Source of the DNA: a virus
Taxonomy: Duplodnaviria > Caudoviricetes
DNA: 62,444 nucleotides
Virus record (IMG/VR): IMGVR_UViG_3300043640_000318
Location: 1-62,444 of that record
Direction: 5' to 3' (one strand)
A program made the position numbers and the translations under genes. The notes under the pieces were generated by a model. It was not told the DNA's origin, made no database searches, and saw only the letters and a list, made by a program, of their open reading frames with translations. Shown here piece after piece: positions 1 to 62,444 of the stretch. How positions within the stretch are numbered: the first letter of the stretch is position 1; the number at the start of each line of letters is the position of its first letter.

Positions 1-356
1 GCCTTGCAGAACCGGTTGACCGAGATGGGCGCCCCGGCCCACATCCCACCGTAGATCTCGAAGGCGGCCTTGGCGATCCGGGGGGCGTCGTCTCCCCAAC
101 GGGCCAGGAACGATTTGAAGACCGAGGCCTCCTTGGTGGCCATCCGCACCTGCGGCCCGTGGCGCTCCTCGATCGAGACCATCACATAGTCCCGGAGCTG
201 GCGCCAGTCCCACTGGGCGGCCTCAGTGAGCAGATGGGTCCTCCCGGCCGACGGAGGCGCCACCGGGGCCACCTGGACGCTCTGGGAGGCCTGCGGGGGG
301 CGCTGGGTGACGGTGGTGACGGTGCGGTCGCCGAGGTCTGGCGCGAAGTTACGCAT
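1..356 (-). CDS. hypothetical phage protein (runs off left edge)
   Basis: Not in ORF track; ATG at 356 with RBS AAGGAG; reads MRNFAPDLG...WDWRQLRDYV...FKSFLARWG...NRFCK with no stop to the edge. Confidence 0.75.
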   Translation of the reverse strand, partial: MRNFAPDLGDRTVTTVTQRPPQASQSVQVAPVAPPSAGRTHLLTEAAQWDWRQLRDYVMVSIEERHGPQVRMATKEASVFKSFLARWGDDAPRIAKAAFEIYGGMWAGAPISVNRFCK

Positions 357-822
357 GGGTCTCCTTGGAGGTGCGGGGGAGGTGCTGGTTCAGCGAAGAT
401 CGGCCACCAAGGATGCTGTGCATGAGGGGCCACCTTCCGTTCACGCCAGTGTGCGCCGAGCGACGCGAGAGGCGGTCTCCGGAGCGTACGACCCTGCGGA
501 AGGACCGGTCAACCCAGCCAGCCGAACGTCGTTCGCCAAGGAACTTGGTGTTTGCTGATTACCCAAACGTCACAGATAGGGGGTCTCTGTGCAGACATAA
601 CGCTTTGTCTATTTCCGTCGCCGGTACGAGCCCCGGCGCTGGCGTGGCGCACCTTCCTTAACCTCGCGGGAATCAGGCCCCCGCATAGGCATAGCTTCGT
701 CGTGACTCGGGACATGGATCGTGGCTCGTAAATCGGGCGTGATCACCAGGCCGCCACGCAGGCGTCATCGCTAAGCTACATCGTCTCGTGATCATAACGC
801 CATCACGCAGGCATAAGGTATA

Positions 823-1704
823 TCAGTGCCAGAGCTTACCCACAATGAACTTCTCGATCGTCGTTTGCATTTCGAGGGAGTTCAGGAAGGCCAGCAGCTC
901 CGCCGCCCCGTCGGTGCCCAGGGTCGTCGGCTCGAAGCGCGGCGGCCAGTCCACCTGAGCGTCCGGGACGCGGCACAGATCGACCAGCAGCAGGCTCAGG
1001 TCGGCGTTGGCGCGCTGTTCGAGCACCTTCGGGTGCACGATGCGGTCCAGATCCCAGTCGGCCGCCAGCAGCAGCTTCAGGGCCGTCTTGGGGCCGATGC
1101 TATGGACCCCGGGGATGTTGTCCCCCGAGTCGCCGGTCAGCGCCATCATCAACGGGATCTGGTGCGGCCAGCAGCCCTTCTCCTCCAGCACCCTGACGCC
1201 GTTCCACCGGTCGGTGGCGGCCCCGCCCGAGGACAGCCGCACCTGCTCGGTGTCACCGGACAGAAGCTGGAGGAAGTCCTTGTCGTTGGACAGGATGACG
1301 ATCTTCGCCATGGCGCCGATCTTGTGCCAGTAGGCGGCGATCAGGTCGTCGGCCTCCTGGCCCTCCTGGGAGATGTGAGCGACCCCGGCGAGATCGAGGA
1401 AGCGCTTGGCCATGCCGAACGCGCTGTTCTGGCGCTCCTGCTCCTCGGGGTCGCGCTGCTTGCGGTTGCCCTTGTACGCCGGGTACAGGGCGACCCGGCG
1501 GCTGCTGGGCCCGGCGTCCCAGCAGACCACCATCCGGTCCGGCCGCTCCTCACGGACATGGCGAGCCAGCGAGTTGATGAAGACGTGTAGCGGGCCGGTG
1601 TCGAGACCGCCCGAGCTCATCCTGGAGTGGGAGGTCGCCTTGATGGCCCGCACGAGCAGGTTGTTCCCATCGACGAGCAGGACCTTCTCAGTCACTGGGT
1701 TCAT
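823..1704 (-). CDS. 5'-3' exonuclease / flap endonuclease (PolI N-terminal-like)
   Basis: LLVDGNNL, YPAYKGNR, EADDLIA, SNDKDFLQL, LTGDSGDNIPGV..IGPKTA (H3TH) motifs. Confidence 0.93.
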   Translation of the reverse strand: MNPVTEKVLLVDGNNLLVRAIKATSHSRMSSGGLDTGPLHVFINSLARHVREERPDRMVVCWDAGPSSRRVALYPAYKGNRKQRDPEEQERQNSAFGMAKRFLDLAGVAHISQEGQEADDLIAAYWHKIGAMAKIVILSNDKDFLQLLSGDTEQVRLSSGGAATDRWNGVRVLEEKGCWPHQIPLMMALTGDSGDNIPGVHSIGPKTALKLLLAADWDLDRIVHPKVLEQRANADLSLLLVDLCRVPDAQVDWPPRFEPTTLGTDGAAELLAFLNSLEMQTTIEKFIVGKLWH

Positions 1705-2149
1705 CCCTTCTGTCGATGCCGATGATCCGGCTGGCGGTCGAATACCCGCAGATCGTGGTCCTGGCTATTTCGGTCATGACATGGGCATGGAAGCTGTCGA
1801 TGGTCGATTTAGCCTCCCAGGCCGCCGATCCCGGAGAAGGCTCCGCGACGTTCAGATTGATCCAGGCGTCCTTACCCGTGGAGATATCGATGTCGCCCCA
1901 GTACGTCTTGAGGACACCATCGGGATCGAGGACCTTCTGGGTGATGACGTCGGTGACCTGATCGAAGTTCAGGCCCTTGATGAACGGCTGCACCGCGTAG
2001 GGGGCGAATCGCACTTCCCAGTAAGTGCATATTTCGAGCTTGGCCATTTCTGTTGTTTCTCCGCAGTTGGTGGCGCGACCGGTCTCGGGATCGATGTGAT
2101 AGGACGCGTGCTCTGTACAGAAGAGGGCGCCGGTGGCTTGATCTTTCAT
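1688..2149 (-). CDS. hypothetical protein
   Basis: ORF overlapping both neighbours in the minus-strand operon. Confidence 0.7.
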   Translation of the reverse strand: MKDQATGALFCTEHASYHIDPETGRATNCGETTEMAKLEICTYWEVRFAPYAVQPFIKGLNFDQVTDVITQKVLDPDGVLKTYWGDIDISTGKDAWINLNVAEPSPGSAAWEAKSTIDSFHAHVMTEIARTTICGYSTASRIIGIDRRDEPSD

Positions 2150-2583
2150 CGTGATTTCTCCGCGACGAGCTGAACGATCTGAGTGGCGAAGTGACCGTAG
2201 ATGCGATCGACGACGTCCTTCGCGAAGATCAGGACCACGGTGTTGTCGTAGTCCTCTCCGCCTCGGACGAAGTGCTCGATGATCTCCTCGGCCACCAGCC
2301 TGATGATGACGTCACGATTGGTCTCGGACTCCATCCGGAGCTGGGTCAGGTAGATGAACAGGTCCCGGGCCTCCTCCTGGATGTCCTGGACGCCCCGGCG
2401 GCCGTTGAAGGTCTTCAGCGTCGACCCGTAGCGTTGCAGGCCGACCTTCTTGCTCTCCTGCATCTCCGCGATGACCCGGTCCTGCACGCACTCTCCTGCG
2501 CCGTCTGGGAGCCGCTGGTCACCCTCCCTGCTCTTGCTCGGGATCGCACTCCAGGTGTCCTCGCCGTGAAGGTACTCCGCCAT
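2146..2583 (-). CDS. hypothetical protein, possibly MazG-like nucleotide pyrophosphohydrolase
   Basis: Start reassigned to MAEYL (RBS GAAGAGGA); G..RYG..L...NGR....D..EE..D...Y pattern. Confidence 0.55.
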   Translation of the reverse strand: MAEYLHGEDTWSAIPSKSREGDQRLPDGAGECVQDRVIAEMQESKKVGLQRYGSTLKTFNGRRGVQDIQEEARDLFIYLTQLRMESETNRDVIIRLVAEEIIEHFVRGGEDYDNTVVLIFAKDVVDRIYGHFATQIVQLVAEKSR

Positions 2584-2821
2584 CGTTTTCCTCTTCCCTT
2601 CTCCATTGGAAGCCCCGGGTGTTCTCGAAGCCCCAGATCTGCTGGTTACCGGACTTACGGAGGATGACCAGGCCCGCATTGCTGGGGTGCAGGCACTTGC
2701 CCGGCTTGTGCTGCTCGAATGAGCGCACGCCACTGAAGGTCTTATGACAGACCGAGCAGTGAGCCGTACTCAGACCGCCCCATTTAGAAGCGCAACCCGA
2801 GCACCCGTGAAGTAGTGTCAC
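2519..2821 (-). CDS. small Zn-binding protein (FDXHR-like)
   Basis: CSGC...HCSVCHKTFSGVRSFEQH...C; GTG start overlaps upstream TGA. Confidence 0.65.
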   Translation of the reverse strand: MTLLHGCSGCASKWGGLSTAHCSVCHKTFSGVRSFEQHKPGKCLHPSNAGLVILRKSGNQQIWGFENTRGFQWRREEENDGGVPSRRGHLECDPEQEQGG

Positions 2822-3222
2822 TCGATCACGCCGTAGAGCCGCGCTTCCCACTTCACGAGCATGAGCATCATGAGCAGCTGACTGCCGTCGATCTCGCCTT
2901 GCTGAGCCAGGGCGTGACCCATTCGCTCGACGTCTGCGAGAGTGTAATAGCGGTTGTCGGAGTCAGTCCGCTTGATGACCAGCGGGACACCGTCGAGAAT
3001 GAATTTGCCGTCGGGGTTGTCTGCGGTCGGCCGGTGCCGCCAGCGCACCCACTCAGGGCCCTTACCGAGGAACACCTTCGCGAACTCGTGCACCGTGTAG
3101 TGCGGGTACGGCTTGCCGTCCTGGATCGGCAGCATGTCGTCCTCGACCCAGAACCGGCGGCCCGGCGGGTCGAGATCCTCGGTGATGACCTGCACTTCGT
3201 CGGGCGTTCCTGGCATGGACAC
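2818..3222 (-). CDS. MerR-like winged-helix DNA-binding protein
   Basis: YTVHEFAKVFLGKGPEWVRW...KRTDSDNRYYTLADVERM. Confidence 0.7.
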   Translation of the reverse strand: MSMPGTPDEVQVITEDLDPPGRRFWVEDDMLPIQDGKPYPHYTVHEFAKVFLGKGPEWVRWRHRPTADNPDGKFILDGVPLVIKRTDSDNRYYTLADVERMGHALAQQGEIDGSQLLMMLMLVKWEARLYGVIE

Positions 3223-3244
3223 TGGCTATTCCTTTACCTGACAC

Positions 3245-3284
3245 GAGTACGGCCTCCCCTTCGAACGAGGGGGAGGCCGTACTC
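3245..3284. terminator. intrinsic terminator-like hairpin
   Basis: GAGTACGGCCTCCCC / GGGGAGGCCGTACTC inverted repeat just downstream of the 3302-4057 gene. Confidence 0.65.
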
Positions 3285-3301
3285 AGTTTCTTGACGTGAA
3301 G

Positions 3302-4057
3302 CTACTTGACGGGACGACGGTACATCGAGGCGGACGGGGCGGGCTTCGAGACGAGCTTGCCCAGGATCTTCAGGCCACGGGCCTTGTTCTTCCGGACGAA
3401 GTCCCAGACCTTGGCCTCGTCGACCACGCGGACCTGGCGGGTCATCGCGAGGTAGTCGGCCTTGTCGATCTCACCGGAGTCGACCATGTCCTCCAAGTTG
3501 CCGTAGCTGACGGTCGGGCTGCCCTGGCTGAACTGCTGCTGCCACTCGTCGTTGAAGTCCGGCACCGAGACGGTGTGCGGCCTCTGGGCCTCGGCCAGCA
3601 GGTAGTGACCGTGCTGGTCACGCGGGGTCGCCGGGACGATGACCTCGCCGTTCGGGCCGAGCACCGCCTTGGGGACCGCGATGGCACGCTCCTCGGCGTC
3701 CACATCCATGTGGTGGTGGACCATCTCGCGGATCGCCTTGGCCCGCTTGGCGAGCGGGCCGACGATCGCCAGGATCATGGCCTCCTCCTTGCCCAGCTGA
3801 GCCAGCTCGTGATCGCTGAGCGTCCGGCGCTGCTCCAGCTCCACCAGGGCGAAGTAGGCGGCCACGTCGCGCATCGCGACCTTGGCCTCAGGGGTGAGCT
3901 TGACGGACTTCGGCAGGGCGGGGAAGGGGATCTTCTCCGGCAGCGGGCCACTGTCGACGGAAGCGGCGATGGCCGCGACCACGTCGTTCAGGGTGGCGTC
4001 CGGGTTCGCCAGCTGCTGAGCGGCGGCGGTGGTGGAGAGGGTTTCCGTCATCTGCAC
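3302..4057 (-). CDS. hypothetical protein
   Basis: 251-aa ORF, RBS GAAGGAG, typical codon usage. Confidence 0.8.
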   Translation of the reverse strand: MQMTETLSTTAAAQQLANPDATLNDVVAAIAASVDSGPLPEKIPFPALPKSVKLTPEAKVAMRDVAAYFALVELEQRRTLSDHELAQLGKEEAMILAIVGPLAKRAKAIREMVHHHMDVDAEERAIAVPKAVLGPNGEVIVPATPRDQHGHYLLAEAQRPHTVSVPDFNDEWQQQFSQGSPTVSYGNLEDMVDSGEIDKADYLAMTRQVRVVDEAKVWDFVRKNKARGLKILGKLVSKPAPSASMYRRPVK

Positions 4058-4090
4058 TCCTTCGTGAGCCTCTGTGGTGCCCTCACCCTA

Positions 4091-4124
4091 CCAAGGATCC
4101 TGTGTGGACCACAAGGATCCTTGG
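4091..4124. promoter_or_regulatory. inverted pair of CCAAGGATCCT operator-like sites
   Basis: CCAAGGATCCT-N12-AGGATCCTTGG next to a minus-strand -10-like TAGGGT. Confidence 0.55.
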
Positions 4125-4432
4125 TGTCGATCTAAGAAAATTAAATCTTTGCATTCCCGTCCTGGCACAAAGCCGCCAGGCAGGCATCAGGGTTGCTTCG
4201 CGGATTGCGTCACGGTCTCGAACCACCGTGCAGGTGCTGGTGCAAAGTTGCCATGTCGTGAGATCAAGGGGCTCACGCTCCGTTAAACGCCGAAGCCGAG
4301 AGTCACAATTGACTCCCGGCTTCGACTGCCACAGAAAGGCGAACGCCAGAGTTCACCAACGCTCCCGGGGGAACCCGGGCCCGCTGAGATCTACTGTAGC
4401 GGACACACGGCGCCAAGGAAAGTATGTGTTTG

Positions 4433-7015
4433 CTAGATCGGTGCGCCCCAGCCGATCCGCTTGCTGATGCCGAAGCCGGACGTCATCCCGAGCACCTTCG
4501 ACCCGCTCGCCATCCCAGAGAACTCGATGACGATCTGCTTGCCGTCGTCGTGCACGTCGAAGGCCCCGTAGTTGTTGAACTTGGTGCTGCCAGTGGCGGG
4601 GTTGGGCGAGAACCCCTGGGACCAGGTGCCGTTGCCGTTGAAGGGCGTCTGATCGAGCGGAGAGCAACTGACCACCGGGAACCCGCCCGGCACATGCGAT
4701 CCGTCGTCGGCGGCCAGCACATGCAGGTCACCGTGGATGTAGAGCAGGTTGACGTGGTTGCTGGTGATGTAGGCGGCCAGCTCGGCCCGCTCAGTGTTGT
4801 AGGCGGTCCAGGTGTCGTCGCCCCCGAAGGTGGCGCTACCGCTCCACTCGTCCTCGTGGATCCAGACCTTGACGGGCTCCGAGCTGGTCAGCTGGGTCTT
4901 CAGCCAGGCCTTCTGGGCGGCTCCCAGCTTCGTCTTACCCGAGTTGTCGGTGTTGGCGATCGGGTCCATGTAGCTGCGGCCGTCGGTCATGATGAACCGG
5001 ACCCGGCCGATCACCCAGGTCTGGTAGATCCCGATGCCGTCGGCGGGCAGGTCGTAGGACGGGAAGAGCCTGCGATAGACCGCCTGCACCGCTGGGGCCG
5101 CCGGGCCGTTCTTGTCGGAATTCGAGATGCCGTTCTCGTGGTCGCTCCAGGTGTAGGCCAGCGGCATCGCGGCCCACAGGGCCTGCTGCCGGGACTGACC
5201 GATGGCGTTCAGCCAGGCGGCCAATGCCCACTGCTGGTCATTAACCCCGATGTCCTGATAATGCATGTCACCGGGATGGATGAACATCTGAGCCGTCCGG
5301 CCGTCAGGCGCGGTGTCCGTCCGGATGGAGTCGAAGGTAGTGGCGTTGGAGTCGGTGTCGGAACAACTCGCGACGGCGAACCTGAAGGGGTAGGGCGTCC
5401 CGGCCGCAGGGAAGGTCCTGAAGGTCCCCTTGTGGACGGTATCGAGGGTGTCATCGAGCTCGTAGCCGTAGTAGTAGACCGTGTTCGCGGTCAGGCCCGT
5501 GATGGTGACCATGCCGATGCCGTTGAAGTCCGGCGTCACGCTGGAGGAGTAGGCCGGACTGGACAGGTCAGAGCTGGTCGAGACGGCCACCCGCACCGAC
5601 GAGGTGAACTTGGTGACGAAGGAGATCTTGGCCTGGGTGTCGGTCACCCCTCCGCACAGGCGCCCGATGATCTGAGGCGGGGTGGCGATGCCATAGCCGA
5701 CCGGGGCGAAGGCGACCAGCTGGCCGATGCTTCCGCTGGCGGCCGGTGAGATCGTGGCCACCCTGGTGCCCGTCGAGCCGGTGGCGTAGATCGGCTGAGA
5801 GGCCACCTCCATGTCCGTGCTGGCCGACCCCGTCACGATCGCCTGAGCCTTGGCCTCGACCATGCTCACGGGCGGGGTGATGACCGGGGTGGTGACGCTG
5901 GAGATCGTACTGACGTAGAAGGCCAGCACGAGTGCCGACGGCGAGGCGATGGTGGTCGCCCCGGCGGTGATCGAGGTGGTGGTCCCGGCCGCGCCGGTGC
6001 CGTAGGAGTCCAGTGCTCTGGGATCGGCGCCGGTGATCCGGCCCATGATGATTCCGCCCCTGCCCGCTCCGGTGCTAGTGCGCCAGGTGTACATCGAGGG
6101 CTCGTCCTCGGCCGAGTCCACGTAGTGCCAGTAGACCGCCAGCATGCCGTTGGCGGTGTAGGAGTTCGGGACCAGATTCCACCCGGGTGGAATGGTGGTG
6201 GGCGTTGCGCCGCTGTTGCGATGGGTCACCTGGGCCCACAGGACATCGCCGTCGGCCATGGCGGCCGGAGGGCCCAATCTCATGATCGCCGAGTTGGAGA
6301 CCGTGACGGTGGAGAAGTCGTCGCTGGTGGTCTGCAACACCGGAGGATCGACGGTGACACCGGGGGCGATGGTGAACATGATGCCCTGGGCGCTGGTCCC
6401 GGCCGGGCTCACGGTCGCCGTGCGGCTTCCGGTGGTGCCCGAGGCGCTGAGGGTCTGGGTGGCGATCTCCAGGTAGGAGGTGGCCGAACCCGAGCTCATG
6501 GCGACGCCGACGGCCTCGTTCATCGAACCGGCCGGGGAGATCACCGGGGAAGAGGTGTCGGAGCGGTTGGAGACGTTGACGGCCACCAGGGTGGTGGCCT
6601 CTCCCACGACACTGACCGCCGGGTCGATGATGCTGGAGGTGCCGCTGGTGACCGCTGCTCCGATGGCGTCCAGCGGGGAGGTGCCCGAAGTGCCCGTGCT
6701 GCGGAAGATGACCACGCAGCCTCTGGCCCCACCGGCCGAGCTGACCCAGGTGTAGTCGGTCTCGGTCTCGATCGAGGCGTTGGGGATGTACTTCGAGAAG
6801 ATCCCGAAGGTGCCGCTGGTGCTGGCGCCCCCGGCTGTGGCCCACGCGTCGGGGATCGTGCTCCAGGTGGCGCTGGAGTTACGGGTGAACACGACCGCCC
6901 AGAGGGTGTCGCCGTCCTCGGTGTTGCCCGGCTTGGAGCCGATCAGAGTGCTGCTGTTGCTGACGGTGGCCGAGGTCAGGTCCCCCGCGCCGGTGAGTAC
7001 GACCGGTGCGTCCAT
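4433..7015 (-). CDS. virion/tail-associated protein with C-terminal FN3 + PhoD-like metallophosphoesterase
   Basis: Two repeated Thr/Ser-rich beta domains, then GLTANTVYYY, FAVASC, HPGDMHYQD, WSDHE, DGRSY, LGAAQKAWL, HGDLH. Confidence 0.8.
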   Translation of the reverse strand: MDAPVVLTGAGDLTSATVSNSSTLIGSKPGNTEDGDTLWAVVFTRNSSATWSTIPDAWATAGGASTSGTFGIFSKYIPNASIETETDYTWVSSAGGARGCVVIFRSTGTSGTSPLDAIGAAVTSGTSSIIDPAVSVVGEATTLVAVNVSNRSDTSSPVISPAGSMNEAVGVAMSSGSATSYLEIATQTLSASGTTGSRTATVSPAGTSAQGIMFTIAPGVTVDPPVLQTTSDDFSTVTVSNSAIMRLGPPAAMADGDVLWAQVTHRNSGATPTTIPPGWNLVPNSYTANGMLAVYWHYVDSAEDEPSMYTWRTSTGAGRGGIIMGRITGADPRALDSYGTGAAGTTTSITAGATTIASPSALVLAFYVSTISSVTTPVITPPVSMVEAKAQAIVTGSASTDMEVASQPIYATGSTGTRVATISPAASGSIGQLVAFAPVGYGIATPPQIIGRLCGGVTDTQAKISFVTKFTSSVRVAVSTSSDLSSPAYSSSVTPDFNGIGMVTITGLTANTVYYYGYELDDTLDTVHKGTFRTFPAAGTPYPFRFAVASCSDTDSNATTFDSIRTDTAPDGRTAQMFIHPGDMHYQDIGVNDQQWALAAWLNAIGQSRQQALWAAMPLAYTWSDHENGISNSDKNGPAAPAVQAVYRRLFPSYDLPADGIGIYQTWVIGRVRFIMTDGRSYMDPIANTDNSGKTKLGAAQKAWLKTQLTSSEPVKVWIHEDEWSGSATFGGDDTWTAYNTERAELAAYITSNHVNLLYIHGDLHVLAADDGSHVPGGFPVVSCSPLDQTPFNGNGTWSQGFSPNPATGSTKFNNYGAFDVHDDGKQIVIEFSGMASGSKVLGMTSGFGISKRIGWGAPI

Positions 7016-8484
7016 CAGCTCACCGTGACCAGGACGACCAGGTCCGAACCCGGGGTCGAGGAGCCGACGGTGTCGATGTCGATCTTCAGCGATTCCCCGT
7101 CGGCCCAGGAGGTCGTGGTGGGCGTCGCCGTGGCGGTCGTGGTGCCGTCGGCGATGGTCGGCTGAGCACCGGTGCCGGAGAAGATCGAGGAGCCGTTCTT
7201 GTTGACATCCACCCGGATCCCGGCGCCGACGGGCGCGGTGCCCACCGAGGCCCGGACCTTGGAGATGACCAGCGTCCGGCCGGTGTCGTTGTGGTAGGGC
7301 ACCGTACCGGTCAGGATCGAGATGATCCCGGTGTAGCCGAAGGGGATCGACTGGGAGAGCACTGCGGCGCCCGACTGTCCGTTGACGGTCGTGACGTAGG
7401 TCGGCAGCTGGCCTGAGGTGACCTTGCCCCCGCTGTCGAGGGTGGCGACCCCGCTGTTGGCTCCCAGCGAGCTGGTGGGCACATAGGCGTGGGTGTGGTT
7501 GCCGATCGCGACCTGGGAACCGCCGGTGCCGGTGGGGAGCCGGGCGAAGGCCACGGTCCCGCTGGCGATCTTCGCGCCGTCCAGGTCGGGGATCTGAGAA
7601 GTCGGGACCAGACTGCTACCGTCGAGGGAGGCCACCCCGCTGGCACTACCTCTGGCCGTACTGGCGATGGCGTTGACATCGGCCGCCACCAGCTCCACCG
7701 TGCCGGTCTGGCCGTTGACGCTGGAGACGGCACCGCCGGAGGCGGGCAGCTGGGAGGTGGGCACCTTCCCGCCGGAGTCCAGGCTCGCGACCCCGTTGTT
7801 GGCACCCCGGGCCGAGGCCGCGAGGTAGGAGGCCGTCAGGCTGACGACCCCTGAGAGGCCGTCAACGCTCACCACACGGCTCTGGGCGGCCGGGACCTTG
7901 CCAGCCCCGTCCAGCTGCGCCACGCCGCTTATGGCGCCCCTGAGGGCGTCTGGGATGGCACCCACGTCCGAGGACACCAGCACGACGGTGCCCGTGTGCC
8001 CGTTGACGGACGCGACCGCCGGGGCGGGCATCTGACTGGTCAGTACCTTGCCGTCGTTGCCCAGCCTGACATAACGGGTGGTGAGATCGACATCGCCCGT
8101 GAGGCCATCGACCGAATTCACATAAGTCGTCACTTGGGCTCCAGGATTGACCGTCACCGTGTCATTGATATCGACGGTTGGTCCCAAATCGGCGGGGACC
8201 TTTAGATAACGCGTACTACTTCTGAACCGGTCGATTCGTTCAACGACGACGTAATACCAGCCGTCTGGTGCCAGTAGTTCGTTGTCGGTCGCAGGCAGCT
8301 CGATCGAGAAAGAGCCGTTCAAGTCGAGCTGCCTGCGGGACGCGACGGGCAGGAACGCGACATCACCATCGTCGTCGACCAGAACCTGCGAGACCGAGAA
8401 GCTGATCTCTCCCGTGCACGGCTTGTCCAGGGCCAGATAGGTCCCGGTGACCGTGACGGTGTTCAGATCATCTGGCAGTGCCAC
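7015..8484 (-). CDS. tail fibre-like protein
   Basis: Repeats VxSVNGxTGxVxLxAxDV and GVASLDxxGKVPxxQLP. Confidence 0.75.
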   Translation of the reverse strand: MALPDDLNTVTVTGTYLALDKPCTGEISFSVSQVLVDDDGDVAFLPVASRRQLDLNGSFSIELPATDNELLAPDGWYYVVVERIDRFRSSTRYLKVPADLGPTVDINDTVTVNPGAQVTTYVNSVDGLTGDVDLTTRYVRLGNDGKVLTSQMPAPAVASVNGHTGTVVLVSSDVGAIPDALRGAISGVAQLDGAGKVPAAQSRVVSVDGLSGVVSLTASYLAASARGANNGVASLDSGGKVPTSQLPASGGAVSSVNGQTGTVELVAADVNAIASTARGSASGVASLDGSSLVPTSQIPDLDGAKIASGTVAFARLPTGTGGSQVAIGNHTHAYVPTSSLGANSGVATLDSGGKVTSGQLPTYVTTVNGQSGAAVLSQSIPFGYTGIISILTGTVPYHNDTGRTLVISKVRASVGTAPVGAGIRVDVNKNGSSIFSGTGAQPTIADGTTTATATPTTTSWADGESLKIDIDTVGSSTPGSDLVVLVTVS

Positions 8485-8525
8485 GTACCCACGTCCTCCG
8501 GCCGGAGCCGTATCGTTTCGTCAGC

Positions 8526-9314
8526 TCACTTGGCGGGCGGGACAGGTGCCTTCGGTGCGACGGCGGCCAGGATCTTGTCGAGCTTGGCTTCCAGTGCGGT
8601 GACTTTGGTCTCCAGCGTGCGAACGTGGGAGCCCACGTTCATCAGGATGGTGCTGGCCTGCCACATGGTGTCCTTGCCGTCCACCGGCCACGGGACCGGG
8701 CCGAGCTGCTCTTTCCAGACGTCGGGTGCGCTCACGTCATCCTCCACGAACATGGTCTTGGGCATCGGGCCCGGGTCGGTGTGGTCGTTCTCAGGGACGT
8801 GGCAATGGCCGTAGTGACCCGCCTTGCCCTTCCAGGTGGTGGCGTTACGGGAGTTGCCCGACCACGCGGGCCAGCCACCGGGCCAGGTGCCGGGGATCTT
8901 CCACCCGCGCATCCAGGCCATGAGCTTGTCCAGGCCCACACAGGGGGTCTCGGCGACGGTCATGTACTTCTTGCCGTTGCGGACGGCGCCGGGCGTGAAG
9001 AAGACCTCGACCTGGAGGCAGACGCTGCCCATCCGGTTGGTCTCGACTCCACCGGAAGTATTGGCGAGGGCTCGGGCCGATTGATTGGCGGGATAGAACT
9101 GTACGATCCGGCCGGTCCATGGATCCCACATCACATGCGGACAGAAATCCACGTTTTTCAGGTAATTAGCGATGTTGTCGAAAGCGGGCTGCTTACCGCC
9201 CGCGCCGAGGGCGTCCCAGGTGATGTGCCAGACGGCTCTTGGAGCGCCACCGGCCATCGAGCCGCCGTTGTTCTCGGGCTTGTGTTCGGCGCCCGGTATC
9301 CACAGATCAGACAT
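8526..9314 (-). CDS. endolysin, N-acetylmuramoyl-L-alanine amidase
   Basis: VWHIT, PHVMWDP, QVEV, GHCHVPENDHTDPG Zn-amidase motifs. Confidence 0.85.
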   Translation of the reverse strand: MSDLWIPGAEHKPENNGGSMAGGAPRAVWHITWDALGAGGKQPAFDNIANYLKNVDFCPHVMWDPWTGRIVQFYPANQSARALANTSGGVETNRMGSVCLQVEVFFTPGAVRNGKKYMTVAETPCVGLDKLMAWMRGWKIPGTWPGGWPAWSGNSRNATTWKGKAGHYGHCHVPENDHTDPGPMPKTMFVEDDVSAPDVWKEQLGPVPWPVDGKDTMWQASTILMNVGSHVRTLETKVTALEAKLDKILAAVAPKAPVPPAK

Positions 9315-9362
9315 CCGTATCTCCCCTCACCTCTTCCTCGCAGGAGAAGGGGCGGAGACAGC

Positions 9363-9411
9363 AAAACGCCACCGGCGAGAGTCTGGTGCGGACCCTCATG
9401 CGCCGGTGGCG
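9363..9411 (-). terminator. intrinsic terminator after dinG
   Basis: CGCCACCGGCG / CGCCGGTGGCG stem followed by TTTT on the minus strand. Confidence 0.6.
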
Positions 9412-9455
9412 CCTTGACTCATCCGTTCGGGGGCAGGGGATGAACTGCCCCTCTA

Positions 9456-11543
9456 CTATGCACCGTGGCTGACGAAAAACTCCTCCGCCGCGCCGACGTC
9501 TCCGATGACCGGAGATCCCGGCAGGGCGCCGAGGATCTTGCGGCCATAGGGCTTGGTCCGTAGGCGGGGGTCCAGGATGGCCACGATCCCAAAGTCCTCG
9601 CGGTGGCGGATCAGGCGGCCGAAGGCCTGGATCAGGGTCAGCGCCATGATCGGCACCGACAGCCGGTTGAAAGCGGCCCAGTTGCCGTACTTCGCGTCAA
9701 TGATCTTCGAGCGGGCGGCGAACAGGATGTCGGTCGGGACCGGGAAGGGCAGCTTGTCGACGACCACCAGGCGACAGGTGCGGCCCTGGAAGTCGACTCC
9801 CACCATGAAGGACTTCAGTGCGAACAGCACGCTGTTCTCGTTGGTCTTGAAGACCTCGGCGAGGTGCTTGTTGGTGGCCTCGCCCTGCTTGAGGCACTGG
9901 ATGCCCATGCCCGACAGCGTCGAAGCCATCGAGGCGTAGGCCGCGTCCATCTCCCGGCGGCTGGTGTAGAGCAGCAGTGCGCCGCCACCGGCCTTGCGGA
10001 TGAGCTCCAGGGTGGTCGCCTGGGTGTAGGCCCTCCAGGCCTCCCTGGTGCTCCCGGCCGGGACCGGCGCGTCCTTCGGAGGCACGAACAGCCGGGCCTG
10101 GGTGCTGTAGTCGAAGGGAGTACCGACGTCCAGGGTCTTGGCGTAGCGCAGGCCCAGGGTGTCCAGCAGGTAGGACCAGTCATTGCCGACCGACATCGTG
10201 GCCGACATCAGCACCACCGGGATGGCCTTGGTGATCGGGCTGCCCAGGCTGTCCACCAGGGGAACTCCGGCGTTGTCCAGGACCGGGCGCTCGGTCTCCC
10301 AGAGAGTGCGGGCCAGGAACGGGCCCACGTCCAGCGGGGCGCTCTTGAGGACCAGGCTCTTGCCCCTGCGGCTAATTTCGGTCTCGATCCAGCGGACCGT
10401 GACGTGGGAGGCCTCCTCGACGGAGAGCCGGGCGTCGGGGAAGGGGGTGAAGACGAAGGCCTCGACCCGGGTGATGTAGTCCTGGATCCGGCGGGTCAGG
10501 CGCAGCTTGCGCAGGTAGGACTTGAAGTCCATGGCGGCGTCCACCGGCACCGCGTCCAGGGCCTCCCCGAGAGAGCCCAGGTTGACCACCAGGGATCCCA
10601 GCACCTGCTCGTGCTCCATGATCCAGCCCTGGGTGATCTGCACGGCGTCCCCGTTGGTGTCCGGGTCGCCCAGCTCCATCCACAGCTCCATCACCGAGGT
10701 GGCCACGGCGTCACCGGCGGCCTCGGCGGCCTTCGCCGCGCCCATCGAGAAGGCGAAGTTCTTGATCTCCTCGGCGAGGCGGCTGATGGCCCCCTGGCGG
10801 ATGGTGTCCCCGAGCTGGCCGGTGGCGATCTCACCGAGCTCGTGCGCCTCGTCGATGATCACCATGTCGTAGTCGCCCAGGATGGCGATGGCGCCCTCGG
10901 TGGTGCCCCGGAGCATGAGGTCGATCATCAGCATCGAGGTGTTGGTGACGACGATCTGAGCCTTGGCGGCCTTGGCCTTGGCCAGCTCCGAGTGGCAGGC
11001 GCCCATCTTGGCCACCGGGCAGTCGCCGGGGCCGATGCAGTCGACCGTACTGGAGGACATCCGCATCCAGTCGAAGTCGGTGATGGGGGTGGTGAAGTGC
11101 TCGCGGTCTCCGGAGTGGTCCTCGTCGGCGCTGAGCTCGGCGAGCACGTCCGGCAGGCTGGGGGTCTCCTGCGGGTTGGTCTGGCCGCCCTTCTCTCCGC
11201 AGAAGTAGTTCGCGCGGCCCTTAAGGACGGCCCACTCGAAGGGCACTCCGAGGTGCTGCTGGAGGAAGGGCAGGTCCTTGGTCGCGTACTGCTCCTGGAG
11301 GGCCTTGGTGGCGGTCACGATGAGCACCCGCATGCCGGACAGGATCGCGGGGATGAGGCCCGCGATGGACTTGCCGGTGCCGCATCCGGCCTGCACGACC
11401 AGCTGGCCCTCAGCCCGCTCGATCAGCTCCTCGATGGCGAGTGCCAGACGCTGCTGCTGGGGGCGGGGGGTGTACCCGGGGAGGTTGGCCGCCAGGATCA
11501 CCTCTGCGGCGGAAAAGCTCTTCGGTGCGGTGGCGATGGTCAT
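9456..11543 (-). CDS. dinG: DinG/XPD-family ATP-dependent helicase
   Basis: YTPRPQQ Q-motif, AGCGTGKS, LKGRANYFC with Fe-S-type Cys, IIDEAH, MSAT, GVDFQG, KLPF, QAFGRLIR. Confidence 0.92.
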   Translation of the reverse strand: MTIATAPKSFSAAEVILAANLPGYTPRPQQQRLALAIEELIERAEGQLVVQAGCGTGKSIAGLIPAILSGMRVLIVTATKALQEQYATKDLPFLQQHLGVPFEWAVLKGRANYFCGEKGGQTNPQETPSLPDVLAELSADEDHSGDREHFTTPITDFDWMRMSSSTVDCIGPGDCPVAKMGACHSELAKAKAAKAQIVVTNTSMLMIDLMLRGTTEGAIAILGDYDMVIIDEAHELGEIATGQLGDTIRQGAISRLAEEIKNFAFSMGAAKAAEAAGDAVATSVMELWMELGDPDTNGDAVQITQGWIMEHEQVLGSLVVNLGSLGEALDAVPVDAAMDFKSYLRKLRLTRRIQDYITRVEAFVFTPFPDARLSVEEASHVTVRWIETEISRRGKSLVLKSAPLDVGPFLARTLWETERPVLDNAGVPLVDSLGSPITKAIPVVLMSATMSVGNDWSYLLDTLGLRYAKTLDVGTPFDYSTQARLFVPPKDAPVPAGSTREAWRAYTQATTLELIRKAGGGALLLYTSRREMDAAYASMASTLSGMGIQCLKQGEATNKHLAEVFKTNENSVLFALKSFMVGVDFQGRTCRLVVVDKLPFPVPTDILFAARSKIIDAKYGNWAAFNRLSVPIMALTLIQAFGRLIRHREDFGIVAILDPRLRTKPYGRKILGALPGSPVIGDVGAAEEFFVSHGA

Positions 11544-11757
11544 CGTGCTCCGTCCATTCCGTTCTTCTGTGGCGGTGTCCAGCCTACACCGAGGTTCCTT
11601 GGCGGCGCTACCCGTCTAAGAAATATTTATTTTCTCCAGAGTGTGGATAGGACGGTCGTGGCAATTCCTGGAAAGTAACGCCACGTCTATAGAAATTGGA
11701 CTGGTCATCTGAACAATGGGTAGAGTGCTGCCAAGGATCCTACGAGAGGAGGCGCCC

Positions 11758-12060
11758 ATGTCTTTGGACCAGATAGTTGCGGGGATCATGCGTGAGGCGC
11801 TGGCCCTGGAGCGAGGCCTGCACGACGCGGGACCTTGGTTCGTCGGTACCTATGACCGTTCGGTGCTCATTCCTGTCGAGCGGCGCATCGAAGAGGAAGT
11901 CCGCCGCATTCTGTTCGTCGGCGAGCTCAGCAAGATGACCGACTTCCCCGAGCTCGTTCTGTACTGCCGGAACGATCTCGTCTCTTATCGGGATGGGATG
12001 GCCATTCCGCCGGGCACATTCATGTGGAACATGGACTTCTCAGCAGACATTCTGGCCTAA
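11758..12060 (+). CDS. hypothetical protein
   Basis: ATG after RBS GAGGAGG. Confidence 0.7.
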   Translation: MSLDQIVAGIMREALALERGLHDAGPWFVGTYDRSVLIPVERRIEEEVRRILFVGELSKMTDFPELVLYCRNDLVSYRDGMAIPPGTFMWNMDFSADILA

Positions 12061-12069
12061 AGGACGTCT

Positions 12070-13623
12070 ATGTACTCCAGCCCCACGGGCCTCTATGAGT
12101 TCCAGGCCGACGGGGTCAGTGTGGCTTACCTGAACCGCAACGTGCTTGCGGCTTTCGACACCGGCCTCGGTAAGACCCATGTCGCGATGGCTCTGGCCGC
12201 CATGCTCTTCGAGGACGACGAGATCGACCTGTGCCTGGTGGTGGCGGAGAAGAACAAGATCCGCGAGTGGCACCAGGACTTCCGCGACTTCACCCGGATG
12301 GACTCTGTGATCTATCACGGGCCCGACCGGGTGAAGCGCGTCTCCAGCGGAGGAACCGGTGGTCCAGGTCGGCCCCGGGTCATCATCTCGACCTACGAGA
12401 CCATCCGCAACGACTGCGCGACCTTCCTCGGGCCAAGGAAGGTCAGGTCCGGCCCGTTCATGGAGCACCTCGACGGCCAGCGTGTCCTGGTGGTCTACGA
12501 CGAGCTCACCAAGCTGGCCACCCGGCGCAGCGCGCTCTACAAGGCGCACGAGTTCATGCTGAAGGAGCTGCGCCGGGCCGATCCCGGCCGGGTGCTCGGG
12601 CTCACCGCCAACCCGTTGACGACGGGCTGGGAGTCGACGTTCAACATGCTGCGGCTGGTCGATCCAGAGCGTATGCCGCCGGTCGGGGTGTTCAACGACA
12701 CCTATGTGCGCTCCCGGGATGACTATAGGCGTCCATATTATAACGACAAGGCCATTCCTCACTTTGTCGCTCTTTGCAGGCCTCTGATCATTCGTAAGCG
12801 CAAGACCGACCCCGACGTCATCGAGCAGTTCCCGAAAAAGGTCGAAGAAGTCGAAGTCATAGAAATGGCCGAAGACCAGCGAAAAATATACAAGCTGATC
12901 GAAGGTTTCGCCTGGGACGACAACGGCGACTACGTCGACATCCCCGGTCTGTGGACGGTGCTGCGCCAGTTCGCCGGTCACCCGGCCGCTCTGGTGGCGG
13001 CGGCCGAGAACGGCGGCTCAGAGCTCGCGTTGCAGCTCGTACAGGGCCTGGGAGTCCTGACCCTGAAGAAGACCTCCTCCGCCAAGACCCAGGCCCTCAT
13101 AGCGCTGCTGAGGAAGGTCAGTGACCAGGGCGACAAGGCACTGGTGTTCAGCTTCTTCGGCCAGACCGTACTGCCGGTACTGGCGGAAGAGCTGAGGCGT
13201 GAGCACTTCAAGGTGTTCGTCCATCACGGAGGGATGACCGAACGCGAGCAGTTCGAGATCCGGCAGGAGTTCAGGGCCTACGCCGGGCCCGCCGTCCTGC
13301 TGAGCTCGGACGCCGGGGCACGGGGCATCAACCTCCCCGAGGCCACCTACGTGATCGAGTACGAGAGCGCCCTAAGCTACTTCCTGCGCGACCAACGCTT
13401 CGGTAGGTCTCATCGGATCGACTCGCGAGCACCCTCCATCACCTGCACCACCATGGTGCTGGAGGGCACGCTCGAACGGGGCATCCTCGACATGGCCCTG
13501 AGCAGGAACGCCCAGCAGGATCAGCTTCTCGGGGACGTCGGCGCAGAGGGCTTCCTCACCGCCGTCGACCGGCGCCGAATGCTCAGCATCGCCCGAGCAC
13601 GCAAGAAGAACCGCGACACCTAA
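12070..13623 (+). CDS. SNF2-family helicase/ATPase
   Basis: LYEFQ, FDTGLGKT, ISTYETIR, VYDELT, LTANP, GARGINL, QRFGRSHR. Confidence 0.88.
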   Translation: MYSSPTGLYEFQADGVSVAYLNRNVLAAFDTGLGKTHVAMALAAMLFEDDEIDLCLVVAEKNKIREWHQDFRDFTRMDSVIYHGPDRVKRVSSGGTGGPGRPRVIISTYETIRNDCATFLGPRKVRSGPFMEHLDGQRVLVVYDELTKLATRRSALYKAHEFMLKELRRADPGRVLGLTANPLTTGWESTFNMLRLVDPERMPPVGVFNDTYVRSRDDYRRPYYNDKAIPHFVALCRPLIIRKRKTDPDVIEQFPKKVEEVEVIEMAEDQRKIYKLIEGFAWDDNGDYVDIPGLWTVLRQFAGHPAALVAAAENGGSELALQLVQGLGVLTLKKTSSAKTQALIALLRKVSDQGDKALVFSFFGQTVLPVLAEELRREHFKVFVHHGGMTEREQFEIRQEFRAYAGPAVLLSSDAGARGINLPEATYVIEYESALSYFLRDQRFGRSHRIDSRAPSITCTTMVLEGTLERGILDMALSRNAQQDQLLGDVGAEGFLTAVDRRRMLSIARARKKNRDT

Positions 13624-13636
13624 CCAGGAGGCACCC

Positions 13637-13975
13637 ATGCGCATCGTCGAGAAGCTCTGCCAGCAGATCGCCGCCGTCATCGAGAAGCTGCCGGACCACA
13701 TGCTTCCGGTGGACTACGACGTCTCCCTCGCCATGGTCCCCGTTCAGGACCCCAGCGGGATGCAGTCCATGCAGGCGACCCCCGTGCTGATCTTCGCCAT
13801 TCCCGCCATGGAGCTCGGCAAGAAGGTCATCACCACCACCCCCGTCGGCAACCTGTTCGCCACCGACGACGAGATCGAGGCTGCGGTCCGCGACATCCTC
13901 GATGCCATGTTCAACGCCAAGCGCCAGGCCGCAGCGAAGGTGATCCAGCAGGCGAACGGACTACTCCCCCGATGA
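13637..13975 (+). CDS. hypothetical protein
   Basis: RBS AGGAGG; ATGA-coupled to next gene. Confidence 0.75.
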   Translation: MRIVEKLCQQIAAVIEKLPDHMLPVDYDVSLAMVPVQDPSGMQSMQATPVLIFAIPAMELGKKVITTTPVGNLFATDDEIEAAVRDILDAMFNAKRQAAAKVIQQANGLLPR

Positions 13976-14244
13976 GCTCCGAGGAGAAGCGTTGCTCGCT
14001 CACCGAGCTGCTGGAGAGGGACTGCCACCACTGCCGGACCCCCGTGGCGGAGGCAGTCCCACTCGTCCCTGTGGTCCCGCACTTCGCCCCGAACTTCCAC
14101 CGTGCCGACAAGAGCGGCCCGTGGTTCCCGGCCGGGTACGGAGGTGAGTGCTCGGAGTGCGGCTCCCACTTCGAGGAAAACGACGTCATCCAGGCCGACG
14201 GCTCCGGCGGCTGGAGAGCGAGGGAGTGCTGTGGGGGCGGTTGA
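13972..14244 (+). CDS. small Cys-rich (Zn-binding) protein
   Basis: CHHC, CSECG, ECC; ATGA overlap. Confidence 0.65.
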   Translation: MSSEEKRCSLTELLERDCHHCRTPVAEAVPLVPVVPHFAPNFHRADKSGPWFPAGYGGECSECGSHFEENDVIQADGSGGWRARECCGGG

Positions 14245-14629
14245 CCGGCTGCGCGAGCTGCTGGACCGGCAGGTCTACCAGCCGGGTGAATGGTGCTGCG
14301 CCTATGGAGGTCTCATCTGGGAGGGCACCGTCGCCCGGATCTGTGACAAACAGCGGGGCCATACCGATGATCACGACTACCGGGGCATGTCCTTCATGGA
14401 CGCGAAGCCACTGGACATATGCAGCCACTGTGACCGGCAGGTGCGCCCTCAGGAAGCCAGTATCCAGCTCTTCGATCTCCACGTCCCCCTGTGCCATCCG
14501 AGCGATCCCCTGCTGCCGGACTGCTACCGGCGGGTGACGATCTACAAGGAACCTTTGGGAGCCCTGCGGCGCCTGGAAGATCAACCTCCCGGGATAACCG
14601 CCATCCAGCCGGGTACGGCTCTGACATGA
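14231..14629 (+). CDS. Cys/His-rich hypothetical protein
   Basis: GTG after AGGGAG; CD..RGH...H, CSHC, LCHP..CYR. Confidence 0.55.
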   Translation: MGAVDRLRELLDRQVYQPGEWCCAYGGLIWEGTVARICDKQRGHTDDHDYRGMSFMDAKPLDICSHCDRQVRPQEASIQLFDLHVPLCHPSDPLLPDCYRRVTIYKEPLGALRRLEDQPPGITAIQPGTALT

Positions 14630-14697
14630 GCATCTATGGCATTTTGATCATTATCGTGGTCATCCTCCTGGTCCTATTTGTCATTGGACGACTTTGA
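14626..14697 (+). CDS. 23-aa single-TM membrane peptide
   Basis: MSIYGILIIIVVILLVLFVIGRL; ATGA overlap with upstream stop. Confidence 0.55.
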   Translation: MSIYGILIIIVVILLVLFVIGRL

Positions 14698-14701
14698 GGG
14701 C

Positions 14702-14731
14702 TTGCCAAGGTTTCTGAGGCTGTGATAGCTT
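14702..14731 (+). promoter_or_regulatory. sigma70/HrdB-like promoter of the RNA cluster
   Basis: TTGCCA-N18-TAGCTT about 20 nt before the first tRNA-like element. Confidence 0.5.
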
Positions 14732-14752
14732 CCAGGTGTTGGGCAGCAAGGA

Positions 14753-14818
14753 CACAGAAGTGGTGTACGGGCACCCTCCGTCGAGGAGGTGGACCGGGTT
14801 CGATTCCCGGGTCTGTGG
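14753..14818 (+). ncRNA. tRNA-like RNA with truncated anticodon arm (loop GUCGA)
   Basis: CACAGA/TCTGTG acceptor, GGTG/CACC D-stem, CTCC-GTCGA-GGAG, T-arm CCGGG-TTCGATT-CCCGG. Confidence 0.6.
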
Positions 14819-14924
14819 AAAGCGGAAAGCAGTGAAATGGGCTGGCAGGCCCGGGAAGCTCGAAGCCGCTGGTGAAGGGAACGGCCTGCCAGCCATGTCT
14901 CCCAGATCTCCTTGCTCCCCGCGA

Positions 14925-14997
14925 ATCTCGGTAGCTCAATTGGTAGAGCACCCGTCTCCAAAGCGGGTTGTTCCAGGTTCGAGTCCTGGCCGGGGTG
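14925..14997 (+). tRNA. trnW: tRNA-Trp(CCA)
   Basis: Cloverleaf; CCCGT-CTCCAAA-GCGGG; GGTTCGAGTCC. Confidence 0.9.
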
Positions 14998-15208
14998 CGT
15001 AGGAACAGGATCATGCCTATGCCCTCACGGGTACGCACCCTGCGATGGCCCAACCCTGAACGGCATGGGGGGCGAGCCATCGGCCTCTGGCCCGGAGGTG
15101 TCTAGAAAAACGGTCCTTGCGCCGACTCGCGAGGAGGGCACGGTAGGTCGATGGTCAGGGCGTGCACCTCCACAAGCGCACGCCAGCAGCTGCTCAGCGA
15201 TCTATATC

Positions 15209-15295
15209 AGTGCGGTAGCTCAATGTAGAGCCCTTATGGAGCCGGTGTGGACCGGTAGGCTACGGGAGATCCAGGTTCGTACCCTGGTCGCACGC
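15209..15295 (+). ncRNA. tRNA-like RNA with extended anticodon arm
   Basis: GTGCGG/TCGCAC acceptor, D-arm GCTCAATGTAGAGC, T-arm CCAGG-TTCGTAC-CCTGG; anticodon region about 35 nt, capped by CCGGT-GTGG-ACCGG. Confidence 0.65.
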
Positions 15296-15412
15296 GGTTG
15301 GTAGGTAACGCTCTTTCTGGACCCGGCGGATGTGCACTGAAACCGGGCGAGGAAGCAGTCGAACCCCGCCTTGATGTCGCTCGGTCGGCTGTTCGCAGAC
15401 TGGGATGTCATC

Positions 15413-15482
15413 AGCGTCATAGCTCAATGGGCAGAGCTCCCACCACAATGGGTGAACCCGGGTTCGAATCCCGGTGGCGCAC
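15413..15482 (+). ncRNA. tRNA-like RNA (Val CAC-like) with 6-nt anticodon loop
   Basis: GCGTCA/TGGCGC, D-arm GCTCAATGGGCAGAGC, CCCA-CCACAA-TGGG, T-arm CCGGG-TTCGAAT-CCCGG. Confidence 0.65.
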
Positions 15483-15603
15483 GGTTGGAAGGGCAAGAGC
15501 CCCTGCAAGGTCGGTGGAGGTGCACCGAACCCGGCGGCGGAGGGGAAGGAACCCGACCTAGGCATCATGGGCTCCTGCGCGGGGCGCAGAAGTTCATGGT
15601 GGC

Positions 15604-15674
15604 AGCGAGATAGCTCATCAGGTCAGAGCACCCTCGGAAGGGGGAGGTGCCGGGTTCGAGTCCCGGTCTCGCAC
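15604..15674 (+). ncRNA. tRNA-like RNA with GGAA tetraloop in place of the anticodon loop
   Basis: GCGAGA/TCTCGC, D-arm GCTCATCAGGTCAGAGC, CCCTC-GGAA-GGGGG, T-arm CCGGG-TTCGAGT-CCCGG. Confidence 0.65.
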
Positions 15675-15793
15675 GCAGGGACAAGCCCTTCGGGGATGTG
15701 TCCTTCTTGATCCGAACCTGGGTCGCCCTTGAGCGCTTCTGCTCTCTGGGGGGAGAGGTAGTGGCCGCTCGGGCGGCTCAGGTTCGGATGCAA

Positions 15794-15866
15794 GCCTTTT
15801 AGGCTCTCGTGGGAGAGCGCCCGGCTGAAAACCGGGAGTGGCCTGGTTCGACTCCAGGGAGGGGCA
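15794..15866 (+). tRNA. trnF: tRNA-Phe(GAA)
   Basis: CCCGG-CTGAAAA-CCGGG; T-arm CCTGG-TTCGACT-CCAGG; GU-rich acceptor stem. Confidence 0.82.
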
Positions 15867-16052
15867 CGGGGGTAGCGTTCACGGTCTCAGAAATCTGAGT
15901 CGTGCGCTCGAAAGGTACAGTATGCGAATCCGATCCTGGATCACTTGCTCGGCTCGTCCTAGGAAACAGGCCGGTCCAGCCCAGAGGAGGAAGGCGGTGC
16001 CGAGGCCTTAGTCAGGGACTGGCGACTACCCTGAGCCCGCCCGATTTGATCT

Positions 16053-16124
16053 GCTGCACTAGCTCAATGGATAGAGCACCGGTTTACGGAACCGGGTGTC
16101 TGGGTTCGACTCCTGGGTGTAGCG
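16053..16124 (+). tRNA. trnR: tRNA-Arg(ACG)
   Basis: Cloverleaf; CCGGT-TTACGGA-ACCGG. Confidence 0.9.
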
Positions 16125-16250
16125 CGAGAGCTAGGGCCATGATCCGGATCGCGGCCCTTGGACCAGTCGTCCGACCCTCCTCGTCATTCTAGATTCTGAC
16201 GCTGGCAGGGCGGCCCTGGAAGGTCTTGGGAAACCGAGCCGCTCTCCCAA

Positions 16251-16324
16251 TGTCTGGTAGCTCAGTTGGTCAGAGCGCCGTCCTGATAAGACGGAGGTCG
16301 CTGGTTCGAACCCAGCTCAGACAA
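16251..16324 (+). tRNA. trnI: tRNA-Ile(GAT)
   Basis: Cloverleaf; CCGTC-CTGATAA-GACGG. Confidence 0.92.
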
Positions 16325-16325
16325 C

Positions 16326-16397
16326 GGCGCGGTTTCTCGTCGGACGGGCTTCAGCCTGCAAAGCTGATTGACTCGGGTTCGACTCCCGGCTGCGCTT
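16326..16397 (+). tRNA. trnC: tRNA-Cys(GCA)
   Basis: TCAGC-CTGCAAA-GCTGA, GGCGCGG/CTGCGCT acceptor, U discriminator; atypical D-arm. Confidence 0.8.
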
Positions 16398-16501
16398 CGA
16401 CAAATAAATATCTTTGCTCGGATTAACCCCAGGATGTGCCCGTTAGCCTGGTCACTTGGTCCGAGCGTCGGCGGGGTGGCGCACGCCCGTGGTCGGCACA
16501 A

Positions 16502-16574
16502 GGGCCTGTAGCTCCAATGGAAGAGCGCCTCTTTTGCAAGGAGGAAGTTCTCGGTTCGAATCCGAGTGGGTCCA
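16502..16574 (+). tRNA. trnA: tRNA-Ala(TGC)
   Basis: CCTCT-TTTGCAA-GGAGG; G3:U70 identity pair present. Confidence 0.92.
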
Positions 16575-16598
16575 CGGCGACAGTGCGCACTGTCGCAA

Positions 16599-16698
16599 GT
16601 CGAGACATGATCCGGTTCGACTCCGGTCGTGGGAAGCAGTAAGGGTGGCCACCCGACCTGTAGAGGGTTCGATTCCCGATAGGCGTCCATGTCTCGAC
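16599..16698 (+). ncRNA. unknown 100-nt RNA with two T-loop hairpins
   Basis: Closing helix GTCGAGACATG/CATGTCTCGAC; CCGG-TTCGACT-CCGG and GGG-TTCGATT-CCC inside. Confidence 0.6.
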
Positions 16699-16701
16699 GT
16701 T

Positions 16702-16773
16702 GCCGTGTTGGTCTAGTGGAATGACGCCTGATTCTCAGTCAGGAGATCGCGGGTTCGATCCCCGCACACGGTA
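16702..16773 (+). tRNA. trnE: tRNA-Glu(CTC)
   Basis: Cloverleaf; CCTGA-TTCTCAG-TCAGG. Confidence 0.9.
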
Positions 16774-17243
16774 CGGCAGGAGTGCTCCAGAACCCTTACC
16801 TGGAGCTCTGGCTCATGCGAGCCGGGATGCGGAAGCGTACGCGTTGCGGAGAAACGCATCCCGGGGTGGCCTAGGCCGTAGTAGCGGCACCTGCACTCTT
16901 TTCTGAACGCCGCACCTTGACCGAAAGGCGATCATGCCCCCGCGCAACCCCTGCCCCCTGCGCTGTTCGGGAGATGACCCCTGCGGCCTCGGCAACGGTC
17001 ACACTGCCGAGTGTGCCTGCGGTAGCCCCATCGCCTGCGGCTGCGCGCCGCTCCTCCAGCCTGCTGAAGACTGACCTGCCTCAGTGCCCTCGCGCTGGCC
17101 TCGTAGGTGCGAGATACCGCCTGCGCGCTGGCCTGGTAAACGCGACACGGCTTAGCTGTAATGCCTGCGCATGGGCTTCGTGATGCGACGTCACATCGCA
17201 CGTACATGTGACTGCAACGCATGCGACAGATGTCGATGGACCA

Positions 17244-17483
17244 TCAGTCCTCGACGACGGGCACATCTCCACTGAGGCTGAGGGAGACGAACTCGCCCAT
17301 GGCGCCGTTGCGCGGGATCTGGGTGCGGTAGCCGGACATGCTGACCCTCTCCAAGCCCATGTCCTTGGCGAGATCGAGCACGGCGGCGGCGTCCTCCAGG
17401 TACTTTTCGTTCGAGGACTTCAGCTCGGCCTCCTGCCTCTCGTCGAGTCCATCCGTGACGACAACATTTGCACTCCAGGTCAT
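17244..17483 (-). CDS. hypothetical protein
   Basis: ATG (MTWSANV) after RBS GAGAGGA. Confidence 0.65.
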   Translation of the reverse strand: MTWSANVVVTDGLDERQEAELKSSNEKYLEDAAAVLDLAKDMGLERVSMSGYRTQIPRNGAMGEFVSLSLSGDVPVVED

Positions 17484-17614
17484 GACGATTCCTCTCAAAA
17501 AGTAAATGCCTGCACGGAGGCCTTGTATCTATGGCACACGTGACAAGTGGACGTAGAGAGTAATACTTGCGCAGGGGTCTTTCCTGTGACCTGCGACCCC
17601 CTCCACAGACTCGC

Positions 17615-18937
17615 TCAGGTCGTCACCGGCACGTCGAAGATCCCGGCCGAGTCCACATAGAACTTGTCGGTGCTGGCTCCGCCTGTCGGCACTCCGACTC
17701 GAAGCGCCACAGTAACAGTGAGCGCCGGAGCGACCGCCCGGACGTCCACGGTCTGCCAGATGTCATCGACGATCGTCCGAATGGGCCCGGCGTAGGCACT
17801 GCCGATGAGTGCCACCGAGACGTCGTAGAACAGCAGCCACGCCTCCAGGGTGGTGGCGCTGCCGTCGGCGGCGTGGCGGAACGTCCATGCCTTGCCGACG
17901 TAGGTGTCCCCCGCGACGGCGGCCACCTTCAGCGACTGGCCATAACTGGGCCCGGCGCCGGACTGGGTGACCCTCATCGAGGTGCTGCCCTCGAAGGCGA
18001 AGGTCGCCGAGTTCGCCAGAGCCGCAGTGGTCCCGGCCCAGGAGCCGTTGGAACCCTCGAAGTCGTCGTCATGGCTGCCGGTGGTGAGCAGGTTCACGGC
18101 GCCCAGCGGGTAGTGGTAGCGCGTCGCGAGTACCCCGTCGTCCCGGACGAAGAACCGGTACTTGACCCCGTTCGGGGACTTCATGGTCGCGAAATTCGGC
18201 ACGTCCACGTAATCGGTCGTGGTGCCGAGCCGGATCTGGTTGGCCTCGGTGGTGCCAGCCTCAGAACCGAGAGCCGTGGCATGAGCGTGAGCGGCGGAGC
18301 TACTGGACCCCAGGGCGGTCGCCCGGGTGGAGGTCGCCAGAGCGGACGCCCCCAGTGCGCTGGCATTGGTCGCAGAAGCCGCTGATTCGGTCCCTACGGC
18401 CGTGGCGGCGCTTGCCGAGGAGTCACTGCCGGTCCCGACCGCCAGAGTGTCCAGGACGCTCGCTGTGGCCCCTGATCCCACCGCCACGGAGTTGTTTCCG
18501 GTCGCTGCGGCGCCGTGCCCGGCGGAAGTGGCCTCATCCCCCGCTGCGGAGGCACTGTTGCCGAAGGTCACCGCCCCGGAGCCCGCAGAGGACGAGGAGG
18601 CGCCGACGGCGGTCGAGTCGGTCCCCAGGCCCGCGTGGGTCTGGTCGATGCTCGTGGCGGCGTTCAGGTCGATGTCGACGTCGGCGTAGATCACCTCGGA
18701 GTTGCCGGGCGCGGTGATCCCCAGGTCCACCCTCTGGCTGGTGCCGACGTAGATGTTGATCACGCCGTCCTCGGTGATGAACGGGTTCGTCATCGAGGAG
18801 ACGGTGTCGTTGTCGGGGTAGATGGGGTCGGCGATCAGCGTGGTGGTGCCGGGCTGGAGCACCCGGACCGTGCTTTCGGGCAGCAGGTTGCCCAGACCGT
18901 CCTGGACGAGGGCCCGGTAATGAGCACGCAAGGTCAC
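17615..18937 (-). CDS. tail fibre with YadA-head-like repeats and C-terminal carbohydrate-binding-like domain
   Basis: About 14-aa repeats (STAVG, SVAVG, ATAVG, ATALG) followed by FEG..GSW beta-sandwich. Confidence 0.7.
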   Translation of the reverse strand: MTLRAHYRALVQDGLGNLLPESTVRVLQPGTTTLIADPIYPDNDTVSSMTNPFITEDGVINIYVGTSQRVDLGITAPGNSEVIYADVDIDLNAATSIDQTHAGLGTDSTAVGASSSSAGSGAVTFGNSASAAGDEATSAGHGAAATGNNSVAVGSGATASVLDTLAVGTGSDSSASAATAVGTESAASATNASALGASALATSTRATALGSSSSAAHAHATALGSEAGTTEANQIRLGTTTDYVDVPNFATMKSPNGVKYRFFVRDDGVLATRYHYPLGAVNLLTTGSHDDDFEGSNGSWAGTTAALANSATFAFEGSTSMRVTQSGAGPSYGQSLKVAAVAGDTYVGKAWTFRHAADGSATTLEAWLLFYDVSVALIGSAYAGPIRTIVDDIWQTVDVRAVAPALTVTVALRVGVPTGGASTDKFYVDSAGIFDVPVTT

Positions 18938-18945
18938 GATGACTC

Positions 18946-21900
18946 CTAGTAAGTGTTATTACCGATTTCATCGGTATAGACGTCGCCGCCGCCTTCGACG
19001 CCGTAATGACCCGGGTAGCCGTCCGAGTAGAGGTCCTCGTAGATCTCCGGCCCGACATCGGGGATGGCCGCCGCTGCTGCCACCAGAGCGTGCTCGTTGA
19101 GCCAGACGTCCGTTGCCGGAGTGGTGATGACGATGGGCGGGGCCAGCACGCCGCTGAGGGCGAACAGCTGCCGGTAACGGAACCACCAGTCCTGCGGGAT
19201 CGGCTCATGCCAGGCCTGCCAGCGAGGATCGTCCGCGACCTTCGGGAAATGGTCGGTGGGGTTCAGGTTGGGGCCGCCGGAGACCCCCGGCTCCCGGCAG
19301 GGGATCCCGAGGTTCAGTGATCCATACCAGGGCCTGATGGCCACGGCCGACAGATGCAGGCCCGGCCGGTAGCCCGTGGCCCTCCACACCAGTCCGCGCC
19401 CGGCCGAGGGGGCCGCACTGGCACTGACCGGGAAGATGAACACCCCGTGAGGATCGTTGCGGATGTCGTAGACCGGCCAGAAGGTCGTGCCTCCGTCGTT
19501 GCTGAACTCCCAGACGATCGCGTCCTCGAACAGGCTGAGGTTGTCGATGAACCACTCGTCGCTGGTGTTGCCCCTCTGGATGAGTCGGACCGAGAGCTCT
19601 CCGTCGAGAGGAACGATCGTGAAGTCGAGAGCGTCCCAGGTGCCCTCTCCCTCGATGTCGTTCCAGTCTCCCAGGGCCTCGATGTCATCCCAGGTGGAGA
19701 GCTCCGGCTCGTCCCCCTCGCCGATGGTGTAGCCGACGAACCACTCGGTGACCTCGCCGCCGGAGACGTCCTGCTCGGCCTCGGCCACCACCCCGCCGAG
19801 CTGATCGACGATCTGGAGGATCAGGGGCTGGGTCAGGGCCGTGGCGGCGTAGACCCGGGCGGCGGCGTAGATGCGCCCGGCCGCCGTGGTGGAGACGGAG
19901 GTGGAGTAGGAGATGCCGCCGACGGCCGCATCCCCTGAGATGCCCTCCAGGTCGTCCCAGGTCGGCAGGTGAGGATCGCTGTTGGATCCCTCCAGGGCGT
20001 CCCAGGTGGGGAACATGGTCTGGAAGGTGTCCCAGTAGCGCCCGTTGTTGCGCCGGGTGATCTGGACCGTCGAGCCGATCGAGCTGTTGAACTCGTCAGA
20101 GAGTGCCAGCGGGGCGGCGTCGCCGAAGACCTCCCAGGCCCGGAAGAGCGGGTCTTGGAAGTCGGGATCGAACAACAGCTGGATCGCGTCGGACTGCTGG
20201 GTGGCCAGCTGGATTCCCCGGACCTGCCGCTTCGAGGAGAACACCACGCTGGTGGCGGTCACCGGGTTGCTCAGGCTGTGCGGGGTCCTCAGCATGCCGG
20301 TGGTGAAGTCCCAGGTCGTGATGGGATCGGCCGGGACGTTCAGGTGGAGCCGGTCACCGAAGAGCTCCAGGTACATCTCGGTGTCGTCGTTGTTGGCGTA
20401 GTCGACCCGGAACATCTCCATCTTGGCGATCGAGACGAAGTAGGCGACCCGGGAGGTGTGCAGGACCTCGACCGTCTCGTAGAAGTGCTGCTGCACCCCG
20501 GTGAAGCGGGGGATCGCCGTCGGCGACTGCCACGGCTGGAACTGATACATACCACCGAACTGCAAGAGCCGCTGGGCCGTGACGGGATCGGTGGCGTGCA
20601 AGGCCTCGGTCGGCAGAGCGGCCTGCTGGCTGGTCGGCTGAATGCCGCTCTGAGAGACCGTGTCGGCGTAGGTGATGAGCGGGGCGGTGTCCGTGGTCAC
20701 CTGGCTGCCCACAGAGCCCGTGGGGACGGATGAGGCCGCTGCCGGGGCCGCCGCAGCGACCACCTGGGCGGGCCACATCTGCACCTTGCGGCTGACCGGC
20801 GTGTAGAGGTCGTAGGGCATCGGCGCCAGCTGGCTGAACTCGAACTTGAAGCAGCTGGCCACGACCGGGTCGAACTTCAGGCTGCCCTTGCGCAAGATGA
20901 AGTCCCGGCTGATCGGAGTCCAGGCCACGTCCTCGTAGACCGCTCCGGGGCCGCCGACGAAGCCGAAGGGGTTCAGCCCGCTGTTGGCCGTGGTCCCCAG
21001 GGTGAAGGAGACGTCGAAACGGAGCAGGGCGTTGTCGGTGGAGCCGTCGTCGTCCACGGCGTACTGAGGCTTCTGGACGTAGTCAGAGGCGTCGGTGACG
21101 AAGGCCACGACCCCCGCTGGGATCCCGCTGCCATCGAGTACCGACCCGAAGGACGCCGTCTCCTGCTTGAGGACCAGCGTCCTCAGGGTGAACGCCCCGG
21201 TGGCGATCATGTCCTCTGTCGCCACTCCGGACTCGGCGCCGAGCCGCAGAGCCGAGGAGGAGGAATGGCTCAGATCCGCATTGGAGATGATCGTCCCGAT
21301 TTCGGGGATAAAGAAATATATATTAGTAGCGTCGTAGGAGACGACGAAGTACAGGCGCTCGTTGTACGAGAAGTCGAACTGCTGCTGCTTGATACTTCCG
21401 GTGCCCTCAAGGGTCAGCTGCCAGGTCTGGTCCCGCCAAGCCAGCTGAAGGGGTCCAGAGTCGAAGACGATATGGTCATCGGTATCCGTACTGTCGAACT
21501 GAGGCAGTATCTCCAGGCCTATCCAGAACGGCCGGTCCATCCGCCATTGGAAGCCTTGATTGTCAATGTCTAGATAAGAGATCTCGTCGGGGAATTTGAG
21601 TCCGTCGTTGATGACGATCGGGTCGGATACTCCGGCCGTCCGGGTGAAAGGGAATCCCAGGGGAGTGTCGACGGCGCCGAACGTGGTGGTGTCCGGCGGG
21701 GTCGAGGAGTAGTAGAGGTTGAACCGCACTCCCGAGGTGACCGGGGTCAGATCGAAGCTGTCGATGACCTGAGGAGCTCCGGCCGAATCCCGGGAGTCGA
21801 CGTAGAGGTTCACCACGGCGTAGTTGAACGGCTGTGGCCCCGACTTCCAGACCCGGTCGTTCACCAGGTCGCTGGCCCGGTTCTCGCGCATGCTCAGCTC

Positions 21901-22584
21901 GACCGGTGAGCCCAGGATGTCGGTGACGGTCGTGAAGGACTCACGCTCGGTGATGATGTCCGGCTTGCGGTTGGTGAGCGGGACATCCTCCTTATTCCTG
22001 ACGCGATAGCCGAAGTCGAGGTTACGGATGCCCAGGCTGTAGGGCGCGGGCTTACCCGCCGGAGTGACCGGCCCGCCCTGCGTCGAGCCGAACAGCCGGG
22101 TGCCCTGGAAACGGATCTTCGATGCGGTGAAGGGGCGGGTGTCGGCGTCGAAGTGGACCCAGTGATCCGCTCCGTAGTGGCTGGGGTGCATGTGCTGCTG
22201 GAGTGCGGCGGCGGCGCCGACCACGTGGGGGACAGACCCGTCGATGTAGAAACGGATGTCGTATCCGTTATCTCCGAGAATGGCCTTCCAGGTCTTTGTG
22301 GCCGCGTCCCAGTAGTGAATGTAGAAATGGTGCGGGAATTTCGGAAGGTCCAGTGAAACGTAGTTCATGAGCTTTGGCTTGGTCAGCGTCACGACGAGGT
22401 TCTCGGCCGCCGTGGTGTTGAGCAGACGTGGGGGAGAAGCCCAGAACCGGCTGTCGGAGGTGGAGGTCTGCCCGACGGAGCGCTGGGTGGCCAGACCATC
22501 GGACAGCGATGCGAGCGGGACACCTTCCGCGTACAGCGCCGAGACGGACGGGATACCGAAGTCACCAGGAAGCACGTCGACCAT
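18946..22584 (-). CDS. large baseplate/minor tail protein
   Basis: 1212 aa downstream of baseplate J; beta-rich with TWDD/TWDA repeats. Confidence 0.75.
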   Translation of the reverse strand: MVDVLPGDFGIPSVSALYAEGVPLASLSDGLATQRSVGQTSTSDSRFWASPPRLLNTTAAENLVVTLTKPKLMNYVSLDLPKFPHHFYIHYWDAATKTWKAILGDNGYDIRFYIDGSVPHVVGAAAALQQHMHPSHYGADHWVHFDADTRPFTASKIRFQGTRLFGSTQGGPVTPAGKPAPYSLGIRNLDFGYRVRNKEDVPLTNRKPDIITERESFTTVTDILGSPVELSMRENRASDLVNDRVWKSGPQPFNYAVVNLYVDSRDSAGAPQVIDSFDLTPVTSGVRFNLYYSSTPPDTTTFGAVDTPLGFPFTRTAGVSDPIVINDGLKFPDEISYLDIDNQGFQWRMDRPFWIGLEILPQFDSTDTDDHIVFDSGPLQLAWRDQTWQLTLEGTGSIKQQQFDFSYNERLYFVVSYDATNIYFFIPEIGTIISNADLSHSSSSALRLGAESGVATEDMIATGAFTLRTLVLKQETASFGSVLDGSGIPAGVVAFVTDASDYVQKPQYAVDDDGSTDNALLRFDVSFTLGTTANSGLNPFGFVGGPGAVYEDVAWTPISRDFILRKGSLKFDPVVASCFKFEFSQLAPMPYDLYTPVSRKVQMWPAQVVAAAAPAAASSVPTGSVGSQVTTDTAPLITYADTVSQSGIQPTSQQAALPTEALHATDPVTAQRLLQFGGMYQFQPWQSPTAIPRFTGVQQHFYETVEVLHTSRVAYFVSIAKMEMFRVDYANNDDTEMYLELFGDRLHLNVPADPITTWDFTTGMLRTPHSLSNPVTATSVVFSSKRQVRGIQLATQQSDAIQLLFDPDFQDPLFRAWEVFGDAAPLALSDEFNSSIGSTVQITRRNNGRYWDTFQTMFPTWDALEGSNSDPHLPTWDDLEGISGDAAVGGISYSTSVSTTAAGRIYAAARVYAATALTQPLILQIVDQLGGVVAEAEQDVSGGEVTEWFVGYTIGEGDEPELSTWDDIEALGDWNDIEGEGTWDALDFTIVPLDGELSVRLIQRGNTSDEWFIDNLSLFEDAIVWEFSNDGGTTFWPVYDIRNDPHGVFIFPVSASAAPSAGRGLVWRATGYRPGLHLSAVAIRPWYGSLNLGIPCREPGVSGGPNLNPTDHFPKVADDPRWQAWHEPIPQDWWFRYRQLFALSGVLAPPIVITTPATDVWLNEHALVAAAAAIPDVGPEIYEDLYSDGYPGHYGVEGGGDVYTDEIGNNTY

Positions 22585-22595
22585 CGAGCAGCCCT

Positions 22596-23873
22596 TCAGC
22601 CGTGGGTGGGAACGGTCTTGCGAGGACCGGAATAGGGCGCCGCGACGGTTACGCCTTCACTGGCCACCCGGCCTGCGGCAGCCGTCTTCGGGTCGATCGT
22701 CGCAAATGTGGGCAAGTACGTTTTAGTGGTCTTATCCGGGAAGTGAACGACATCGTAGTCTTTGTTGTTGTTGCCAGACGATGCAACGGCGCCGACGACG
22801 TCTCCGACATAACTCCACTGCTGTCCTTGCGCCGAAGTGAATGCGGGGCGAGGCTGAGCCGAGTCGATGCCCTGAGGATTCGCCCGCCCGTCATAGGCGG
22901 GAACGATCGTGTTGTACCACTTCTTCACAACCGGCTTCGGAATGGCCTTTGAGCTGATCTCCCAATACTCCGAGTCCGCCGTGATCGCGGAGATCGGCGC
23001 CTTACGGTGCAGCGCCACACCCTCGGTGTTGACCGTGATGATGGTGTCGGCGGGCTTGAGGACATCGAGGACCCGCAGGATCCCCCAGGTGTCCTCCGCG
23101 AGCTGACGCTGACCCTCCACCGAGGAGTCGTAGACCTTCTTCGGCCGGATGACCACCTCGTTGCGCAGGTCGAGCCCGAGGTTGCCGTAGATGACGCTGC
23201 CCTCGATGTCGTCCCAGAGGGTGCCGTCGATGTCTCCCCAGGTGGCGAATCCGGCCTCGACGTCCGCCCAGGTGGTGGCGTCGATCGAGGCGCCCTGCCA
23301 GTCGAGCAGGGCCCAGGTCTCATAGACGTCGCACTCGACGTCCGTGAGGGCCTCCGCCATCGCCTGGAGACCCTGCGGGGTACCTCCCAGGGTGATGGCC
23401 AGCGCGAGCTTGACGATCCTCTCCCGGAAGATCGCGTCGGTGGCGTCGACCTCGTCCCAGCCGTCGGAGCTCGCCGTGCCCAGGTAGGGGTCCATCGGCA
23501 GAGAGCCGGACAGGCCTCGCTGAGCTCCGAACAGGGCGCCGTAGAAGCGGTCGATGTCGTAGAAGTGCGTGCTCGTCAGCACGGCCTGGAGCCGCACGAT
23601 CAGCTGCCTCTTACGGAGCTGCCCGGCCCCGGCGTCCCCCAGCAATGTCTTGAGGAAGCGCACCAGGTGGCTGGAGTCGGAGAGGTCGTAGATCTCTTCC
23701 GGGAAGTGGTTCAGGCGCGTCGAGGAGGAAGCGCTGGGAGACAGCAGGCCGGTGGCGGTGCTGAGATCGGCCGGGAGCGGCTGGCTGGCGACCGTCTGGA
23801 GCTGGAGCAGCGAGGTGCTCGGAGTGTCGGGATAGTCGAAGATCGTAGTCGACTGATTAACAATATCTGGCAT
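22596..23873 (-). CDS. baseplate wedge protein (tail I-like position)
   Basis: Follows baseplate J; FRERI...AITLGGT..GL and LKPADT motifs. Confidence 0.7.
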   Translation of the reverse strand: MPDIVNQSTTIFDYPDTPSTSLLQLQTVASQPLPADLSTATGLLSPSASSSTRLNHFPEEIYDLSDSSHLVRFLKTLLGDAGAGQLRKRQLIVRLQAVLTSTHFYDIDRFYGALFGAQRGLSGSLPMDPYLGTASSDGWDEVDATDAIFRERIVKLALAITLGGTPQGLQAMAEALTDVECDVYETWALLDWQGASIDATTWADVEAGFATWGDIDGTLWDDIEGSVIYGNLGLDLRNEVVIRPKKVYDSSVEGQRQLAEDTWGILRVLDVLKPADTIITVNTEGVALHRKAPISAITADSEYWEISSKAIPKPVVKKWYNTIVPAYDGRANPQGIDSAQPRPAFTSAQGQQWSYVGDVVGAVASSGNNNKDYDVVHFPDKTTKTYLPTFATIDPKTAAAGRVASEGVTVAAPYSGPRKTVPTHG

Positions 23874-25691
23874 TTAGGGCGTCCAGCTGTTCTCGGCCTT
23901 GATTACCTGAACGGACAGTCCGAATGCGGGCACCTGCATGTCATCGAGAATGACGTCTTTCGCATATCCGTTGGTGTCCACGTAAGAAGCGACAACAGTT
24001 GATCCGATGATCTGCTGGATACCTACGGTGTAGTTGTTCGGAGATCCGCTGTCCCATCCAGATATGTCAGTTCCATGGAGGAACCGGACCGCGTCCACTC
24101 CGGGAACGTTGTGGACCACCTGGAGAATGTCCGACGCCTGCACCACGGCGTTGAATCCGAGCTTGCCCAGGAAATCCGCCAGGGCGACGTCGACGGCGGT
24201 CGAGGTCAGCGTCCGGTCGATCTTGTAGTCATAGATGACCGCGAGGTTGAACTTCAGGAAGATCTGCTTGGCCTGGTGGGCCTTGGCGTCACTCCCGGCC
24301 AGGCGCCAGGCGTCGATGTCCTGCTGCACCGCCCAGGGCACGTCGTTGTAGGTGTAGTCCGAGACGATCGAGAAGGCGGAGTTCAGCGTCGGCTGGTGAG
24401 CGGCGTCCCACTCCAGCCCGAAGCGAGAGTTGGTGTGCCAGCCGTTCGCGTTGTCCTCATGGACGATCTGGTAGGCGTAGGTGATCGATCCCGAGGTGGT
24501 ACCCATGGCATGTGCCGGGGTGGCCAGGCCGTAGGTGGTGGCGCCGATGACGATCGTCGAGGGCAGGGTGACGATCGGCCCGAACGCCAGCGGGATGAAG
24601 ACGTTGGCGGCGACCGGGCGAGTCCCGTCCGGACGAATATAATTATTCTTGTAGTAGATGCTGGTCGAGGTGTTCGAGAACGTCGCGGTGTTCTTAAAGA
24701 TCAGCGACTGGCTGGCATCGATCGCCCGGGTGCCCGCGCACCAGACATCGATCCTGTTGGCGATGGCATTGACCGGATCATTGCGGCTGGCCGTGGGAAC
24801 GTAGCCGAAGTCCAGGTCGATCAACGTGCCGTCGGGGAAGGTGGCGGTATCGATGATGACGACCTGGGGCGGGTTGTCAGTGGTGTCCCAGGTGTAGTGG
24901 ATCCCCGGCACCGCGACGTCGCCGGTATCGATGTTCAGGCCCATCATCTGAGTGCCGTTGTAGACGTACTTGGCGTCCGCCACGGTGGAGATGGCCACTC
25001 CGGAGACGATCTGAAGCTGCTCGCGGCGCCGCTTGGCCGAGCCGACCACATTGGCCGAGGTGCAGTCGGGATCGTTGACGGCCACCCCGAGGAACATCGA
25101 CTCGGTCCCGGCCATGTTGCGGAAGACGGTCTTCTTCCAGCGGTCCCGCAGCTGGTCGTCGGTCTCCTGGAAGCTGCCGCCGGTGAGGGTCGCCGCGTTC
25201 GTCACAGCGGTGATGCCGGTGAGAGGGGTGGCGATGGCCACCAGCGTCCCGGCCGGTAGGTCTCCGTCCGGCCCGGCCACCAGAGCCTGCACGGGCACGG
25301 TGACACTGAGCTGGCCGATCTCCATGATGCCCGTGGTGATGGTGAGCACCGAGACCATCGGGTCGGTGTTGCTGTTGACCTGGGTGTTGATGGGGACGAC
25401 GGTGAAGGTTGTGCTGGCGGCACGGCTGAAGGTCACCGTTCCTGTCGCGCGCCGGGCGGGGTAGCGGGCCATCCCGAAGAGCTGGACGAAGGCGTCCAGA
25501 TCAGCGTCCGTCTTGCTGTCGATATCGTACTGATAGGTCAGTATGTGGTTATCGACGTAAGCCTCGGAGACCACCTCTGCGGTGACATCGAGGATCTTGC
25601 GGGTGACCGTACCGGTCGAGGTGTCCAGATCAGGATCGGAGACGTTGAGCATCTGCCGCATCTGGCTGACGATGTCGCTTTGGCTGGCCAT
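23874..25691 (-). CDS. baseplate J-like protein
   Basis: RYPARRATGTVTFSR, VTN...TGGSFQETDDQLRDR, DILQVVHNVPGVD. Confidence 0.9.
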   Translation of the reverse strand: MASQSDIVSQMRQMLNVSDPDLDTSTGTVTRKILDVTAEVVSEAYVDNHILTYQYDIDSKTDADLDAFVQLFGMARYPARRATGTVTFSRAASTTFTVVPINTQVNSNTDPMVSVLTITTGIMEIGQLSVTVPVQALVAGPDGDLPAGTLVAIATPLTGITAVTNAATLTGGSFQETDDQLRDRWKKTVFRNMAGTESMFLGVAVNDPDCTSANVVGSAKRRREQLQIVSGVAISTVADAKYVYNGTQMMGLNIDTGDVAVPGIHYTWDTTDNPPQVVIIDTATFPDGTLIDLDFGYVPTASRNDPVNAIANRIDVWCAGTRAIDASQSLIFKNTATFSNTSTSIYYKNNYIRPDGTRPVAANVFIPLAFGPIVTLPSTIVIGATTYGLATPAHAMGTTSGSITYAYQIVHEDNANGWHTNSRFGLEWDAAHQPTLNSAFSIVSDYTYNDVPWAVQQDIDAWRLAGSDAKAHQAKQIFLKFNLAVIYDYKIDRTLTSTAVDVALADFLGKLGFNAVVQASDILQVVHNVPGVDAVRFLHGTDISGWDSGSPNNYTVGIQQIIGSTVVASYVDTNGYAKDVILDDMQVPAFGLSVQVIKAENSWTP

Positions 25692-25692
25692 C

Positions 25693-26121
25693 TCAGATGC
25701 TCACCGTCCGGGTAAGAGTGACCTGCTGCTGGGAGCGGGTGGTCAAGGAGACCGCCACCCTGATGGTGTCGGCGTTCACCGTGGCGGTGATGGCGGTGAC
25801 CTGGGAGATCACGTCGTCGGTCGTGTACCGGCTGCGCACCCCTCCCAGAGAGTCGGCGACCACCTCGTCCTGCTGGATCGCGATGTACTGCGCGATGACT
25901 CTGGCCACCTCCGCACGGACCATCATCTCCAGGTCAGGGGTGAGAGGAGTGCCGACGTAGTTGGGCAGCACCGAACCCCAGGTGGGGTGGAACCGGTCAT
26001 TGCCGTAGGGCTCACCGAGAGCCAGCGCGAGGTCCTGCCGGATCTTGGGAGTGCCGGTGATCGTCTGATGACCGGCCGGGCCCACGACGAGATCGCCGCC
26101 GCGCAAAGCCAGTGTCTTCAT
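25693..26121 (-). CDS. gp25/gpW-like baseplate wedge subunit
   Basis: KIRQDLALALGEPYGNDRFHPTWGS; position upstream of J. Confidence 0.8.
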   Translation of the reverse strand: MKTLALRGGDLVVGPAGHQTITGTPKIRQDLALALGEPYGNDRFHPTWGSVLPNYVGTPLTPDLEMMVRAEVARVIAQYIAIQQDEVVADSLGGVRSRYTTDDVISQVTAITATVNADTIRVAVSLTTRSQQQVTLTRTVSI

Positions 26122-26171
26122 GCCCCATCACCCCTTCTCCTCTTCTTCGTCCGCCCGCCGTCCCCGACAGT

Positions 26172-26807
26172 TCAGTCCGTGGAGAAGGAGATGACGTCGA
26201 GACCCACCCAACCCGGCCTGGTCGCGCCCGAGCCTGGAGCGATGGGGTTGATCAGCCTCACCTCTCCATTGGCGAACACGCTGAGCTGAGCGTCGTAGGG
26301 GTTGGTCAAGGTCTGCTGGATCGACGGGCGGAAATTGGCGTTCACCGGCGGCCAGTAGCCAACCGGCAAGGTGAAAATGACCGAGTTGGTGACCCAGCCT
26401 CCTGAGGCGGGGACCACCATTCCTCGTACGTTCACGAGGTTGTCAGGACTGATGCGGTATTGCGCCGGGCCCCATCCGGCCGTGGCCGTGTAGGTGCTCC
26501 AGTTCGCGGTGTAAGTAGCGTCGTGCCACTCATCACGGATGACCTCGAACTGGTCGAGCGAGCTGCCGACGAAGGCCGCCAGGGACCAGAAGCCCAGCGT
26601 CTGATCCGCCAGCCAGACCTCCCCGACTTTCGGGATCCGGCCCTTGGCCCGCTGGAGAAACAGCGACATGGACAGCTGGGTCCGCTGCTGGCGGTCCACC
26701 GACATCACGCGGTTCTGTGCGATGTCGACCTCGGTGATGTCCACGACCTTGATATTGAAGCCGAGGGAATTGGTCAGTGGTGCCACGGATGCGGCGGCGG
26801 CCCCCAT
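26172..26807 (-). CDS. baseplate spike/minor tail protein with receptor-binding-like C-terminus
   Basis: IPKVGEVW N-part; QYRI...VNVRG...IFTLPVGYWP C-part. Confidence 0.6.
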   Translation of the reverse strand: MGAAAASVAPLTNSLGFNIKVVDITEVDIAQNRVMSVDRQQRTQLSMSLFLQRAKGRIPKVGEVWLADQTLGFWSLAAFVGSSLDQFEVIRDEWHDATYTANWSTYTATAGWGPAQYRISPDNLVNVRGMVVPASGGWVTNSVIFTLPVGYWPPVNANFRPSIQQTLTNPYDAQLSVFANGEVRLINPIAPGSGATRPGWVGLDVISFSTD

Positions 26808-29308
26808 CAGCTACCTCCCAGGTTCTGGCCGCCGAGACCTCCGGCGATAGGCAGTCCGATCAGGGCGCCGGAATTGTCGCCCTTCTTATCCGACAAGCGG
26901 GCAGGGGCGGCGATGTTGACCGAGGTCGTGAAGCCGCCATCCTTACCGAACTTGAAGCTGTGTGTAACCGTAGTCACATATGCCTGAAAATTGAAATCAG
27001 GGATTTTGATGAGCATACCGGGCCACATCTCTGGCATGAATGTCAGAGGGACGGTGGCATTGTATTGATACGCCCATTGCCTCATGAAAAGGAACAGCGC
27101 GGAGAAGAACTCACCCTTGGGCCCGACCACTCCAGGCATCTGCTGGAAGTCCGGTCGTGCGCCGAATCTCTTGAATACGTAGTTGATGAACTTCTGCGCC
27201 TCGGCCTGAGTCGGCTCCAGCCCGAACAGCGCGAACATGATCGAGGGTATGTCGATCGTCGCGATGCCCACCGTGGTGACCACCTGCAAGGGATCGGCCG
27301 GGCTCACCGAGCCGCTCAGCAGATCGAGGGACTGGTGACTCTGCGGTGCCACGGTGTACTGGTGGGTGACGAAGAAGTCGTCCGACCACTCCACCGAGAA
27401 GTCCATCAGCTCGATCGGCTGGATCACCATCGAGGCCGCCGTGCCCCAGATCCCGTAGTAGTCCGGGAACCACGCGATGAGGTCCCCGTTGGGCGCCGAG
27501 CAGAACGAGCGCATCGTCGAGCCGAACATGTTCTTGAGGTAGGGCAGGAACGGCTGGTCGTTCAGCAGCGCCCGCACGCCCGCCAAGGCCTCTGAACCGG
27601 CCGTGTCGATCTCGAACTGGGGCACCCAGGGGTTGTTGCCGAAGAGCTTGTCGTAGCTGTCATTGGGGTTGTACCAGGGCTGCTGATTGGCCGTGCCGAC
27701 CTGGACGCCCGGGTTGACCGTGGTGCCATCGCTGGTGGCCCCGCCCGTGCCCCCGATCGTGCCGACGCCCCCGCCGTCGGCGGAGTAGTCCACGCCTTGC
27801 AGCAGGCCGCCGCCGCCGGACCAGTAGCTCGGGGAGTTGCTGACCACGCTGCAATAGGTGCCGGTGTGGTGGGCTCCGACCGTGTGCCTGCCGTCCCCGA
27901 CGCTCATCTCGACGTGGTGCGCCGGAGTACCGACGAAGACCAGGGCTCCCCGGGTCTTCAGGGCCTGCGCCGCGCTGATCCGCTTGCACCAGCTCTGCTG
28001 GGACTGCGACACCCGGGGAAGCCCGTTGAGCTTGCCCATGGCGTGGTAGTAGACCCATTGGACGAAGCTGGAACAGTCCAGCCGGGTCGGCACAGCGGTC
28101 TGCGGAGCGGAGTCCCCACCGAGCTGGTAGGGGATGTGGGGATGGTCCTGCACCAGCTTCAGGGCCGTGCCGATGACGTCGGCGCCGGTGCCCTTCCCGG
28201 CCTTCCAGTTGTTGCTCTGATTGGCGAAGGTCGGGTCAGAGCCCAGTGAGGTGCCCCCAGCGCCCTTCACGAGCACGTTGACGACCGCTGTGGCCATCGG
28301 CTGGTGCCGGGTGTAGATGCCGCCAGCTGAGTCCGCTGAGCGCTCCACACGCTGTGCGCACTGCCCGAGTGAGAGCTTGTCCCGGCCGCCCATGGCCAGC
28401 AGCCGCTTGTAGAACTGCTGCGAGGCGTAGACCGGGTTCATGCACTGGGCCTTGGTGCCCCAGCCCTGGCTCGGGCGTTCCTGGAACAGGCCGACGGAGT
28501 CACGGTCGCCGTGGTCGAGGTTGATCAGGCTGGACTCGGCCGCCGCTGCCATGATGGCGATGGTGGCATCCCGGCTGTTGGCCCCCATGCCGACGCCGGT
28601 GTTGTAGATGATCTCGGCGTTACCGGCCTGGGTCGCCGACAGGCTCTCTCCGCCATAGGTGCCGGGCTTGAGGGTGCCAGAGGTGACCGTGCCGCCGTTG
28701 ACCACCCCTCCGACCGACCCGGCGCCGCCAAGGATCGCGTAGAACTGCTGGGCCAGCGCGTCCGCCTCTTCGGCCTTGGCGTCGACATCCTTGGCGATCT
28801 TGTAGGCGAACTTGAACCAGTCCTGCGGGATCCCTCCGATGTGCACCTTCGAGGACGGCCAGCCGACGACGGTGTCGAGCAGCGTCAGGGCGGCGTTGGT
28901 CACGCCTCCGTCGTTGGTGTTCTTGACGGCTTGCAGGCCCTGGTTCACCAGGTTCTGGGAGGCCTCCAGACCTGGATCCCAGTACCAGTACTGAAGCCTC
29001 TTCAGGGAGCAGCTGGCGGCCATCTCGACCCTCGTCGGCCAGGCCGTGATCAGGGGAACCGAGTTCAGGTAGCCGGTGAAGACCCGCAGCCATGTGAAGC
29101 GCTTCATCATCACGGCGATCCGGTCGTTCGGAGCGAAGACCCCGTCGTACTTGCGCCGGGCGTTCTGAAGGCCGAACTCGAACGTTGACACGCCGTCCGA
29201 TCGACGTGTCAACGTTCCGTCGGTGAGGTCCTCACTGATGTCGAGCGTGCCGTGCTTCTCACTGGCGACATAGACCTTGACCCCAGGACCGTAAATTAGC
29301 GTAGAGAT
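26807..29308 (-). CDS. baseplate hub/tail lysin with lysozyme-like and NlpC/P60 domains (probable ATC start)
   Basis: AESSL...RDSVGLFQERPSQGWG; LDCSSFVQWVY...LPRVSQSQ...HHVEM; frame stays open upstream of the track start to ATC 29308 behind GAGGT. Confidence 0.82.
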   Translation of the reverse strand: MSTLIYGPGVKVYVASEKHGTLDISEDLTDGTLTRRSDGVSTFEFGLQNARRKYDGVFAPNDRIAVMMKRFTWLRVFTGYLNSVPLITAWPTRVEMAASCSLKRLQYWYWDPGLEASQNLVNQGLQAVKNTNDGGVTNAALTLLDTVVGWPSSKVHIGGIPQDWFKFAYKIAKDVDAKAEEADALAQQFYAILGGAGSVGGVVNGGTVTSGTLKPGTYGGESLSATQAGNAEIIYNTGVGMGANSRDATIAIMAAAAESSLINLDHGDRDSVGLFQERPSQGWGTKAQCMNPVYASQQFYKRLLAMGGRDKLSLGQCAQRVERSADSAGGIYTRHQPMATAVVNVLVKGAGGTSLGSDPTFANQSNNWKAGKGTGADVIGTALKLVQDHPHIPYQLGGDSAPQTAVPTRLDCSSFVQWVYYHAMGKLNGLPRVSQSQQSWCKRISAAQALKTRGALVFVGTPAHHVEMSVGDGRHTVGAHHTGTYCSVVSNSPSYWSGGGGLLQGVDYSADGGGVGTIGGTGGATSDGTTVNPGVQVGTANQQPWYNPNDSYDKLFGNNPWVPQFEIDTAGSEALAGVRALLNDQPFLPYLKNMFGSTMRSFCSAPNGDLIAWFPDYYGIWGTAASMVIQPIELMDFSVEWSDDFFVTHQYTVAPQSHQSLDLLSGSVSPADPLQVVTTVGIATIDIPSIMFALFGLEPTQAEAQKFINYVFKRFGARPDFQQMPGVVGPKGEFFSALFLFMRQWAYQYNATVPLTFMPEMWPGMLIKIPDFNFQAYVTTVTHSFKFGKDGGFTTSVNIAAPARLSDKKGDNSGALIGLPIAGGLGGQNLGGS

Positions 29309-29317
29309 GGCGATACC

Positions 29318-29965
29318 TCACTTAGTCGGAGAAATATCTCCACCATTGGGAACTCCGCCAGGCAGCGGCTGACCCCACTCGTCGTTGAACTGGCTCGGGT
29401 CTCCGGGGTAGACAATATGGTCATAAACGCCTGGGGCCGAATCCCCACCCAGTTGAGTACCGATTGGGTAGAAGTATTGAATAGCAGGATCCTTGGCGAA
29501 CGAGGACCATTTGTTGTCCACCGCAGAGGTGTCCGGAGCGGCCGTCTGTCCCGGGCTGATCGCGGGCTCGAAGACGATCGTCGGCTGGAACACCAGGGAA
29601 CCGATGTGATCCCCCCACTCGTATCCCTCCAGCGGCACGCCCTTGCTGAGGAAGCTCCGGGAGGGTGCGTTCACCGTCATCGAGGGAAAGCTGGTGGCGG
29701 CCAGATCAGGATCGATGGCGTAGGAGGCGTAGGAGGCCATCCAGTTGGTGAAGCTGCGGCGCTCGTCCCAGCCCACGAGCTGCACCGTGATGGCGAACCT
29801 CTGGGGGGCGACCCGGTGGGGATAGAAGGCCCGATGCGAACGGGCCTGGCTCTCGTCGGAGACCATCGCCACACCGTGGGTCACCCCGTTGCAGCGCACC
29901 TGATAGACGTAAGTGGACGAGCCCCGTAGGTAGGAGAGCGTGCAGTTGAGGCCGAACCTCGTCAC
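29318..29965 (-). CDS. minor tail protein
   Basis: Position between tape measure and hub; RBS GGAGGGAGG. Confidence 0.7.
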   Translation of the reverse strand: MTRFGLNCTLSYLRGSSTYVYQVRCNGVTHGVAMVSDESQARSHRAFYPHRVAPQRFAITVQLVGWDERRSFTNWMASYASYAIDPDLAATSFPSMTVNAPSRSFLSKGVPLEGYEWGDHIGSLVFQPTIVFEPAISPGQTAAPDTSAVDNKWSSFAKDPAIQYFYPIGTQLGGDSAPGVYDHIVYPGDPSQFNDEWGQPLPGGVPNGGDISPTK

Positions 29966-29992
29966 GTAGCGCCTCCCTCCGCGAAATCGTCT

Positions 29993-30208
29993 CTACAACC
30001 CTTCATCGCCCCTGACGACGTTCTGGCTGGGGTCCTGGGGCGCGAAGTGCGGAATACGCAGCTCGCGATACTCCGCCTCGGTGATCCCATGGGCCAGTCC
30101 GAACGGGGTGAAGACCCACCCGAACATCTCCACCATCGGAGGATGCTCACTGGGCTCGGGCATCGAGACCGGAGTGTCGGCCGCCCAGACGGGCTTCTGT
30201 GTGGACAT
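29993..30208 (-). CDS. small hypothetical protein
   Basis: RBS AAGGAG; fills gap in the operon. Confidence 0.6.
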   Translation of the reverse strand: MSTQKPVWAADTPVSMPEPSEHPPMVEMFGWVFTPFGLAHGITEAEYRELRIPHFAPQDPSQNVVRGDEGL

Positions 30209-30225
30209 GATCGCTCCTTAATTAA

Positions 30226-30876
30226 TTACTTTGTCGGAGAGATGTCCTCACCGTTGGGAACGCCCCCAGACTTGGGCGTTGCTGCACCACCGGTGACGTG
30301 TCCATTGTATTCGGAGAAATGCCAGCCAATGCCGTCGGATATACGGGACACATACTCTTCAATCGCCTGTGCACGCTTCTTGCTGAGCACTCCATGACTC
30401 GTCCCGGCGACGACGAGTGCATCGCTCAGTTCCTCGACGATGAAAAGGGTGAGGGAGTAATTGTGAGCGAACTTCCCCACGGAATGGGTGATGGAGCCCC
30501 CGCCGTCGGGATCAGAAAAGTCTTTGACGTACACGCTGAAACGCCAGTTTTTCGGCGAATAGGTGAAGATCGCGGGCCTGTGCATCAGGCCGGGCTTCGT
30601 CGAATCCTTGGACTGGAATTCCATAATGGCGCTGATGGTCTTGAAGAACGCCTCTGCCTGGCGCCAGCTCTCGCCCTGTGATCCTGCCGAGTGATCCTGC
30701 CCGAAGCTGCCCTGCACCACGAGGTCATCGAGGTAGGCGCCGACGACCTGGATGACCCTTCCGCCGACGGTCTCGGTGACGGCGGTCTGGACGGACCACT
30801 TCCAGTCGATAGCATTCGGATCTATCCGAAAAGTGATTTTCGGACCATCTGAAAATCCTAGCGTTGCCAGGCCCAT
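30226..30876 (-). CDS. minor tail / tube-initiator-like protein
   Basis: FRIDPNAI.W......TETVGGRVIQ; position after tape measure. Confidence 0.7.
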   Translation of the reverse strand: MGLATLGFSDGPKITFRIDPNAIDWKWSVQTAVTETVGGRVIQVVGAYLDDLVVQGSFGQDHSAGSQGESWRQAEAFFKTISAIMEFQSKDSTKPGLMHRPAIFTYSPKNWRFSVYVKDFSDPDGGGSITHSVGKFAHNYSLTLFIVEELSDALVVAGTSHGVLSKKRAQAIEEYVSRISDGIGWHFSEYNGHVTGGAATPKSGGVPNGEDISPTK

Positions 30877-31093
30877 CCGCGCTCACCGCCTTGCTCGCCA
30901 AAGATTCCAGTGCTAACCTGCTTGCAGGTGGTCCTCTTCCCGAAACGCCTCAAGCCCGGGTGGATTGATGTGAGGCCCACTGTCCCTCCGGGGACTTTGG
31001 CCCCGTCACTCATCCGGGGGGTGTGAGTGACGGGGCCGCAGCTTTTCAAATACCTACGTGATGGCCCCTTATCACGACGTGCATGCTTTCCGA

Positions 31094-33406
31094 TCACGGT
31101 CTGCTCGATTGTGTTCCATAAGGATTCTGTGGAACGGTTCCCGTAGTAGCTGCTGAGTTGTTGTTGTTCGGCAGCAATAGAAGTAGTTTCTTCGCTTCTG
31201 GCGACAGGTCGATGATCGTACGCGGCGCATTCGCGGTGCTCTTGCTCTCCGGGTGCTTCTTCTGCCAGTCCTTCAGCGACTGGCCGACCTTTCCACCGGC
31301 GTCGCTCTTCAATTCCGAAGAAGCGTCCCGGTTGAGGTCCACAATGCCACCGGTGATGTCGGCGACCTTCTGGCCCTTCTGGTCCCCGTCGATGATCGTG
31401 GCGTTACCGGAAGCGAGCTCGTTGGGGAAGTTCCTCATGGCGTCGGCGAAGGACATCACCCGCATGCCGGTCTTGGTGTTGACCTGCACGTGGATGTTGT
31501 TCGGGTCGTCCACGCTCTGGATCAGCTTCTCCAGCACGGGATCGCGCATCCCGGTCTTCGCCGACTGCTTCTGGTAGACCTTGCCCGCGTTGTTGTCCGG
31601 GTGAAGTCCGGTCATCTTCCCGATGACCCCCCAGGTGTCACCGGTCTGGGCCGTACCGAGCTTGGCGAAGGCCGTCGCGTCCTGCATGGAGGCAGGGCTC
31701 TTGATGTCGACGGTCTTGGCGGTCTGCTTGTAGGGCTGGGTGGCCGAGGTCTGAGCCTGGGCGTGCGCCGCCTCGTTGTCCCCGGCGATCTGCCGGACGA
31801 TCCAGGACATGACCGTGTTCTCGTCGAGCTGCCAGCCCGAGAGCTGGCTGAAGACCTGGGCCCACACATGCAGGTCGATGTTCGAGCGGGTCTGCCAGCG
31901 GTTCAGGAACTCGTTGCCGACCTGGGTGGCCTTCTGGTCGTCGAGGGTCTTGGAGCCGCCGTAGCTCTCGATGATCGACTTGATGTCGTCGATCTGTTCC
32001 TGGGAGAGCAGGTCCTTGATCCGCTGCATGTTGTTGCCCGAGGCCATGCGCAGGTACTCCTGGGGCTGAGTGCGCATGAGGTACTGCGTCTGCCCCGGGG
32101 TGATCCCGGTCATCCCGCCGAGCATGTACTGCATGTTCGGGCTCATCACGCCCGTGTTGTCGGTGTTCTGGAAGGACCGGCCGTAGGAGGCCTTGGTCGA
32201 GGTGAGGGCACCGGCCAGCACAGGAGACCCGGCCCCGGCGCCCTGCCCGATGGCCGCTCCCAGAGCCTGGTTGAACTGGTCGCGCATCTGCTTGGCGTTG
32301 ACGCCCGCCTGCCCGGCGGTGTCGGAGACGTCCTTCAGGGCCGTCGAGAGGCTGCTGAAGCTCACCGTGGCGTTCTGGGTGGCGGTCTCCAGGATCTTGA
32401 CCGACTCCCCGATGTCCATGCCCCGGGAGTTGTAGTTGTGGTAGTTGAAGTTCAGCGCGGCCTGGCGGTTCTGCATCATACCGTCCGGCTGCTTGCCGGA
32501 GAAGCCCAGGGCCGTCACGGCCTGGAAGGACTCCCGGGCGGCCGACTCGGACATGCCGAAGCCCGTGGTCCAGCGATAGGCCTCCTCGTGCATCCGCTCT
32601 TGGAACCCGGCGGCGTTGGTCCCGCCCTCGGTGCTCTGGTAGACCCGGTTCTTCTCGCGCTGATCGAGGTAGGTCCCCTTGGCCTTCGTGCCGCCGGATA
32701 GGGCGAGGCCGACGACGGGCAGGTTGCTCGCCGCGTGCATCAGACCTGAGGTCGTGCCGCCGCTCAGGGCGATCCTGGCACCGAGCTGCTGGAGGTTCGT
32801 GCCTCCAGGAGGCGGTGTCGGCTGGGAGCGGGGCTGCGTGCCGCTCGGAGGGATCGGGTTGGGACCTGGAGGCTGCTGAGGACCTCCGCCTCCTCCACCT
32901 CCGCCGCCGCCACCTTGACCGCCGCCCCCGCCCCCTCCTGTACCGCCCCCAGAGCCTCCCTGACCGCCTCCGCCGCCGCCTTGGGTCTGTGTGGTGGTCA
33001 TGCCGTTCTGCGCGCTGTAGAGCGGCACTCCGGCGATGGCCTGGCCGATCTGCTGGGCCGCGTAGGACTGGGCGTGAGCGAAGGAGCTCAAGGCCTGCAT
33101 GCCGGAGACCCTGACCATTCCGGCGGTGTTGTTGTAGTTGATCGCGCCCGAGCGGGCCAGGGCCTTCAGCGTGTTCACGTTCATCTGGGGCATCGAGCCC
33201 TGAGCGTGGTAGGCCGCGCTGACCTCAGGGGAGTTGGCGGCGCCGTAGCGGGACTCCATGTCGAGCGTGGCCCGCACGGCGTTGTTGGTCTGGAGCATCG
33301 TCTGGGTCAGTGCGTCGATGCTGCTGGAGACGCCCTGAAAGGCCTGAGCCAGGTTGAAGTTGGTGTCAGGGTTGACCGAGCGGTCCGGCGGGGGTGGCGT
33401 CGTCAT
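31094..33406 (-). CDS. tape-measure-like protein
   Basis: Ala/Gln-rich helical 770 aa immediately after the tail chaperone; poly-Gly/Pro linker. Confidence 0.7.
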   Translation of the reverse strand: MTTPPPPDRSVNPDTNFNLAQAFQGVSSSIDALTQTMLQTNNAVRATLDMESRYGAANSPEVSAAYHAQGSMPQMNVNTLKALARSGAINYNNTAGMVRVSGMQALSSFAHAQSYAAQQIGQAIAGVPLYSAQNGMTTTQTQGGGGGGQGGSGGGTGGGGGGGQGGGGGGGGGGGPQQPPGPNPIPPSGTQPRSQPTPPPGGTNLQQLGARIALSGGTTSGLMHAASNLPVVGLALSGGTKAKGTYLDQREKNRVYQSTEGGTNAAGFQERMHEEAYRWTTGFGMSESAARESFQAVTALGFSGKQPDGMMQNRQAALNFNYHNYNSRGMDIGESVKILETATQNATVSFSSLSTALKDVSDTAGQAGVNAKQMRDQFNQALGAAIGQGAGAGSPVLAGALTSTKASYGRSFQNTDNTGVMSPNMQYMLGGMTGITPGQTQYLMRTQPQEYLRMASGNNMQRIKDLLSQEQIDDIKSIIESYGGSKTLDDQKATQVGNEFLNRWQTRSNIDLHVWAQVFSQLSGWQLDENTVMSWIVRQIAGDNEAAHAQAQTSATQPYKQTAKTVDIKSPASMQDATAFAKLGTAQTGDTWGVIGKMTGLHPDNNAGKVYQKQSAKTGMRDPVLEKLIQSVDDPNNIHVQVNTKTGMRVMSFADAMRNFPNELASGNATIIDGDQKGQKVADITGGIVDLNRDASSELKSDAGGKVGQSLKDWQKKHPESKSTANAPRTIIDLSPEAKKLLLLLPNNNNSAATTGTVPQNPYGTQSSRP

Positions 33407-33409
33407 GGC

Positions 33410-34356
33410 TCAGATCCATTCTCCGTCGTCCGGCACCATCGACACCGGGCCCGTCGCCTGCCCTGGGGCCTCCGGCCGGGCCACACTCGGCTCCTCGTGA
33501 ACCGAGATCGTCTTGAACTGCTCCAGCATCTGGTTCATCCGCTCGAACTCCTCGATGCCGCCGCCGTCGGACGGCGAGTGGAAGTCCACCTGGGAGTAGT
33601 CGTAGACGATGTCCTCCGCTGCCGCGCCCTTGGGCTCGACGTCGGTGGCGAAGTACTCGGGGAAGGCCTGAGAAGGCTCCAGAGCGCCTGAGGTGACCAG
33701 CATGACCCGGAGCTGACGATCCTCGGCTTCAGCCCGCTGGCGCCGGTCCATGCTCTCCAGCAGAGCCACCCCGTACTCCTGCACCTGGCTCAGCCTCAGT
33801 CCTCGGAGGAGTCCTCTTCGATCGAGGAGCCGGAGCTCCCGTTCGAGCCAGGGGTCGAGTTCGCCCCCTGGCCTGATGCTTTTTCCATCTCCTCCACCAC
33901 CTCCCGGACCCTGGTCTCCAGCGCCAGGAACTCGGAGTAGACCCGGTCGATGGTGACGTCGAACCAGCGGTGCTGGACGTACTGGAAGCGCTGGTGCGCC
34001 CAGGCGTCGCTGCCGTCCTCACCGATCGGGACCGGCAGGCCGACTCCGTCCACCGTCTGCACCGCGAGTGAGACGATCGCGGTGAAATAGGCCCGTTGAG
34101 CCCCGATGGTGTTGTCCCACCTCTTGGTGAGCAGCGGGACCAGCAGCACCTCGGCGGTGGTCAGTGTGCGAATGCAGAACTTGTGACCGAGCCATTCGAA
34201 GGTCTCTGAGAGCGCGCCAATGTAGGCCAGGCCGTTGAAATCGTCCTGATACTTCGGATCGAAGGTCGGCAATTCCTTCTCGGTACCGTCGGCCGACGGG
34301 ATACCGGAAGGCAATGGCAGCGCACTCGGATCGAAGGTGCCGTATTGTTCACTCAT
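33410..34356 (-). CDS. tail assembly chaperone G-T fusion via programmed -1 frameshift
   Basis: GGAAAAA at 33886-33880; -1 frame reads SIRPGGELDPWLERELRLLDRRGLLRG into the 33784-33410 ORF. Confidence 0.82.
33796..34356 (-). CDS. tail assembly chaperone (short form)
   Basis: Position between tube and tape measure genes. Confidence 0.85.
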   Translation of the reverse strand: MSEQYGTFDPSALPLPSGIPSADGTEKELPTFDPKYQDDFNGLAYIGALSETFEWLGHKFCIRTLTTAEVLLVPLLTKRWDNTIGAQRAYFTAIVSLAVQTVDGVGLPVPIGEDGSDAWAHQRFQYVQHRWFDVTIDRVYSEFLALETRVREVVEEMEKASGQGANSTPGSNGSSGSSIEEDSSED

Positions 34357-34372
34357 TCAGAAATCCCCCTTA

Positions 34373-34876
34373 TCACTGCAAAGCACTACTGTGGGTGTAG
34401 GCCACTGTAATGCCCTTTGTGACCGCGAGGGCTCCGACCGTGATGGTGTCTCCGTCGTTGATGTCGACGACGACGCAATTGTGGTAGATCTTGCCTCTCC
34501 AGGAGCCTGGAGAGTTCTCCGTGCCGGGCGGCTTGATGATGGTCTGGCAGGTGACGTACGAAGGGTCACGCGCCAAGGCCTCGAAGATGTCGACGATGTT
34601 CTGGCTCTTGGCCAGGCCCTGGAGCTGCTGCCAGACCGGGGCGTTCCAGAGCTCGCGAATGGTCAGCATCAGCGTGGCACCGGCCAGCACCCGGCTGGTG
34701 GCGATCTCCACCGGGTGCCGGTAGCCGAGCGGGTGGATGAACTGGTGTGGCTGGCCGAGGTCGCTGAAGGCCCGCTGGCCGCTGTCCTCCGCGCCCTCAA
34801 GGAACGCGATGGGCTTGCCTTGGTACAGGAACGTGGAGTAGCCGCTTCCGACCACCCTGACCCTAGTCTGCGGCAC
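34373..34876 (-). CDS. tail tube (major tail) protein
   Basis: 167 aa directly after sheath; RVRVVGSGYSTF, ELWNAPVWQQL. Confidence 0.82.
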   Translation of the reverse strand: MPQTRVRVVGSGYSTFLYQGKPIAFLEGAEDSGQRAFSDLGQPHQFIHPLGYRHPVEIATSRVLAGATLMLTIRELWNAPVWQQLQGLAKSQNIVDIFEALARDPSYVTCQTIIKPPGTENSPGSWRGKIYHNCVVVDINDGDTITVGALAVTKGITVAYTHSSALQ

Positions 34877-34905
34877 GTGAGTCCCTTTCTCCTGATCAGT
34901 CCGTC

Positions 34906-36426
34906 TTAGGCGTTGGCCAGGACACCGGTGGTCGTGGTGACGTCACCGCTGGTCAGGTCCACCTGGAATGCGACCGTGATGTAGTTCAGGGGCACCGCCG
35001 GGGCGTAACTGAACTTGCAGTTGATCACCGTTGGATCGCCTGAGGCCAGGGTCTGCTGAAGCACCCCGACGTTGGTGTAGCTGACGATCACCGCCTGGAG
35101 GACGGCCTGCTCCAGGATCGAGACCAGAGCGGCCTTGACCCGCATGACCATGTCGGCGTCGAGCGGCTGGCCGATGAGCTGGGCCGACTCCATGCCGATC
35201 TGGACGAGCTGGAAGAGCGTGTCGGCGATGCGCACCATGGAGATCTCACGGGTGTTGACCCCGGTCATGTCCGTGGTGACACCGTGCCGGACGACGATCT
35301 GGCCCTGGCGGCTGATCTCCGCGACACAGACACCGTTCGAGCTCAGGCCGTCCTTGAACAGCCGGGTCATCATCTGCTGCTGCGGGGCGTTGAAGCCGAC
35401 GAACGAGGAGACCGTCCGCTTGGTCAGCCCGAACTGAGGATTCAGCGAGCTCAGCAGGCCGCCCAGCGCGGCGGCCAGGAAGCAGCCCCCGACCGTGGTG
35501 GTCTGGTTGGTCAGCCCGTTGAAGAGCTGGAGCTGGAACGGATAGGTCAGCACGACCCTCTTGGAGAAGATCGCCGCCGCCAGGTTGTCGACCGACAGAT
35601 CAGACTCGGAGTAGTTGCGCGGCGGCCCGAAGAAGCCGATGCGGCCGTAGCCGTCGGCGGTGGCGTTCTCGCAGTGCGTGGCCAGGTCCTGGGCCAGTCC
35701 CGTCGTCAGGGCCGCCACGGTGCCCGAGGAGACCGTCAGGTCGTCGGGGAAGACCGGCACGATGATCGTGGCGGAGTAGTTCGTGATGACCTTGTTGTAG
35801 GCCACCTGGAACTGTGTGCGCAGGTCGCCGTCGGACGGGTTGAGAGCCAGCAGGATGAGGCGTCCCGCGCCGTTCTCGAAGGCCACCTTGGCACCCAGGG
35901 ACAGCGGGCTGTCGACCTGAGAGGTGTTGGGGTTGGCCGGTGGCTGGGTCAGCAGCGGCAGGCCGTAGGAGGCCGTCACCGCGTCGTAGTTCTCCACCAC
36001 CTGAGGCTGGTAGTAGGAGCTGTCGGCGAAGTGGTAGAAGATCGTGACGATGTCACCATCGGCCACCGTCGAGGACGAGCTGATCCGGTTGATCGTGGTC
36101 ACGGCGTTGGCCGTGCCGCCGGGCCCGCTGGAGTCGACGACCAGCGCGTAGTCGGTGTCGACGACCAGCACCGTGCCGTCCTGCTTGGTCACCACCGGCG
36201 CCGCGATGGCAGGAGGTCCCGTGACCGCAGTGGTGAAGACTCCCCGGTAGGTCAGCGCCTCGGGGGAGGCGGTGCTGATCTCCAGGGACTGCGTGGCGGT
36301 CTGGAACCCCAGGGCTGGCCCGATGATGCAGGTGATGGAGCTGAAGATGTTTCCAGGCGTCACCAACGGGTTCGTCGTGTCCTGGACATACACCCCAGGC
36401 GGATTATATTGCGTGAAATCCGTCAA
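34906..36426 (-). CDS. tail sheath protein
   Basis: YNPPGVYVQD N-terminus; VRHGVTTD...REISMVR; YAPAVPLNYITVAF C-terminus. Confidence 0.92.
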   Translation of the reverse strand: MTDFTQYNPPGVYVQDTTNPLVTPGNIFSSITCIIGPALGFQTATQSLEISTASPEALTYRGVFTTAVTGPPAIAAPVVTKQDGTVLVVDTDYALVVDSSGPGGTANAVTTINRISSSSTVADGDIVTIFYHFADSSYYQPQVVENYDAVTASYGLPLLTQPPANPNTSQVDSPLSLGAKVAFENGAGRLILLALNPSDGDLRTQFQVAYNKVITNYSATIIVPVFPDDLTVSSGTVAALTTGLAQDLATHCENATADGYGRIGFFGPPRNYSESDLSVDNLAAAIFSKRVVLTYPFQLQLFNGLTNQTTTVGGCFLAAALGGLLSSLNPQFGLTKRTVSSFVGFNAPQQQMMTRLFKDGLSSNGVCVAEISRQGQIVVRHGVTTDMTGVNTREISMVRIADTLFQLVQIGMESAQLIGQPLDADMVMRVKAALVSILEQAVLQAVIVSYTNVGVLQQTLASGDPTVINCKFSYAPAVPLNYITVAFQVDLTSGDVTTTTGVLANA

Positions 36427-36494
36427 CTTAGACTCTCCTCATTGGTCGCCTCACCCCTTCTTGGCAGGAGCCAGGCCGCCGACAGGAGAAGGGG

Positions 36495-37133
36495 TCAGAT
36501 CCAGTCCCCAGGCTCGTAGTTCTTCACCGTCGTGACCCGGAAGTCCTCATCGGTCTGCTCTTCATCGGTGTAGGCCGTCGAGACGATCTTGCTGAGCAGA
36601 AGCGGTGCGCCGGTAGTCGGTTCCACGACGAATTCGCCGAGCATCTGGAGACTGCACGAACGCTCGTAAGTGACGTCGTCACTGCCCCAGGGAGTGCCGG
36701 GCGCGGCTGTTTCCCCCTGGGCCTCGATGCGGTCGAGATCGAAGTTCGCCGCGATGTATTCGTTGGTCTCGACGTAGGTACGGAATTGAGCCGTCGTCTG
36801 GTCCTGATGACCGAAGGCGATGACCCTGATCAGCTCGTCGTAGATCGTGTCCCGTTCCAGGGAGGTGAAGGCGACGATCGTGAACGTCACATTGCCCTGG
36901 AAGCGCCACCGTGTGTAGGGGCGCATCTCGTCGTCGTACTCGACGTGGGAGATACCGGCGATCTGAAGCGGGGCGGCGTCCTGATAGCCGACCCAGATGC
37001 CCGGGTAGTTCTGCTGTTTCACCGGGTACTCAATCGAGATCCACAGATCCCGCAGGTTCTCGTTGGGGTACTCCGCGTCGAATACCGTCTTCAGGGCAGT
37101 GACGATCATCGCCTTGGTACGGGTTAGGTACAT
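36495..37133 (-). CDS. tail terminator/neck protein
   Basis: Start MYLTRTK overlaps upstream TAA; SIEYP...YPGIWV; upstream of sheath. Confidence 0.7.
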   Translation of the reverse strand: MYLTRTKAMIVTALKTVFDAEYPNENLRDLWISIEYPVKQQNYPGIWVGYQDAAPLQIAGISHVEYDDEMRPYTRWRFQGNVTFTIVAFTSLERDTIYDELIRVIAFGHQDQTTAQFRTYVETNEYIAANFDLDRIEAQGETAAPGTPWGSDDVTYERSCSLQMLGEFVVEPTTGAPLLLSKIVSTAYTDEEQTDEDFRVTTVKNYEPGDWI

Positions 37134-37306
37134 TACGTCACCAGCTCCGTCGCCTTTGTGGCCTTCTTCTTGAAATGATTGACATGCTGGCAAGGGCAGT
37201 AATGAGCCGTCGCGAAGTCAGGAAGTGAATCCGCCATCTTGATGGGATCCATTTCGAGCTCCTTGCATTCCGCGCACTTACCCTGCGAGCATTCGGGGCA
37301 GATCAT
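37133..37306 (-). CDS. 57-aa Cys-rich (Zn-binding) protein
   Basis: Not in track; MICPECSQGKCAECK...YCPCQH; fills the gap exactly with TAATG coupling. Confidence 0.65.
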   Translation of the reverse strand: MICPECSQGKCAECKELEMDPIKMADSLPDFATAHYCPCQHVNHFKKKATKATELVT

Positions 37307-37318
37307 TCCATGTCCTTG

Positions 37319-38017
37319 TCAGAAGCGGGCCCGCCAGTTTCGATCGGCCACGTAGATGCGCGTGGGAAGAATGCCGTTCCATTGTGCGGCGAGCGTTATC
37401 GAGTTATTGAGGAACTTACGGGGGGCGATCCCCGGGTGCCTCCATTTAACACCAACGTTCCCCGCTGCGATCTGTCCGCCCTTCTTGCCCTCCCGGGTCT
37501 GAGGGGCACCGGCCTCACGCCTGCCGATGCGCCCGGGGGCGCCCGGGTAGGAGGCGGGCACGGTCGTCTTCTCGATCGCACCGGTGTAGCGGTTACGGCG
37601 CGTCACGACCTTGGTGGCGCCGATCTGGGCGACCTTCCGGAAGATCAGGATCTGGAGCTTGCCACTGAGGGTGACCCGCGTCTTGGCCTTGGGATTCTTG
37701 AGCCGTTCGGTGCCGGTAGGGTCGTCGATCCACATGGGGATGGTCTTGCCAGCGAGGTTGTACATGGTGAACGGCCGGATGCCGTTCTCCTGGAACCAGA
37801 CGTAGGAATCGGCGAACCCGATGCCGAAGAACCCCTTGCCGTACAGCGGGAAGATCCGGCTGGCGCTGTATCCCGTGAGCTTGGGCATCTTCTTGCGGGC
37901 CTCGGACACGGCCATGTTGGCGATGATCCTGGCCCGGCCGCCGGACAGTCCCGGCACCAGCATGATGAGCCGGTCGGGGTTCTCCGTCAGCCTGAATTCG
38001 GCGGTCTCCAGGAGCAC
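37319..38017 (-). CDS. basic neck/tail-completion protein
   Basis: WFQENGIRPFTM, WRHPGIAPRKFL; position in neck module. Confidence 0.65.
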   Translation of the reverse strand: MLLETAEFRLTENPDRLIMLVPGLSGGRARIIANMAVSEARKKMPKLTGYSASRIFPLYGKGFFGIGFADSYVWFQENGIRPFTMYNLAGKTIPMWIDDPTGTERLKNPKAKTRVTLSGKLQILIFRKVAQIGATKVVTRRNRYTGAIEKTTVPASYPGAPGRIGRREAGAPQTREGKKGGQIAAGNVGVKWRHPGIAPRKFLNNSITLAAQWNGILPTRIYVADRNWRARF

Positions 38018-38020
38018 GGG

Positions 38021-38350
38021 TCAGTCCCCCGTGCCGAAGGGCTCGTCCTCATCGATGTCGCCGGGCCACTCGTACTGCCTCACCGGCACATGGGTCCGAC
38101 CGGCCTTCTGGGCCGCCAGGATCCGCGTGTGACCGTTCTCGATGGTCGGCGGGTCGTTCTCGTAGTCCACCCGCACCGGCTTGCGCACACCACGCTTGGC
38201 GATGTCGGCGACGAAGGCCTTCACCTTGGGGTGATCCCAGTCGAAGTTGTCGTGCACCTCCTGCCAGGTGGGAAAGTCGGTCGGCTGAAAGGACAGCAAC
38301 CGCTCGATGGGCTCATGCCGCACCGATGCCTTGACCCAGAGCAGGCTCAC
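38021..38350 (-). CDS. ParB/Srx-like domain protein
   Basis: Start reassigned to GTG (MSLLWVKA, RBS GGGGGAG); DIAKRGVRKPV...IENGHTRILAAQKAG...VPV. Confidence 0.75.
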   Translation of the reverse strand: MSLLWVKASVRHEPIERLLSFQPTDFPTWQEVHDNFDWDHPKVKAFVADIAKRGVRKPVRVDYENDPPTIENGHTRILAAQKAGRTHVPVRQYEWPGDIDEDEPFGTGD

Positions 38351-39045
38351 ATCTCCCCCATCAGGAACGGCAGGAAGGCGCCCTTGGGCACCGTGGCTGT
38401 GACTGCGGCCTGGATCTCGATGGCCGCCATGGCCCATTTCTGAGTGGCGGGCAGCGTCATGCCATAAGTCTGGGAACCCGCCACGGCGGCGGTCTGGTAG
38501 GCGTAGTACATGACGCCATCCGTGCCGCTGCTGCCGTCGGCCAGCCCGTCGTTGGTGGCGCTGGAGCGATAGGCCGCCGTGGCGGGGTTGACGCTCTGAG
38601 CGTCCCCATTGAGCCACGAGACGACCGAGTTGGTGCCCACCGTGGTGATGGTGTCCAAGGGAGCCGAGGCCCCGGCGTTGAGCGCTGAGTGCGTCGCGGG
38701 GCTGGCAGCGATCTGTGCGCCGCTCCAGCGTTCGACCGTCATCGAGTGGTAGCTGGAGGCCGCCGGGGCCGACAGTGTCACCGCCATGGAGCCGGGAGAG
38801 GTCCCCACGGTCGTGGTGTGAATCCGGCCGTAGGTCGAGAAGCCACCCCCCGCGATGACGACCCGGGAGGTGTAGGTCAGGCTGCCGCCGCTCGGTGTTC
38901 CCGCTGCTGTCCCTGTGTCCCACGTCTGCGCCTTGACGACGATGACCTCGCCGTCGGCCGGAGTGAAGCTGGAGGTCACCAGCGTGGCGCTGTTACCTGC
39001 GATCGGGGACTGCAAGAAGTAGCTCGCAACGAGCGTCGGCGCCAT
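38347..39045 (-). CDS. virion structural protein (beta-rich)
   Basis: Thr/Ser/Ala-rich; translationally coupled to neighbours. Confidence 0.65.
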   Translation of the reverse strand: MAPTLVASYFLQSPIAGNSATLVTSSFTPADGEVIVVKAQTWDTGTAAGTPSGGSLTYTSRVVIAGGGFSTYGRIHTTTVGTSPGSMAVTLSAPAASSYHSMTVERWSGAQIAASPATHSALNAGASAPLDTITTVGTNSVVSWLNGDAQSVNPATAAYRSSATNDGLADGSSGTDGVMYYAYQTAAVAGSQTYGMTLPATQKWAMAAIEIQAAVTATVPKGAFLPFLMGEM

Positions 39046-39392
39046 TAGTAACCCTTAACAAAAGCGACTACATACCACTTTCCAGCCGTACTGTTGTAAA
39101 CGGCACCGAGGAAGTCTCGCTTGTTGATCGTGGTGGTGAGCGTGACGGCGGTGATGTCGGTGCCCAGCGCGAAGTTGGTATCCAGGGTGATGGTCCGGGT
39201 GCCCGTGCCGTCCTGGATGAGCTCCCAGATGGCCCGCTGGCCGTCGGTGGGATTGGTCGGGTTGCCCAGAGTCCTGTTGCCCCCCAGCGTCACCCGGAAG
39301 TGATTTCCGGCAGCTGCGTTGGTGGCGATCGTGGCTGCGTCGGTCAGGGTCACCGGCGGGCAGACGGCCGGGCCCAGGAGCTTCTTGGTCAT
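39045..39392 (-). CDS. virion structural protein (fibre-tip-like)
   Basis: LTDAATIAT...FRVTLGGNRTL...LIQDGTGTRTIT. Confidence 0.65.
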   Translation of the reverse strand: MTKKLLGPAVCPPVTLTDAATIATNAAAGNHFRVTLGGNRTLGNPTNPTDGQRAIWELIQDGTGTRTITLDTNFALGTDITAVTLTTTINKRDFLGAVYNSTAGKWYVVAFVKGY

Positions 39393-40252
39393 CCGATGAT
39401 CGTGACCTTCAGAGAGTTGCTGGACTGGGTGGCGCCGAAGGTGAGGGTAAGGGTGTTGTTGTCGGTGGCCACTGCGTCGGCCACCACTTCGGCGTTGGTG
39501 GAGGCGTCCCGGAGCATGTAGGTGATGTCGGAGGTGCCGAGGTTGTGGCTGATGGCCCAGGTGGTCGAGCCGGAGCCGGGACCGGTGCCGGTGACCTTGG
39601 TGAGCCCGCCGCCGATCGGCAGCTTCGAGAACGCCAGCGAGGTCGAGCCGATGGTGATGGCGCCGTCGGTGGTCAGGATCCAGACCGTGTCGGCATTGGC
39701 CGTACCCGCCTCGACGGCGACCGTCATGCCGCCGGTGACCTCACCGGCGGAGTCGGCGTCGATCGCCCGGGTGGGAGCACCTGAGGCGTTGACCGTGTAG
39801 ATGCCGTTCTCAGCGCCCGAGGTCTGATTCTTCAGCAGGATGCGATCGTTGGTGGCCAGCGTGACGCCGTCCACCGTCTGGCTGTTGGCGAAGGCCGTGG
39901 CCAGGGTGCCGGTCGCCGTGGTGGCGACCCGGACCGAGTCCTTCCAGTCCAGGCCGGACTTCAAGGCGGTGAGCTGACCCACCGTGGCGCCGTCGGTGGC
40001 GGCCGTGCCGTCGGCCATGCTGACGATCTTCTGGGAGCCCAGGGAGACCGAGGCGGTGGGGGCGCTGATCTGGTCGAGGCGTCCCAGCAGCACCGTCACG
40101 CCGTTCAGCCGGACCTTCAGCGTGTTGCTGACACTGTTGACCCAGATCTGGCCGTTGACCGGTGATGCGGGATCGGTTCCCAGAATCTGGACGACCGCGT
40201 TCTGGATCTCCTGTTGGTTCAGGTTGATCGGGGTGAGAAAGCTCTTGGACAC
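39389..40252 (-). CDS. fibre/head-decoration-like protein
   Basis: LDWKDSVRVATT...VDGVTL...DRILLKNQT..AENGIY. Confidence 0.72.
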   Translation of the reverse strand: MSKSFLTPINLNQQEIQNAVVQILGTDPASPVNGQIWVNSVSNTLKVRLNGVTVLLGRLDQISAPTASVSLGSQKIVSMADGTAATDGATVGQLTALKSGLDWKDSVRVATTATGTLATAFANSQTVDGVTLATNDRILLKNQTSGAENGIYTVNASGAPTRAIDADSAGEVTGGMTVAVEAGTANADTVWILTTDGAITIGSTSLAFSKLPIGGGLTKVTGTGPGSGSTTWAISHNLGTSDITYMLRDASTNAEVVADAVATDNNTLTLTFGATQSSNSLKVTIIG

Positions 40253-40261
40253 CGAACACTC

Positions 40262-41206
40262 CTAGCTGAGGTAAGCCTTACCTGAGAACGGCACGGCGAA
40301 GGTGATCTGTACCTGGTTGGGGGCCGGGTAGGAGATCTCGCCCTCCACCTCGGTCCCGGCGGAGTCCACGACCATGACCCCTGCCGGGTAGTAGCCGAGA
40401 TCATGGGTGATGAGCCACACGCTGGATGCGCTGGACTGGGTGAATGTGAAGGATCCGCCGCTGGTTCCTGGCGGTCCTTGCGGGCCGGGCACGTCATCTC
40501 CTCCTGCGGGGGCAACAGCCCCTTCGATCGAGGCGATGTCCGTTTCACCCGGGATGAGCGGAGCGCGGATGTCCTCGAATGCGGACAGATTCCGGGGGTA
40601 ACGCCCGACAGCGGTCAGCACGGATGTGAGCCGCACCGAGTCGGGCGGGATGATGTACGAGACATCAGCCGGGTCCTGGATCACCGCTCGGGCATGGTTG
40701 TAGCCGATCGCCGTGCTGGTCTGCCAGGGAGTCGCGAAGCCGGTCCGCAGCGTCACCCGCTGAGGGGCGCGCAGGGCAAAGCGGTCGCCGGTGATCCGGA
40801 AGAGGTAGTCGCCGGTGCGCACCCGGAAGTCGATCGTGGACTCGATGTCCGCGTCGTCCTCGTTGATCACACCGCGTGAGTGCTGGCGCATGTTCTTGTC
40901 GGTGTCACCGAAGATCACCGGACGGATGATGAGGGCCTTGTAGCCGCCCTCGAAAGTCGTCCCGAAGCACTCGGGGCATTTCTCCTGATCGCCCTGACCG
41001 TAAACGTCAGAGATGCCGCCCAGCTGGACATAGCAGCGGTTGCAACGGTCCACCAGACCGTTGGTGAAGTCGTCGAGCGTCCACATCAGGCAGAACATGG
41101 CGAGCTCTCCGAGCTGCCACAGCGCCTCTGTGTGGCGCATGCGTTCCTGCTCGACAGCCCAGTTCTGGGTGTCGCGAAGCCAGTACGGCGCCACGGTGTG
41201 CGTCAC
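40262..41206 (-). CDS. head-to-tail connector (neck) protein
   Basis: RCNRC...CPECFGTTFEGGY Zn motif; short collagen-like tract; C-terminal WLITHDLGYYP. Confidence 0.65.
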   Translation of the reverse strand: MTHTVAPYWLRDTQNWAVEQERMRHTEALWQLGELAMFCLMWTLDDFTNGLVDRCNRCYVQLGGISDVYGQGDQEKCPECFGTTFEGGYKALIIRPVIFGDTDKNMRQHSRGVINEDDADIESTIDFRVRTGDYLFRITGDRFALRAPQRVTLRTGFATPWQTSTAIGYNHARAVIQDPADVSYIIPPDSVRLTSVLTAVGRYPRNLSAFEDIRAPLIPGETDIASIEGAVAPAGGDDVPGPQGPPGTSGGSFTFTQSSASSVWLITHDLGYYPAGVMVVDSAGTEVEGEISYPAPNQVQITFAVPFSGKAYLS

Positions 41207-41265
41207 GACTCACCCCCTCACCTCTTCGTGGCTGAGGAGAGGGGGTGGGCAGCGCGAGGAAGGTC

Positions 41266-41454
41266 CTACAGACCGCTCGGTGTGTCCCGGTAGATCTTCA
41301 ATTCCATCAGGCATCCCACGCACATGGCGGTGCCTTCGAAGATCGTGTCGGCGCGCTGGAACGCCTTGGTCTGGGGGACCTCATTGTTAAGGACGTCCTT
41401 GCCGTTGACGACTCGGAACGTCTTCATGAAACAGGGGGCACACGTGAGATTCAT
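41266..41454 (-). CDS. small Cys-containing protein
   Basis: CAPC...CVGC; weak RBS. Confidence 0.45.
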   Translation of the reverse strand: MNLTCAPCFMKTFRVVNGKDVLNNEVPQTKAFQRADTIFEGTAMCVGCLMELKIYRDTPSGL

Positions 41455-41474
41455 GCGCCGATATTAACTCAAGA

Positions 41475-42365
41475 TCAGTAGAATCGGGCATAGTAGCGCG
41501 GACGGGCTGCTGCGGAACCAGCCACCCGCGTAGGGGCGTACCGTCCGAAGACACCTCCGCCGACCAGGACCCTCGGCCGCCCGAGCTGCATTTGGGAGAT
41601 CTTCCAGATCTCCAGTTGCGAGGTCAGGGTGGCAGCCTCCATGTCCAGGACCATCTTCCAGCGGTCCATGTAGTCGCGCCGGTCCAGCCGGGTAATGCTG
41701 CTCGCGCCCGCCACCAGAGGCTGCTCGACGTAGGAGCGGATCAGGTGCTTGATGCACTCCACGTATGTCGCTGTGGACAGCAGAGGGCCCCATTGGGCCA
41801 CGGGGAAGGTCGTGCCGTTCTGCCCCCCCAGCGTGAAGCTGGAGTACGGCTGGGACATGGTGTTGAGCAGCCCCATGGCCACGCCCATGAGCTGAGCGAC
41901 CCGGCCCCGGCTCCAGTGCGTCTGGTAGTAGGTCTGGAGGTTCGGCCCGCCCGCCGGAGAGTCGAACAGATCGGCGAAGCGGAAGTAGACCGTCTCCAGC
42001 AGCTGCTTGAACTCGTCGGAGAGGATGTCGTAGTCGGGGTTGGCCTGGCCGATCACGATGTAGACCACGTAGGTCTGGGCCACGCTGCCGATCGAGTAGG
42101 ACCACTCCAGCGCGTAGTCGCCGGGAACCTGGGTGTCGGCCGGAGGGATCGTCACCTCGTACATGCCCACGCCCGGGTGGGTCGCCGAGTAGGTGCCGAC
42201 GTCCTCGGTGGTGCCGTCAGCCAGCTGCCGGACCAGGGTCGTGTCAACGGCGCCGTCCGCATCACCCGGCACACCCTCGACATGAATCGTCAGCCCCAGC
42301 ACTCCCGGGGAGTACTGAGACAGGTAGTGGCGCTCTCGCCAGTCGACCAGGTCCGGATCGGTCAT
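41475..42365 (-). CDS. head-to-tail adaptor
   Basis: RFADLFDSPAGGPNL, HLIRSYVEQP, RLDRRDYMDRW; position in neck module. Confidence 0.7.
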   Translation of the reverse strand: MTDPDLVDWRERHYLSQYSPGVLGLTIHVEGVPGDADGAVDTTLVRQLADGTTEDVGTYSATHPGVGMYEVTIPPADTQVPGDYALEWSYSIGSVAQTYVVYIVIGQANPDYDILSDEFKQLLETVYFRFADLFDSPAGGPNLQTYYQTHWSRGRVAQLMGVAMGLLNTMSQPYSSFTLGGQNGTTFPVAQWGPLLSTATYVECIKHLIRSYVEQPLVAGASSITRLDRRDYMDRWKMVLDMEAATLTSQLEIWKISQMQLGRPRVLVGGGVFGRYAPTRVAGSAAARPRYYARFY

Positions 42366-43021
42366 CAGAGGCTCTGCGAACCGTTGTAGAGACCCATGAT
42401 GACGAACAGCTTGACGCCGTTCAGCACGACGCTGGTGTTGTAGGTGCCCGTAATGATCTTGGCTCGGATCGTGTGAGCGCCCTTGCTCACGGTCGCCACC
42501 CCCGCGATGGCGGAGGTCGTGATCTGAGCGTCGGAGGTGGTGTCGCTGGTGTTACCGGTGAACCGCGTGTTGTCGGTATAGGCGCCCATCAGCTGGTCGG
42601 CGCCGTCGTAGTTGACCCGCAGGCCCACGCTCTGTGTGTGCTGGGAGTCGCACGACATGGTCGCGTTCATGATCACCATGATCGAGCACGGCCGCCCCGT
42701 GGTGAAGGTCAGCACCGAGTACAGCGGCGCCGAGTTCTTCGAGATCGTGGCGTTGAAGACCGCGCCCCCGGCGAAGAACGGGGTCGAGGCACGCTCCTCC
42801 TGGAAGGCCGAGCCGTCCCAGTACTGCGCCCGCTTCTCGTCGGTCAGGAAGATCCGGCGACCGGCCTGGCCCGAGCCCCAGGTGGGCTTGGTGTCAGAGG
42901 TGCAGATGTAGTTACCCGGCGACCCATCCAGAATTCCCCAGTTAGAGGTGAAATCAGATCGCAGGAAGGGGTCTGATCCATCGTTCAGCTTTAGCTGAAG
43001 TTTGGTGGATAGAGTCGACAT
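42365..43021 (-). CDS. virion structural protein
   Basis: LQLKLNDGSDPF...NWGILD fibre-type N-terminus. Confidence 0.65.
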   Translation of the reverse strand: MSTLSTKLQLKLNDGSDPFLRSDFTSNWGILDGSPGNYICTSDTKPTWGSGQAGRRIFLTDEKRAQYWDGSAFQEERASTPFFAGGAVFNATISKNSAPLYSVLTFTTGRPCSIMVIMNATMSCDSQHTQSVGLRVNYDGADQLMGAYTDNTRFTGNTSDTTSDAQITTSAIAGVATVSKGAHTIRAKIITGTYNTSVVLNGVKLFVIMGLYNGSQSL

Positions 43022-43068
43022 TCATTCCCTGCTTCCGGATCAAGCGGCCTTATTCGTATTGGCTGAGA

Positions 43069-44448
43069 TTAAGTGATGTTCCCCATCGGAACACATACAT
43101 GTACGTTGATGTCCGAACTGGTGGCAGTGGGCAGCGGAGAGACGAGGACGTTGCCATTGCTGGACACCTCGAAGGACACTGCCGAATAAACGCCCACGAC
43201 GTTCTTCACAGCGGGGCACCGCTGATAGACGAGCGGCCTGAAGCCCACCGGAAGCACGAAGGCGACCGAGGCGGGCGATGACGTCGTGGTGCGCATGGTG
43301 CCGACGATGATGAGGTTGTCCTGGCCGTCCAGCCGGTACTGCAACCCCTGCACGGTGCCGGAGGTCGCGCCTGAGGCCCAGTTGGTGCCATAGCTGGGCG
43401 TGTGCCAGACGGCGGCCGACTTCACCACGGCGCCGGTGACGTTGATGTTGCCCGTGACCAGAACGGCGCCGGTGACCTCCAGCGGCACCGTGGGGATCGA
43501 GTTGCCGATCCCCAGCCGGTTGTTCACCTCGTCATAGCCCGAGGTGCCGAAGAGGATCTTTCCCTTGGTGGCGTGCGAGGTGCTCTTCAGCGTCAGGCTG
43601 CCAGCCGAGGAGGCCGACCCCTGCACCACCGGCACCTGCACGACAGTCGTGGCCGAGATCTGCCCGACGACGTCCACCGGCACCGCCGGGGTGACGGTAC
43701 CGACGCCGAGCCGATTGTTGGCCTCGTCGTAGGCACTGGTGCCGATCAGCAGCTTGCCCCGCGTGGCGTGCGAGGTGCTGCGCAGGGTGAGGTTCCCAGC
43801 CGAAGTGGTGCCGCCCTGAACGATCGGGGTCTGTGCGAGCACCCCTGCGATCAGGGCTCCGTCGGTCGTGAGCTCGTTGGAGTTGGTGCGGTAGAGGTTG
43901 GTGTCCCCGGCGATCGAGCCGGTGCCCCAGAGAATCTTGCCCGAGGAGTTGACCCCCAGCCGGGGCTGAGCGTCCCCGCTGACCTTCAGTGCCAGGCCTG
44001 AAGCCGTGCTGGAGGCCCCCACGCCAGTGATCGAGCCGGTGGAGACCGTCAGGCTGCCGGACAGCGTCCCGCCCACCAGGGGGAGGGCGCCGACGTCAGT
44101 GGCCACCAGCACCACATCACCGGTCTGGGTGTTGACCGAGTCCACTGCCCCGCCCCCGCCGGACGCCGGAAGCTGGGCAGTGGGGACCTTGCCGGTGCCG
44201 TCGAGAGAGGCGACCCCGTTGACGGCGGCTCTGGCGGTCAGAGCGAGAGCGCCCACATCCCCCGCGTCGAGGCTGACCACCCCGACCTCGCCGTTGACGG
44301 AGGTCACGCCACCTGAAGACAGCGCGCCGACCTCGTCCTCGACGCTGACCAGCCTGGACTGGTGGTCGGTCAGGACATCGCTGATGTCGTCGTGATCATC
44401 AACGTGCCCTACGTCACCGGGTTCCCGGTGTGGCGGGATGGTAGCCAC
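43069..44448 (-). CDS. fibre protein with receptor-binding-like C-terminus
   Basis: His-rich N-motif, SVNG/ASLD repeats, duplicated LTL.STSHAT.GK...YDE.NNRLG, FVLPVGFRP. Confidence 0.72.
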   Translation of the reverse strand: MATIPPHREPGDVGHVDDHDDISDVLTDHQSRLVSVEDEVGALSSGGVTSVNGEVGVVSLDAGDVGALALTARAAVNGVASLDGTGKVPTAQLPASGGGGAVDSVNTQTGDVVLVATDVGALPLVGGTLSGSLTVSTGSITGVGASSTASGLALKVSGDAQPRLGVNSSGKILWGTGSIAGDTNLYRTNSNELTTDGALIAGVLAQTPIVQGGTTSAGNLTLRSTSHATRGKLLIGTSAYDEANNRLGVGTVTPAVPVDVVGQISATTVVQVPVVQGSASSAGSLTLKSTSHATKGKILFGTSGYDEVNNRLGIGNSIPTVPLEVTGAVLVTGNINVTGAVVKSAAVWHTPSYGTNWASGATSGTVQGLQYRLDGQDNLIIVGTMRTTTSSPASVAFVLPVGFRPLVYQRCPAVKNVVGVYSAVSFEVSSNGNVLVSPLPTATSSDINVHVCVPMGNIT

Positions 44449-44477
44449 CTACGTGCTCCTCAGCTCGGCCGGACGGA

Positions 44478-46103
44478 TCAGGACGGGCCGAGGCCCGTGC
44501 CAGCCTTGGTGGTGCCATCGGGGTTGTAGATGTAGTTCACGGTGTTCGCCGGGTCGAGCACTCCGGTCGGCACCGCGTCGGTGTTGAGCGGCCGGACGAC
44601 GTCCGACCAGTCCGACCAGGCGCCCTGCCCGCGAGAGTTCCAGGCGGCCACCCTGAACTGATAGGGCGTCGCCGGAACGACCTGGGTGAAGTCCTTCTTG
44701 GTGGCGTTGGCACCGGCGTACTCGGTGCCGAGACCGGGGCTGCACTGAATCACGTAGCCGACGATGTCGATCTGGGTGGTCGGCGGGATCCACTTCACCG
44801 TGACGCCCTTGTTGATGGCGACCACCGGGCCCGGCGTGAAGTACGCCGGGGTGCCGTAGTTGTAGGTCACCGTGACGCTGTCGCTGTCGGCGCACGCCGT
44901 CGAGGAGTTGTTCCTCAGGATCGTGTAGGTCTTGGTCGCGCCCGAGCCCACCGTGGTGACGGCGTAGTCCGTGGTCAGGACCAGAGTGGTAGCGCCCTTC
45001 TTCACGATCAGCGAGGCGGCGGCCGTGGTGATGCCGGTCTTGGTCAGCGACAGCGGAGTGGTGTGGTCGATCGTGACGGTGTCGGTGATCGTCGAGATGT
45101 GCCCCAGGGTCGGGGCGTCCGGCACGGCCGTCGGCAAGTTCGACCCGTAGTAGGTCGCGTCGCCGTAGCTGTAGTTCACCACGCAGCTGTCGCCGTTGGC
45201 GGCCGTCGAGGAGGTGGACTTGCGTTTCACCGTCAGCGTGGTGTTCGCGCCCTCGCTGGCATAGGTCAGCAGGTAGTCGGTGTTGACTACCAGCAGAGCC
45301 GGGGTGAAGTGCGCGGTGTTGCCGTAGGAATAGCCGACCGTGACGGCATCGCCGTTGGAGGTGGCCGCCGTGGCCAGCCGGACGATCGTGAAGTTCGCCG
45401 TGGCGCCCGAACCCGTGGGGGTGGCGGTGTAGTCCACCCCGTAGGTCAGCGTGGTGGCGCCCTTCTTGACCACCAGGCTCGCGGCGGCCGTGGTGACCCC
45501 CGCGTGGGTGAGCGAGAACGGGGTGGTCGCGTCAATGGTGTGCGACCCCTCGGCCGTCACAGCGAAGATCTGACCGTTGTCGGTGATCGTGACCGTGGCC
45601 GTCGGGATCACACCGGCCTTGGTCAGGGTGACGCCGGTGGTCTGGTCGATCGTGATGGTCTGGGTCGTCGGCCGGGCCAGTGTGCCGCCACCGATGGCGC
45701 CGGTCTCGATCGTGCCGGAGTACGACGACTGGGTCTCGGTCGGGGCCGGGCCGTAACCGAGAGCGTCGGTCAGGTCGGTGTTGCGGTTGCTGCCAGCCGC
45801 AGGAGCGCCGGGCGCCCGGTAGACCGGGTCGGCCTGCCGCAGGACCGCTCCGTCGGAGGAGTGGGTGTCGATCGTCGCCGAGACCGAAGTGCTGACGGGA
45901 GTGAAGGAGACGTTCGCGCTGTTGGTGCCGCTGGTGTCCGGCTGGGTCGCGGGCGAGGGTGCCGGGACGGTGACGCCGCCAGCACCAGGCCCCGCGTTCT
46001 CGGTGTCGGTGTTGGCCGACTTGTACGCGGTCCCGGTAGGCGCATTGCCCGTGTTGCCCACGACGTTGGTCGTGTCAACCTGAGTGGCTGGTGTATCCGA
46101 CAT
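44478..46103 (-). CDS. structural protein with Ig-like repeats and FN3 domain
   Basis: Repeated VKKGATTL...DY; VKWIPP...YQFRVAAWNSRGQGAWS. Confidence 0.72.
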   Translation of the reverse strand: MSDTPATQVDTTNVVGNTGNAPTGTAYKSANTDTENAGPGAGGVTVPAPSPATQPDTSGTNSANVSFTPVSTSVSATIDTHSSDGAVLRQADPVYRAPGAPAAGSNRNTDLTDALGYGPAPTETQSSYSGTIETGAIGGGTLARPTTQTITIDQTTGVTLTKAGVIPTATVTITDNGQIFAVTAEGSHTIDATTPFSLTHAGVTTAAASLVVKKGATTLTYGVDYTATPTGSGATANFTIVRLATAATSNGDAVTVGYSYGNTAHFTPALLVVNTDYLLTYASEGANTTLTVKRKSTSSTAANGDSCVVNYSYGDATYYGSNLPTAVPDAPTLGHISTITDTVTIDHTTPLSLTKTGITTAAASLIVKKGATTLVLTTDYAVTTVGSGATKTYTILRNNSSTACADSDSVTVTYNYGTPAYFTPGPVVAINKGVTVKWIPPTTQIDIVGYVIQCSPGLGTEYAGANATKKDFTQVVPATPYQFRVAAWNSRGQGAWSDWSDVVRPLNTDAVPTGVLDPANTVNYIYNPDGTTKAGTGLGPS

Positions 46104-46136
46104 TATGCTTTCTCCGCCTTGGGTGTCTAAGAGGGC

Positions 46137-46715
46137 TTATGCGCCGTACGCGGTGATGAGTTCTGCGCGAGTCATGCTCTGAGCTCTCTCATCGGTGAGC
46201 TCCGGATCGACCTGCTTGGCGTAGGAGATCCATTCGTCCCTCGACGATCCAGGACCGGCCTTGTTCGGCTGCTTGGGACGCTCGGGCTCCGCAGGACTCT
46301 CAACCGGAGCCACCGGGGTACTCGCGTCCTCGACCTTCGGCTCGGAACTTTCCTGCACGGGGGTTCCAGAGCCCTCCTCAGAAGCCGGAGCCTCTGAGGA
46401 GGGCTCTGTCGGTACTGGAACCGCCTCTTCGTCTCCGACGAGCTCACGGGTCCGCTCAGCCTCGCCTGCGACCCTCTTGCGGTCGGCCTCGGGGTCGCCG
46501 TGCACCACAGTGATGCCCTGACTCACCTGAACCTGCTCGGAGCCGACCTCATGGTCGGCGGGATCCATGGCGCGCAGGGCCACCTGAAGGTCCCGGGCCC
46601 TGGCGATGCCGAAGACAGCGGCGATGTTCTCCAGCTGGGAATGTCCACCGGCCGACGTTCCTGACGTATCCAGCTGACCTGACATGTCAGTGGATACTGG
46701 TGTGTGCTCAGTCAT
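46137..46715 (-). CDS. acidic hypothetical protein
   Basis: Start MTEHTP after GGGAGA; C-terminal SRDEWISYA...MTRAELI. Confidence 0.7.
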   Translation of the reverse strand: MTEHTPVSTDMSGQLDTSGTSAGGHSQLENIAAVFGIARARDLQVALRAMDPADHEVGSEQVQVSQGITVVHGDPEADRKRVAGEAERTRELVGDEEAVPVPTEPSSEAPASEEGSGTPVQESSEPKVEDASTPVAPVESPAEPERPKQPNKAGPGSSRDEWISYAKQVDPELTDERAQSMTRAELITAYGA

Positions 46716-46756
46716 CGACCGTCTCCCATTCGGACTTCCCATCTGACCTTTTGTCG

Positions 46757-47281
46757 TTACTCAGCGCGCTGACGAGGGCCGAGGTTCACCCGGGTCCAGA
46801 TGGTCTGGAGCTTGCCGTTGACCCGGTCTCCCTCGCTGGAGACGAACTGGGACGCCAGCTGCTGGTGCCCGTCGCACAGAGGCGGCGCCTTGGCGAGAGC
46901 GGACTCCCTCACGGTGAGCTCGGCCTGGCACTCTGGGCCGACGCACTTCACCGGCAGGATCGCGTCGTTGGACTCCCGGTCGATCGAGCCGAGAGCCTCC
47001 TCTTCGACCTGCTGCTGCTGATCACGCCAGTGGGCACTCTGCTGGTCAAGCGAGGTCAGGAGCCCGGGGTTGGCATCGGCGTCCTCGATCTTGAGGACTC
47101 CCCGGCTCACCGCCCGCATGAAGTTCGGCGACTGGGACATGTGCTCGGTGACGATCTGCACGTCGCCGCCATGGGGATCGCCGAGAGCGTCCCATCGCAC
47201 CTCGTCCTTGCCACTGGGATCGGTGCTCAGCACCGTCATCCCCTTCATTTGGTTCCGTACCAGTACGGTGCCCACCTGCAT
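46757..47281 (-). CDS. conserved head-region protein
   Basis: VLVRNQ..G.TV, W...GDP.G.DVQ, C...C...PPLC..H; RBS GGAGG. Confidence 0.75.
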   Translation of the reverse strand: MQVGTVLVRNQMKGMTVLSTDPSGKDEVRWDALGDPHGGDVQIVTEHMSQSPNFMRAVSRGVLKIEDADANPGLLTSLDQQSAHWRDQQQQVEEEALGSIDRESNDAILPVKCVGPECQAELTVRESALAKAPPLCDGHQQLASQFVSSEGDRVNGKLQTIWTRVNLGPRQRAE

Positions 47282-47342
47282 GGTGTCCTCCAGAGCTTGT
47301 TGGTCCCTCTACCCTTCCTCGCAAATGCACGTCCCAGGACAG

Positions 47343-48134
47343 CTAGGAGGCCGCCCCGAGCACGTAGGAGAAGTTATCCAGGGCTACCCATCCGGGATTA
47401 TATGTACTAGCTGCGAAATAGAAGGCAATTGTTCCATCGGAACGCACTTCCAGACGAACCCATCCAGTAGGCCCACTGAAACTGGAAGCACACAAACCGT
47501 ATTGAGGTGCTCCAGGAATGGTGCCGACCGGCATGGTCGCGACGACCGCCGGAGAAACGGTGAAGTCACCAGAGCTCTTCTGGAGAACACCCCGCAATTC
47601 GATCCGGTCATCACGGAGCCGGTACTGCGGCCGATGCCCACCAGAGGTCCAGCGCACCACCCCGGACGCCAGCGGAATGTTCGTCCAGGTCCCGGCGGTG
47701 ATGTTCTTCGCGAAGATCGTGCCGTCCGGCTTGACCGAGGCCACCGTGGTCCCGGCGGAGGTCTTCCACTGCTGAAGGTCTCCGCTCTGGGTGCCGTCAT
47801 AGCCGGTGACCACCACGGCGGTGCGAGAGGGCAGCGCGGGGGTGGCGGTGATCTCGCCATAGCCGTTGAAACCGCCCACGGCCTTACCGCCGATGTAGAA
47901 GGCCAGCTGGTTGGGCGCGGTGTCGCGAGACCCGGCCGGGAGGTTGATCCTCCACCCGTAGCTGGTGCCGTCAGAGATCGTGGTGACGTTGTTGCCCGCG
48001 AGGTAGAAGACGCCGGTGACCGCCGTGGTCAGGGTGCCCAGTGAAGTCGCGTAGGACGTCAGCACGTCGGCGATGGAGTTGTGATCCGTGGTGTGCCCGG
48101 CATCGCCCACGCCATGGTGAGGGGGGATGGTCAT
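47343..48134 (-). CDS. short fibre protein with receptor-binding-like C-terminus
   Basis: Start MTIPPHH after GGAGG; PQYRL..DRIELRG...ATMPVGTIP. Confidence 0.7.
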   Translation of the reverse strand: MTIPPHHGVGDAGHTTDHNSIADVLTSYATSLGTLTTAVTGVFYLAGNNVTTISDGTSYGWRINLPAGSRDTAPNQLAFYIGGKAVGGFNGYGEITATPALPSRTAVVVTGYDGTQSGDLQQWKTSAGTTVASVKPDGTIFAKNITAGTWTNIPLASGVVRWTSGGHRPQYRLRDDRIELRGVLQKSSGDFTVSPAVVATMPVGTIPGAPQYGLCASSFSGPTGWVRLEVRSDGTIAFYFAASTYNPGWVALDNFSYVLGAAS

Positions 48135-48216
48135 GGATCCTCCGATGGTCGGCCAGTGGACGTTCACCCCTTCTTCGTCCCAGACCCCTCCTGAGCAGCG
48201 GGCGGGGTTAAAGCCC

Positions 48217-48244
48217 TTGACCGCCAAGGTTCCTGTGGTAGTGT
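48217..48244 (+). promoter_or_regulatory. promoter of Y RNA-Ro operon
   Basis: TTGACC-N16-TAGTGT with extended TG, 10 nt before Y RNA 1; CCAAGGTTCCT in spacer. Confidence 0.6.
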
Positions 48245-48254
48245 CGCTGACATC

Positions 48255-48342
48255 ACCTCCTCGGTGTGAACGGCAGACGGCTACTTCATTTCGATTAACT
48301 CCGAAACGCGAACGCCGTAGCCGGACTTGACCTCGGGGAGGT
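48255..48342 (+). ncRNA. Y RNA-like 1 (minimal)
   Basis: ACCTCCTCG/CGGGGAGGT closing stem; GGTGTGAA...CTACTTC...GACTTGACCTC. Confidence 0.75.
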
Positions 48343-48357
48343 ACAAAAACTTAAATT

Positions 48358-48433
48358 TCTCCGCTGGTGTGCATGTGACGGCTACTTCGATATGACGAAA
48401 AATGCGCCGTCGCGACTCTGATCTCAGCGGAGA
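48358..48433 (+). ncRNA. Y RNA-like 2 (minimal)
   Basis: TCTCCGCTG/CAGCGGAGA; GGTGTGCA...CTACTTC...GACTCTGATCTC. Confidence 0.75.
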
Positions 48434-48445
48434 CAAGCTTCAGCA

Positions 48446-48588
48446 CCTTCCCGGTGTGCAGATCACAGTTACTTCATTCGGAACTGATAGTCGCGGGTTC
48501 GAATCCCGTCGAGGGCTCCAGGGTCCTCGTAGCTCAGCCTGGTAGAGCGTCAGTCTTTGTACTGTGGTCGATTTTGATCTCGGGAGGG
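48446..48588 (+). ncRNA. yrlA: YrlA-type Y RNA with circularly permuted tRNA domain
   Basis: CCTTCCCG/CGGGAGGG; T-arm GCGGG-TTCGAAT-CCCGT, closed acceptor CGAGGGC..GTCCTCG, D-arm TAGCTCAGCCTGGTAGAGC; upstream of Ro60. Confidence 0.88.
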
Positions 48589-48602
48589 GACAACTTCAGA
48601 GC

Positions 48603-48732
48603 GTTCCTGGTGTGCAGGCGAGGGCTACTTCTTTCTGCAAAAAAGGATCTCCGGGTTCGACTCCCGGTCCAGCCCGTAAGGGTTGGGGCCAAGGCGGCGA
48701 TAGCTATCTCTCACCGACTTGACCTCAGGAAC
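48603..48732 (+). ncRNA. Y RNA-like 4 with T-arm and closed acceptor stem, degenerate D-arm
   Basis: GTTCCTG/CAGGAAC; CCGGG-TTCGACT-CCCGG; CCAGCCC-GTAA-GGGTTGG; shared motifs. Confidence 0.8.
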
Positions 48733-48743
48733 CCACTCTTGAC

Positions 48744-48778
48744 GAACTCCTCTCCCGTCCCCTCGGAGAGGAGTTTTT
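48744..48778 (+). terminator. terminator-like hairpin containing the Ro60 RBS
   Basis: GAACTCCTCTCC/GGAGAGGAGTTT followed by TT, ending 2 nt before ATG. Confidence 0.6.
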
Positions 48779-48779
48779 C

Positions 48780-50402
48780 ATGTCCAAGTTCAACCGCAAC
48801 GGCCCGAGCACCCGCCAGACCAACCCGGTGGTGAGCGTCAAGGCACCGCAGGCCCGTACCCACGGTGGCGCCCCGGCCTACGAGCGTGACGCCAAGGGCG
48901 AGCTGTTCATGCTCGCCATCAGCAACCTCGTGGGGGAGAAGACCTTCTACGAGAGCGCCGGTGAGCGGGACGACCGCTTCAGCGCGCTGGTCCACCAGGT
49001 CGCCCTCGACGACCCGAAGTGGCTGTTCAGCATGCTGAACTGGCTGCGCGGTGAGTCCAACATGCGCAGCGCGGCCCTGGTCGGCGCGGCCGAGATGGTC
49101 AAGGCACGGATCGACGCAGGTGTCAGCGGTAAGGACGCCCCGGAGGAAGGTGGCCGCAGCTACGACCGCATGGCCATCGACGCGGTCTGCCTGCGGGCGG
49201 ACGAGCCGGGTGAGCTGCTGGCCTACTGGATCGGCAAGTACGGCCGTCCGGTCCCGAAGCCGATCAAGCGTGGTCTCTCCGACGCTGCCAAGCGGCTCTA
49301 CAACGAGCGCAACCTCCTGAAGTACGACACCGCCACGAGCGCGTTCAGGTTCGGTGACGTCCTGGAGTTCGCCCGGCCGAAGCCGGTCGGCATCTCCCAG
49401 AGCAGGCTGTTCAAGTACGCCATCGAGAACCGGCACAAGCGCACCATCGACATGGTGGAGCTCGGCCTGCCGATGATCCAGGCGAACCACTTCCTGCGCA
49501 ACGCCGCCGCTCGTGACCCGAGGGCGCTGCTCGACTCCGACGCGCTGAAGGGCGCGGGGATGACCTGGGAGGACCTGCTGAGCCTGGCAGGCACCAAGGT
49601 GAGCAAGGCGGACCTGTGGGAGGCCATGGTCCCCGCCATGGGCTACATGGGCCTGCTGCGGAACCTGCGCAACTTCGATGAGGCGGGGATCTCCAACCAG
49701 GTCGTCAGGTACGTCGGCGGCCGTCTGGAGGACCCGGTGCAGGTCGCCGGATCCCGTCAGCTGCCGATGAGGTTCCTGTCGGCCTACCGGGCGGCTCCGA
49801 GCCTGAAGTGGGGTCCGTACCTGGAGGTCGCACTGGACGCGTGCCTGGGCAGCATCCCGGTCGTGAAGGGCCGCACGCTGGTCCTGATCGACACCTCGGC
49901 CTCCATGCAGGCCATGATGAGCGAGCGTTCCAAGCTCCAGATGTGGGACGCGGCGGTGGTCTTCGGGCTGGCACTGGCCCGCCGGTGTGAAAGCGCCGAC
50001 GTGGTCTCCTTCTCGGACAACTACTGGAACAGCAGCGAGGGCACCAAGGTCTTCCATCCGGCCAAGGGTGGCTCGCTGCTCAAAGACATCGACCGGTGGT
50101 CCCAGGACGGCTACAACATCTTCGGCGGGACCGAGACCGCCGGAGCGGTCAGGCGGCACTTCGCCGACCACGACCGGGTCATCATCCTCACCGACGAGCA
50201 GTCCACCAGCGGCAGTGATGTCGATGCCGCAGTCCCGGACAACAAGACCCTGATCACCTTCAACCTGGCTGGTTACAAGCGCGGCCACGCCCGTTCTGGC
50301 ACCGCTCACCGGATCACCATCGGTGGCCTGTCGGACGCCGGGTTCAAGCTGATCCCGATCCTGGAGAGCCGCTCCAAGGGCCTGTGGCCCTGGGAGCTGT
50401 AG
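48780..50402 (+). CDS. rsr: Ro60/Rsr TROVE-domain RNA-binding protein with vWA domain
   Basis: THGGAPAY, EKTFYE, LRGESNMRS, RADEPGE, LLKYD, MTWE, LLRNLRN, SRQLPMRF, LIDTSASM, GGTET, IILTDEQ. Confidence 0.95.
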   Translation: MSKFNRNGPSTRQTNPVVSVKAPQARTHGGAPAYERDAKGELFMLAISNLVGEKTFYESAGERDDRFSALVHQVALDDPKWLFSMLNWLRGESNMRSAALVGAAEMVKARIDAGVSGKDAPEEGGRSYDRMAIDAVCLRADEPGELLAYWIGKYGRPVPKPIKRGLSDAAKRLYNERNLLKYDTATSAFRFGDVLEFARPKPVGISQSRLFKYAIENRHKRTIDMVELGLPMIQANHFLRNAAARDPRALLDSDALKGAGMTWEDLLSLAGTKVSKADLWEAMVPAMGYMGLLRNLRNFDEAGISNQVVRYVGGRLEDPVQVAGSRQLPMRFLSAYRAAPSLKWGPYLEVALDACLGSIPVVKGRTLVLIDTSASMQAMMSERSKLQMWDAAVVFGLALARRCESADVVSFSDNYWNSSEGTKVFHPAKGGSLLKDIDRWSQDGYNIFGGTETAGAVRRHFADHDRVIILTDEQSTSGSDVDAAVPDNKTLITFNLAGYKRGHARSGTAHRITIGGLSDAGFKLIPILESRSKGLWPWEL

Positions 50403-50414
50403 CCCCCCGGTAGG

Positions 50415-50448
50415 AGCGCCCATCCTGTGTCCTGGGATGGGCGCTTTT
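50415..50448 (+). terminator. intrinsic terminator after Ro60
   Basis: AGCGCCCATCC/GGATGGGCGCT followed by TTT. Confidence 0.7.
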
Positions 50449-50517
50449 GCCATGCTTGGCGATGATCTATGCTATGCTGTGCCAAGCAAGTTGTTCTTCC
50501 CCCCGAGGAGCCGCAGC

Positions 50518-51696
50518 ATGACCATCCCGCTCACCGACCCTGTCGCTCGTGCCTCGGCCTACCTGGACAAGGTGATCCAGGACATGAAGGACGCCGAGCA
50601 CTTCTGGCTGAACGACCCCACCGGCGCCTTCTGCGCCAAGGTCTTCTTCGCCGCCGCCCGGATGGCCATCGACGACGACAAGCTCGATGTGCCCCACCCG
50701 GACCTCACCCAGGAGATGGTGAAGGACTTCCAGATCGCCATCAAGTGGATGAGCCCGCAGAACCGGCACGCCCTGGCGATGTTCACCCAGGTGGTCCAGA
50801 GCCGGGTGCTGTGGAGCAGGACCAAGATCCTGCACCCGATCGACGGAGCCCTGTGGGGCGAGCTGAAGGACATCGCCCGGGACGTCAAGCTGCCCGCAGA
50901 GCTCTTCACGAAGCTGCCCTACCCCGACCCCTTCGTCTACTTCCCCGAGCCGATCATCATCCCCCTCGACGAGCCCGGCCAATTCCAGAGGATCGAGGGT
51001 GTGTTCATCCACGGCCGCCGGGCCACCAATGCCCTCTTCCCGGACGGCCGTGGGATCGACGTCGGCTCGATGCACTGCTCGACCGCCAGCCCCATGGCCG
51101 TCGGGCTCGGCCTCTCGTTCGCCGGGTACGTCGAGTACGCCGACGGCTCGCCCCTGATGGTCCGGACCTTCCAGGACGTCTGCTGGACCCACACCTCGCT
51201 GATCCCCTCCGACGGCGGCACGCTGGGCGCGATGATCGAGGGGGCCGTCAAGAGGTTCAGCCGGGCCAAGGTGGACGGGTACGGGGTCAGCAGTGCGGCT
51301 GTGAGCGTCCCAGAGCTCTGCACGCAGGCTGTGAGCGCCCTGGTCTACCTCTGCTGCAAGAACGCCGACCTGACCCAGCTGCCGCCTCGTCAGGGCCGCT
51401 CACGCCGGGGCAGCAAGAGCAGCGCCCCCAAGCCCCCGAAGGTCATCAAGGTGGGCTACCGGGTGGGCGCCGAGCTGAAGGCCTACCACCGGCGGATCAG
51501 GAACGGGGAAAGCAGCCCGACCGGCCAGAAGATGGCGCCTCACGTGCGCCGTTCGCACCCGCACACCTTCCGCTGCGGGCCCGGCCGCAAGGACTTCGTC
51601 ATGTACTGGATGCACCCGATCATGGTGAACATGAACCTGGGCGCCAGCGTCACCACGGTCTCGAAGGTCAAAAGCAGCAAGCGGGCGAAGCGCTAG
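50518..51696 (+). CDS. hypothetical phage protein with basic PHxRRxH C-terminal motif
   Basis: ATG after GAGGAG; PHVRRSHPHTFRCGPGR....WMHPIMVN. Confidence 0.78.
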   Translation: MTIPLTDPVARASAYLDKVIQDMKDAEHFWLNDPTGAFCAKVFFAAARMAIDDDKLDVPHPDLTQEMVKDFQIAIKWMSPQNRHALAMFTQVVQSRVLWSRTKILHPIDGALWGELKDIARDVKLPAELFTKLPYPDPFVYFPEPIIIPLDEPGQFQRIEGVFIHGRRATNALFPDGRGIDVGSMHCSTASPMAVGLGLSFAGYVEYADGSPLMVRTFQDVCWTHTSLIPSDGGTLGAMIEGAVKRFSRAKVDGYGVSSAAVSVPELCTQAVSALVYLCCKNADLTQLPPRQGRSRRGSKSSAPKPPKVIKVGYRVGAELKAYHRRIRNGESSPTGQKMAPHVRRSHPHTFRCGPGRKDFVMYWMHPIMVNMNLGASVTTVSKVKSSKRAKR

Positions 51697-51869
51697 ATGT
51701 AGGAGTTGAACCTGGCCACGGGGACGTTGACGGTCTCCGAGGTCAGGCGCCGCACGATGTCGCCCACCTCAATCTGGGTCTGGGCGTTCAGCTCGCCGAT
51801 CGGCACCTCGCGCAGGTCGGCGACGTTCGACTTGACCTCTGCTGGCCGCTCAATGACCTCGGTGCTCAT
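51693..51869 (-). CDS. FxSxx-COOH (FxsA-like) RiPP precursor-like peptide
   Basis: 58 aa; S.VADLREVPIGEL leader, IVRRL, ends VARFNSYI-stop. Confidence 0.75.
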   Translation of the reverse strand: MSTEVIERPAEVKSNVADLREVPIGELNAQTQIEVGDIVRRLTSETVNVPVARFNSYI

Positions 51870-52124
51870 GGCCGGAGTGTACGCCGTGAATTCCGCCCTC
51901 GCCGGACCACGGCACCGCCCTGATCTGCGCTGTGCGGTAATGCCCGCTCGAATGGCTACCGAGGAAGCAGGGGCGGTCACTCGCGGGCTCCATCTCCCCA
52001 GCCGACTGGGGCGGGACTCCGCAGAGTGGCTCCCAGCATAACGCCAGCGCCCCGCCCTCAGAGTTAACTGTAAGGACGGGGCCGACGGAATCGAACCGCC
52101 TCCGGGCGCCCGGTGCAGAAACAG

Positions 52125-52160
52125 CGAACCCGCCCTGCGGTCACGGTCAGGGCGGGTTCG
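52125..52160 (-). terminator. terminator after major capsid gene
   Basis: CGAACCCGCCCTG/CAGGGCGGGTTCG 13-bp stem followed by CTGTTTC. Confidence 0.7.
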
Positions 52161-52178
52161 TCGATCAGTCTACGAGTA

Positions 52179-53171
52179 CTACGACTTGGTGATGGTCGCC
52201 AGGCCGCGTGGGTTCAGGATGGCCATGGTCACCATCTCGTCGAACACCCAGCCCTTCCAGAACGCCTCGACGTGGTGGTTCTCCTCCACATCGAGGGAGT
52301 ACAGGATCGGGAAGACACCCAGGAAGTTGGGCTCCGGCGTCAGGAACACCTTGCTCTGCGGCACGATGATCGAGCGCTGGATCTGGAACTCGCCGAAGCT
52401 GGTGATGGTCTCACCGGCGACGACTCGGTCCTTGAAGGCCCAGCCGGTGGCGTTGATGTCCCACCGGTAGAGGTCCCGGTAGTCGAACGGGTTGATCAGG
52501 ATCCGGGCCGACTGGAGCTCGTGCAGGTCGGTCATCGAGACGGCCGAGTACAGCGAGCCCGGGGTCAGGTAGCCCGAGGCCTCGGTGATGTTGTGGTTCG
52601 GGGTGACCGTGTGGTCCGGCCGGGAGGCGTAGTCGGTGACCGCAGCCTGGAGCAGGACCAGCAGACGGGAGTCCTCTTGCTTGAGGATGGCCTGCTTGGT
52701 CTCGTCCTGGGCCTGCTCGACCGCGTTGATGCGCAGGTAGAACAGGTCCTCCTTGCGGATCGCCGGGCGCGAGGCGATGCGCCAGAAGCGCACCGGGACG
52801 CGCTTGCCTTCGAACGGTGTCACACGGACTTCGCCCTCGGTGCCGGACATGAGATATGCCTGGCCGAGGTCGTCCCAGACGTCGTACTCGACGGGGGTAC
52901 CCGGGGTCACCGGGTCCTCGACGAGCACGTTCCGGGTGATGCCCTGGTAACGGAGCTTCAGCTGGATCGGGCCGACCATGCCGACGCCCAGGCGCCGGAA
53001 GCCGCTGACGTCATCCGAGAGGATGAGCGCCATCTTGCGGACCTTGTCGGTGTGCGCGAGAGGCCCACCACTGGCCTGCTTGCGCTCGATCTGAGCGACA
53101 TAGTCATCGCTTTTCTTGGCGACGCGTGCCCTGAGCCCACCACCGGGCGCGAGGGTCATCTGCTGCGACAT
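52179..53171 (-). CDS. major capsid protein
   Basis: MVGPIQLKLRYQGITRNVLVED, YDVWDDLGQAY, KQEDSRL, GWVFDEMV...ILNPRG (Bxz1-like capsid by recollection). Confidence 0.9.
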   Translation of the reverse strand: MSQQMTLAPGGGLRARVAKKSDDYVAQIERKQASGGPLAHTDKVRKMALILSDDVSGFRRLGVGMVGPIQLKLRYQGITRNVLVEDPVTPGTPVEYDVWDDLGQAYLMSGTEGEVRVTPFEGKRVPVRFWRIASRPAIRKEDLFYLRINAVEQAQDETKQAILKQEDSRLLVLLQAAVTDYASRPDHTVTPNHNITEASGYLTPGSLYSAVSMTDLHELQSARILINPFDYRDLYRWDINATGWAFKDRVVAGETITSFGEFQIQRSIIVPQSKVFLTPEPNFLGVFPILYSLDVEENHHVEAFWKGWVFDEMVTMAILNPRGLATITKS

Positions 53172-53213
53172 TTACTAAGTCCCTTCTGAGTGAGATTCCT
53201 GGGGCTCAGGGCC

Positions 53214-53753
53214 TCAGCGAATGCCGCCGATGATGATCTTGGTTGCGGACGCCACCCGGATCAGACGGGCGACGGGTGCCGTGGTCGGCGAGTGGGTGCT
53301 GGCGAGCGTGAGCTTGCCGATGTACCCGGCCGCCGTGGCGACGTAGATGAGGTCCTCGTTGCCGTCACCGGCGTCGGCACCGGCCCAGTCGGCCGTGGTG
53401 TCGAAGGCGGGCGCGAGGATCTCGAACTCCGCGTCGGGCGCGAGGACCCAGACGGCGAAGGTGTTGATGCCCGCGTCGAGCGGCTCGTCGATCCCGTCGC
53501 CGCCGACGTACATCGCGGACAGGCCGATCGGGATGTTGTTGGCCGCAGTGCCCACACCCGCCGCGCCAGAACCGGCGCCGCAGAGGGTGACGTTGTCACC
53601 GATGGTCTTCGTCATCGCCATGCCGGGCCAGATGGGGGTGGACCTGTCCCAAGCGGCGTCGAGGAACACCGACTTGGGGGTGGCCTGAGTCCAGCCATAC
53701 AGCGGCCGGATGGTGCGCTTGATGTAGTTGTTCGAAAGCTTGGTACGGAGCAC
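53214..53753 (-). CDS. capsid decoration / minor head protein
   Basis: KRTIRPLYGWTQATP, IWPGM, FEILAPAFD; directly upstream of capsid gene. Confidence 0.72.
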   Translation of the reverse strand: MLRTKLSNNYIKRTIRPLYGWTQATPKSVFLDAAWDRSTPIWPGMAMTKTIGDNVTLCGAGSGAAGVGTAANNIPIGLSAMYVGGDGIDEPLDAGINTFAVWVLAPDAEFEILAPAFDTTADWAGADAGDGNEDLIYVATAAGYIGKLTLASTHSPTTAPVARLIRVASATKIIIGGIR

Positions 53754-53852
53754 CTGTTTCCTCCCTAATAGGACACGCTAGGGAGAAAGCTGCGATCGGT
53801 TTCATTGACGTACATGAAACGAGCGCACCCCCTCCGTCAGCCGTGATGGCCC

Positions 53853-53878
53853 TCTAAACCTTTATTGCGTGAGAGGGG
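53853..53878 (-). promoter_or_regulatory. putative late promoter (capsid operon)
   Basis: CCCCTCTC-N7-AAAGGTTTAGA, matches the site at 60323-60348. Confidence 0.55.
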
Positions 53879-53918
53879 CTTTCGACAGGAAGAGGTGCGC
53901 TCGTGAGGTCGAAGCGGG

Positions 53919-54143
53919 TCAGAGCGGGTCGGGTGGTTCCTTGGCCGCATCGGGCTGCTCGGTCTCGCCCGTGCCACCGGTCTTGGGCTCTTCCAGAGCG
54001 GTGACCCGATCCTTGAGCTCTTCGATGGTCGCCGCCATTGCGGCGACATTCTGCTCCAGCGTCGTGATGTGCCGGGACTTGATCCAGTTGTCATAGAGCG
54101 TTTCTTTGAACGCGTCTATGAGCTCATCGACTGTGACCGCCAT
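53919..54143 (-). CDS. small coiled-coil protein
   Basis: RBS GGGGGAG; heptad LEQNVAAMAATIEELKDRVTALE. Confidence 0.65.
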   Translation of the reverse strand: MAVTVDELIDAFKETLYDNWIKSRHITTLEQNVAAMAATIEELKDRVTALEEPKTGGTGETEQPDAAKEPPDPL

Positions 54144-54234
54144 TGCTCCCCCGAGTATTATTGTTGCCGATCATATAGTCCAGTTAGGACGTACACCGAG
54201 TCAGTCGGTGAAGAGTACATGTAGTAAGAACTGT

Positions 54235-54396
54235 TCAGAAGGTAAATAATACACGGCCCCCGGTGATATCCGGCAGGGTCATTATCGCGACAGGCTCGAA
54301 CTGATTGAAGGAGATCTGGAATAGATCCCCTGGGACAATATCTTCGATATTCTTAGCTGCGGTACGCGGAGTGAATCGACCCGTGTCTAGCTGCAT
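54235..54396 (-). CDS. small AT-rich hypothetical protein (possibly frameshifted)
   Basis: Not in track; MQLDTGRFTP... after RBS GGGAGAG. Confidence 0.45.
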   Translation of the reverse strand: MQLDTGRFTPRTAAKNIEDIVPGDLFQISFNQFEPVAIMTLPDITGGRVLFTF

Positions 54397-54408
54397 TATC
54401 TCTCCCGA

Positions 54409-55122
54409 TCAGAGCGGCCAGAGTCGTCCCTTGGCTCCAGCCTTGATCACTACCGTAGAAGTATTGTCGTTACTACCAAACTGCGGCTGGAGGGTTCCGC
54501 TAGCTGTGGTCGTCACAGTGCCGAATATACGACACAGGTAAACGGTCGTCGCTGAACCCGAGTTCACCGCTCCGGTAAAACTATTAGCGAATGTACTCTT
54601 AGGCACGATGTTAATCGTACTCGCAGTAGCCTGATGATGGATAAAATAGGTAAGCTGCGAGTTAGTCGGACCATTAAGTGCAACGACCAGAGCATTAGAC
54701 GTTGCGCCACCGACATAAGGAAGCAAAAAATCAAATTCGAAGGTTCCTACGGGAATAGCAAGCCCAAGTCCCGTAACATCGGCCAGTGCTGATAGAGCCC
54801 TTGTCCGATCCGCCGAAACGAATGACGTGACGCTGTTCTTACCTTCGAGCGTCGTCACCCGGCCCGCCAGCGTGGTCCCGGCGGAAGACGAGTAGGCACT
54901 GACGTCCGAGGCGGCCAGCACCACGACGCCCGTCTGCCCGTTGACCGAGTCGACCGGCCCGCCACCCTCGACGACGCTGGAGAAGAGCACAGCGGCGACG
55001 GAAGGATTGATCACGCTGTACTGGTCCTCACTGAGGACCGCGACACCACCTGCCGAATAGGTGCCGCCGTTGGGCAGCACGATGTTCGACAGGCCGCTGG
55101 CGATCGTCACAGTGAATGACAC
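54409..55122 (-). CDS. short fibre/decoration protein
   Basis: VDSVNGQTGVVVLAASDV repeat, RVTTLE coil, AT-rich C-terminal beta domain. Confidence 0.7.
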   Translation of the reverse strand: MSFTVTIASGLSNIVLPNGGTYSAGGVAVLSEDQYSVINPSVAAVLFSSVVEGGGPVDSVNGQTGVVVLAASDVSAYSSSAGTTLAGRVTTLEGKNSVTSFVSADRTRALSALADVTGLGLAIPVGTFEFDFLLPYVGGATSNALVVALNGPTNSQLTYFIHHQATASTINIVPKSTFANSFTGAVNSGSATTVYLCRIFGTVTTTASGTLQPQFGSNDNTSTVVIKAGAKGRLWPL

Positions 55123-55159
55123 GCGTGCTCTTCCCTCAGGGTGGCGGGACGGTTGCGGC

Positions 55160-58100
55160 TCAGATCAGTGCGTCGGCCAGATCGTCCATGCCCACGGGCT
55201 GGGAATAGGTGGCCGCGATGACCGGCTCCGGAGCGAGGCTGGGGACGGTCCGCTGCACACCGGGAGCCGCACCCGCAGAACGAGGCACCAGGTTGGACGG
55301 ACGGCCCTGACGGCCAGCGTTCGCCCGGGTGACCATCGCGAGGGTGTTGATCTCGTGAGCGATCATTTCGTTGGACAGAGCGCGGTCGGTCTCGATCTGA
55401 GCCGCCACAGCCAGCTCGTCACCGCGCTGCATGCCCGCCGTGATGCGCAGCTTGGCCAGCCGGATGGAGGCCATGGTGCGGTTGGCCGACACGGCCTCCT
55501 GCTGCTGGGCGGAGCTCATGGTCCAGGGGAAGGCGGTGCCGTCGTTACCGGCGCCGCCCACACCCGGGCCGGAGGCCTTCAGCGGGTCGGGGTCCACCCG
55601 GACGTCGGTCTCGATCCGGGTCTGGTTGAGCGGAAGCTGGGTCTCGGTGCCCGCCGTCGGCGCGGTGACGTCGATCAGGTTGGTCGCCGGTGGGGTGTCG
55701 AGCACCTCTCCGGGAGCCAGCGGGGTCGTGGTCAGTTCGGCCGGGACGCCCTGGACGCTGCCAGGGGTCTCGCCCGGGTTCTGGACGTTGTCATTGGTCG
55801 CCGACTGAAGAGCCTGCTCGGTGCTCTCTGGAGCGGGCGCAGAACCCGGGTCGGGGATCGGCGAGGCCGGGTTGTTGAGGTCGGCCCGGCGGCGGATCTC
55901 CTGGAACTGCGGCGCCACACCCGCCAGCTGGGCGAGGTAGGCGTTCTGCTGCTCCAGAACGGCGACCTTTTGAGTCAGGGCCGCCACGGCAGCCTCGGTG
56001 GCCTTGCTCATCTTGGGGTCCTTCCGCCGGGGATCTTCTTCATCGTTGTCAAGCTCTCGATCCTTCTTCGTGTCGGCGCCGGGCGGCACAGCATCATCGC
56101 CGTCCTCGGTCTCTTCGGGGACCTGCTCATCGCCGCCCGGGTCCTGGTCTCCATCGCCCTGAGGCACCATGGGGCCGCCCGAGGGGTCCTCCTCCTCGCC
56201 CTCCATGGGCAGGCCGGTCTGAGAGGGATCCTCCTGGCCTTGCAGCGGGTCCTGAGCCGGGTCCATACCCTGGCCCTCCATGGCCTCCATGTCGCCCTGT
56301 GAGAGCAGCGTGGCCTGACCGCAGTTCGGGCATGGGGCGCCCTCTTCCGGGCCCGCAGCGTTGGGCTGAGCCGTGTCCGTGCCCACTGCCACGGGCTGGC
56401 CCGCGTCGAAGGCACTGCCACATGCCGGGCAGAACAGGTCGGGCACGCCGTCCTCGGGTGTTCCCGGGCCCTGCTCGATGCCGTTGGGCGTGAGCTGGTC
56501 CGGGTGCGCGAGCTGGTCCCCGGCGGTGTCCATCGGGTTGCCCTGCGCGTCGAGCTGGGACGGGTCGATCAAACCGCCACCGGGGATGTTCGGGTCGGCC
56601 TGGCCGGGCCCGAAGTCGGCGTTGGGGTTCTGGTCCTGGCGCAGGTCAACGGACTTGGCCATGTCCAGGTCGGGGTCACGGAACATGCTCGGCGGGGCGA
56701 TGAACCCGCAGACCGGGCAGCGCTCGCCGTCATAGACCTCGGACTCGGAGCAGACCGGGCACTCCTCCTCGCGCAGGGTGTTGACCTGCTCGGGCGCCTT
56801 GACCTCGTTGAGCGCCTGCCTGCGAAGCCCTGCGGCGTGCGGGGACTTGTGGTGCAGGTTCTCCGGGTCGATGTCGGGCATCCGCTCCTTGGCGTGGTCC
56901 TCCCACTTGCGCCACTGGTTGCGCTCCATGGTGGTGCGCCCCTTGGCACCCGGGGAGGCATCTCCGGCGTCGAGGGCCCCGTTGCGCTTCTGCTGCTGCA
57001 ACCAGGTGACGGCCTGCACCTGATGCGGGGCGATGTCGTAACCGTGGTGGTGGCTGAGCACCGCTGCTGCCGCCCGGTACTTGTCGGCCACATGGTCGTA
57101 GTACTTACGGCTGGCCAGCGGGGCCTTCTCCAGCTCCGCGTCGGTCATCCGGCGGCCGACCGCCACCGAGAGGGCATGACGGTCAACGACCACCCGGGTG
57201 TGCCCTGAGTCGTCGTCCCCGCCGTGCTCGATCAGGTGCGCGAAGTCGCTGATCTTCGGGGTCTTGAAGACGTTTGAGTGATGCTCACCGTCGATGATCT
57301 TCTGGGCGCTGCGAGCATGCTGGCCCATGATCCCGGCGCCCTCACCCGGCTGGACCGCTCGATCGTCCTGGAGCGAGCGAGAGGCGTTGAACAGGTTCAG
57401 CGGCCATGAGGTGCGCGGGCTGTAGGCGGCCAGCACTCCGGCGCCCTTGGCGGCGTGCTCGTCTTTGCCACCGGCCAGGCTCTTGGCGATGTGGTGCGCG
57501 TCGGAGTACCAGCGCATCCCCTGCTTCTTGGTCGGCTCATCGGCCTCATTGAAGGCCTTGATGATGTGCTCGGCCTTGGGCTTGTTCTTCAGGAAGAACG
57601 GGTGCTCTTCGGGGGTCTTGTAGACCACGGCCTCGGTGTCGAGAGAGGCCAGCCGGTTCCTCTGCTTATAGCGGCGGATCCGGGGGTCGTTGCCCTCCAG
57701 GTACCTGCGGGAATCCGTCTCGGTGTCGTCATGCCAGTCGTGCAGGATCTGCTTCAGGTGCTCGTGCCCGAAGCCGCTCGGCGGTCGGATGTGATGACCG
57801 AGACCACCACTGCCGGAGCCGTAGGTGTCCTCGCCGATGTCGTACATGTCGTGGGACTCGTCAGGTGTGGCCTCATGACGGATCTCGGCGTTGGGCCCGT
57901 CGGCGTAGTGGCGGATCTGCCAGCCGGTCTTCTTGCCCTGAGGGTTGTGATGGTCGATCTCGTAGTAAGGGTCACCGCCCTCGTCGAAGTCGAACTTGCC
58001 GTCATGGCCCTCATAGCGCCTGTGAAGGTCCATCATGCCTTCGTTGCCCTGATGGATCCGGTAGCCCTCCTCGCCCCCGTGGGGCTCGTACAGAGGCGCC

Positions 58101-60304
58101 ATGAGGGCATCAGCGAGGCCCTTGGCCTTCTCGTGCGTGATGTCCCGGTGACCCTCCTCGGCACTGGGCATGCCGAGGCCCTTCTGGATCTCCTCGTCGC
58201 TCAGCTCTGCCCGCTTGCTCAGGGACTGCGGAGCCGAGTGGATCATCGGCCTGGTCTTGGGGATGCCGGGGCGGTGCTCGGGTCGGTTCACGAAGCCTTC
58301 CTGGGTCGGGCTGGTGTAGACGCCTTGCTCGTGCTGGCAGCCCTGGCACAGCCCGATCGGCACGGAACCGGCGTCATAGCGGCGCCGCTCACGAGAACCC
58401 ATGTTCGTGCCGCAGCTCTGGCAGGAGCCGTTCTCCCAGGGATGGTGCTCGCCGATGCCCGGCTCGCTGATCCAGCCGGTGGCCTGGCCGTTGCGGTCCG
58501 TCGGGAAGTACTGCGGGTCAGTGGGAGGAGCCCCCTCCGGCCGATCGCTCCAGGGGATGAACTCCTCGGCCGCCTGACGCCGGGTGGAATGGACGTGGAA
58601 GTTCCTGAACGTCTTGTATTTGTGCAGGTTGTCATGGACGGTGTCCATGTAGTCGCCCTCGCGCGCCATCTCCAGTGAGCTCGGCAGCATGCTGCCGTGG
58701 TCGTGGGTCAGGTGGTCGAACATGTCGGTGTGGTGTGGGGCGGGCAACGAGGTGTTCGTCGCGCTGTCTCCAGGAGCGTCGAACAACGGACGCTGGCCTG
58801 GCGTCACCACCGGCTCGGCGTCGACCTTCTGCGCCCATCCCATCCCAGAGGGGGTCTGCACATCGGAATGCCGGGGCGCGATGATGCCGTGCTCGTTGGC
58901 GATCTCATGGGCCCGCTGCCACAGAGCGGATGCGATCCCCTGGCCTCCATGCTCGGAGTCGGTCCTCACCATGCCGACCATGCCGTTGTGGGGATACCAC
59001 TCCAGGTAGCCGACGTCGTGGGGACCATCGGCTGAGGGCAGCGTCGCCCTGATGTGGTGGCTGCCCGAGGGGTGGTGCTCGGCGGGCATGAAGTGGAACC
59101 GGATGCCTTCCGGCACGGCCTCTTTGAGCATGCTCAGATGACGAGGGTCTATCGGGCCCTGTGGAAGCTCCATGGGCTTCGACCGCTGGAGCATCAGCTC
59201 CTGGCGCTTACGCGTCTGCTCCGGCGTGCGGGGGACGTCCCCGATGGGATTGAAGTTCTTCATCCTCTCCTGGCGCATACGCTCATGCATCATGCGAGAA
59301 GGAGAATCAGTATCGTAATAGCCGCCGAGCGCGTCTTCTGTCTCGTTCGGGGTCACCTTCTTGAAAAGGTCGCGCTGTTCTCCACGCCCCTTGGTGAATT
59401 CCTCGCCCTTTATCTTGTGGAACTGCCGGGCATCGAGGTTCTCCTGATAGGACCTCGTCGCGTCGAAAGTGTCCCCGCAGTCCTGACAGATCCCGAGGTT
59501 ACCGAGGCCCTGCATGTAATGGCCGGTCTGAGGGTCATCGGCTTCAGGGCTGTCACTCGCTCCGAAATTGGTACTGCCACAGGAAGGGCACGCCGCATCG
59601 GGATGCGTCTCGGCGGTCTTCCTCACCGCCGTCTTCATCCCCCGGTCATCGACACCGGTGAAGACGGCGGTGGGGTCGGCGGGCTCCTCGACCAGCAGGG
59701 AATTCTCGAAGAACGACAGGCCGTGGCAGATCTCCCGGATCAGCGTGCCCTCACGCTTGCCCGAGGCGGTGTGCTTGTAGAGGTAGCGACCCTTCATCGC
59801 CGGGATGTGCTGGCAGTACTCGGCCGGGTTGGTGGCCTTGTTACCGCAGGCCGAGCAGACGGAGAACTTGACGTCGCAGCCCATCGAGGTCCGGTCGATA
59901 CGCTTCTTGATGATCGCCTCGGCCAGCTTGGGAAAGCGGACGGCATCGACCTCCATGAGGCCCTCGACCCACAGGTCCGGTGAACCGTCGGGGTTGCGGT
60001 CCTCGTGGACGGCGGCATCGATGATGACGCCCCGGGCCCGCTTGTGATCATCGTTGTGGTGGTTGACGAACACCGGCTTGCCGATGAAGGTCCTCCAGCC
60101 CGCCCTGATCTCCTCGGCCGGGAACTCATCGTGATTGTCGTTGCACCGGCTGGAGATCATCCGGGAGCGCACATAGAGATATCCCGGACGGGGGTCGTAG
60201 TCGAAGTCGACGCGGTGAGCGGCCTTGCGCAGGTCTCGCTTGCCAGCGCGCGACGGCACCCGGTACGCGTCGAGCACTAGAGCTGATGCGAACTTCCTGA
60301 GCAT
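55160..60304 (-). CDS. prohead protease-scaffold polyprotein with inserted domains
   Basis: N-terminal SSRCNDNHDEF, FIGKPVFVNHHN, TSMGC, CSACGN, FFENSLLVEEPADPTA; acidic Pro-rich scaffold-like C-terminus; upstream of capsid genes. Confidence 0.85.
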   Translation of the reverse strand: MLRKFASALVLDAYRVPSRAGKRDLRKAAHRVDFDYDPRPGYLYVRSRMISSRCNDNHDEFPAEEIRAGWRTFIGKPVFVNHHNDDHKRARGVIIDAAVHEDRNPDGSPDLWVEGLMEVDAVRFPKLAEAIIKKRIDRTSMGCDVKFSVCSACGNKATNPAEYCQHIPAMKGRYLYKHTASGKREGTLIREICHGLSFFENSLLVEEPADPTAVFTGVDDRGMKTAVRKTAETHPDAACPSCGSTNFGASDSPEADDPQTGHYMQGLGNLGICQDCGDTFDATRSYQENLDARQFHKIKGEEFTKGRGEQRDLFKKVTPNETEDALGGYYDTDSPSRMMHERMRQERMKNFNPIGDVPRTPEQTRKRQELMLQRSKPMELPQGPIDPRHLSMLKEAVPEGIRFHFMPAEHHPSGSHHIRATLPSADGPHDVGYLEWYPHNGMVGMVRTDSEHGGQGIASALWQRAHEIANEHGIIAPRHSDVQTPSGMGWAQKVDAEPVVTPGQRPLFDAPGDSATNTSLPAPHHTDMFDHLTHDHGSMLPSSLEMAREGDYMDTVHDNLHKYKTFRNFHVHSTRRQAAEEFIPWSDRPEGAPPTDPQYFPTDRNGQATGWISEPGIGEHHPWENGSCQSCGTNMGSRERRRYDAGSVPIGLCQGCQHEQGVYTSPTQEGFVNRPEHRPGIPKTRPMIHSAPQSLSKRAELSDEEIQKGLGMPSAEEGHRDITHEKAKGLADALMAPLYEPHGGEEGYRIHQGNEGMMDLHRRYEGHDGKFDFDEGGDPYYEIDHHNPQGKKTGWQIRHYADGPNAEIRHEATPDESHDMYDIGEDTYGSGSGGLGHHIRPPSGFGHEHLKQILHDWHDDTETDSRRYLEGNDPRIRRYKQRNRLASLDTEAVVYKTPEEHPFFLKNKPKAEHIIKAFNEADEPTKKQGMRWYSDAHHIAKSLAGGKDEHAAKGAGVLAAYSPRTSWPLNLFNASRSLQDDRAVQPGEGAGIMGQHARSAQKIIDGEHHSNVFKTPKISDFAHLIEHGGDDDSGHTRVVVDRHALSVAVGRRMTDAELEKAPLASRKYYDHVADKYRAAAAVLSHHHGYDIAPHQVQAVTWLQQQKRNGALDAGDASPGAKGRTTMERNQWRKWEDHAKERMPDIDPENLHHKSPHAAGLRRQALNEVKAPEQVNTLREEECPVCSESEVYDGERCPVCGFIAPPSMFRDPDLDMAKSVDLRQDQNPNADFGPGQADPNIPGGGLIDPSQLDAQGNPMDTAGDQLAHPDQLTPNGIEQGPGTPEDGVPDLFCPACGSAFDAGQPVAVGTDTAQPNAAGPEEGAPCPNCGQATLLSQGDMEAMEGQGMDPAQDPLQGQEDPSQTGLPMEGEEEDPSGGPMVPQGDGDQDPGGDEQVPEETEDGDDAVPPGADTKKDRELDNDEEDPRRKDPKMSKATEAAVAALTQKVAVLEQQNAYLAQLAGVAPQFQEIRRRADLNNPASPIPDPGSAPAPESTEQALQSATNDNVQNPGETPGSVQGVPAELTTTPLAPGEVLDTPPATNLIDVTAPTAGTETQLPLNQTRIETDVRVDPDPLKASGPGVGGAGNDGTAFPWTMSSAQQQEAVSANRTMASIRLAKLRITAGMQRGDELAVAAQIETDRALSNEMIAHEINTLAMVTRANAGRQGRPSNLVPRSAGAAPGVQRTVPSLAPEPVIAATYSQPVGMDDLADALI

Positions 60305-60322
60305 CGGCGGTCCCCTCTCTCG

Positions 60323-60348
60323 TCTACACCTTCTTGGCGAGAGAGGGG
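60323..60348 (-). promoter_or_regulatory. putative late promoter
   Basis: CCCCTCTC-N7-GAAGGTGTAGA upstream of a separate RBS GAGAGAGGGG. Confidence 0.55.
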
Positions 60349-60352
60349 TTCC

Positions 60353-60607
60353 TCACAGGGAGGACCGCGACATCAGACCCAGCCGGGCCAGCCAGGGGCG
60401 AGGTGGCTCGAACTCGCGGCTCACATCCGAGCTGGAGCCGTCCTGACGCATGCGGATGACCTTCTCCCCCACCTGGAAGCGGTGGGCCACATAGTCGTGC
60501 GCCAGTTCAGGGCTCACGCCGCGCAGAGGGGTGTTCCAGCCTTCGGTGACGGTGTAGGTGTTGCACTGATCCTGGACGAGCCCCCAATGAGGGGTCCGGC
60601 CTGCCAT
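60353..60607 (-). CDS. hypothetical protein
   Basis: Start MAGRTPHW after GGAGGT. Confidence 0.6.
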   Translation of the reverse strand: MAGRTPHWGLVQDQCNTYTVTEGWNTPLRGVSPELAHDYVAHRFQVGEKVIRMRQDGSSSDVSREFEPPRPWLARLGLMSRSSL

Positions 60608-60736
60608 TTCTATCCATACCTCCTGCGGCAGGACATGCCTATAACCCGCCGATAAGGCGGTCGATAACCGGATGAGATCCCAGTCTATCCCCGGCCTGGC
60701 AGGCGATCCAGACGCCGCACGGTAGTTATGGACGGC

Positions 60737-60771
60737 AGAGCGGGCGCCCACCAGCTCTGGGCGCCCGCTCT
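60737..60771. terminator. terminator-like hairpin
   Basis: AGAGCGGGCGCCCA/TGGGCGCCCGCTCT 14-bp stem. Confidence 0.55.
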
Positions 60772-60782
60772 TGGGTACTGCG

Positions 60783-60938
60783 TCAGTCGTCGCTGCCGAC
60801 CTCGTCCTCGACCACGTCGAGGTGGATTCCCTTCTCACACAGGTCTCCGAGGCTGAGCACCTGGATCCTCTCGATCCGGGAGTGGATCACGAGGGCCACG
60901 GCAGCCATGGCTGCGGCGATCAGGAGGGCCTTCTTCAT
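60783..60938 (-). CDS. 51-aa protein with signal/anchor-like N-terminus
   Basis: Not in track; MKKALLIAAAMAAVALVIH... after AAGGA. Confidence 0.6.
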   Translation of the reverse strand: MKKALLIAAAMAAVALVIHSRIERIQVLSLGDLCEKGIHLDVVEDEVGSDD

Positions 60939-61016
60939 ACGGATTCCTTATCTTTTTATTCTTCGGAGTGGAGCCGGACGTCCCAGCTCCACATGGCATC
61001 CTCGATGGTCTTGCAG

Positions 61017-61358
61017 TCAAACACCCGTCACAGGGTTGTAGTAGTAAGGGCCGGTGCCGTCCATGAGCATCGGGGTGATGCCGAAGCCCTGCATGCGCAC
61101 AGCCTCCCCGGGGTCACCGGCGTAGTCCCAGCCCTGGGCGACACGGACCTCGTCCTTCACGTGGGAGTGCCCCTTCTCGCAGAAGAAACCGTCGTCGTCG
61201 TAGACGGCGTCGGCGCCGCAGTCACGAGCCTGGGGGCCGTCCTCGGTGTCCACCAGCACCAGCCAGGTGCAGGCGTGCAGGTTGCCCTGGTGGCAGGCAC
61301 GGCCCTGGAAGGCGTAGTTGTGGGTGTGGTCCTTCTTGACTCCGCAGAAGAATGCCAT
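61017..61358 (-). CDS. Cys/His-rich hypothetical protein
   Basis: Start MAFFCG after GAAGGG; CGA......FFCEKGHSH, GWDYA. Confidence 0.65.
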   Translation of the reverse strand: MAFFCGVKKDHTHNYAFQGRACHQGNLHACTWLVLVDTEDGPQARDCGADAVYDDDGFFCEKGHSHVKDEVRVAQGWDYAGDPGEAVRMQGFGITPMLMDGTGPYYYNPVTGV

Positions 61359-61428
61359 CGTCTTGCCCTTCTGGTCTGGTGTTCGAGGGGGTGGCGGCGG
61401 CCGGTGGGGGCCGCCGCCCAAACGGGTC

Positions 61429-62444
61429 TCACATGTTGATGCAGTCGGGGCCGTAGCCGTTGTGCATGCTGGCCGGGACGGTGAGGGGCCGACCGCAGCG
61501 GAAGCAGCTGACCGAGACCTCGAAGGTGGCGCCCTCCTCGGCGTCCGGCGCTCCCAGCATCACCTTGCAGGCCTTCGCGAGGTCGGCGTTGTCGGCGAAC
61601 TTCCTCCAGATCTTGACGGTGCCACCGTGGACCTCACCGAAGCCGGTGTAGTCGCTGGTGTTGTCGGGGCCCGAGAGGAACTTGACCAGCTGTACTCCGG
61701 GGCGGAACCGAGCGTCGGCCTTCTGGGTCCGCAGCTTGAGGGTCTTGTAGCTGCCGTCCGCGAAGGTGACGGTGTAGGTCCCGTCGTAGATGACCTCCGG
61801 CGAACCCTCGACCATGGTCTCCGTCTTGGTCTCGACCTTGGCGGCGGGGGTCTTGGCCTTGCGGGGGGTGTTCTCATCGAAGATGACGTCGAGCGCCTTG
61901 TGGGCCTCGTCGAAGGTGATGGGCTCTCCGGCGACCGCCTTGGCGATGGTGGCCTCGGTGGCGGCGTCGACCTCGCGGGCCGGGCCCCACTTGGCGATGT
62001 TGGTGACCTGCTTGTCAGTGGCGGGCCGGGCCGAGGTGGCGCCAGTCTTGAGGGGCATCGCGGTCAGCCAGTCGATGAGCTCGCTGGCGGCCTTGCTGCC
62101 GATCGTGCCCGCCTCGTAGGTCTTGATGGCTCCGAAGAGACCGAAGTTGACCTTGGAGAGGTCCCGCTTGGCGATCTCCCGGGCGATCCGGCCGAGCTGG
62201 GGAGGAGTGGCCGGGCGAACCTCCCGGCGAGCGCCGGGAGCGTTCTTCAGCTGGTCGATGATCTTGGCCTTGACCAGCTCCTCGGAGATGGTGACGTCGC
62301 CGTCCTGGACACCCTCGCCCTGCTCCGGCTCGTTCTGCCCCGCCAGCATGTCCTGGTACTTGAGAGCGGTGGCGGTGCCCGGGTACTGGGCGATGACGTC
62401 CCGCATCATCTTGATCTGGAAGGGGCTGTAACCGCTGCGGATTC
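61429..62444 (-). CDS. DUF6011-like Zn-ribbon protein (5' end beyond window)
   Basis: RPATPPQL/RPATDKQV repeats; FLSGPDNTSDY; CFRCGRPLTVPASMHNGYGPDC; frame open to right edge. Confidence 0.75.
   Translation of the reverse strand, partial: IRSGYSPFQIKMMRDVIAQYPGTATALKYQDMLAGQNEPEQGEGVQDGDVTISEELVKAKIIDQLKNAPGARREVRPATPPQLGRIAREIAKRDLSKVNFGLFGAIKTYEAGTIGSKAASELIDWLTAMPLKTGATSARPATDKQVTNIAKWGPAREVDAATEATIAKAVAGEPITFDEAHKALDVIFDENTPRKAKTPAAKVETKTETMVEGSPEVIYDGTYTVTFADGSYKTLKLRTQKADARFRPGVQLVKFLSGPDNTSDYTGFGEVHGGTVKIWRKFADNADLAKACKVMLGAPDAEEGATFEVSVSCFRCGRPLTVPASMHNGYGPDCINM

What the first reader, a model, noticed from the sequence alone, without database searches (positions are those of the whole stretch)
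14753..15674. Four tRNA-shaped RNAs with intact D/T arms but no 7-nt anticodon loop
Seen: elements at 14753, 15209, 15413 and 15604 keep T-arms, D-arms and 6-bp acceptor stems. Their anticodon loops are 5 nt (GUCGA), an extended arm capped by GUGG, 6 nt (CCACAA) and a GNRA tetraloop (GGAA). Three also have an A mismatch at 1:72. Damage confined to the anticodon arm in four unrelated sequences argues against random decay. Inference: non-decoding tRNA mimics, e.g. decoys for tRNA-targeting toxins or anticodon nucleases, Ro ligands, or RNase P/Z processing punctuation.
Basis: partly seen in the sequence, partly recalled or inferred. Interest (0 to 1): 0.8.

Follow-up and report, generated by a model that had tools for sequence, protein, structure and literature searches.

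The report
Phage tRNA look-alikes without anticodons
A soil phage's tRNA gene cluster holds four tRNA-derived genes that cannot read codons; at least one is kept almost unchanged in a related phage, so it is probably a working tRNA mimic and not just a dead gene.

Summary
The four elements are real and their anticodon regions are as described. They lie on the + strand among 7 normal tRNA genes, in a 62-kb fragment of an actinophage-like myovirus.

- **Detection:** only el3 (15413) and el4 (15604) pass Rfam tRNA. el1 (14753) and el2 (15209) also deviate in the D arm or T loop.
- **Relatedness:** they are not "unrelated". el2, el3 and el4 share leader, an unpaired A1, D arm and trailer, and the el2 and el3 spacers are homologous. 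They are tandem paralogues.
- **Stems:** across el2-el4 all 45 stem cells pair, with 4 pairs changed on both sides.
- **A related phage:** contigs from two runs of another study (helicase 78% identical in protein) carry el2 and most of el3 without any indel. el2 differs at 1 of 89 bases, its flanks at 8 of 61 (p=0.003). el3's visible 3' part is no better conserved than its spacer. el4 and the 5' half of el1 were not found there.
- **Ro60:** the phage encodes Ro60 with YrlA-like RNAs beside it, but the four elements lack Y-RNA hallmarks.

Verdict: tRNA-gene derivatives that cannot decode. At least el2 is under selection. el1 may be a relic. Function is untested. This scan noted similar anticodon-less tRNA look-alikes before, on other DNA.

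The parts
14702..14731 (+). Promoter-like stretch ahead of the array. It contains CCAAGGTTTCTGAGG at 14705-14719, followed by TAGCTT.
   Evidence: The motif CCAAGGTTYCTGNGG occurs exactly only here and at 48224, ahead of the Y-RNA/Ro60 locus. A similar CCAAGGATCCCTGGAG precedes the array of the related phage G001. The sigma-70 consensus scan did not call it, so the promoter role is inferred.
14752..14819 (+). el1: a tRNA-like element with a perfect T arm, a 6-bp acceptor, an atypical D hairpin and the 5-nt loop GUCGA.
   Evidence: Fold (z=-1.16). There is no Rfam tRNA match; the best hit is mascRNA at 18.5 bits, below its cut-off of 42.5. Its closest tRNAs are Asp(GUC) and Glu(CUC). In the relative, only 14792 onward aligns.
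14925..14998 (+). Canonical tRNA-Trp(CCA), co-linear with the odd elements.
   Evidence: 61.7 bits.
15209..15295 (+). el2: a tRNA-like element with a 6-bp acceptor (A1 opposite G72), a D stem with a short loop, a 35-nt extended arm in place of the anticodon arm (cap GUGG at 15247-15250) and the T loop UUCGUAC.
   Evidence: Fold (z=-0.23, so the fold alone is not significant). No Rfam match. It is wholly covered by a gap-free piece of the relative's contigs, with one listed change (15257 A>T, in an internal loop). Conservation against its flanks gives p=0.003.
15413..15482 (+). el3: a cloverleaf with all tRNA hallmarks (U8, A14, GG in the D loop, T loop UUCGAAU), but a 4-bp stem with the 6-nt loop CCACAA, and A1 opposite A72.
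   Evidence: z=-2.16. From 15420 to its 3' end it is covered without gaps in the relative. Listed changes are 15453-15455 (variable loop) and 15475 (acceptor).
15604..15674 (+). el4: a cloverleaf with all tRNA hallmarks, but a 5-bp stem capped by GGAA, and A1 opposite A72.
   Evidence: z=-1.89. It was not found among the relative's listed pieces. A similar anticodon arm occurs in other IMG/VR phage contigs.
15794..16774 (+). Six canonical tRNA genes of the same array: Phe 15794, Arg 16053, Ile 16251, Cys 16326, Ala 16502, Glu 16702. The Ala-Glu spacer holds a two-T-arm element.

Best explanation
The four elements are derivatives of tRNA genes inside a phage tRNA operon. Small deletions, or in el2 an expansion, in the anticodon arm have made them unable to decode. 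el2, el3 and el4 are tandem paralogues of one ancestor that already had an unpaired first base. At least el2 is maintained by selection as a non-decoding tRNA-shaped RNA; el3 and el4 possibly are too. el1 may be only a decaying copy of an Asp/Glu-type tRNA.

Proposed mechanism, all steps inferred:
1. The array is transcribed as one precursor from the promoter-like site at about 14.7 kb.
2. The intact acceptor/T-arm minihelix lets host RNase P, RNase Z and the CCA-adding enzyme excise and finish the look-alikes as they do tRNAs. None of the 11 genes encodes CCA.
3. The missing anticodon loop and the 1:72 mismatch keep them off the ribosome.
4. The stable products then act through the tRNA body. 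My favoured guess is that they compete for, or soak up, a tRNA-binding factor that reads the acceptor end or elbow and not the anticodon, such as a host tRNA-directed defence enzyme.

Shown here: the structures, the paralogy, the pairing kept through two-sided changes, and the conservation of el2 in a relative. Not shown: transcription, processing, accumulation, any partner.
For: **Structures.** Reading and folds are.

**Paralogy.**
- Shared leader, A1, D arm and trailer.
- The el2 and el3 spacers match at the same offset (23 nt, z=5, 0 of 200 shuffles).
- All 7 canonical tRNAs of the array have a standard 1:72 pair, so the mismatch is a shared oddity of the family.

**Structure kept after divergence.** In acceptor, D and T stems of el2-el4, 45 of 45 cells pair. 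Four pairs changed on both sides, reached by 9 of 500 shuffles. Slid controls pair at 27-47%.

**Relative phage.**
- Contigs of 17,948 and 49,905 nt come from two runs of another study. The second has the same length as the contig that carries the helicase homologue at 78% identity.
- el2 lies in a 214-nt piece with 13 changes and 0 gaps.
- Inside el2 there is 1 listed change in 89 nt, against 8 in 61 nt of its flanks (p=0.003). The aligned pieces average 10.7% divergence, giving P=5e-4 for 1 or fewer changes.
- That rate is like tRNA-Phe (2 of 75) and tRNA-Ile (3-4 of 85).
- el3 from 15420 onward lies in a 152-nt piece with 0 gaps, so its 6-nt loop length is neither an assembly error nor recent.

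**Excess over related arrays.** ARAGORN flags 2 of 9 calls here as '???', against 1 of 145 in the arrays of related phages (p=0.009).

**No overlapping gene.** No ORF of 110 aa or more with gene-like GC3 overlaps 14630-17614.

**Precedent.** M. smegmatis YrlA, a tRNA mimic, is cut by RNase P and receives CCA (PMC4201824, passages read).
Against: - **el3:** its visible 3' part is no better conserved than its spacer (4 of 31 against 10 of 57, p=0.76). Its 5' acceptor strand lies in a stretch the relative replaces with 71 other letters. So the 15475 T>C change in the 3' strand cannot be checked for compensation.
- **el4 and el1:** el4 and the 5' 40 nt of el1 were not found in the relative's listed pieces.
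- **el1 as a relic:** it looks like a damaged Asp/Glu tRNA, and G001 has a normal tRNA-Glu(CUC) at the same first position.
- **A decay continuum exists:** related arrays also carry odd tRNA-like pieces and lone T arms. Seeing damage 'only' in the anticodon arm is partly ascertainment.
- **Weak folds:** the z-scores of el1 and el2 are unremarkable.
- **Limits of the el2 count:** differences within 31 letters of a piece's end are not listed by read laying, and 56 rows were not shown. The el2 count assumes the table is complete up to 16444.
- **Other readings of el2:** a short recent recombination tract could mimic its conservation.
- **No expression or partner data.**
Confidence: 0.5

Rival explanations
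1. All four are neutral relics: dead tRNA genes at an early stage of decay in an array that constantly gains and loses genes, with no role of their own.
For: - Arrays of related phages contain comparable oddities. Examples are a tRNA-like with a 3-nt loop in G001 (30.3 bits), a 4-nt loop element in G023, an element in G019 that ARAGORN reads with an 8-nt loop, and lone T arms.
- The window's own spacers hold T-arm remnants.
- el1 and el2 also deviate in the D and T loops.
- el4 and the 5' half of el1 were not found in the relative, and the relative's array is rearranged.
- el3's visible part drifts like its spacer.
- el1 and el4 can each be derived from a normal tRNA by a 3-7-nt deletion in the 5' strand of the anticodon stem.
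Against: - el2 shows 1 change in 89 nt against 8 in 61 nt of flank, with no indel.
- el2-el4 keep 45 of 45 stem pairs despite about 27-40% sequence divergence, with 4 two-sided changes. Meanwhile the duplicated spacers have diverged beyond alignment except for 23 nt.
- The shared unpaired A1 points to an ancestor that was already non-canonical.
Confidence: 0.3
2. They are processing or stabilising punctuation. The tRNA-shaped modules recruit RNase P and RNase Z to cut out or protect the roughly 120-nt structured spacers, which are the functional RNAs.
For: - Unit spacing is fairly regular, mostly 172-204 nt from start to start (range 75-284).
- The spacer after the first tRNA is conserved with G001 (66% over 165 nt) and folds into the same three hairpins.
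- From memory: mascRNA and mitochondrial tRNA punctuation work this way.
Against: - The spacers next to el2 and el3 are less conserved than el2 itself.
- Canonical tRNAs already provide such sites.
- No spacer matched an Rfam family.
Confidence: 0.1
3. They are ligands or substrates of the phage's own Ro60 (Rsr) protein: Y-RNA-like partners with normal tRNA topology.
For: - The window encodes a TROVE plus vWA protein at 48780-50402.
- The same promoter-like motif precedes both the array and the Ro60 locus.
- Known Y RNAs mimic tRNAs, and D. radiodurans Yrn1 has a 6-nt 'anticodon' loop (PMC4201824, passage).
- el2's long bulged arm sits where YrlA carries its Ro-binding stem.
Against: - A YrlA-like core (43.6 bits) and four copies of G[CT]TACTTC lie directly upstream of the Ro60 gene. 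None lies in the array.
- No GNCGAA(N)G motif occurs in the array.
- No YrlA match occurs in the array at E<=10.
- The array lies 33 kb from the Ro60 gene.
- Phages with similar odd elements lack TROVE. G001, G019 and G023 are among the 21 of 23 related records without it, and 0 of 4 records G024-G027 have it.
Confidence: 0.07

Closest known systems
YrlA-type bacterial and phage Y RNAs (Rfam RF02553; Chen et al. 2014, PMC4201824)
   Same: Non-decoding RNAs with tRNA-like D and T arms and an acceptor-like stem. They are found in actinobacteria and their phages. This same phage carries a YrlA-like RNA and Ro60.
   Different: YrlA is circularly permuted: its ends lie in the 'anticodon' stem. It carries GNCGAA(N)G near its 5' end and lies within 4 kb of the Ro60 gene. 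The four elements have normal tRNA topology, lack the motif, give no RF02553 match, and lie 33 kb away.
Deinococcus radiodurans Yrn1 Y RNA
   Same: A D / 'anticodon' / T order with a 5-bp stem and a 6-nt loop (PMC4201824, passage), like el3.
   Different: In Yrn1 the terminal stem continues into the long Ro-binding helix. Here the acceptor stems are not extended by the flanks (direct reading).
mascRNA / MALAT1 tRNA-like module (Rfam RF01684)
   Same: A small cloverleaf without a working anticodon loop. From memory, it is cut out by RNase P and RNase Z. el1's best Rfam hit is this family.
   Different: It is eukaryotic. The score is 18.5 bits against a cut-off of 42.5, so this is resemblance only.
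tRNA pseudogenes and fragments in prokaryotic and phage tRNA arrays ('Undet/pseudo' calls; PMC9897764 seen in a search listing only)
   Same: Derived from tRNA genes, unable to decode, and interspersed with live tRNAs.
   Different: el2 is conserved like a live tRNA, and the family keeps its stems through two-sided changes.
Irregular and allo-tRNA polycistrons from soil metatranscriptomes (Mukai et al. 2017, as described in PMC7609411; passages)
   Same: [quoted passage not shown]
   Different: Allo-tRNAs have 8/4 or 9/3 acceptor/T stems and keep anticodon loops. Here the stems are 6(7)/5 and the loops are lost.
Earlier finding of this scan, e1-808919 (Patescibacteria)
   Same: Adjacent tRNA-like genes with intact acceptor and T arms but truncated anticodon loops, judged there to be kept by selection.
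   Different: That was a cellular genome and a different lineage. I did not check it.

Membership tests
Canonical tRNA (Rfam RF00005) | Score at or above the family's gathering cut-off (29 bits) | tested here: inconclusive
   el3 scores 41.7 bits and el4 39.9 bits, so both pass. el1 and el2 give no match at E<=10.
Canonical tRNA (Rfam RF00005) | A 5-bp anticodon stem with a 7-nt loop presenting an anticodon (U33, purine 37) | tested here: not met
   The loops are 5, 4 (on a 35-nt arm), 6 and 4 nt. My cloverleaf parser found a 7-nt solution only for el1, and only by opening the stem to 4 bp with a degenerate D arm.
Canonical tRNA (Rfam RF00005) | A paired 1:72 in elongator tRNAs | tested here: not met
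   el2 has A opposite G; el3 and el4 have A opposite A. All 7 canonical tRNAs of the array have 7 standard acceptor pairs.
YrlA Y RNA (RF02553) | A permuted tRNA-like domain (T arm, acceptor-like hairpin, D arm) closed by a terminal stem | tested here: not met
   The order here is acceptor, D, arm, T, acceptor. No RF02553 match occurs in 14000-17500 at E<=10. The model does hit 48485-48552.
YrlA Y RNA (RF02553) | The GNCGAA(N)G motif near the 5' end | tested here: not met
   There are 0 occurrences in 14000-17600 on the + strand, out of 83 in the whole window.
YrlA Y RNA (RF02553) | Encoded within about 4 kb of the Ro60 gene on the same strand | tested here: not met
   Same strand, but about 33 kb away.
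YrlA Y RNA (RF02553) | Bound by Ro60 | not testable with these tools
   Needs a pull-down.
tmRNA | A tRNA-like domain plus a tag reading frame | tested here: not met
   ARAGORN and Rfam report no tmRNA in the window.
Allo-tRNA | An 8/4 or 9/3 acceptor/T-stem geometry | tested here: not met
   Acceptor of 6 pairs (7 positions with a mismatch) and a 5-bp T stem.
Neutral tRNA pseudogene | Evolves at the rate of surrounding non-functional DNA | tested here: inconclusive
   Not met for el2 (1 of 89 against 8 of 61, p=0.003). Met, as far as visible, for el3 (4 of 31 against 10 of 57). Not measurable for el1 and el4.

The most novel reading that the evidence does not exclude
Anticodon-less tRNA mimics are a recurrent, selected class of phage RNA. 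Two loop types seen here recur together in the tRNA arrays of an unrelated 463-kb phage: CCC-N-CACAA-GGG, and CCCYC capped by GGNA. The GGNA type also appears in three further phage records. They would be matured like tRNAs and serve as non-translating decoys that absorb host defence enzymes acting on the tRNA acceptor end or elbow. This would complement the phage's spare decoding tRNAs.
Probability: 0.12. Interest if true: 0.85.

Novelty: new variant of a known kind. Interest (0 to 1): 0.5.

Why it matters
Phage tRNA genes are now seen as weapons against host defences that cut or block tRNAs. A set of tRNA-shaped RNAs that cannot decode but are kept by selection would add a second, non-translational use of the tRNA fold in that conflict. 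It would also give meaning to the many 'undetermined' or 'pseudo' tRNA calls that annotation pipelines discard. The present case offers a concrete test object: el2, which is conserved like a live tRNA. It sits in a phage that also carries Ro60 and Y RNAs, so two kinds of tRNA mimic can be compared in one genome. If the elements prove to be relics, the locus still documents how phage tRNA arrays turn over.

Tried and rejected
**Searches for closer relatives**
- A single-protein search for relatives of the neighbouring helicase in IMG/VR found none.
- A profile search gave 32 viral loci and 68 metagenome loci. None was closer than about 50% over the whole protein. Only one (G001/L010) has a syntenic tRNA array.
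- Cultured phages: the 2.4-kb array matched only at single-tRNA level. el4 alone gave three weak hits; one led to a Y-RNA array in Microbacterium phage Zooman, not to an el4 homologue. el2 gave no match.

**Pattern scans of IMG/VR**
- el3 strict pattern: 0 hits.
- el3 relaxed pattern: 2 hits, one of them a chance match in coding DNA.
- el2 pattern: 0 hits.
- el2 against G001's element at L010:13207-13300: not significant overall (score 22-24 against a shuffle mean of 20; 21 of 300 shuffles reach it). A 16-nt hairpin is nearly shared.

**Other checks that gave nothing usable**
- Sequencing runs: no RNA holder listed, so nothing can be said on expression. Parts of the stretch without cover in runs X2-X4 are not evidence.
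- RtcB: absent from the window. No other tRNA-handling enzyme appeared among 52 window ORFs scanned against Pfam.
- My own cloverleaf parser and the 'orphan T-arm' count were noisy. They also picked up long-arm tRNAs that ARAGORN missed, so they are used only qualitatively.
- One fold call failed on a size limit and was repeated with shorter stretches.

**Readings considered and rejected**
- Intron-bearing tRNA for el2: an 18-nt excess is far too short for a bacterial group I intron, and there is no bulge-helix-bulge motif.
- Frameshift-suppressor tRNAs: those have 8-nt loops.
- Initiator-like origin: the D stem and the orientation of the anticodon-stem G:C pairs do not fit.
- AlaRS-chargeable minihelices: none has G3:U70, whereas the array's tRNA-Ala does.
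- Prophage attachment-site remnants: these are full cloverleaves in a myovirus with no integrase seen.

**Literature**
- Searches found no paper describing anticodon-loop-truncated tRNA-like genes in phage tRNA arrays.
- The supplementary tables of PMC4201824, which list phage YrlA RNAs, were not opened.
Full report
**Setting**

The window is a 62,444-base IMG/VR virus record, estimated 40% complete, with 60-69% G+C. It encodes a tail sheath, baseplate and other myovirus proteins. The sheath is about 31% identical to those of Mycobacterium phages Phabba and Myrna and related Gordonia and Rhodococcus phages. It is therefore a distant actinophage-like myovirus.

Downstream of an SNF2 helicase (12070-13623) and a few small ORFs lies a + strand tRNA array. 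ARAGORN finds Trp, Phe, Arg, Ile, Cys, Ala and Glu, plus two 'tRNA-???' at 15413 and 15604. Rfam tRNA is passed by the same nine. No ORF of 110 aa or more with gene-like third-position G+C overlaps 14630-17614.

**The observation**

| Element | Stem | Loop or cap |
|---|---|---|
| el1 | CCUCC/GGAGG | GUCGA |
| el2 | 35-nt bulged arm | GUGG |
| el3 | CCCA/UGGG | CCACAA |
| el4 | CCCUC/GGGGG | GGAA |

- Three have A1 unpaired: A opposite G in el2, A opposite A in el3 and el4. All seven canonical tRNAs of the array have seven standard acceptor pairs.
- el3 and el4 keep every tRNA hallmark outside the anticodon arm: U8, A14, GG in the D loop, and a UUCGA T loop on a 5-bp stem. They score 41.7 and 39.9 bits.
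el1 has a non-canonical D hairpin and an extra base before the 3' acceptor strand. el2 has a 6-nt D loop with one G, and a T loop with U where A58 would be.
- Neither el1 nor el2 gives an Rfam tRNA match at E<=10, even in a 571-nt search. el1's best hit is mascRNA at 18.5 bits, far below its cut-off.
- Fold z-scores are modest: -1.16, -0.23, -2.16 and -1.89.

**They are related, not independent**

- el2, el3 and el4 share the leader (ATC before A1), the D arm and the trailer (A/G, then CG).
- The spacers after el2 and el3 share a 23-nt block at the same offset (z=5; 0 of 200 shuffles). So the unit 'element plus spacer' was duplicated in tandem.
- el3 and el4 are 72-73% identical over their full length. 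el1 matches el4 at 80% over 41 nt.
- On an alignment of el2-el4, with the anticodon arm left out, all 45 stem cells pair. Four pairs show changes on both sides, reached by 9 of 500 shuffles. Slid controls pair at only 27-47%.
- The unpaired A1 is shared and is absent from the array's live tRNAs. The common ancestor was therefore probably already non-canonical, and pairing has been kept while the duplicated spacers drifted almost beyond recognition.

**Origin**

- el1's segment from D arm to T arm aligns best with tRNA-Asp(GUC) of G019 and tRNA-Glu(CUC) of G001. It shares the AGUGG D-loop signature and nearly the whole T arm with Glu tRNAs.
- In G001 the first gene after the conserved promoter-like site is a normal tRNA-Glu(CUC).
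- el4's arm aligns without gaps to the anticodon arm of a tRNA-Ala(CGC). This suggests that three bases of the 5' stem strand were lost and the former loop re-paired.
- The elements are thus tRNA genes altered by small deletions, or in el2 by an expansion.

**Relatives**

- No close relative is in IMG/VR, the metagenome contigs or the cultured-phage collection.
- The nearest syntenic array is in G001 (helicase 50% identical). It has a tRNA-like with a 3-nt loop (30.3 bits), several lone T arms, and a spacer homologous to 14999-15102 that folds into the same three hairpins.
- Larger arrays in more distant relatives (25-39 tRNA matches each) also carry occasional oddities. ARAGORN flags only 1 of 145 calls there as '???', against 2 of 9 here (p=0.009).

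**The decisive comparison**

It came from public sequencing runs.

- Run X1 holds the window's sequence unchanged and may be its source.
- Runs X3 and X4, from another study, hold contigs of a related phage (17,948 and 49,905 nt). The latter has the same length as the contig carrying the 78%-identical helicase homologue.
- At 80% or more identity, these pieces of the window align:

| Window piece | Changes | Gaps |
|---|---|---|
| 14792-14920 | 11 | 1 |
| 15072-15141 | 13 | 0 |
| 15139-15352 | 13 | 0 |
| 15420-15571 | 18 | 0 |
| tRNA-Phe | 2 | 0 |
| tRNA-Ile | 3-4 | 0 |
| 16326-16836 | 60-61 | 3 |

- el2 lies wholly inside a gap-free piece. Its only listed change (15257 A>T) falls in an internal loop.
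- el2's 89 nt carry 1 change; the 61 flanking nt within the listed zone carry 8 (p=0.003). Against the 10.7% mean of the aligned pieces, P=5e-4. This rate is as low as in live tRNAs.
- el3 from its D arm to its 3' end is also gap-free, so its 6-nt loop is neither an assembly error nor recent.
- Limits of the table: changes within 31 letters of a piece's end are not listed, so up to 4 changes could lie in 15420-15450. In the visible part el3 has 4 changes in 31 nt: three in the variable loop and one at acceptor position 66. Its spacer has 10 in 57 (p=0.76).
- The relative replaces 15353-15419 with 71 other letters, so el3's 5' acceptor strand could not be read.
- el4 and the first 40 nt of el1 are not among the relative's listed pieces. 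The array is rearranged there: the stretches holding tRNA-Trp and tRNA-Arg are replaced by 73 and 175 other letters.
- Caveat: the counts assume that the difference table, cut at 40 rows, is complete up to 16444. Its row tallies per piece support this.

**Ro60 context**

- The window encodes a TROVE plus vWA protein (48780-50402).
- The 550-nt gap upstream holds a YrlA-like core (48485-48552, 43.6 bits, below the cut-off of 69), a second T arm, and four copies of G[CT]TACTTC.
- The motif CCAAGGTTYCTGNGG occurs exactly only ahead of this locus and ahead of the tRNA array. That hints at common regulation, although the sigma-70 scan called neither site.
- The four elements have none of the Y-RNA marks. 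There is no RF02553 match, no GNCGAA(N)G (0 of the 83 occurrences in the window lie in the array) and no G[CT]TACTTC. Their topology is normal, and they lie 33 kb away.
- Phages with comparable odd elements mostly lack TROVE: 2 of 23 related records have it, not G001, G019 or G023, and 0 of 4 further records have it.

**Recurrence elsewhere (weak)**

- A strict pattern for el4's arm found 5 IMG/VR loci.
- Three near-identical contigs and a fourth carry a tRNA-like with a roughly 48-nt D-loop insert and the arm CCCUC-GGCA-G(G/A)GGG (30-34 bits).
- A 463-kb phage record with 70 tRNA matches has both an el4-like arm (CCCCC-GGCAA-GGGGG, 48.5 bits) and an el3-like one (CCC-ACACAA-GGG, 57.2 bits) about 340 nt apart.
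- Overall identities to el3 and el4 are 70-75%, only slightly above those to ordinary tRNAs at 53-69%. This is a lead, not proof of a family.

**Interpretation**

- The elements cannot decode.
- For el2 the evidence favours purifying selection on an RNA of tRNA-like shape.
- For the el2-el4 family, kept pairing through two-sided changes points the same way.
- For el1, decay of an Asp/Glu-type tRNA is the simpler reading.
- The spacers next to el2 and el3 are less conserved than el2, which argues against a mere punctuation role.
- An anticodon-nuclease decoy is implausible without an anticodon loop.

I therefore favour matured, stable, non-translating tRNA mimics that act through the acceptor end or elbow. 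All of this is inference:
- The intact minihelix suggests processing by RNase P, RNase Z and the CCA-adding enzyme, as shown for M. smegmatis YrlA (PMC4201824, passages read).
- The 1:72 mismatch would disfavour EF-Tu binding (recalled from initiator-tRNA biology).
- Candidate targets are recalled examples, not tested here: tRNA-end nucleotidyltransferase toxins and CCA-pyrophosphorylating toxins of actinobacteria.

**Literature**

- Searches found no description of such elements in phage arrays.
- A review (PMC7609411, passages) mentions irregular tRNA polycistrons in soil metatranscriptomes, with a different geometry.
- This scan noted anticodon-less tRNA look-alikes before, in a Patescibacteria genome (e1-808919). 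It also noted YrlA-type mimics inside phage tRNA arrays (e1-5975302).

Noticed in passing
window 48228-50402: A phage Ro60 (TROVE plus vWA) gene is preceded by a 550-nt gene-free stretch. It holds a YrlA-like permuted tRNA core (48485-48552, 43.6 bits, below cut-off), a second T arm (48651-48667) and four copies of G[CT]TACTTC (48280, 48381, 48468, 48624). These are probably several tandem Y RNAs whose Ro-binding motif differs from the published GNCGAA(N)G. A similar ...TTACTTCCTTCTGATAAAAGG... plus T arm lies beside the TROVE gene of G015.
   Followed up: partly
window 14705-14719 and 48224-48238; L010 about 12012-12030: The motif CCAAGGTTYCTGNGG occurs exactly only ahead of the tRNA array and ahead of the Y-RNA/Ro60 locus. 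A similar motif precedes G001's array. It is a possible phage-specific promoter class linking the two RNA loci.
   Followed up: partly
window 16599-16697: Between tRNA-Ala and tRNA-Glu, an 11-bp stem encloses two T-arm-like hairpins (16611, 16663) and a small GC hairpin (fold z=-2.7). 'Two T arms inside a closing stem' also appears in G019 (L075 about 8940-9035, minus strand) and G023 (L077 about 5613-5700, minus strand). No Rfam match.
   Followed up: partly
window 14999-15110; L010:12169-12280: The spacer after the first canonical tRNA is conserved between the window and G001 (66% over 165 nt including the tRNA's 3' part). It folds into the same three hairpins, with changed but still pairing stems. 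Part of it (15072-15141) also occurs, displaced, in the relative from runs X3 and X4.
   Followed up: partly
L150:338-449, L152:337-449 (also L149, L151): tRNA-like genes in other IMG/VR phage contigs with a 47-49-nt insertion in the D loop and a GGCA tetraloop in place of the anticodon loop (Rfam tRNA 30-34 bits). In L150 the element sits directly ahead of tRNA-Met, tRNA-Pro and tRNA-Asn.
   Followed up: partly
L153:380-449 and 724-791 (G027, a 463-kb virus record): A very large phage record with 70 tRNA matches carries two short-loop tRNA-likes whose arms resemble el4 and el3.
   Followed up: partly
L160 (Microbacterium phage Zooman OK040793, record 95.5-97.1 kb): After four annotated tRNAs lie about seven unannotated tandem units. 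Each begins with a motif like GAGCCGAAG ... CGGTTATC, which fits GNCGAA(N)G. Two have sub-threshold YrlA cores, and one annotated tRNA-Ala scores better as a tmRNA-like or viral tRNA-like structure. This is a likely Y-RNA array in a cultured phage.
   Followed up: partly
L010:13207-13300: G001 has a 7-bp-acceptor tRNA-like element with a D arm, a degenerate T-like hairpin in the anticodon position, and a hairpin GCCGG-GUGUGA-CCGGU in the T position. That hairpin nearly matches the apical hairpin of el2. The overall alignment to el2 is not significant.
   Followed up: partly
window 52084-52100 (minus strand): A lone T-arm-like hairpin (GGCGG-TTCGATT-CCGTC) in an intergenic gap, with a weak tRNA-Sec-like Rfam hit (19.4 bits).
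   Followed up: no
window 14629-14697; L010 11927-12000: A conserved tiny hydrophobic ORF (about 22-24 aa) lies just ahead of the array's promoter-like site in both the window and G001.
   Followed up: no

Follow-up and report, generated by a model that had tools for sequence, protein, structure and literature searches.

Several kinds of non-decoding RNA are built from, or resemble, parts of tRNA. Large lytic phages encode structured RNAs other than tRNAs among their tRNA genes, examples being the species 1 and species 2 RNAs of T4 and the tRNA-like stable RNA of T5. These RNAs are released by tRNA processing; to our knowledge they have no established function, and we know of no two-T-arm layout among their features. 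Plant mitochondrial t-elements and mascRNA are tRNA-like processing signals, typically with a stacked 12-bp acceptor/T-stem, and typical tRNA fragments are 3' halves found at integration sites. According to the account in PMC9897764, fragments of tRNA genes are a frequent feature of prokaryote genomes.

The bacterial Y RNAs hold a T-arm inside a domain that is closed by a long helix; in the YrlA group, as PMC4201824 describes it, nearly all members lie within 4 kb of rsr on the same strand, and the motif GNCGAA(N)G, close to the 5' end, is a further mark of the group. A second well-described use of T-loops is in the platforms of RNase P, the T-box, and the L1 stalk, where two pentanucleotide T-loops interdigitate head-to-tail. 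In the description given in PMC4810234, the loops of such double T-loop modules are adjacent parts of one compact module.

Here we describe a 100-nt element in the tRNA array of a tailed phage that shares features with each of these systems. The IMG/VR virus record in which it lies was analyzed whole (62,444 bases, hereafter "the window"; completeness estimate, 40%). Our preferred interpretation, to which we would give a probability of roughly 0.4, is that the element is a tRNA-derived, non-decoding, clamp-closed structured spacer of the tRNA operon that is released by tRNA processing.

Anatomy of the element and of its array

The element occupies one spacer of a one-strand array of nine tRNA genes (14925-16774, plus strand, as called by ARAGORN), and its features and immediate neighbors are listed in Table 1. 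Its first 11 nt, GTCGAGACATG (16599-16609), are the exact reverse complement of its last 11 nt, CATGTCTCGAC (16688-16698), and the perfect 11-bp helix that these form encloses two T-loop sequences with complementary flanks, GGTTCGACTCC at 16614-16624 and GGTTCGATTCC at 16666-16676. The T-stems are CCGG/CCGG (4 bp) and GGG/CCC (3 bp), each with fewer than five Watson-Crick pairs. A sequence-only reading of this stretch had described an 11-bp closing helix around two T-loop hairpins, without a D-arm or an anticodon arm and ending 3 nt before tRNA-Glu, and all of this is confirmed by the sequence (tRNA-Glu starts at 16702). Three further features had gone unmentioned, namely the hairpin upstream of the closing helix, the central palindromic hairpin (16643-16654), and an extension of the second T-arm.

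This second arm can lengthen via a tandem G.A/A.G and a 3×3 internal loop to GAC/GTC, and in the minimum free energy (MFE) structure the lengthened form is an irregular arm of 13 positions that abuts the closing helix. The element is thereby predicted to be a four-way junction of cloverleaf topology that lacks both D-arm and anticodon arm, and because these two arms are missing, it cannot decode.

Table 1. Features of the 100-nt element and of the genes on either side
Feature	Position	Strand	Basis
tRNA-Ala(tgc), upstream neighbor, without encoded CCA	16502..16575	+	ARAGORN; Rfam tRNA, 55.6 bits
8-bp palindromic hairpin, straight after tRNA-Ala and 2 nt 5' of the closing helix	16577..16596	+	Fold; minus-strand self-match
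Closing helix, 5' strand, perfect 11 bp	16599..16609	+	Sequence; pair probabilities 0.96-1.0
T-arm-like hairpin 1, stem CCGG/CCGG, 7-nt loop TTCGACT	16612..16626	+	Sequence, T-loop pattern; probability 0.04-0.05
Central palindromic hairpin, 4 bp, 4-nt loop	16643..16654	+	Fold, probability 0.81-0.93; counterpart in G039
Arm 3 (T-arm 2), core 16665-16677 GGG / TTCGATT / CCC	16655..16687	+	MFE; core probability 0.59, outer pairs 0.13-0.24
Closing helix, 3' strand	16688..16698	+	Sequence; pair probabilities
tRNA-Glu(ctc), downstream neighbor, starts 3 nt past the helix	16702..16774	+	ARAGORN; Rfam tRNA, 62.3 bits

CCA is unencoded in all the tRNA genes of the array that we read (Trp, Phe, Arg, Ile, Cys, Ala, and Glu). 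Precursors of this kind are cut endonucleolytically at their 3' ends and receive CCA later, so the tRNAs of this array would be expected to follow the same route. A scan of 14300-17400 found no terminator-like site, and no promoter-like site within the array; one weak promoter-like site was found at 14343, outside it. The spacers examined are long (103-185 nt) and folded, and for the seven inter-tRNA and trailing spacers tested the fold z ranges from -0.68 to -6.43, with four at or below -2.2. The most extreme value (z = -6.43) is that of 15675-15793, a very long near-perfect hairpin that follows the second of the two odd tRNA-like genes described below on its 3' side. The Arg>Ile spacer (16126-16250, z = -2.26) has a terminal helix closing three hairpins; at 16138-16151 it also carries a 14-nt near-repeat of the start of the element (16606-16619), beyond which we found nothing that would count as an internal paralogue.

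Other tRNA-shaped sequences occur in the same array. Two genes, 15413-15482 and 15604-15674, score above the Rfam tRNA threshold (41.7 and 39.9 bits) and recur at an interval of 192 nt. Pair 1:72 is an A.A mismatch in each of the two, and owing to their shortened anticodon loops ARAGORN assigns them two-letter "anticodons," a kind of call that it also makes in two unrelated viral loci (L027 and L031). Judged by their sequences, they look like non-decoding tRNA-like RNAs. A tRNA-shaped stretch at 15211-15296 has a D-arm, an acceptor stem, the T-loop variant GGTTCGTACC, and an aberrant middle and is not called by ARAGORN, and an orphan T-arm (14787-14809) lies upstream of tRNA-Trp.

Stability of the fold and expectation by chance

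Nearest-neighbor folding gave the pair probabilities of Table 1, which are highest for the closing helix, high for the central hairpin, intermediate for the second T-arm, and very low for the first. The probability of the first T-arm is low because a competing pairing is better by 3.4 kcal/mol (-36.3 kcal/mol for the two-T-arm structure versus -39.7 for the MFE), under an energy model that takes no account of T-loop tertiary contacts. The fold z of the 100 nt is -1.66, with 14 of 200 shuffles equally good; when the upstream hairpin (16577-16596) is included, z becomes -2.70, and a single shuffle out of 200 does equally well.

The features of the element exceed chance. Within the window the T-loop pattern GTTCRANYC occurs 25 times, compared with 7.9 ± 2.8 in shuffles (largest, 15), and its matches, two of which fall within the 100 nt, are clustered in the tRNA array and beside rsr. 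When perfect inverted repeats of 11 nt are counted over loop lengths of 3-100 nt, the window has 51 pairs (about 22 sites), versus 3.4 ± 2.3 in 50 local shuffles. This 15-fold excess indicates that such helices are a genuine feature of the genome and that the helix of the element is not unique but one of about 22 sites. T-loop motifs between tRNA genes are likewise common, and alone they are no evidence of a tRNA-binding platform.

Tests against known RNA families

None of the nine tRNA genes that ARAGORN finds in the window lies within 16599-16698. The Rfam comparison that had been suggested along with the sequence-only reading yielded no family match in the element: at the gathering score there were nine matches in the window, all of them tRNA and all outside the element, and at E ≤ 10 over 14700-17000 there were 22, a single one of which (SpF41, E = 6.2, 16500-16604) touches the element, at its first bases. 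A tRNA identity was rejected, there being no RF00005 match at the gathering score or at E ≤ 10 and position 8 being C, not U. Also rejected was a minihelix processing mimic of the t-element or mascRNA type. There is no continuous stack of about 12 bp leading from the 5' end to a T-loop; T-loop 2 is about 24 stacked positions away and T-loop 1 about 16, behind a bulge. The weak mascRNA matches of 14700-17000 fall outside the element. A miniature inverted-repeat mobile element was rejected as well, since the sequence is present as a single copy in the 62-kb record (about 40% complete) and its flanks, AA on one side and GTT on the other, show no target-site duplication. By title and abstract, the papers returned by a full-text literature search describe no RNA with two T-arms in the tRNA arrays of phages.

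The phage encodes a TROVE (Rsr/Ro60) protein (48780-50402, plus strand), and it is conceivable on that account that the element is a YrlA-like ligand of this protein. In the bacterial Y RNAs, too, a long helix closes the domain that holds the T-arm (PMC4201824), and the GTCGAG of the 5' strand matches five of the six fixed-length positions of GNCGAA. We nevertheless regard this identification as extremely improbable. The element has no D-arm and lies 32 kb from rsr, as opposed to the 4 kb or so within which YrlA are found in the same source (PMC4201824). A search of 14700-17000 with RF02553 (YrlA) at E ≤ 10 gave no match, while the same library finds a YrlA-like tRNA-like domain at 48485-48552, with 43.6 bits and E 4.8e-8, short of the gathering score (69). 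TROVE is encoded by 4 of 45 relatives (G012, G023, G026, and G028) and is absent from G001 and G039, both 100% complete, which carry the look-alikes described below. The lack of rsr in these two genomes argues that the element is not a Y RNA.

The surroundings of rsr (48229-50402) hold more than this domain, which lies directly upstream of the gene. Also upstream are about four repeated units that share GGTGTGCA and GCTACTTC-like blocks, with an extra T-arm at 48650-48670, and this cluster probably represents the phage's own Y RNAs.

The phage and its relatives

The sole sequencing run found to contain the stretch is a soil metagenome, probably the source sample, and no RNA run is listed as containing it. 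At 80% likeness, the contigs of that run include one full-length contig, in which the element has no differences; elsewhere in the run there are merely tRNA-sized pieces from other organisms. Genes near the element include a SNF2-type helicase (12070-13623) and a minor tail protein. Megablast with 14800-17000 found no match in cultured phages, and tblastn with the helicase returned 237 records, every one at less than 60% identity. As a single query against viral contigs the helicase found no relatives; relatives were recovered with an alignment of 28 helicases, which gave 48 viral contigs at 32-50% identity, many of them 150-166 kb long. Helicase relatives also occur in Streptomyces assemblies, on contigs of about 150-157 kb (L296-L299), one of which carries the annotation of a complete plasmid. 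The hosts of the group may therefore be Streptomyces, and a phage-plasmid lifestyle is a further possibility. The occurrence of these relatives on large viral and Streptomyces contigs makes the phage a member of a group of large actinophage-like genomes.

The nearest helicase, at 78% identity, is on P0002, a Logan contig of 49,905 nt. Among the 48 related viral records that were compared (19 of them at least 90% complete), the nearest is G001, with a helicase identity of 50%, and the arrays of G001 and of the present phage have no common sequence except tRNA-Ile.

Candidate relatives and signs of tRNA descent

Searches by sequence found no counterpart of the element. Sensitive blastn with 126 nt returned 44 records, none covering more than 25% of the query and all with E ≥ 1, and an exact 24-mer of the element is absent from viral contigs. 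Two T-loops at the element's spacing were found in 8 of the 48 related records (12 matches, versus 1 with a reversed-pattern control), most of these matches being a tRNA plus a mini-element. In G001, an analogue lies 3' of tRNA-Phe, in which a GC-rich hairpin is followed after 2-3 nt by a 6-bp closing helix; inside are two canonical T-arms with a hairpin between them, the same layout as in the element. Neither of the covariance models introduced below recovered the G001 analogue, so its kinship is one of layout alone.

A covariance model of the element alone, run over 964 kb of related loci, identified a candidate in G039 (L331:4638-4737, 29.4 bits, rough E 1e-3), with the runner-up at 22.4 bits. 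The candidate, likewise of 100 nt, is flanked by tRNA-Phe and tRNA-Gly(tcc). Its closing helix has 10 bp, its hairpins are at equivalent places, one of them being a central palindromic hairpin, and upstream there is another hairpin followed by 4 nt. A GC-rich hairpin 2-4 nt 5' of the closing helix, a feature that is outside the covariance model, is thus found in the element, G039, and G001. By hand count, about 48 of 100 positions are identical between the element and the G039 candidate, mostly within the hairpins. In an alignment fitted to the structure, 98.1% of cells pair (slid controls, 32-46%), and 11 of 28 pairs are doubly changed, 6 of them in the closing helix; none of 500 shuffles reaches these values. 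Structure appears, from these two sequences, to have been kept while sequence drifted.

Homology of the element with the G039 candidate is unproven. Unrelated two-T-loop loci reach up to 26.4 bits with the two-sequence model (200 of 244 loci scanned), and over the 48 whole records this model found nothing beyond G039 and one match at E 0.99. A search of viral contigs with a pattern of shared blocks returned G039 only. Conservation of the element among the 48 related records is thin.

The G039 candidate does carry signs of its own origin. At 10 of 11 positions its 5' strand is identical to the 5' end of the neighboring tRNA-Phe, and none of the 366 tRNAs compared scores higher; its second hairpin nearly equals the T-arm of the next gene, tRNA-Gly(tcc); these likenesses indicate that the G039 element was assembled from tRNA parts. 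The 5' strand of the present element resembles no tRNA (best, 6/11 against the 5' ends of the 366), so that in this case we infer tRNA origin from the T-arms and the layout. The G039 candidate thus looks in part like the split tRNA remnant that the sequence-only reading had named as a competing identity.

The syntenic Phe>Gly spacer holds variants of the same idea in other relatives. In G011 and G015 it has a hairpin and, after it, a helix-closed module that contains a single T-arm, and in G010, G018, and G033 it has a mini-cloverleaf made of an acceptor-like helix and a T-arm. The conserved theme is an acceptor-like clamp together with one or more T-arms, the middle being free to vary, and related arrays are rich in further T-arm-bearing modules that are not tRNAs. 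As a separate observation, at L303, L304, L308, L312, and L313 (in G033, G036, G018, and G011) tRNAs are followed without a gap by an element of about 40 nt that starts with CGAGG or CGG and has its own T-arm; this appended element is present in many unrelated viral contigs as well.

These findings also give some encouragement to a neutral explanation, in which a recent rearrangement or duplication of tRNA parts left T-arms between the halves of an accidental or hitch-hiking inverted repeat and no role was ever selected, the RNA being transcribed and then discarded. Of the 48 relatives, 46 lack the element, the G039 candidate is visibly chimeric, being made of adjoining tRNA parts, T-arm 1 is not the favored fold and z is modest (-1.66), and tRNA gene fragments are, as noted at the outset, common in prokaryotes (PMC9897764). 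We consider a neutral relic somewhat unlikely all the same. A perfect 11-bp helix together with two perfect 11-nt matches to the T-loop would be unlikely to persist unselected, and if G039 is related, 11 pairs have survived through double changes. Closing helices are, moreover, enriched in other two-T-arm elements, as detailed in the next section.

The loops of the G039 candidate, TGTGACT and TCCGACT, keep the equivalents of U54, G57, and A58 and are changed at position 55. (The ARAGORN-accepted tRNA-Gly(tcc) of the same locus, L331 4831-4902, has the T-loop TCCGATT, with C at the usual U55.) This pattern of retention bears on the idea that the element acts in trans, as a stable tRNA mimic: once excised, the doubly clamped RNA would be a sponge, decoy, or scaffold for proteins that read T-arms, and its targets could be the enzymes that form Psi55 or m5U54, RNase P, the CCA-adding enzyme, or a defense nuclease of the host that attacks tRNA. 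The design, with a 5' hairpin and with ends locked in an 11-bp helix, would suit stability. Both loops have the full T-loop consensus, G039 keeps three of its key positions, the architecture recurs widely, and the phage has other tRNA-like RNAs (the Y RNA-like units by rsr and the two genes with shortened anticodon loops). Conservation is thin, though, no partner is in view, and position 55, on which Psi55 synthase acts, has changed in G039. Overall, a trans-acting mimic seems to us unlikely.

The two-T-arm layout elsewhere

A loose pattern of two T-loops 26-56 nt apart matched at least 124 stretches in viral contigs, and a narrower one with the element's own loop sequences matched at least 120 stretches in metagenome contigs; the metagenome matches listed include no sequence relatives of the element. 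In 53 of the 126 viral matches listed, the first T-loop belongs to an ordinary tRNA, and a short T-arm-bearing element follows behind it. A terminal helix encloses both T-arms in L025 (20 bp), L132 and L175 (19 bp each), and L209 (17 bp), and helix closure is also seen in a "tagtcag" family, which recurs, and in a high-GC family (L150, L177, L191, and L217).

Enrichment was measured on 129 nonredundant matches, among those listed, in which neither arm belongs to a tRNA called by ARAGORN. Of these 129, 19 have a helix of 8 bp or more that starts 0-2 nt past the second T-stem, versus 4.2 ± 1.8 when flanks are permuted (largest count over 200 permutations, 10), and a helix of at least 7 bp is present in 33, versus 10.1 ± 2.7. 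Closing helices are thus 3-5 times more frequent than in permuted controls among the viral and metagenome matches listed, which argues that the layout recurs in nature. The recurring elements resemble the present one in their T-loops alone, and shared descent is not implied. An Rfam search of 40 two-T-arm loci matched no family and gave two weak hits to the tRNA model with large insertions (L068 and L029). We refer provisionally to "helix-closed two-T-arm elements," defined by a terminal helix around a T-arm, a small hairpin, and a T-arm and by a place within or close to a tRNA array, a class that does not imply common descent and that takes in the present element as well as G039, G001, L025, L132, L175, L209, and the high-GC family.

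Two of the groups encountered in this search merit description. In the high-GC family the closing helix covaries among members, with one conserved G.A mismatch; its members have no Rfam match and are not beside tRNA genes. Around L150 and L191 the gene context consists of ankyrin and YCII domains only, and these genes flank one copy. The other is an array of at least 10 units in G023 (L271, 12380-15480), with two protein genes inside and no unit called by ARAGORN. Each unit combines, in this order, GGCNNGGC-like short-repeat runs, an acceptor/T-arm minihelix of about 40 nt, and a small hairpin, in a genome that encodes TROVE.

These results leave the earlier proposal of a new RNA class half standing: the element has no Rfam or ARAGORN identity and its layout recurs, but conservation is thin, extending to 2 of the 48 related records. 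A more ambitious version would unite the present element, G039, G001, and dozens of metagenomic examples as members of a widespread, uncatalogued RNA class of phages and some bacteria, in which a T-arm replaces the D- or anticodon arm and elbow-like or interdigitated T-loops make the RNA a trans-acting decoy, sponge, or binder of the tRNA elbow. Such a class strikes us as quite improbable.

The same holds with greater force for the more specific structural proposal of the sequence-only reading, an interdigitated T-loop platform that sits on the tRNA elbow or a mimic of two elbows. Two T-loop consensus sequences do occur in one closed domain, and a review of the motif expects further examples (PMC4810234). 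The known platforms, however, use head-to-tail pentanucleotide loops in one compact module (PMC4810234), whereas the loops here are predicted to cap different arms, one of about 4-5 positions and the other of about 13, and for this reason are unlikely to meet without a sharp bend. The low predicted probability of T-arm 1 (0.05) and the distance of 41 nt between the loops weigh against it too, as does G039, where the second and third loop positions are altered in one loop or in both. Rfam gave no T-box or RNase P match, and no specifier-like or tRNA-pairing segment was identified. We therefore rate a platform or double elbow as very unlikely.

A proposed spacer released by tRNA processing

The interpretation that we prefer can be stated as a series of steps. 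The element would be cotranscribed with the tRNAs, being on the same strand of an array that has no internal promoter-like or terminator-like site. Host 3' processing would cut behind the discriminator of the CCA-less tRNA-Ala, and RNase P would cut at the 5' end of tRNA-Glu, its presumed site. The product would be an RNA of about 126 nt made up of the hairpin at 16577-16596 and the 100-nt four-way junction, in which an acceptor-like helix lengthened to 11 bp encloses two T-arm-like hairpins and a small central one. Fold, rather than sequence, would be maintained. The role would be exerted in cis, by a self-contained spacer that keeps neighboring tRNAs from mispairing and that offers defined single-stranded junctions of 2 nt and 3 nt to the processing enzymes, with a nuclease-resistant by-product left over.

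This reading is supported by the folded spacers of the array, the tRNA descent of the G039 candidate, the paired double changes, the upstream hairpins, and the T-arm modules of related arrays. Against it, a perfect helix with perfect T-loops could equally fit a young neutral relic or a selected RNA that acts in trans.

The spacers of large-phage tRNA arrays are usually ignored, yet the present array and its relatives hold many folded, tRNA-derived modules that annotation tools do not report. If the two-T-arm layout is selected, it would be a new kind of tRNA mimic in phage biology and might also have a part in tRNA processing or in the contest with host defenses that target tRNA. If it is instead a relic, it would be a record of how tRNA arrays evolve by the shuffling of acceptor and T-arm parts.

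Comparison with known systems

The likeness to YrlA is considerable. Both RNAs are about 100 nt long, have ends that form a long helix around a multi-hairpin domain with a tRNA-type T-arm, do not decode, and are encoded by actinophages, among others. They differ in that YrlA combines one T-arm with a D-arm and an acceptor-like hairpin, whereas the element has two T-arm-like hairpins and no D-arm; they differ also in that YrlA, with its GNCGAA motif, sits beside rsr, whereas the element is 32 kb away and has look-alikes in phages without rsr. With T-box Stem I, RNase P, and the L1 stalk the element shares the presence of two T-loop consensus sequences in one folded domain. Those platforms are built from 5-nt T-loops that interlock head-to-tail in neighboring internal or terminal loops; the element has two tRNA-type 7-nt hairpin loops, 41 nt apart and on separate arms.

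Like tRNA fragments, t-elements, and mascRNA, the element is made of tRNA parts, does not decode, and lies in a transcript of the kind that RNase P and RNase Z cut. It differs from the processing mimics in that a four-way junction follows the 11-bp helix and in that the nearer of the two T-loops does not lie 12 bp away from the end. With the RNAs of the T4 and T5 tRNA clusters it would share its place among phage tRNA genes and its release by tRNA processing. Taken together, these comparisons leave the element uncatalogued, and we regard it most readily as a further variant of the tRNA-derived structured elements that abound in these arrays.

Follow-up and report, generated by a model that had tools for sequence, protein, structure and literature searches.

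A small gene that lies behind the capsid gene of what is probably a large actinobacterial myovirus from soil is predicted to encode a peptide homologous to, though divergent from, the triceptide precursors of the FxSxx-COOH (FxsA) family. The gene is apparently an orphan, i.e., a divergent FxsA-like precursor carried on the virus side. As a whole, the best explanation that we can offer, and to which we give about an even chance, is that a divergent FxsA-like peptide is matured by the host and engages an Fxs-linked conflict system of that host. The peptide family and its Phe-Ser chemistry are already known, and what is new is the orphan occurrence on the virus side, of which the copy described here appears to be the most divergent example seen. 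In the literature searched, partly at abstract level, we found no paper describing phage-borne FxSxx precursors. Throughout, the window refers to the whole stretch of DNA that was analysed, 62,444 nucleotides in length, and the features discussed are collected in Table 1.

Nguyen et al. 2020 is said to be the primary paper on the Phe-Ser link made by MscB, and the HExxH partner of these systems is reportedly titled an alpha-KG-HExxH hydroxylase domain in Morishita 2024. In a passage of PMC11002830, MscB, an enzyme of the FxsB family (IPR026335), is described as linking C4 of Phe to C-beta of Ser within F-x-S. The passages of Kaur, Burroughs, Iyer and Aravind 2020 (PMC7159879) that deal with FxSxx peptides place them, in multicellular actinobacteria, beside conflict systems of the vWA-TPR and AP-ATPase-TIR types; the peptide is predicted there to be a toxin or a signal that amplifies the system, and the HExxH partner is interpreted as a peptidase. 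The tie between FxSxx peptides and NTPase/TIR systems, which the original prediction had taken as known, is thus in print in those passages. They also characterise the precursor as a small component that diverges rapidly, and it is this component that the FxSxx-type peptide forms in the VMAP-ternary peptide-processing modules (PMC7159879, in the same passages). Compared with such modules, the window holds the peptide alone, on the virus side of the conflict.

Table 1. Features of the window around the peptide gene, with coordinates counted from the first letter of the window.
Feature	Coordinates	Strand	Basis or remarks
58-aa FxsA-like precursor gene (putative)	51693..51869	-	ORF translation, coding-like GC and family-profile match
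Core motif F54-N55-S56-Y57-I58-COOH	51696..51710	-	Sequence; family alignment
Family-conserved leader region, residues 17-44, ADLREVPIGELNAQTQIEVGDIVRRLTS	51738..51821	-	Leader-only profile scores; alignments
Structured spacer, 309 nt, from capsid stop to peptide ATG	51870..52178	-	MFE -158.2 kcal/mol, z -2.73
Terminator-like hairpin, ~13-bp G+C-rich stem and 10-nt loop, then GCUGUUUCUG	52125..52160	-	
Major head protein gene, directly upstream of the peptide gene	52179..53171	-	phrog_2522, E 7.5e-100
Variable accessory island, from the capsid gene to the next conserved structural gene	48228..52178	.	Comparison with 80 relatives

The peptide gene starts with an ATG at 51867-51869 and stops with a TAG at 51693-51695 on the minus strand. 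Its translation has DLREVPIGEL as residues 18-27 and VARFNSYI as its last eight residues, and F54-N-S56-Y-I58 stands directly before the stop codon, which gives the peptide the free F-x-S-x-x C-terminus of the FxSxx-COOH precursor family. GC by codon position is 0.61/0.37/0.92, compared with 0.58-0.68/0.41-0.54/0.86-0.93 in six long genes of the window, and in the antisense and shifted frames over the same stretch this pattern is unlike that of the long genes. The 58-aa ORF is therefore real-looking as a coding gene, with a codon-position GC like that of the phage's long genes, and the first description of an ORF with these two segments was confirmed on both counts, by translation and by composition. 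A longer frame of 95 aa, which begins at GTG 51980 and is preceded by an SD-like GGAG, was rejected, as its extra 37 codons (0.62/0.78/0.65) are not coding-like and its length lies outside the size range of the family. No SD-like motif was found before the ATG of the 58-aa gene, and 8 of 31 reference genes likewise have none.

A short C-terminal motif could arise by chance, and a chance look-alike, i.e., an unrelated small phage protein that ends in F-x-S-x-x, draws some support from a rough residue-frequency estimate, by which F at -5 and S at -3 are expected together in ~0.2% of ORFs. Against this, an F.S.. end is absent from all 687 further coding-like frames (40 aa or longer) that were compared from the window and 80 related loci, a set that does not contain the peptide's own stop-to-stop frame. 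The same reading is also favoured by the database searches, in which no curated model matches the peptide and no significant homolog is found. TIGR04268, a model of 44 positions with a cut-off of 28 bits, gave no match to the peptide at E ≤ 10, either by hmmscan or in a six-frame search of the record, and nothing was returned at E ≤ 10 by NCBIfam and Pfam scans or by NF040585, the model for SjiA-type FXSXX-COOH peptides, which share the C-terminal motif class of the window peptide. The HMM search with the FxSxx-COOH family model, which the original prediction had named as a check, thus came out negative, and the lack of an HMM match is one of the outcomes that it had listed as speaking against it.

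A phmmer search of 1.84 billion protein representatives and a word-indexed search returned the query itself alone. Nothing useful was found for the peptide in GenBank phages (tblastn), IMG/VR contigs, GTDB contigs, PDB sequences, or PHROGs and PADLOC at loose thresholds, and a plasmid collection gave one chance match (E 3). With no significant homolog in any collection, the peptide is a singleton. Eight large Streptomyces/Kitasatospora plasmids (8.4 Mb in total) hold no TIGR04268 match over the cut-off, and 16-bit matches in NZ_CP109047.1 were set aside as noise, since neither a small FxSxx ORF nor fxs neighbours accompany them.

Family members were reached from the C-terminus. The end of the peptide gene itself supplied a short degenerate DNA motif (F-N-S-x-I-stop), with which viral contigs were scanned, and at least 118 loci were obtained. 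Among the loci listed, 65 frames end at a motif match; most of these are junk, and four short ORFs (54-60 aa) look coding and have an acidic leader. L113 and L167 score 28.3 and 29.0 bits on TIGR04268, i.e., over the cut-off, L150 scores 13.1 bits, and L161 gave no match, the same as the window peptide. When L113 and L167 were used as queries, 18 and 3 further proteins were recovered, resulting in a 21-protein set in which a precomputed PF27839 label is carried by 15 members; one Actinomadura genome is represented and the remainder come from metagenomes. L167 and P0021 also match NF040585 weakly (19.2 and 18.1 bits).

The window peptide resembles these FxsA triceptide precursors (TIGR04268, PF27839; the substrates of FxsB/MscB) in several respects. 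Its 58 aa fall within the 44-63 aa of the 21 proteins and the general size range of the family (~45-65 aa), and both have an acidic leader with a D-L...E-L...I-V-x-R-L-T pattern (in its fuller form starting with D-L-R-x) and a terminal V-x-V-A-x-F-N-S-[FY]-I in which the Phe and Ser that become cross-linked are present. The family consensus reads ...DLRDLTLDELA.D.EAA.IVARLTRK...SEPVRVAAFNS[FY]I, and the window peptide ...ADLREVPIGELNAQTQIEVGDIVRRLTSETVNVPVARFNSYI.

A profile HMM was built from the 21 family proteins with the window peptide left out. Applied without any filter to the 1088 ORFs read from the six frames of the window, it placed the peptide first with 23.1 bits (E 3.4e-6), the runner-up reaching 7.6 bits, and HMMER with the 21-protein alignment gave the peptide as its sole match over the record (24.7 bits, E 1.6e-6). 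Scored alone on the profile, the peptide reached 26.5 bits, a score that none of 5000 shuffles attained. HHalign of the peptide against the family alignment gave a probability of 96.7% (E 3.8e-10, 45 columns), 21 of 49 residues were identical to P0013 by BLASTP, and identity to individual family members is 32-43%.

Since the family was reached via a pattern from the peptide's own C-terminus, the match in the last five residues is by construction, and for this reason the last 5, 8 or 12 residues were removed from both profile and target. The leader then scored 13.2, 11.8 and 11.3 bits, respectively (E 0.0038, 0.010 and 0.014 in the window); in each trimming it ranked first among the 1088 window ORFs, and none of 5000 leader shuffles scored as high. 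We would call the independent support modest, as it consists of the leader tests only, at 11-13 bits. In the ESM Atlas, which we use as a lead only, the top three clusters are all FxSxx-COOH (0.86, 0.85 and 0.85, with 178-184 of 256 features in common) and FxSxx-COOH clusters are again the top three with residues 1-45 alone; the nearest look-alike clusters carry PF27839 (0.85-0.86), likewise as a lead only. The rank of the leader, its shuffles, the HHalign probability and the features of residues 1-45 all argue against a chance look-alike, which we hold to be highly improbable.

Homology of this kind leaves the peptide well diverged from its relatives. Of the nine columns that are invariant in the family, seven are kept (Phe, Ser and the terminal Ile among them) and two are changed, while the near-invariant columns are divided evenly (4/8 kept, 4/8 changed). 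The departures comprise a two-residue insertion in the leader, an A to R change before Phe and an altered E-P before the core, and the peptide also differs from the FxsA precursors in lying below the reporting level of TIGR04268. The miss is explained by the weak grip of that model on the phage subfamily: all 14 subfamily members match it, with 2/14 reaching 28 bits and the other 12 scoring 10.4-20.7 bits. As it stands outside the boundary of the curated model, the peptide is named FxsA-like here and is not presented as a certified member. The claim of an FxSxx-COOH precursor-like peptide therefore stands by the 21-protein profile, HHalign and the leader alone, and it did not hold for TIGR04268. 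Divergent versions in phages go undetected by the curated model, so that the number of such genes is probably underestimated.

The window is a whole linear IMG/VR entry of 62 kb with a CheckV completeness of ~40%. By PHROGs and Pfam it carries contractile-tail genes (sheath, baseplate and a tape-measure-like protein, with major head and cement proteins) and further phage genes for helicases, a 5'-3' exonuclease and an endolysin, and a tRNA array is present; as an IMG/VR record with myovirus structural genes, the replicon is a phage, as had been supposed. On viral contigs, 194 relatives of the capsid protein were found; identity is 83-91% for the best 80, and the longest contigs among these relatives measure 155-166 kb. 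The capsid protein is 61% identical to the capsid protein of Mycobacterium cluster C (Bxz1-type) myoviruses and 78% identical to that of a 154-kb circular 'plasmid' from a soil-isolated Streptomyces; this 'plasmid' is itself evidently such a phage. By these comparisons the phage is probably a Bxz1/cluster C-like actinobacterial myovirus of ~155-166 kb and of the lytic type. As its capsid relatives are found in Mycobacterium phages and on the Streptomyces 'plasmid', we take the host to be an actinobacterium, with Streptomyces-like as the best clue. The listed sequencing runs that contain the stretch comprise no RNA run and one soil DNA run, which has 98% of the stretch's words and may be where it came from.

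The spacer that separates the peptide gene from the capsid gene yielded neither a canonical terminator nor a sigma-70-like promoter (scan loop limit 8), and no DNA match to its 309 nt was found in the 80 related loci. A terminator-like hairpin starts 19 nt past the capsid stop codon and has a weak U-tract after a strong stem; it was missed by the terminator scan because its loop of 10 nt exceeds the limit of 8. The GGUUCGAUUCC hairpin of the spacer was considered as a tRNA or a second Y RNA and rejected, there being no call by ARAGORN or Rfam. The place of the peptide gene after the capsid gene points to late co-expression, in which transcription of the capsid operon would read through the hairpin into the peptide gene. 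Given such read-through, the spacer would serve as the 5' leader of the peptide mRNA.

On its other side, the stop codon of the peptide gene overlaps, convergently, the stop of a plus-strand phrog_6160 gene of unknown function, which comes after a Ro60/TROVE-vWA gene. These genes share the accessory island with a Y RNA-like element. In the 80 relatives the corresponding interval ranges from ~140 bp to several kb, and no homolog of Ro60, phrog_6160 or the peptide lies within their loci; since the interval differs among relatives, it behaves as an accessory-gene hotspot. No relatives of the phrog_6160 neighbour were found in viral contigs, and a scan of genome contigs with the Ro60 protein found nothing.

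The search for the peptide itself was extended from the 80 related loci to 50 related records, i.e., the full records behind 48 related loci, the Streptomyces 'plasmid' and phage Myrna, and no homolog was found in either set. None of the 50 records has a TIGR04268 match over the cut-off; the best, at 17.7 bits, was rejected, as coordinate mapping places it inside a cement-protein gene. With the family profile, 46 relatives gave no match at E ≤ 0.01, nor did the Streptomyces 'plasmid' or phage Myrna; the search also missed L150 and L161, so that very divergent copies could escape it. Since its relatives are without the peptide, the gene looks like a lineage-specific acquisition.

That the gene is an orphan was examined in the record, in complete relatives and in other viral contigs. 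Six-frame searches of the record gave no FxsB match (TIGR04269) and no radical SAM match (PF04055; the control was positive in 14/14 genomes), and no radical SAM, TIR, TPR or NB-ARC domain was found by Pfam on 51 window ORFs; the observation, made at the outset, that the window has no radical SAM gene is thereby upheld. An Fxs gene cluster, with the precursor adjacent to FxsB, was not found in the 62-kb record, in which the peptide gene is flanked by the capsid and phrog_6160 genes. In contrast to the FxsA precursors, the window peptide is thus phage-encoded and has no FxsB, HExxH, TIR or NTPase-TPR neighbour. The original prediction of an orphan holds for the visible 62 kb and falls short of proof, because ~60% of the genome lies outside the record. 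An FxsB-type maturase encoded in that part would make the phage a self-contained RiPP producer and the peptide no orphan, a reading to which the ~40% coverage of the genome lends some weight. However, none of the five complete relatives (155-166 kb) has an FxsB over the cut-off, the single match scoring 10 bits, and the neighbours of the peptide gene also speak against it, so that we regard a self-contained system as quite improbable.

Orphan genes of this type recur on other viral contigs. No FxsB was found in four other viral contigs with FxSxx-ending small ORFs, for which completeness is 100, 98, 83 and 71%. The nearest relatives of the window peptide, at the identities given above, belong to a phage/integrative-element subfamily of FxsA (P0002-P0019; L113/L230, L233-L235) which, like the window copy, lies among phage genes and has no radical SAM neighbour. 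The subfamily gene in L230 is carried near a CHAP endolysin by a complete 60-kb DTR phage, and in L233, L234 and L235 it lies between endolysin/phrog_19005/phrog_10742 and FtsK-like/excisionase/integrase genes; no radical SAM gene occurs in the flanks (up to 6 kb) of these four loci. Where the loci have enough context, the subfamily thus has lysis and integration genes nearby, either in temperate-type surroundings or in the 60-kb DTR phage, whereas the copy in the window, a singleton that has diverged, follows the capsid gene of a large and apparently lytic myovirus. Members of the subfamily, which is mostly phage-borne, are mutually 50-70% identical. Their leader is strongly conserved, in keeping with a maturase that still recognises it.

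The recurrence and conservation of orphan FxsA-like genes argue for a selected function in phages generally, and this bears on whether the window copy is a passenger, i.e., a true FxsA homolog acquired horizontally into the post-capsid hotspot, with a role that is absent or decaying. Such a history would agree with a peptide that is unique to this phage among the related loci and records, with its place in an interval that varies between relatives, with the lack of an SD-like motif before its ATG and with its divergence at 2/9 invariant and 4/8 near-invariant columns. The ORF is nevertheless intact and its codon-position GC fully phage-like, the core Phe, Ser and terminal Ile are kept, and similar orphan genes are well conserved on other phage contigs; we therefore consider a passenger rather unlikely.

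We return to the reading of a host-matured peptide as our preferred one. With no maturase of the phage's own, the peptide would depend on the FxsB radical SAM/SPASM enzyme of the host, which would recognise the leader and join Phe54 C4 to Ser56 C-beta. Since a family-type leader and the cross-linked residues have been kept, recognition and cyclisation by the host enzyme are most likely. The cyclised look-alike of the host FxsA product would then engage the NTPase/TPR/TIR conflict system linked to Fxs, and the likeliest outcome is that it would blunt this system, either by antagonism or by competing as a substrate. Free C-termini are known to be read by TPR domains, as in PEX5 with PTS1 and Hop with EEVD. 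By analogy with these, the TPR protein encoded in the fxs locus would be the most likely receptor. The role first proposed, that of a mimic by which a host Fxs system is titrated or hijacked, would seem plausible.

The peptide might instead work unmodified, as a decoy that occupies the FxsB leader site, the HExxH partner or the TPR receptor in its uncyclised form and starves the host system of mature peptide. The homology evidence is the same for both, and the changed columns near the core (A to R before Phe, E-P lost) could mean a poor substrate and a good binder. However, the cross-linked Phe and Ser are both kept, which a pure binder would not need. None of the evidence here separates a decoy from a modified mimic, and we judge an unmodified decoy to be unlikely.

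More tentatively, and as a possibility that we hold with considerable doubt, modification by the host may be part of a wider pattern in which orphan FxsA-like precursors are a recurrent, independently acquired counter-measure of phages. Host FxsB would be borrowed to make an altered copy of the immune signal, which would block the NTPase/TPR/TIR suicide system or discharge it prematurely. In the present myovirus the peptide gene would be co-transcribed with the capsid gene, and the antidote would arrive alongside the late structural proteins that are likely to be sensed.

FxSxx-COOH peptides have been characterised chemically, with a Phe-Ser cyclophane, and the only role proposed for them, as a signal or toxin in NTPase/TIR systems, comes from gene neighbourhoods. 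Phages that carry the precursor alone, with no enzymes, provide a direct genetic handle on this signal/toxin hypothesis. If the phage peptide alters the outcome of infection on fxs+ hosts, the Fxs system would be shown to be antiviral, and the peptide would represent a new type of counter-defence, a host-matured peptide mimic. Should the reading as a recurrent counter-measure be true, it would provide the first case in which a RiPP precursor that relies on the host for its maturation serves as an anti-defence protein.

A match to the Y RNA-like family YrlA stands ~230 nt upstream of a TROVE/Ro60-vWA gene, so that a Ro60-Y RNA module appears to be present in the window phage. The match spans the tRNA-like domain of the model (positions 23-85 of 114) and scores 43.6 bits in Rfam (E 1.5e-7), which falls short of the RF02553 gathering score of 69. 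The window also holds an array of nine tRNA calls, two of which (15413-15482 and 15604-15674) have anticodon loops that ARAGORN could not assign. In the spacer between the capsid and peptide genes, a hairpin resembling a tRNA T-arm, GGCGG-UUCGAUU-CCGUC, drew no call from ARAGORN or Rfam; it is followed by a perfect 12-bp hairpin, and folding of the entire spacer gave a z of -2.73.

The peptide gene is convergent with a 419-aa gene, and their stop codons overlap. The PHROG match of the latter is limited to the C-terminal ~110 aa (phrog_6160, function unknown); it had no match in Pfam or PADLOC, and a search of viral contigs for relatives found none.

Features located in the window and on other contigs
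Feature	Location	Strand	Remark
tRNA array	window 14925-16774	+	ARAGORN
YrlA (RF02553) match	window 48485-48552	+	Rfam
TROVE/Ro60-vWA gene	window 48780-50402	+	
419-aa gene	window 50437-51696	+	C-terminal phrog_6160 match
T-arm-like hairpin	window 52085-52115	-	capsid-peptide spacer
FxsA-subfamily gene	L233:2300-2458		metagenome contig
FxsA-subfamily gene	L234:6001-6105		metagenome contig
FxsA-subfamily gene	L235:768-872		metagenome contig
Small ORF ending AAFNSAI	L150:136-318	+	viral contig
Small ORF ending VARFNSSI	L161:154-318	+	viral contig

The FxsA-subfamily genes of the three metagenome contigs occupy a common slot, flanked on one side by lysis-region genes (endolysin, phrog_19005 and phrog_10742) and on the opposite side by FtsK-like, excisionase and integrase genes. 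Such a slot, close to the attachment end, is where morons of temperate actinophages or integrative elements typically lie.

As regards host range, the best clue for the lineage of the window phage is pRLB1-9.1 (NZ_CP041653.1; loci L096 and L109), a circular record of 154,158 bp from Streptomyces sp. RLB1-9 which is deposited under the label of plasmid but has the look of a Bxz1-like myovirus genome. Its HK97-fold capsid protein and SNF2-type helicase are 78% and 48% identical, respectively, to those of the window.

Two small ORFs on viral contigs also end in an FxSxx-type motif. Against TIGR04268, the curated FxSxx-COOH model, the L150 ORF scored 13.1 bits and the L161 ORF gave no match, and neither was detected by the FxsA family profile at E<=0.01. 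FxSxx-ending phage peptides of divergent sequence may often be missed.
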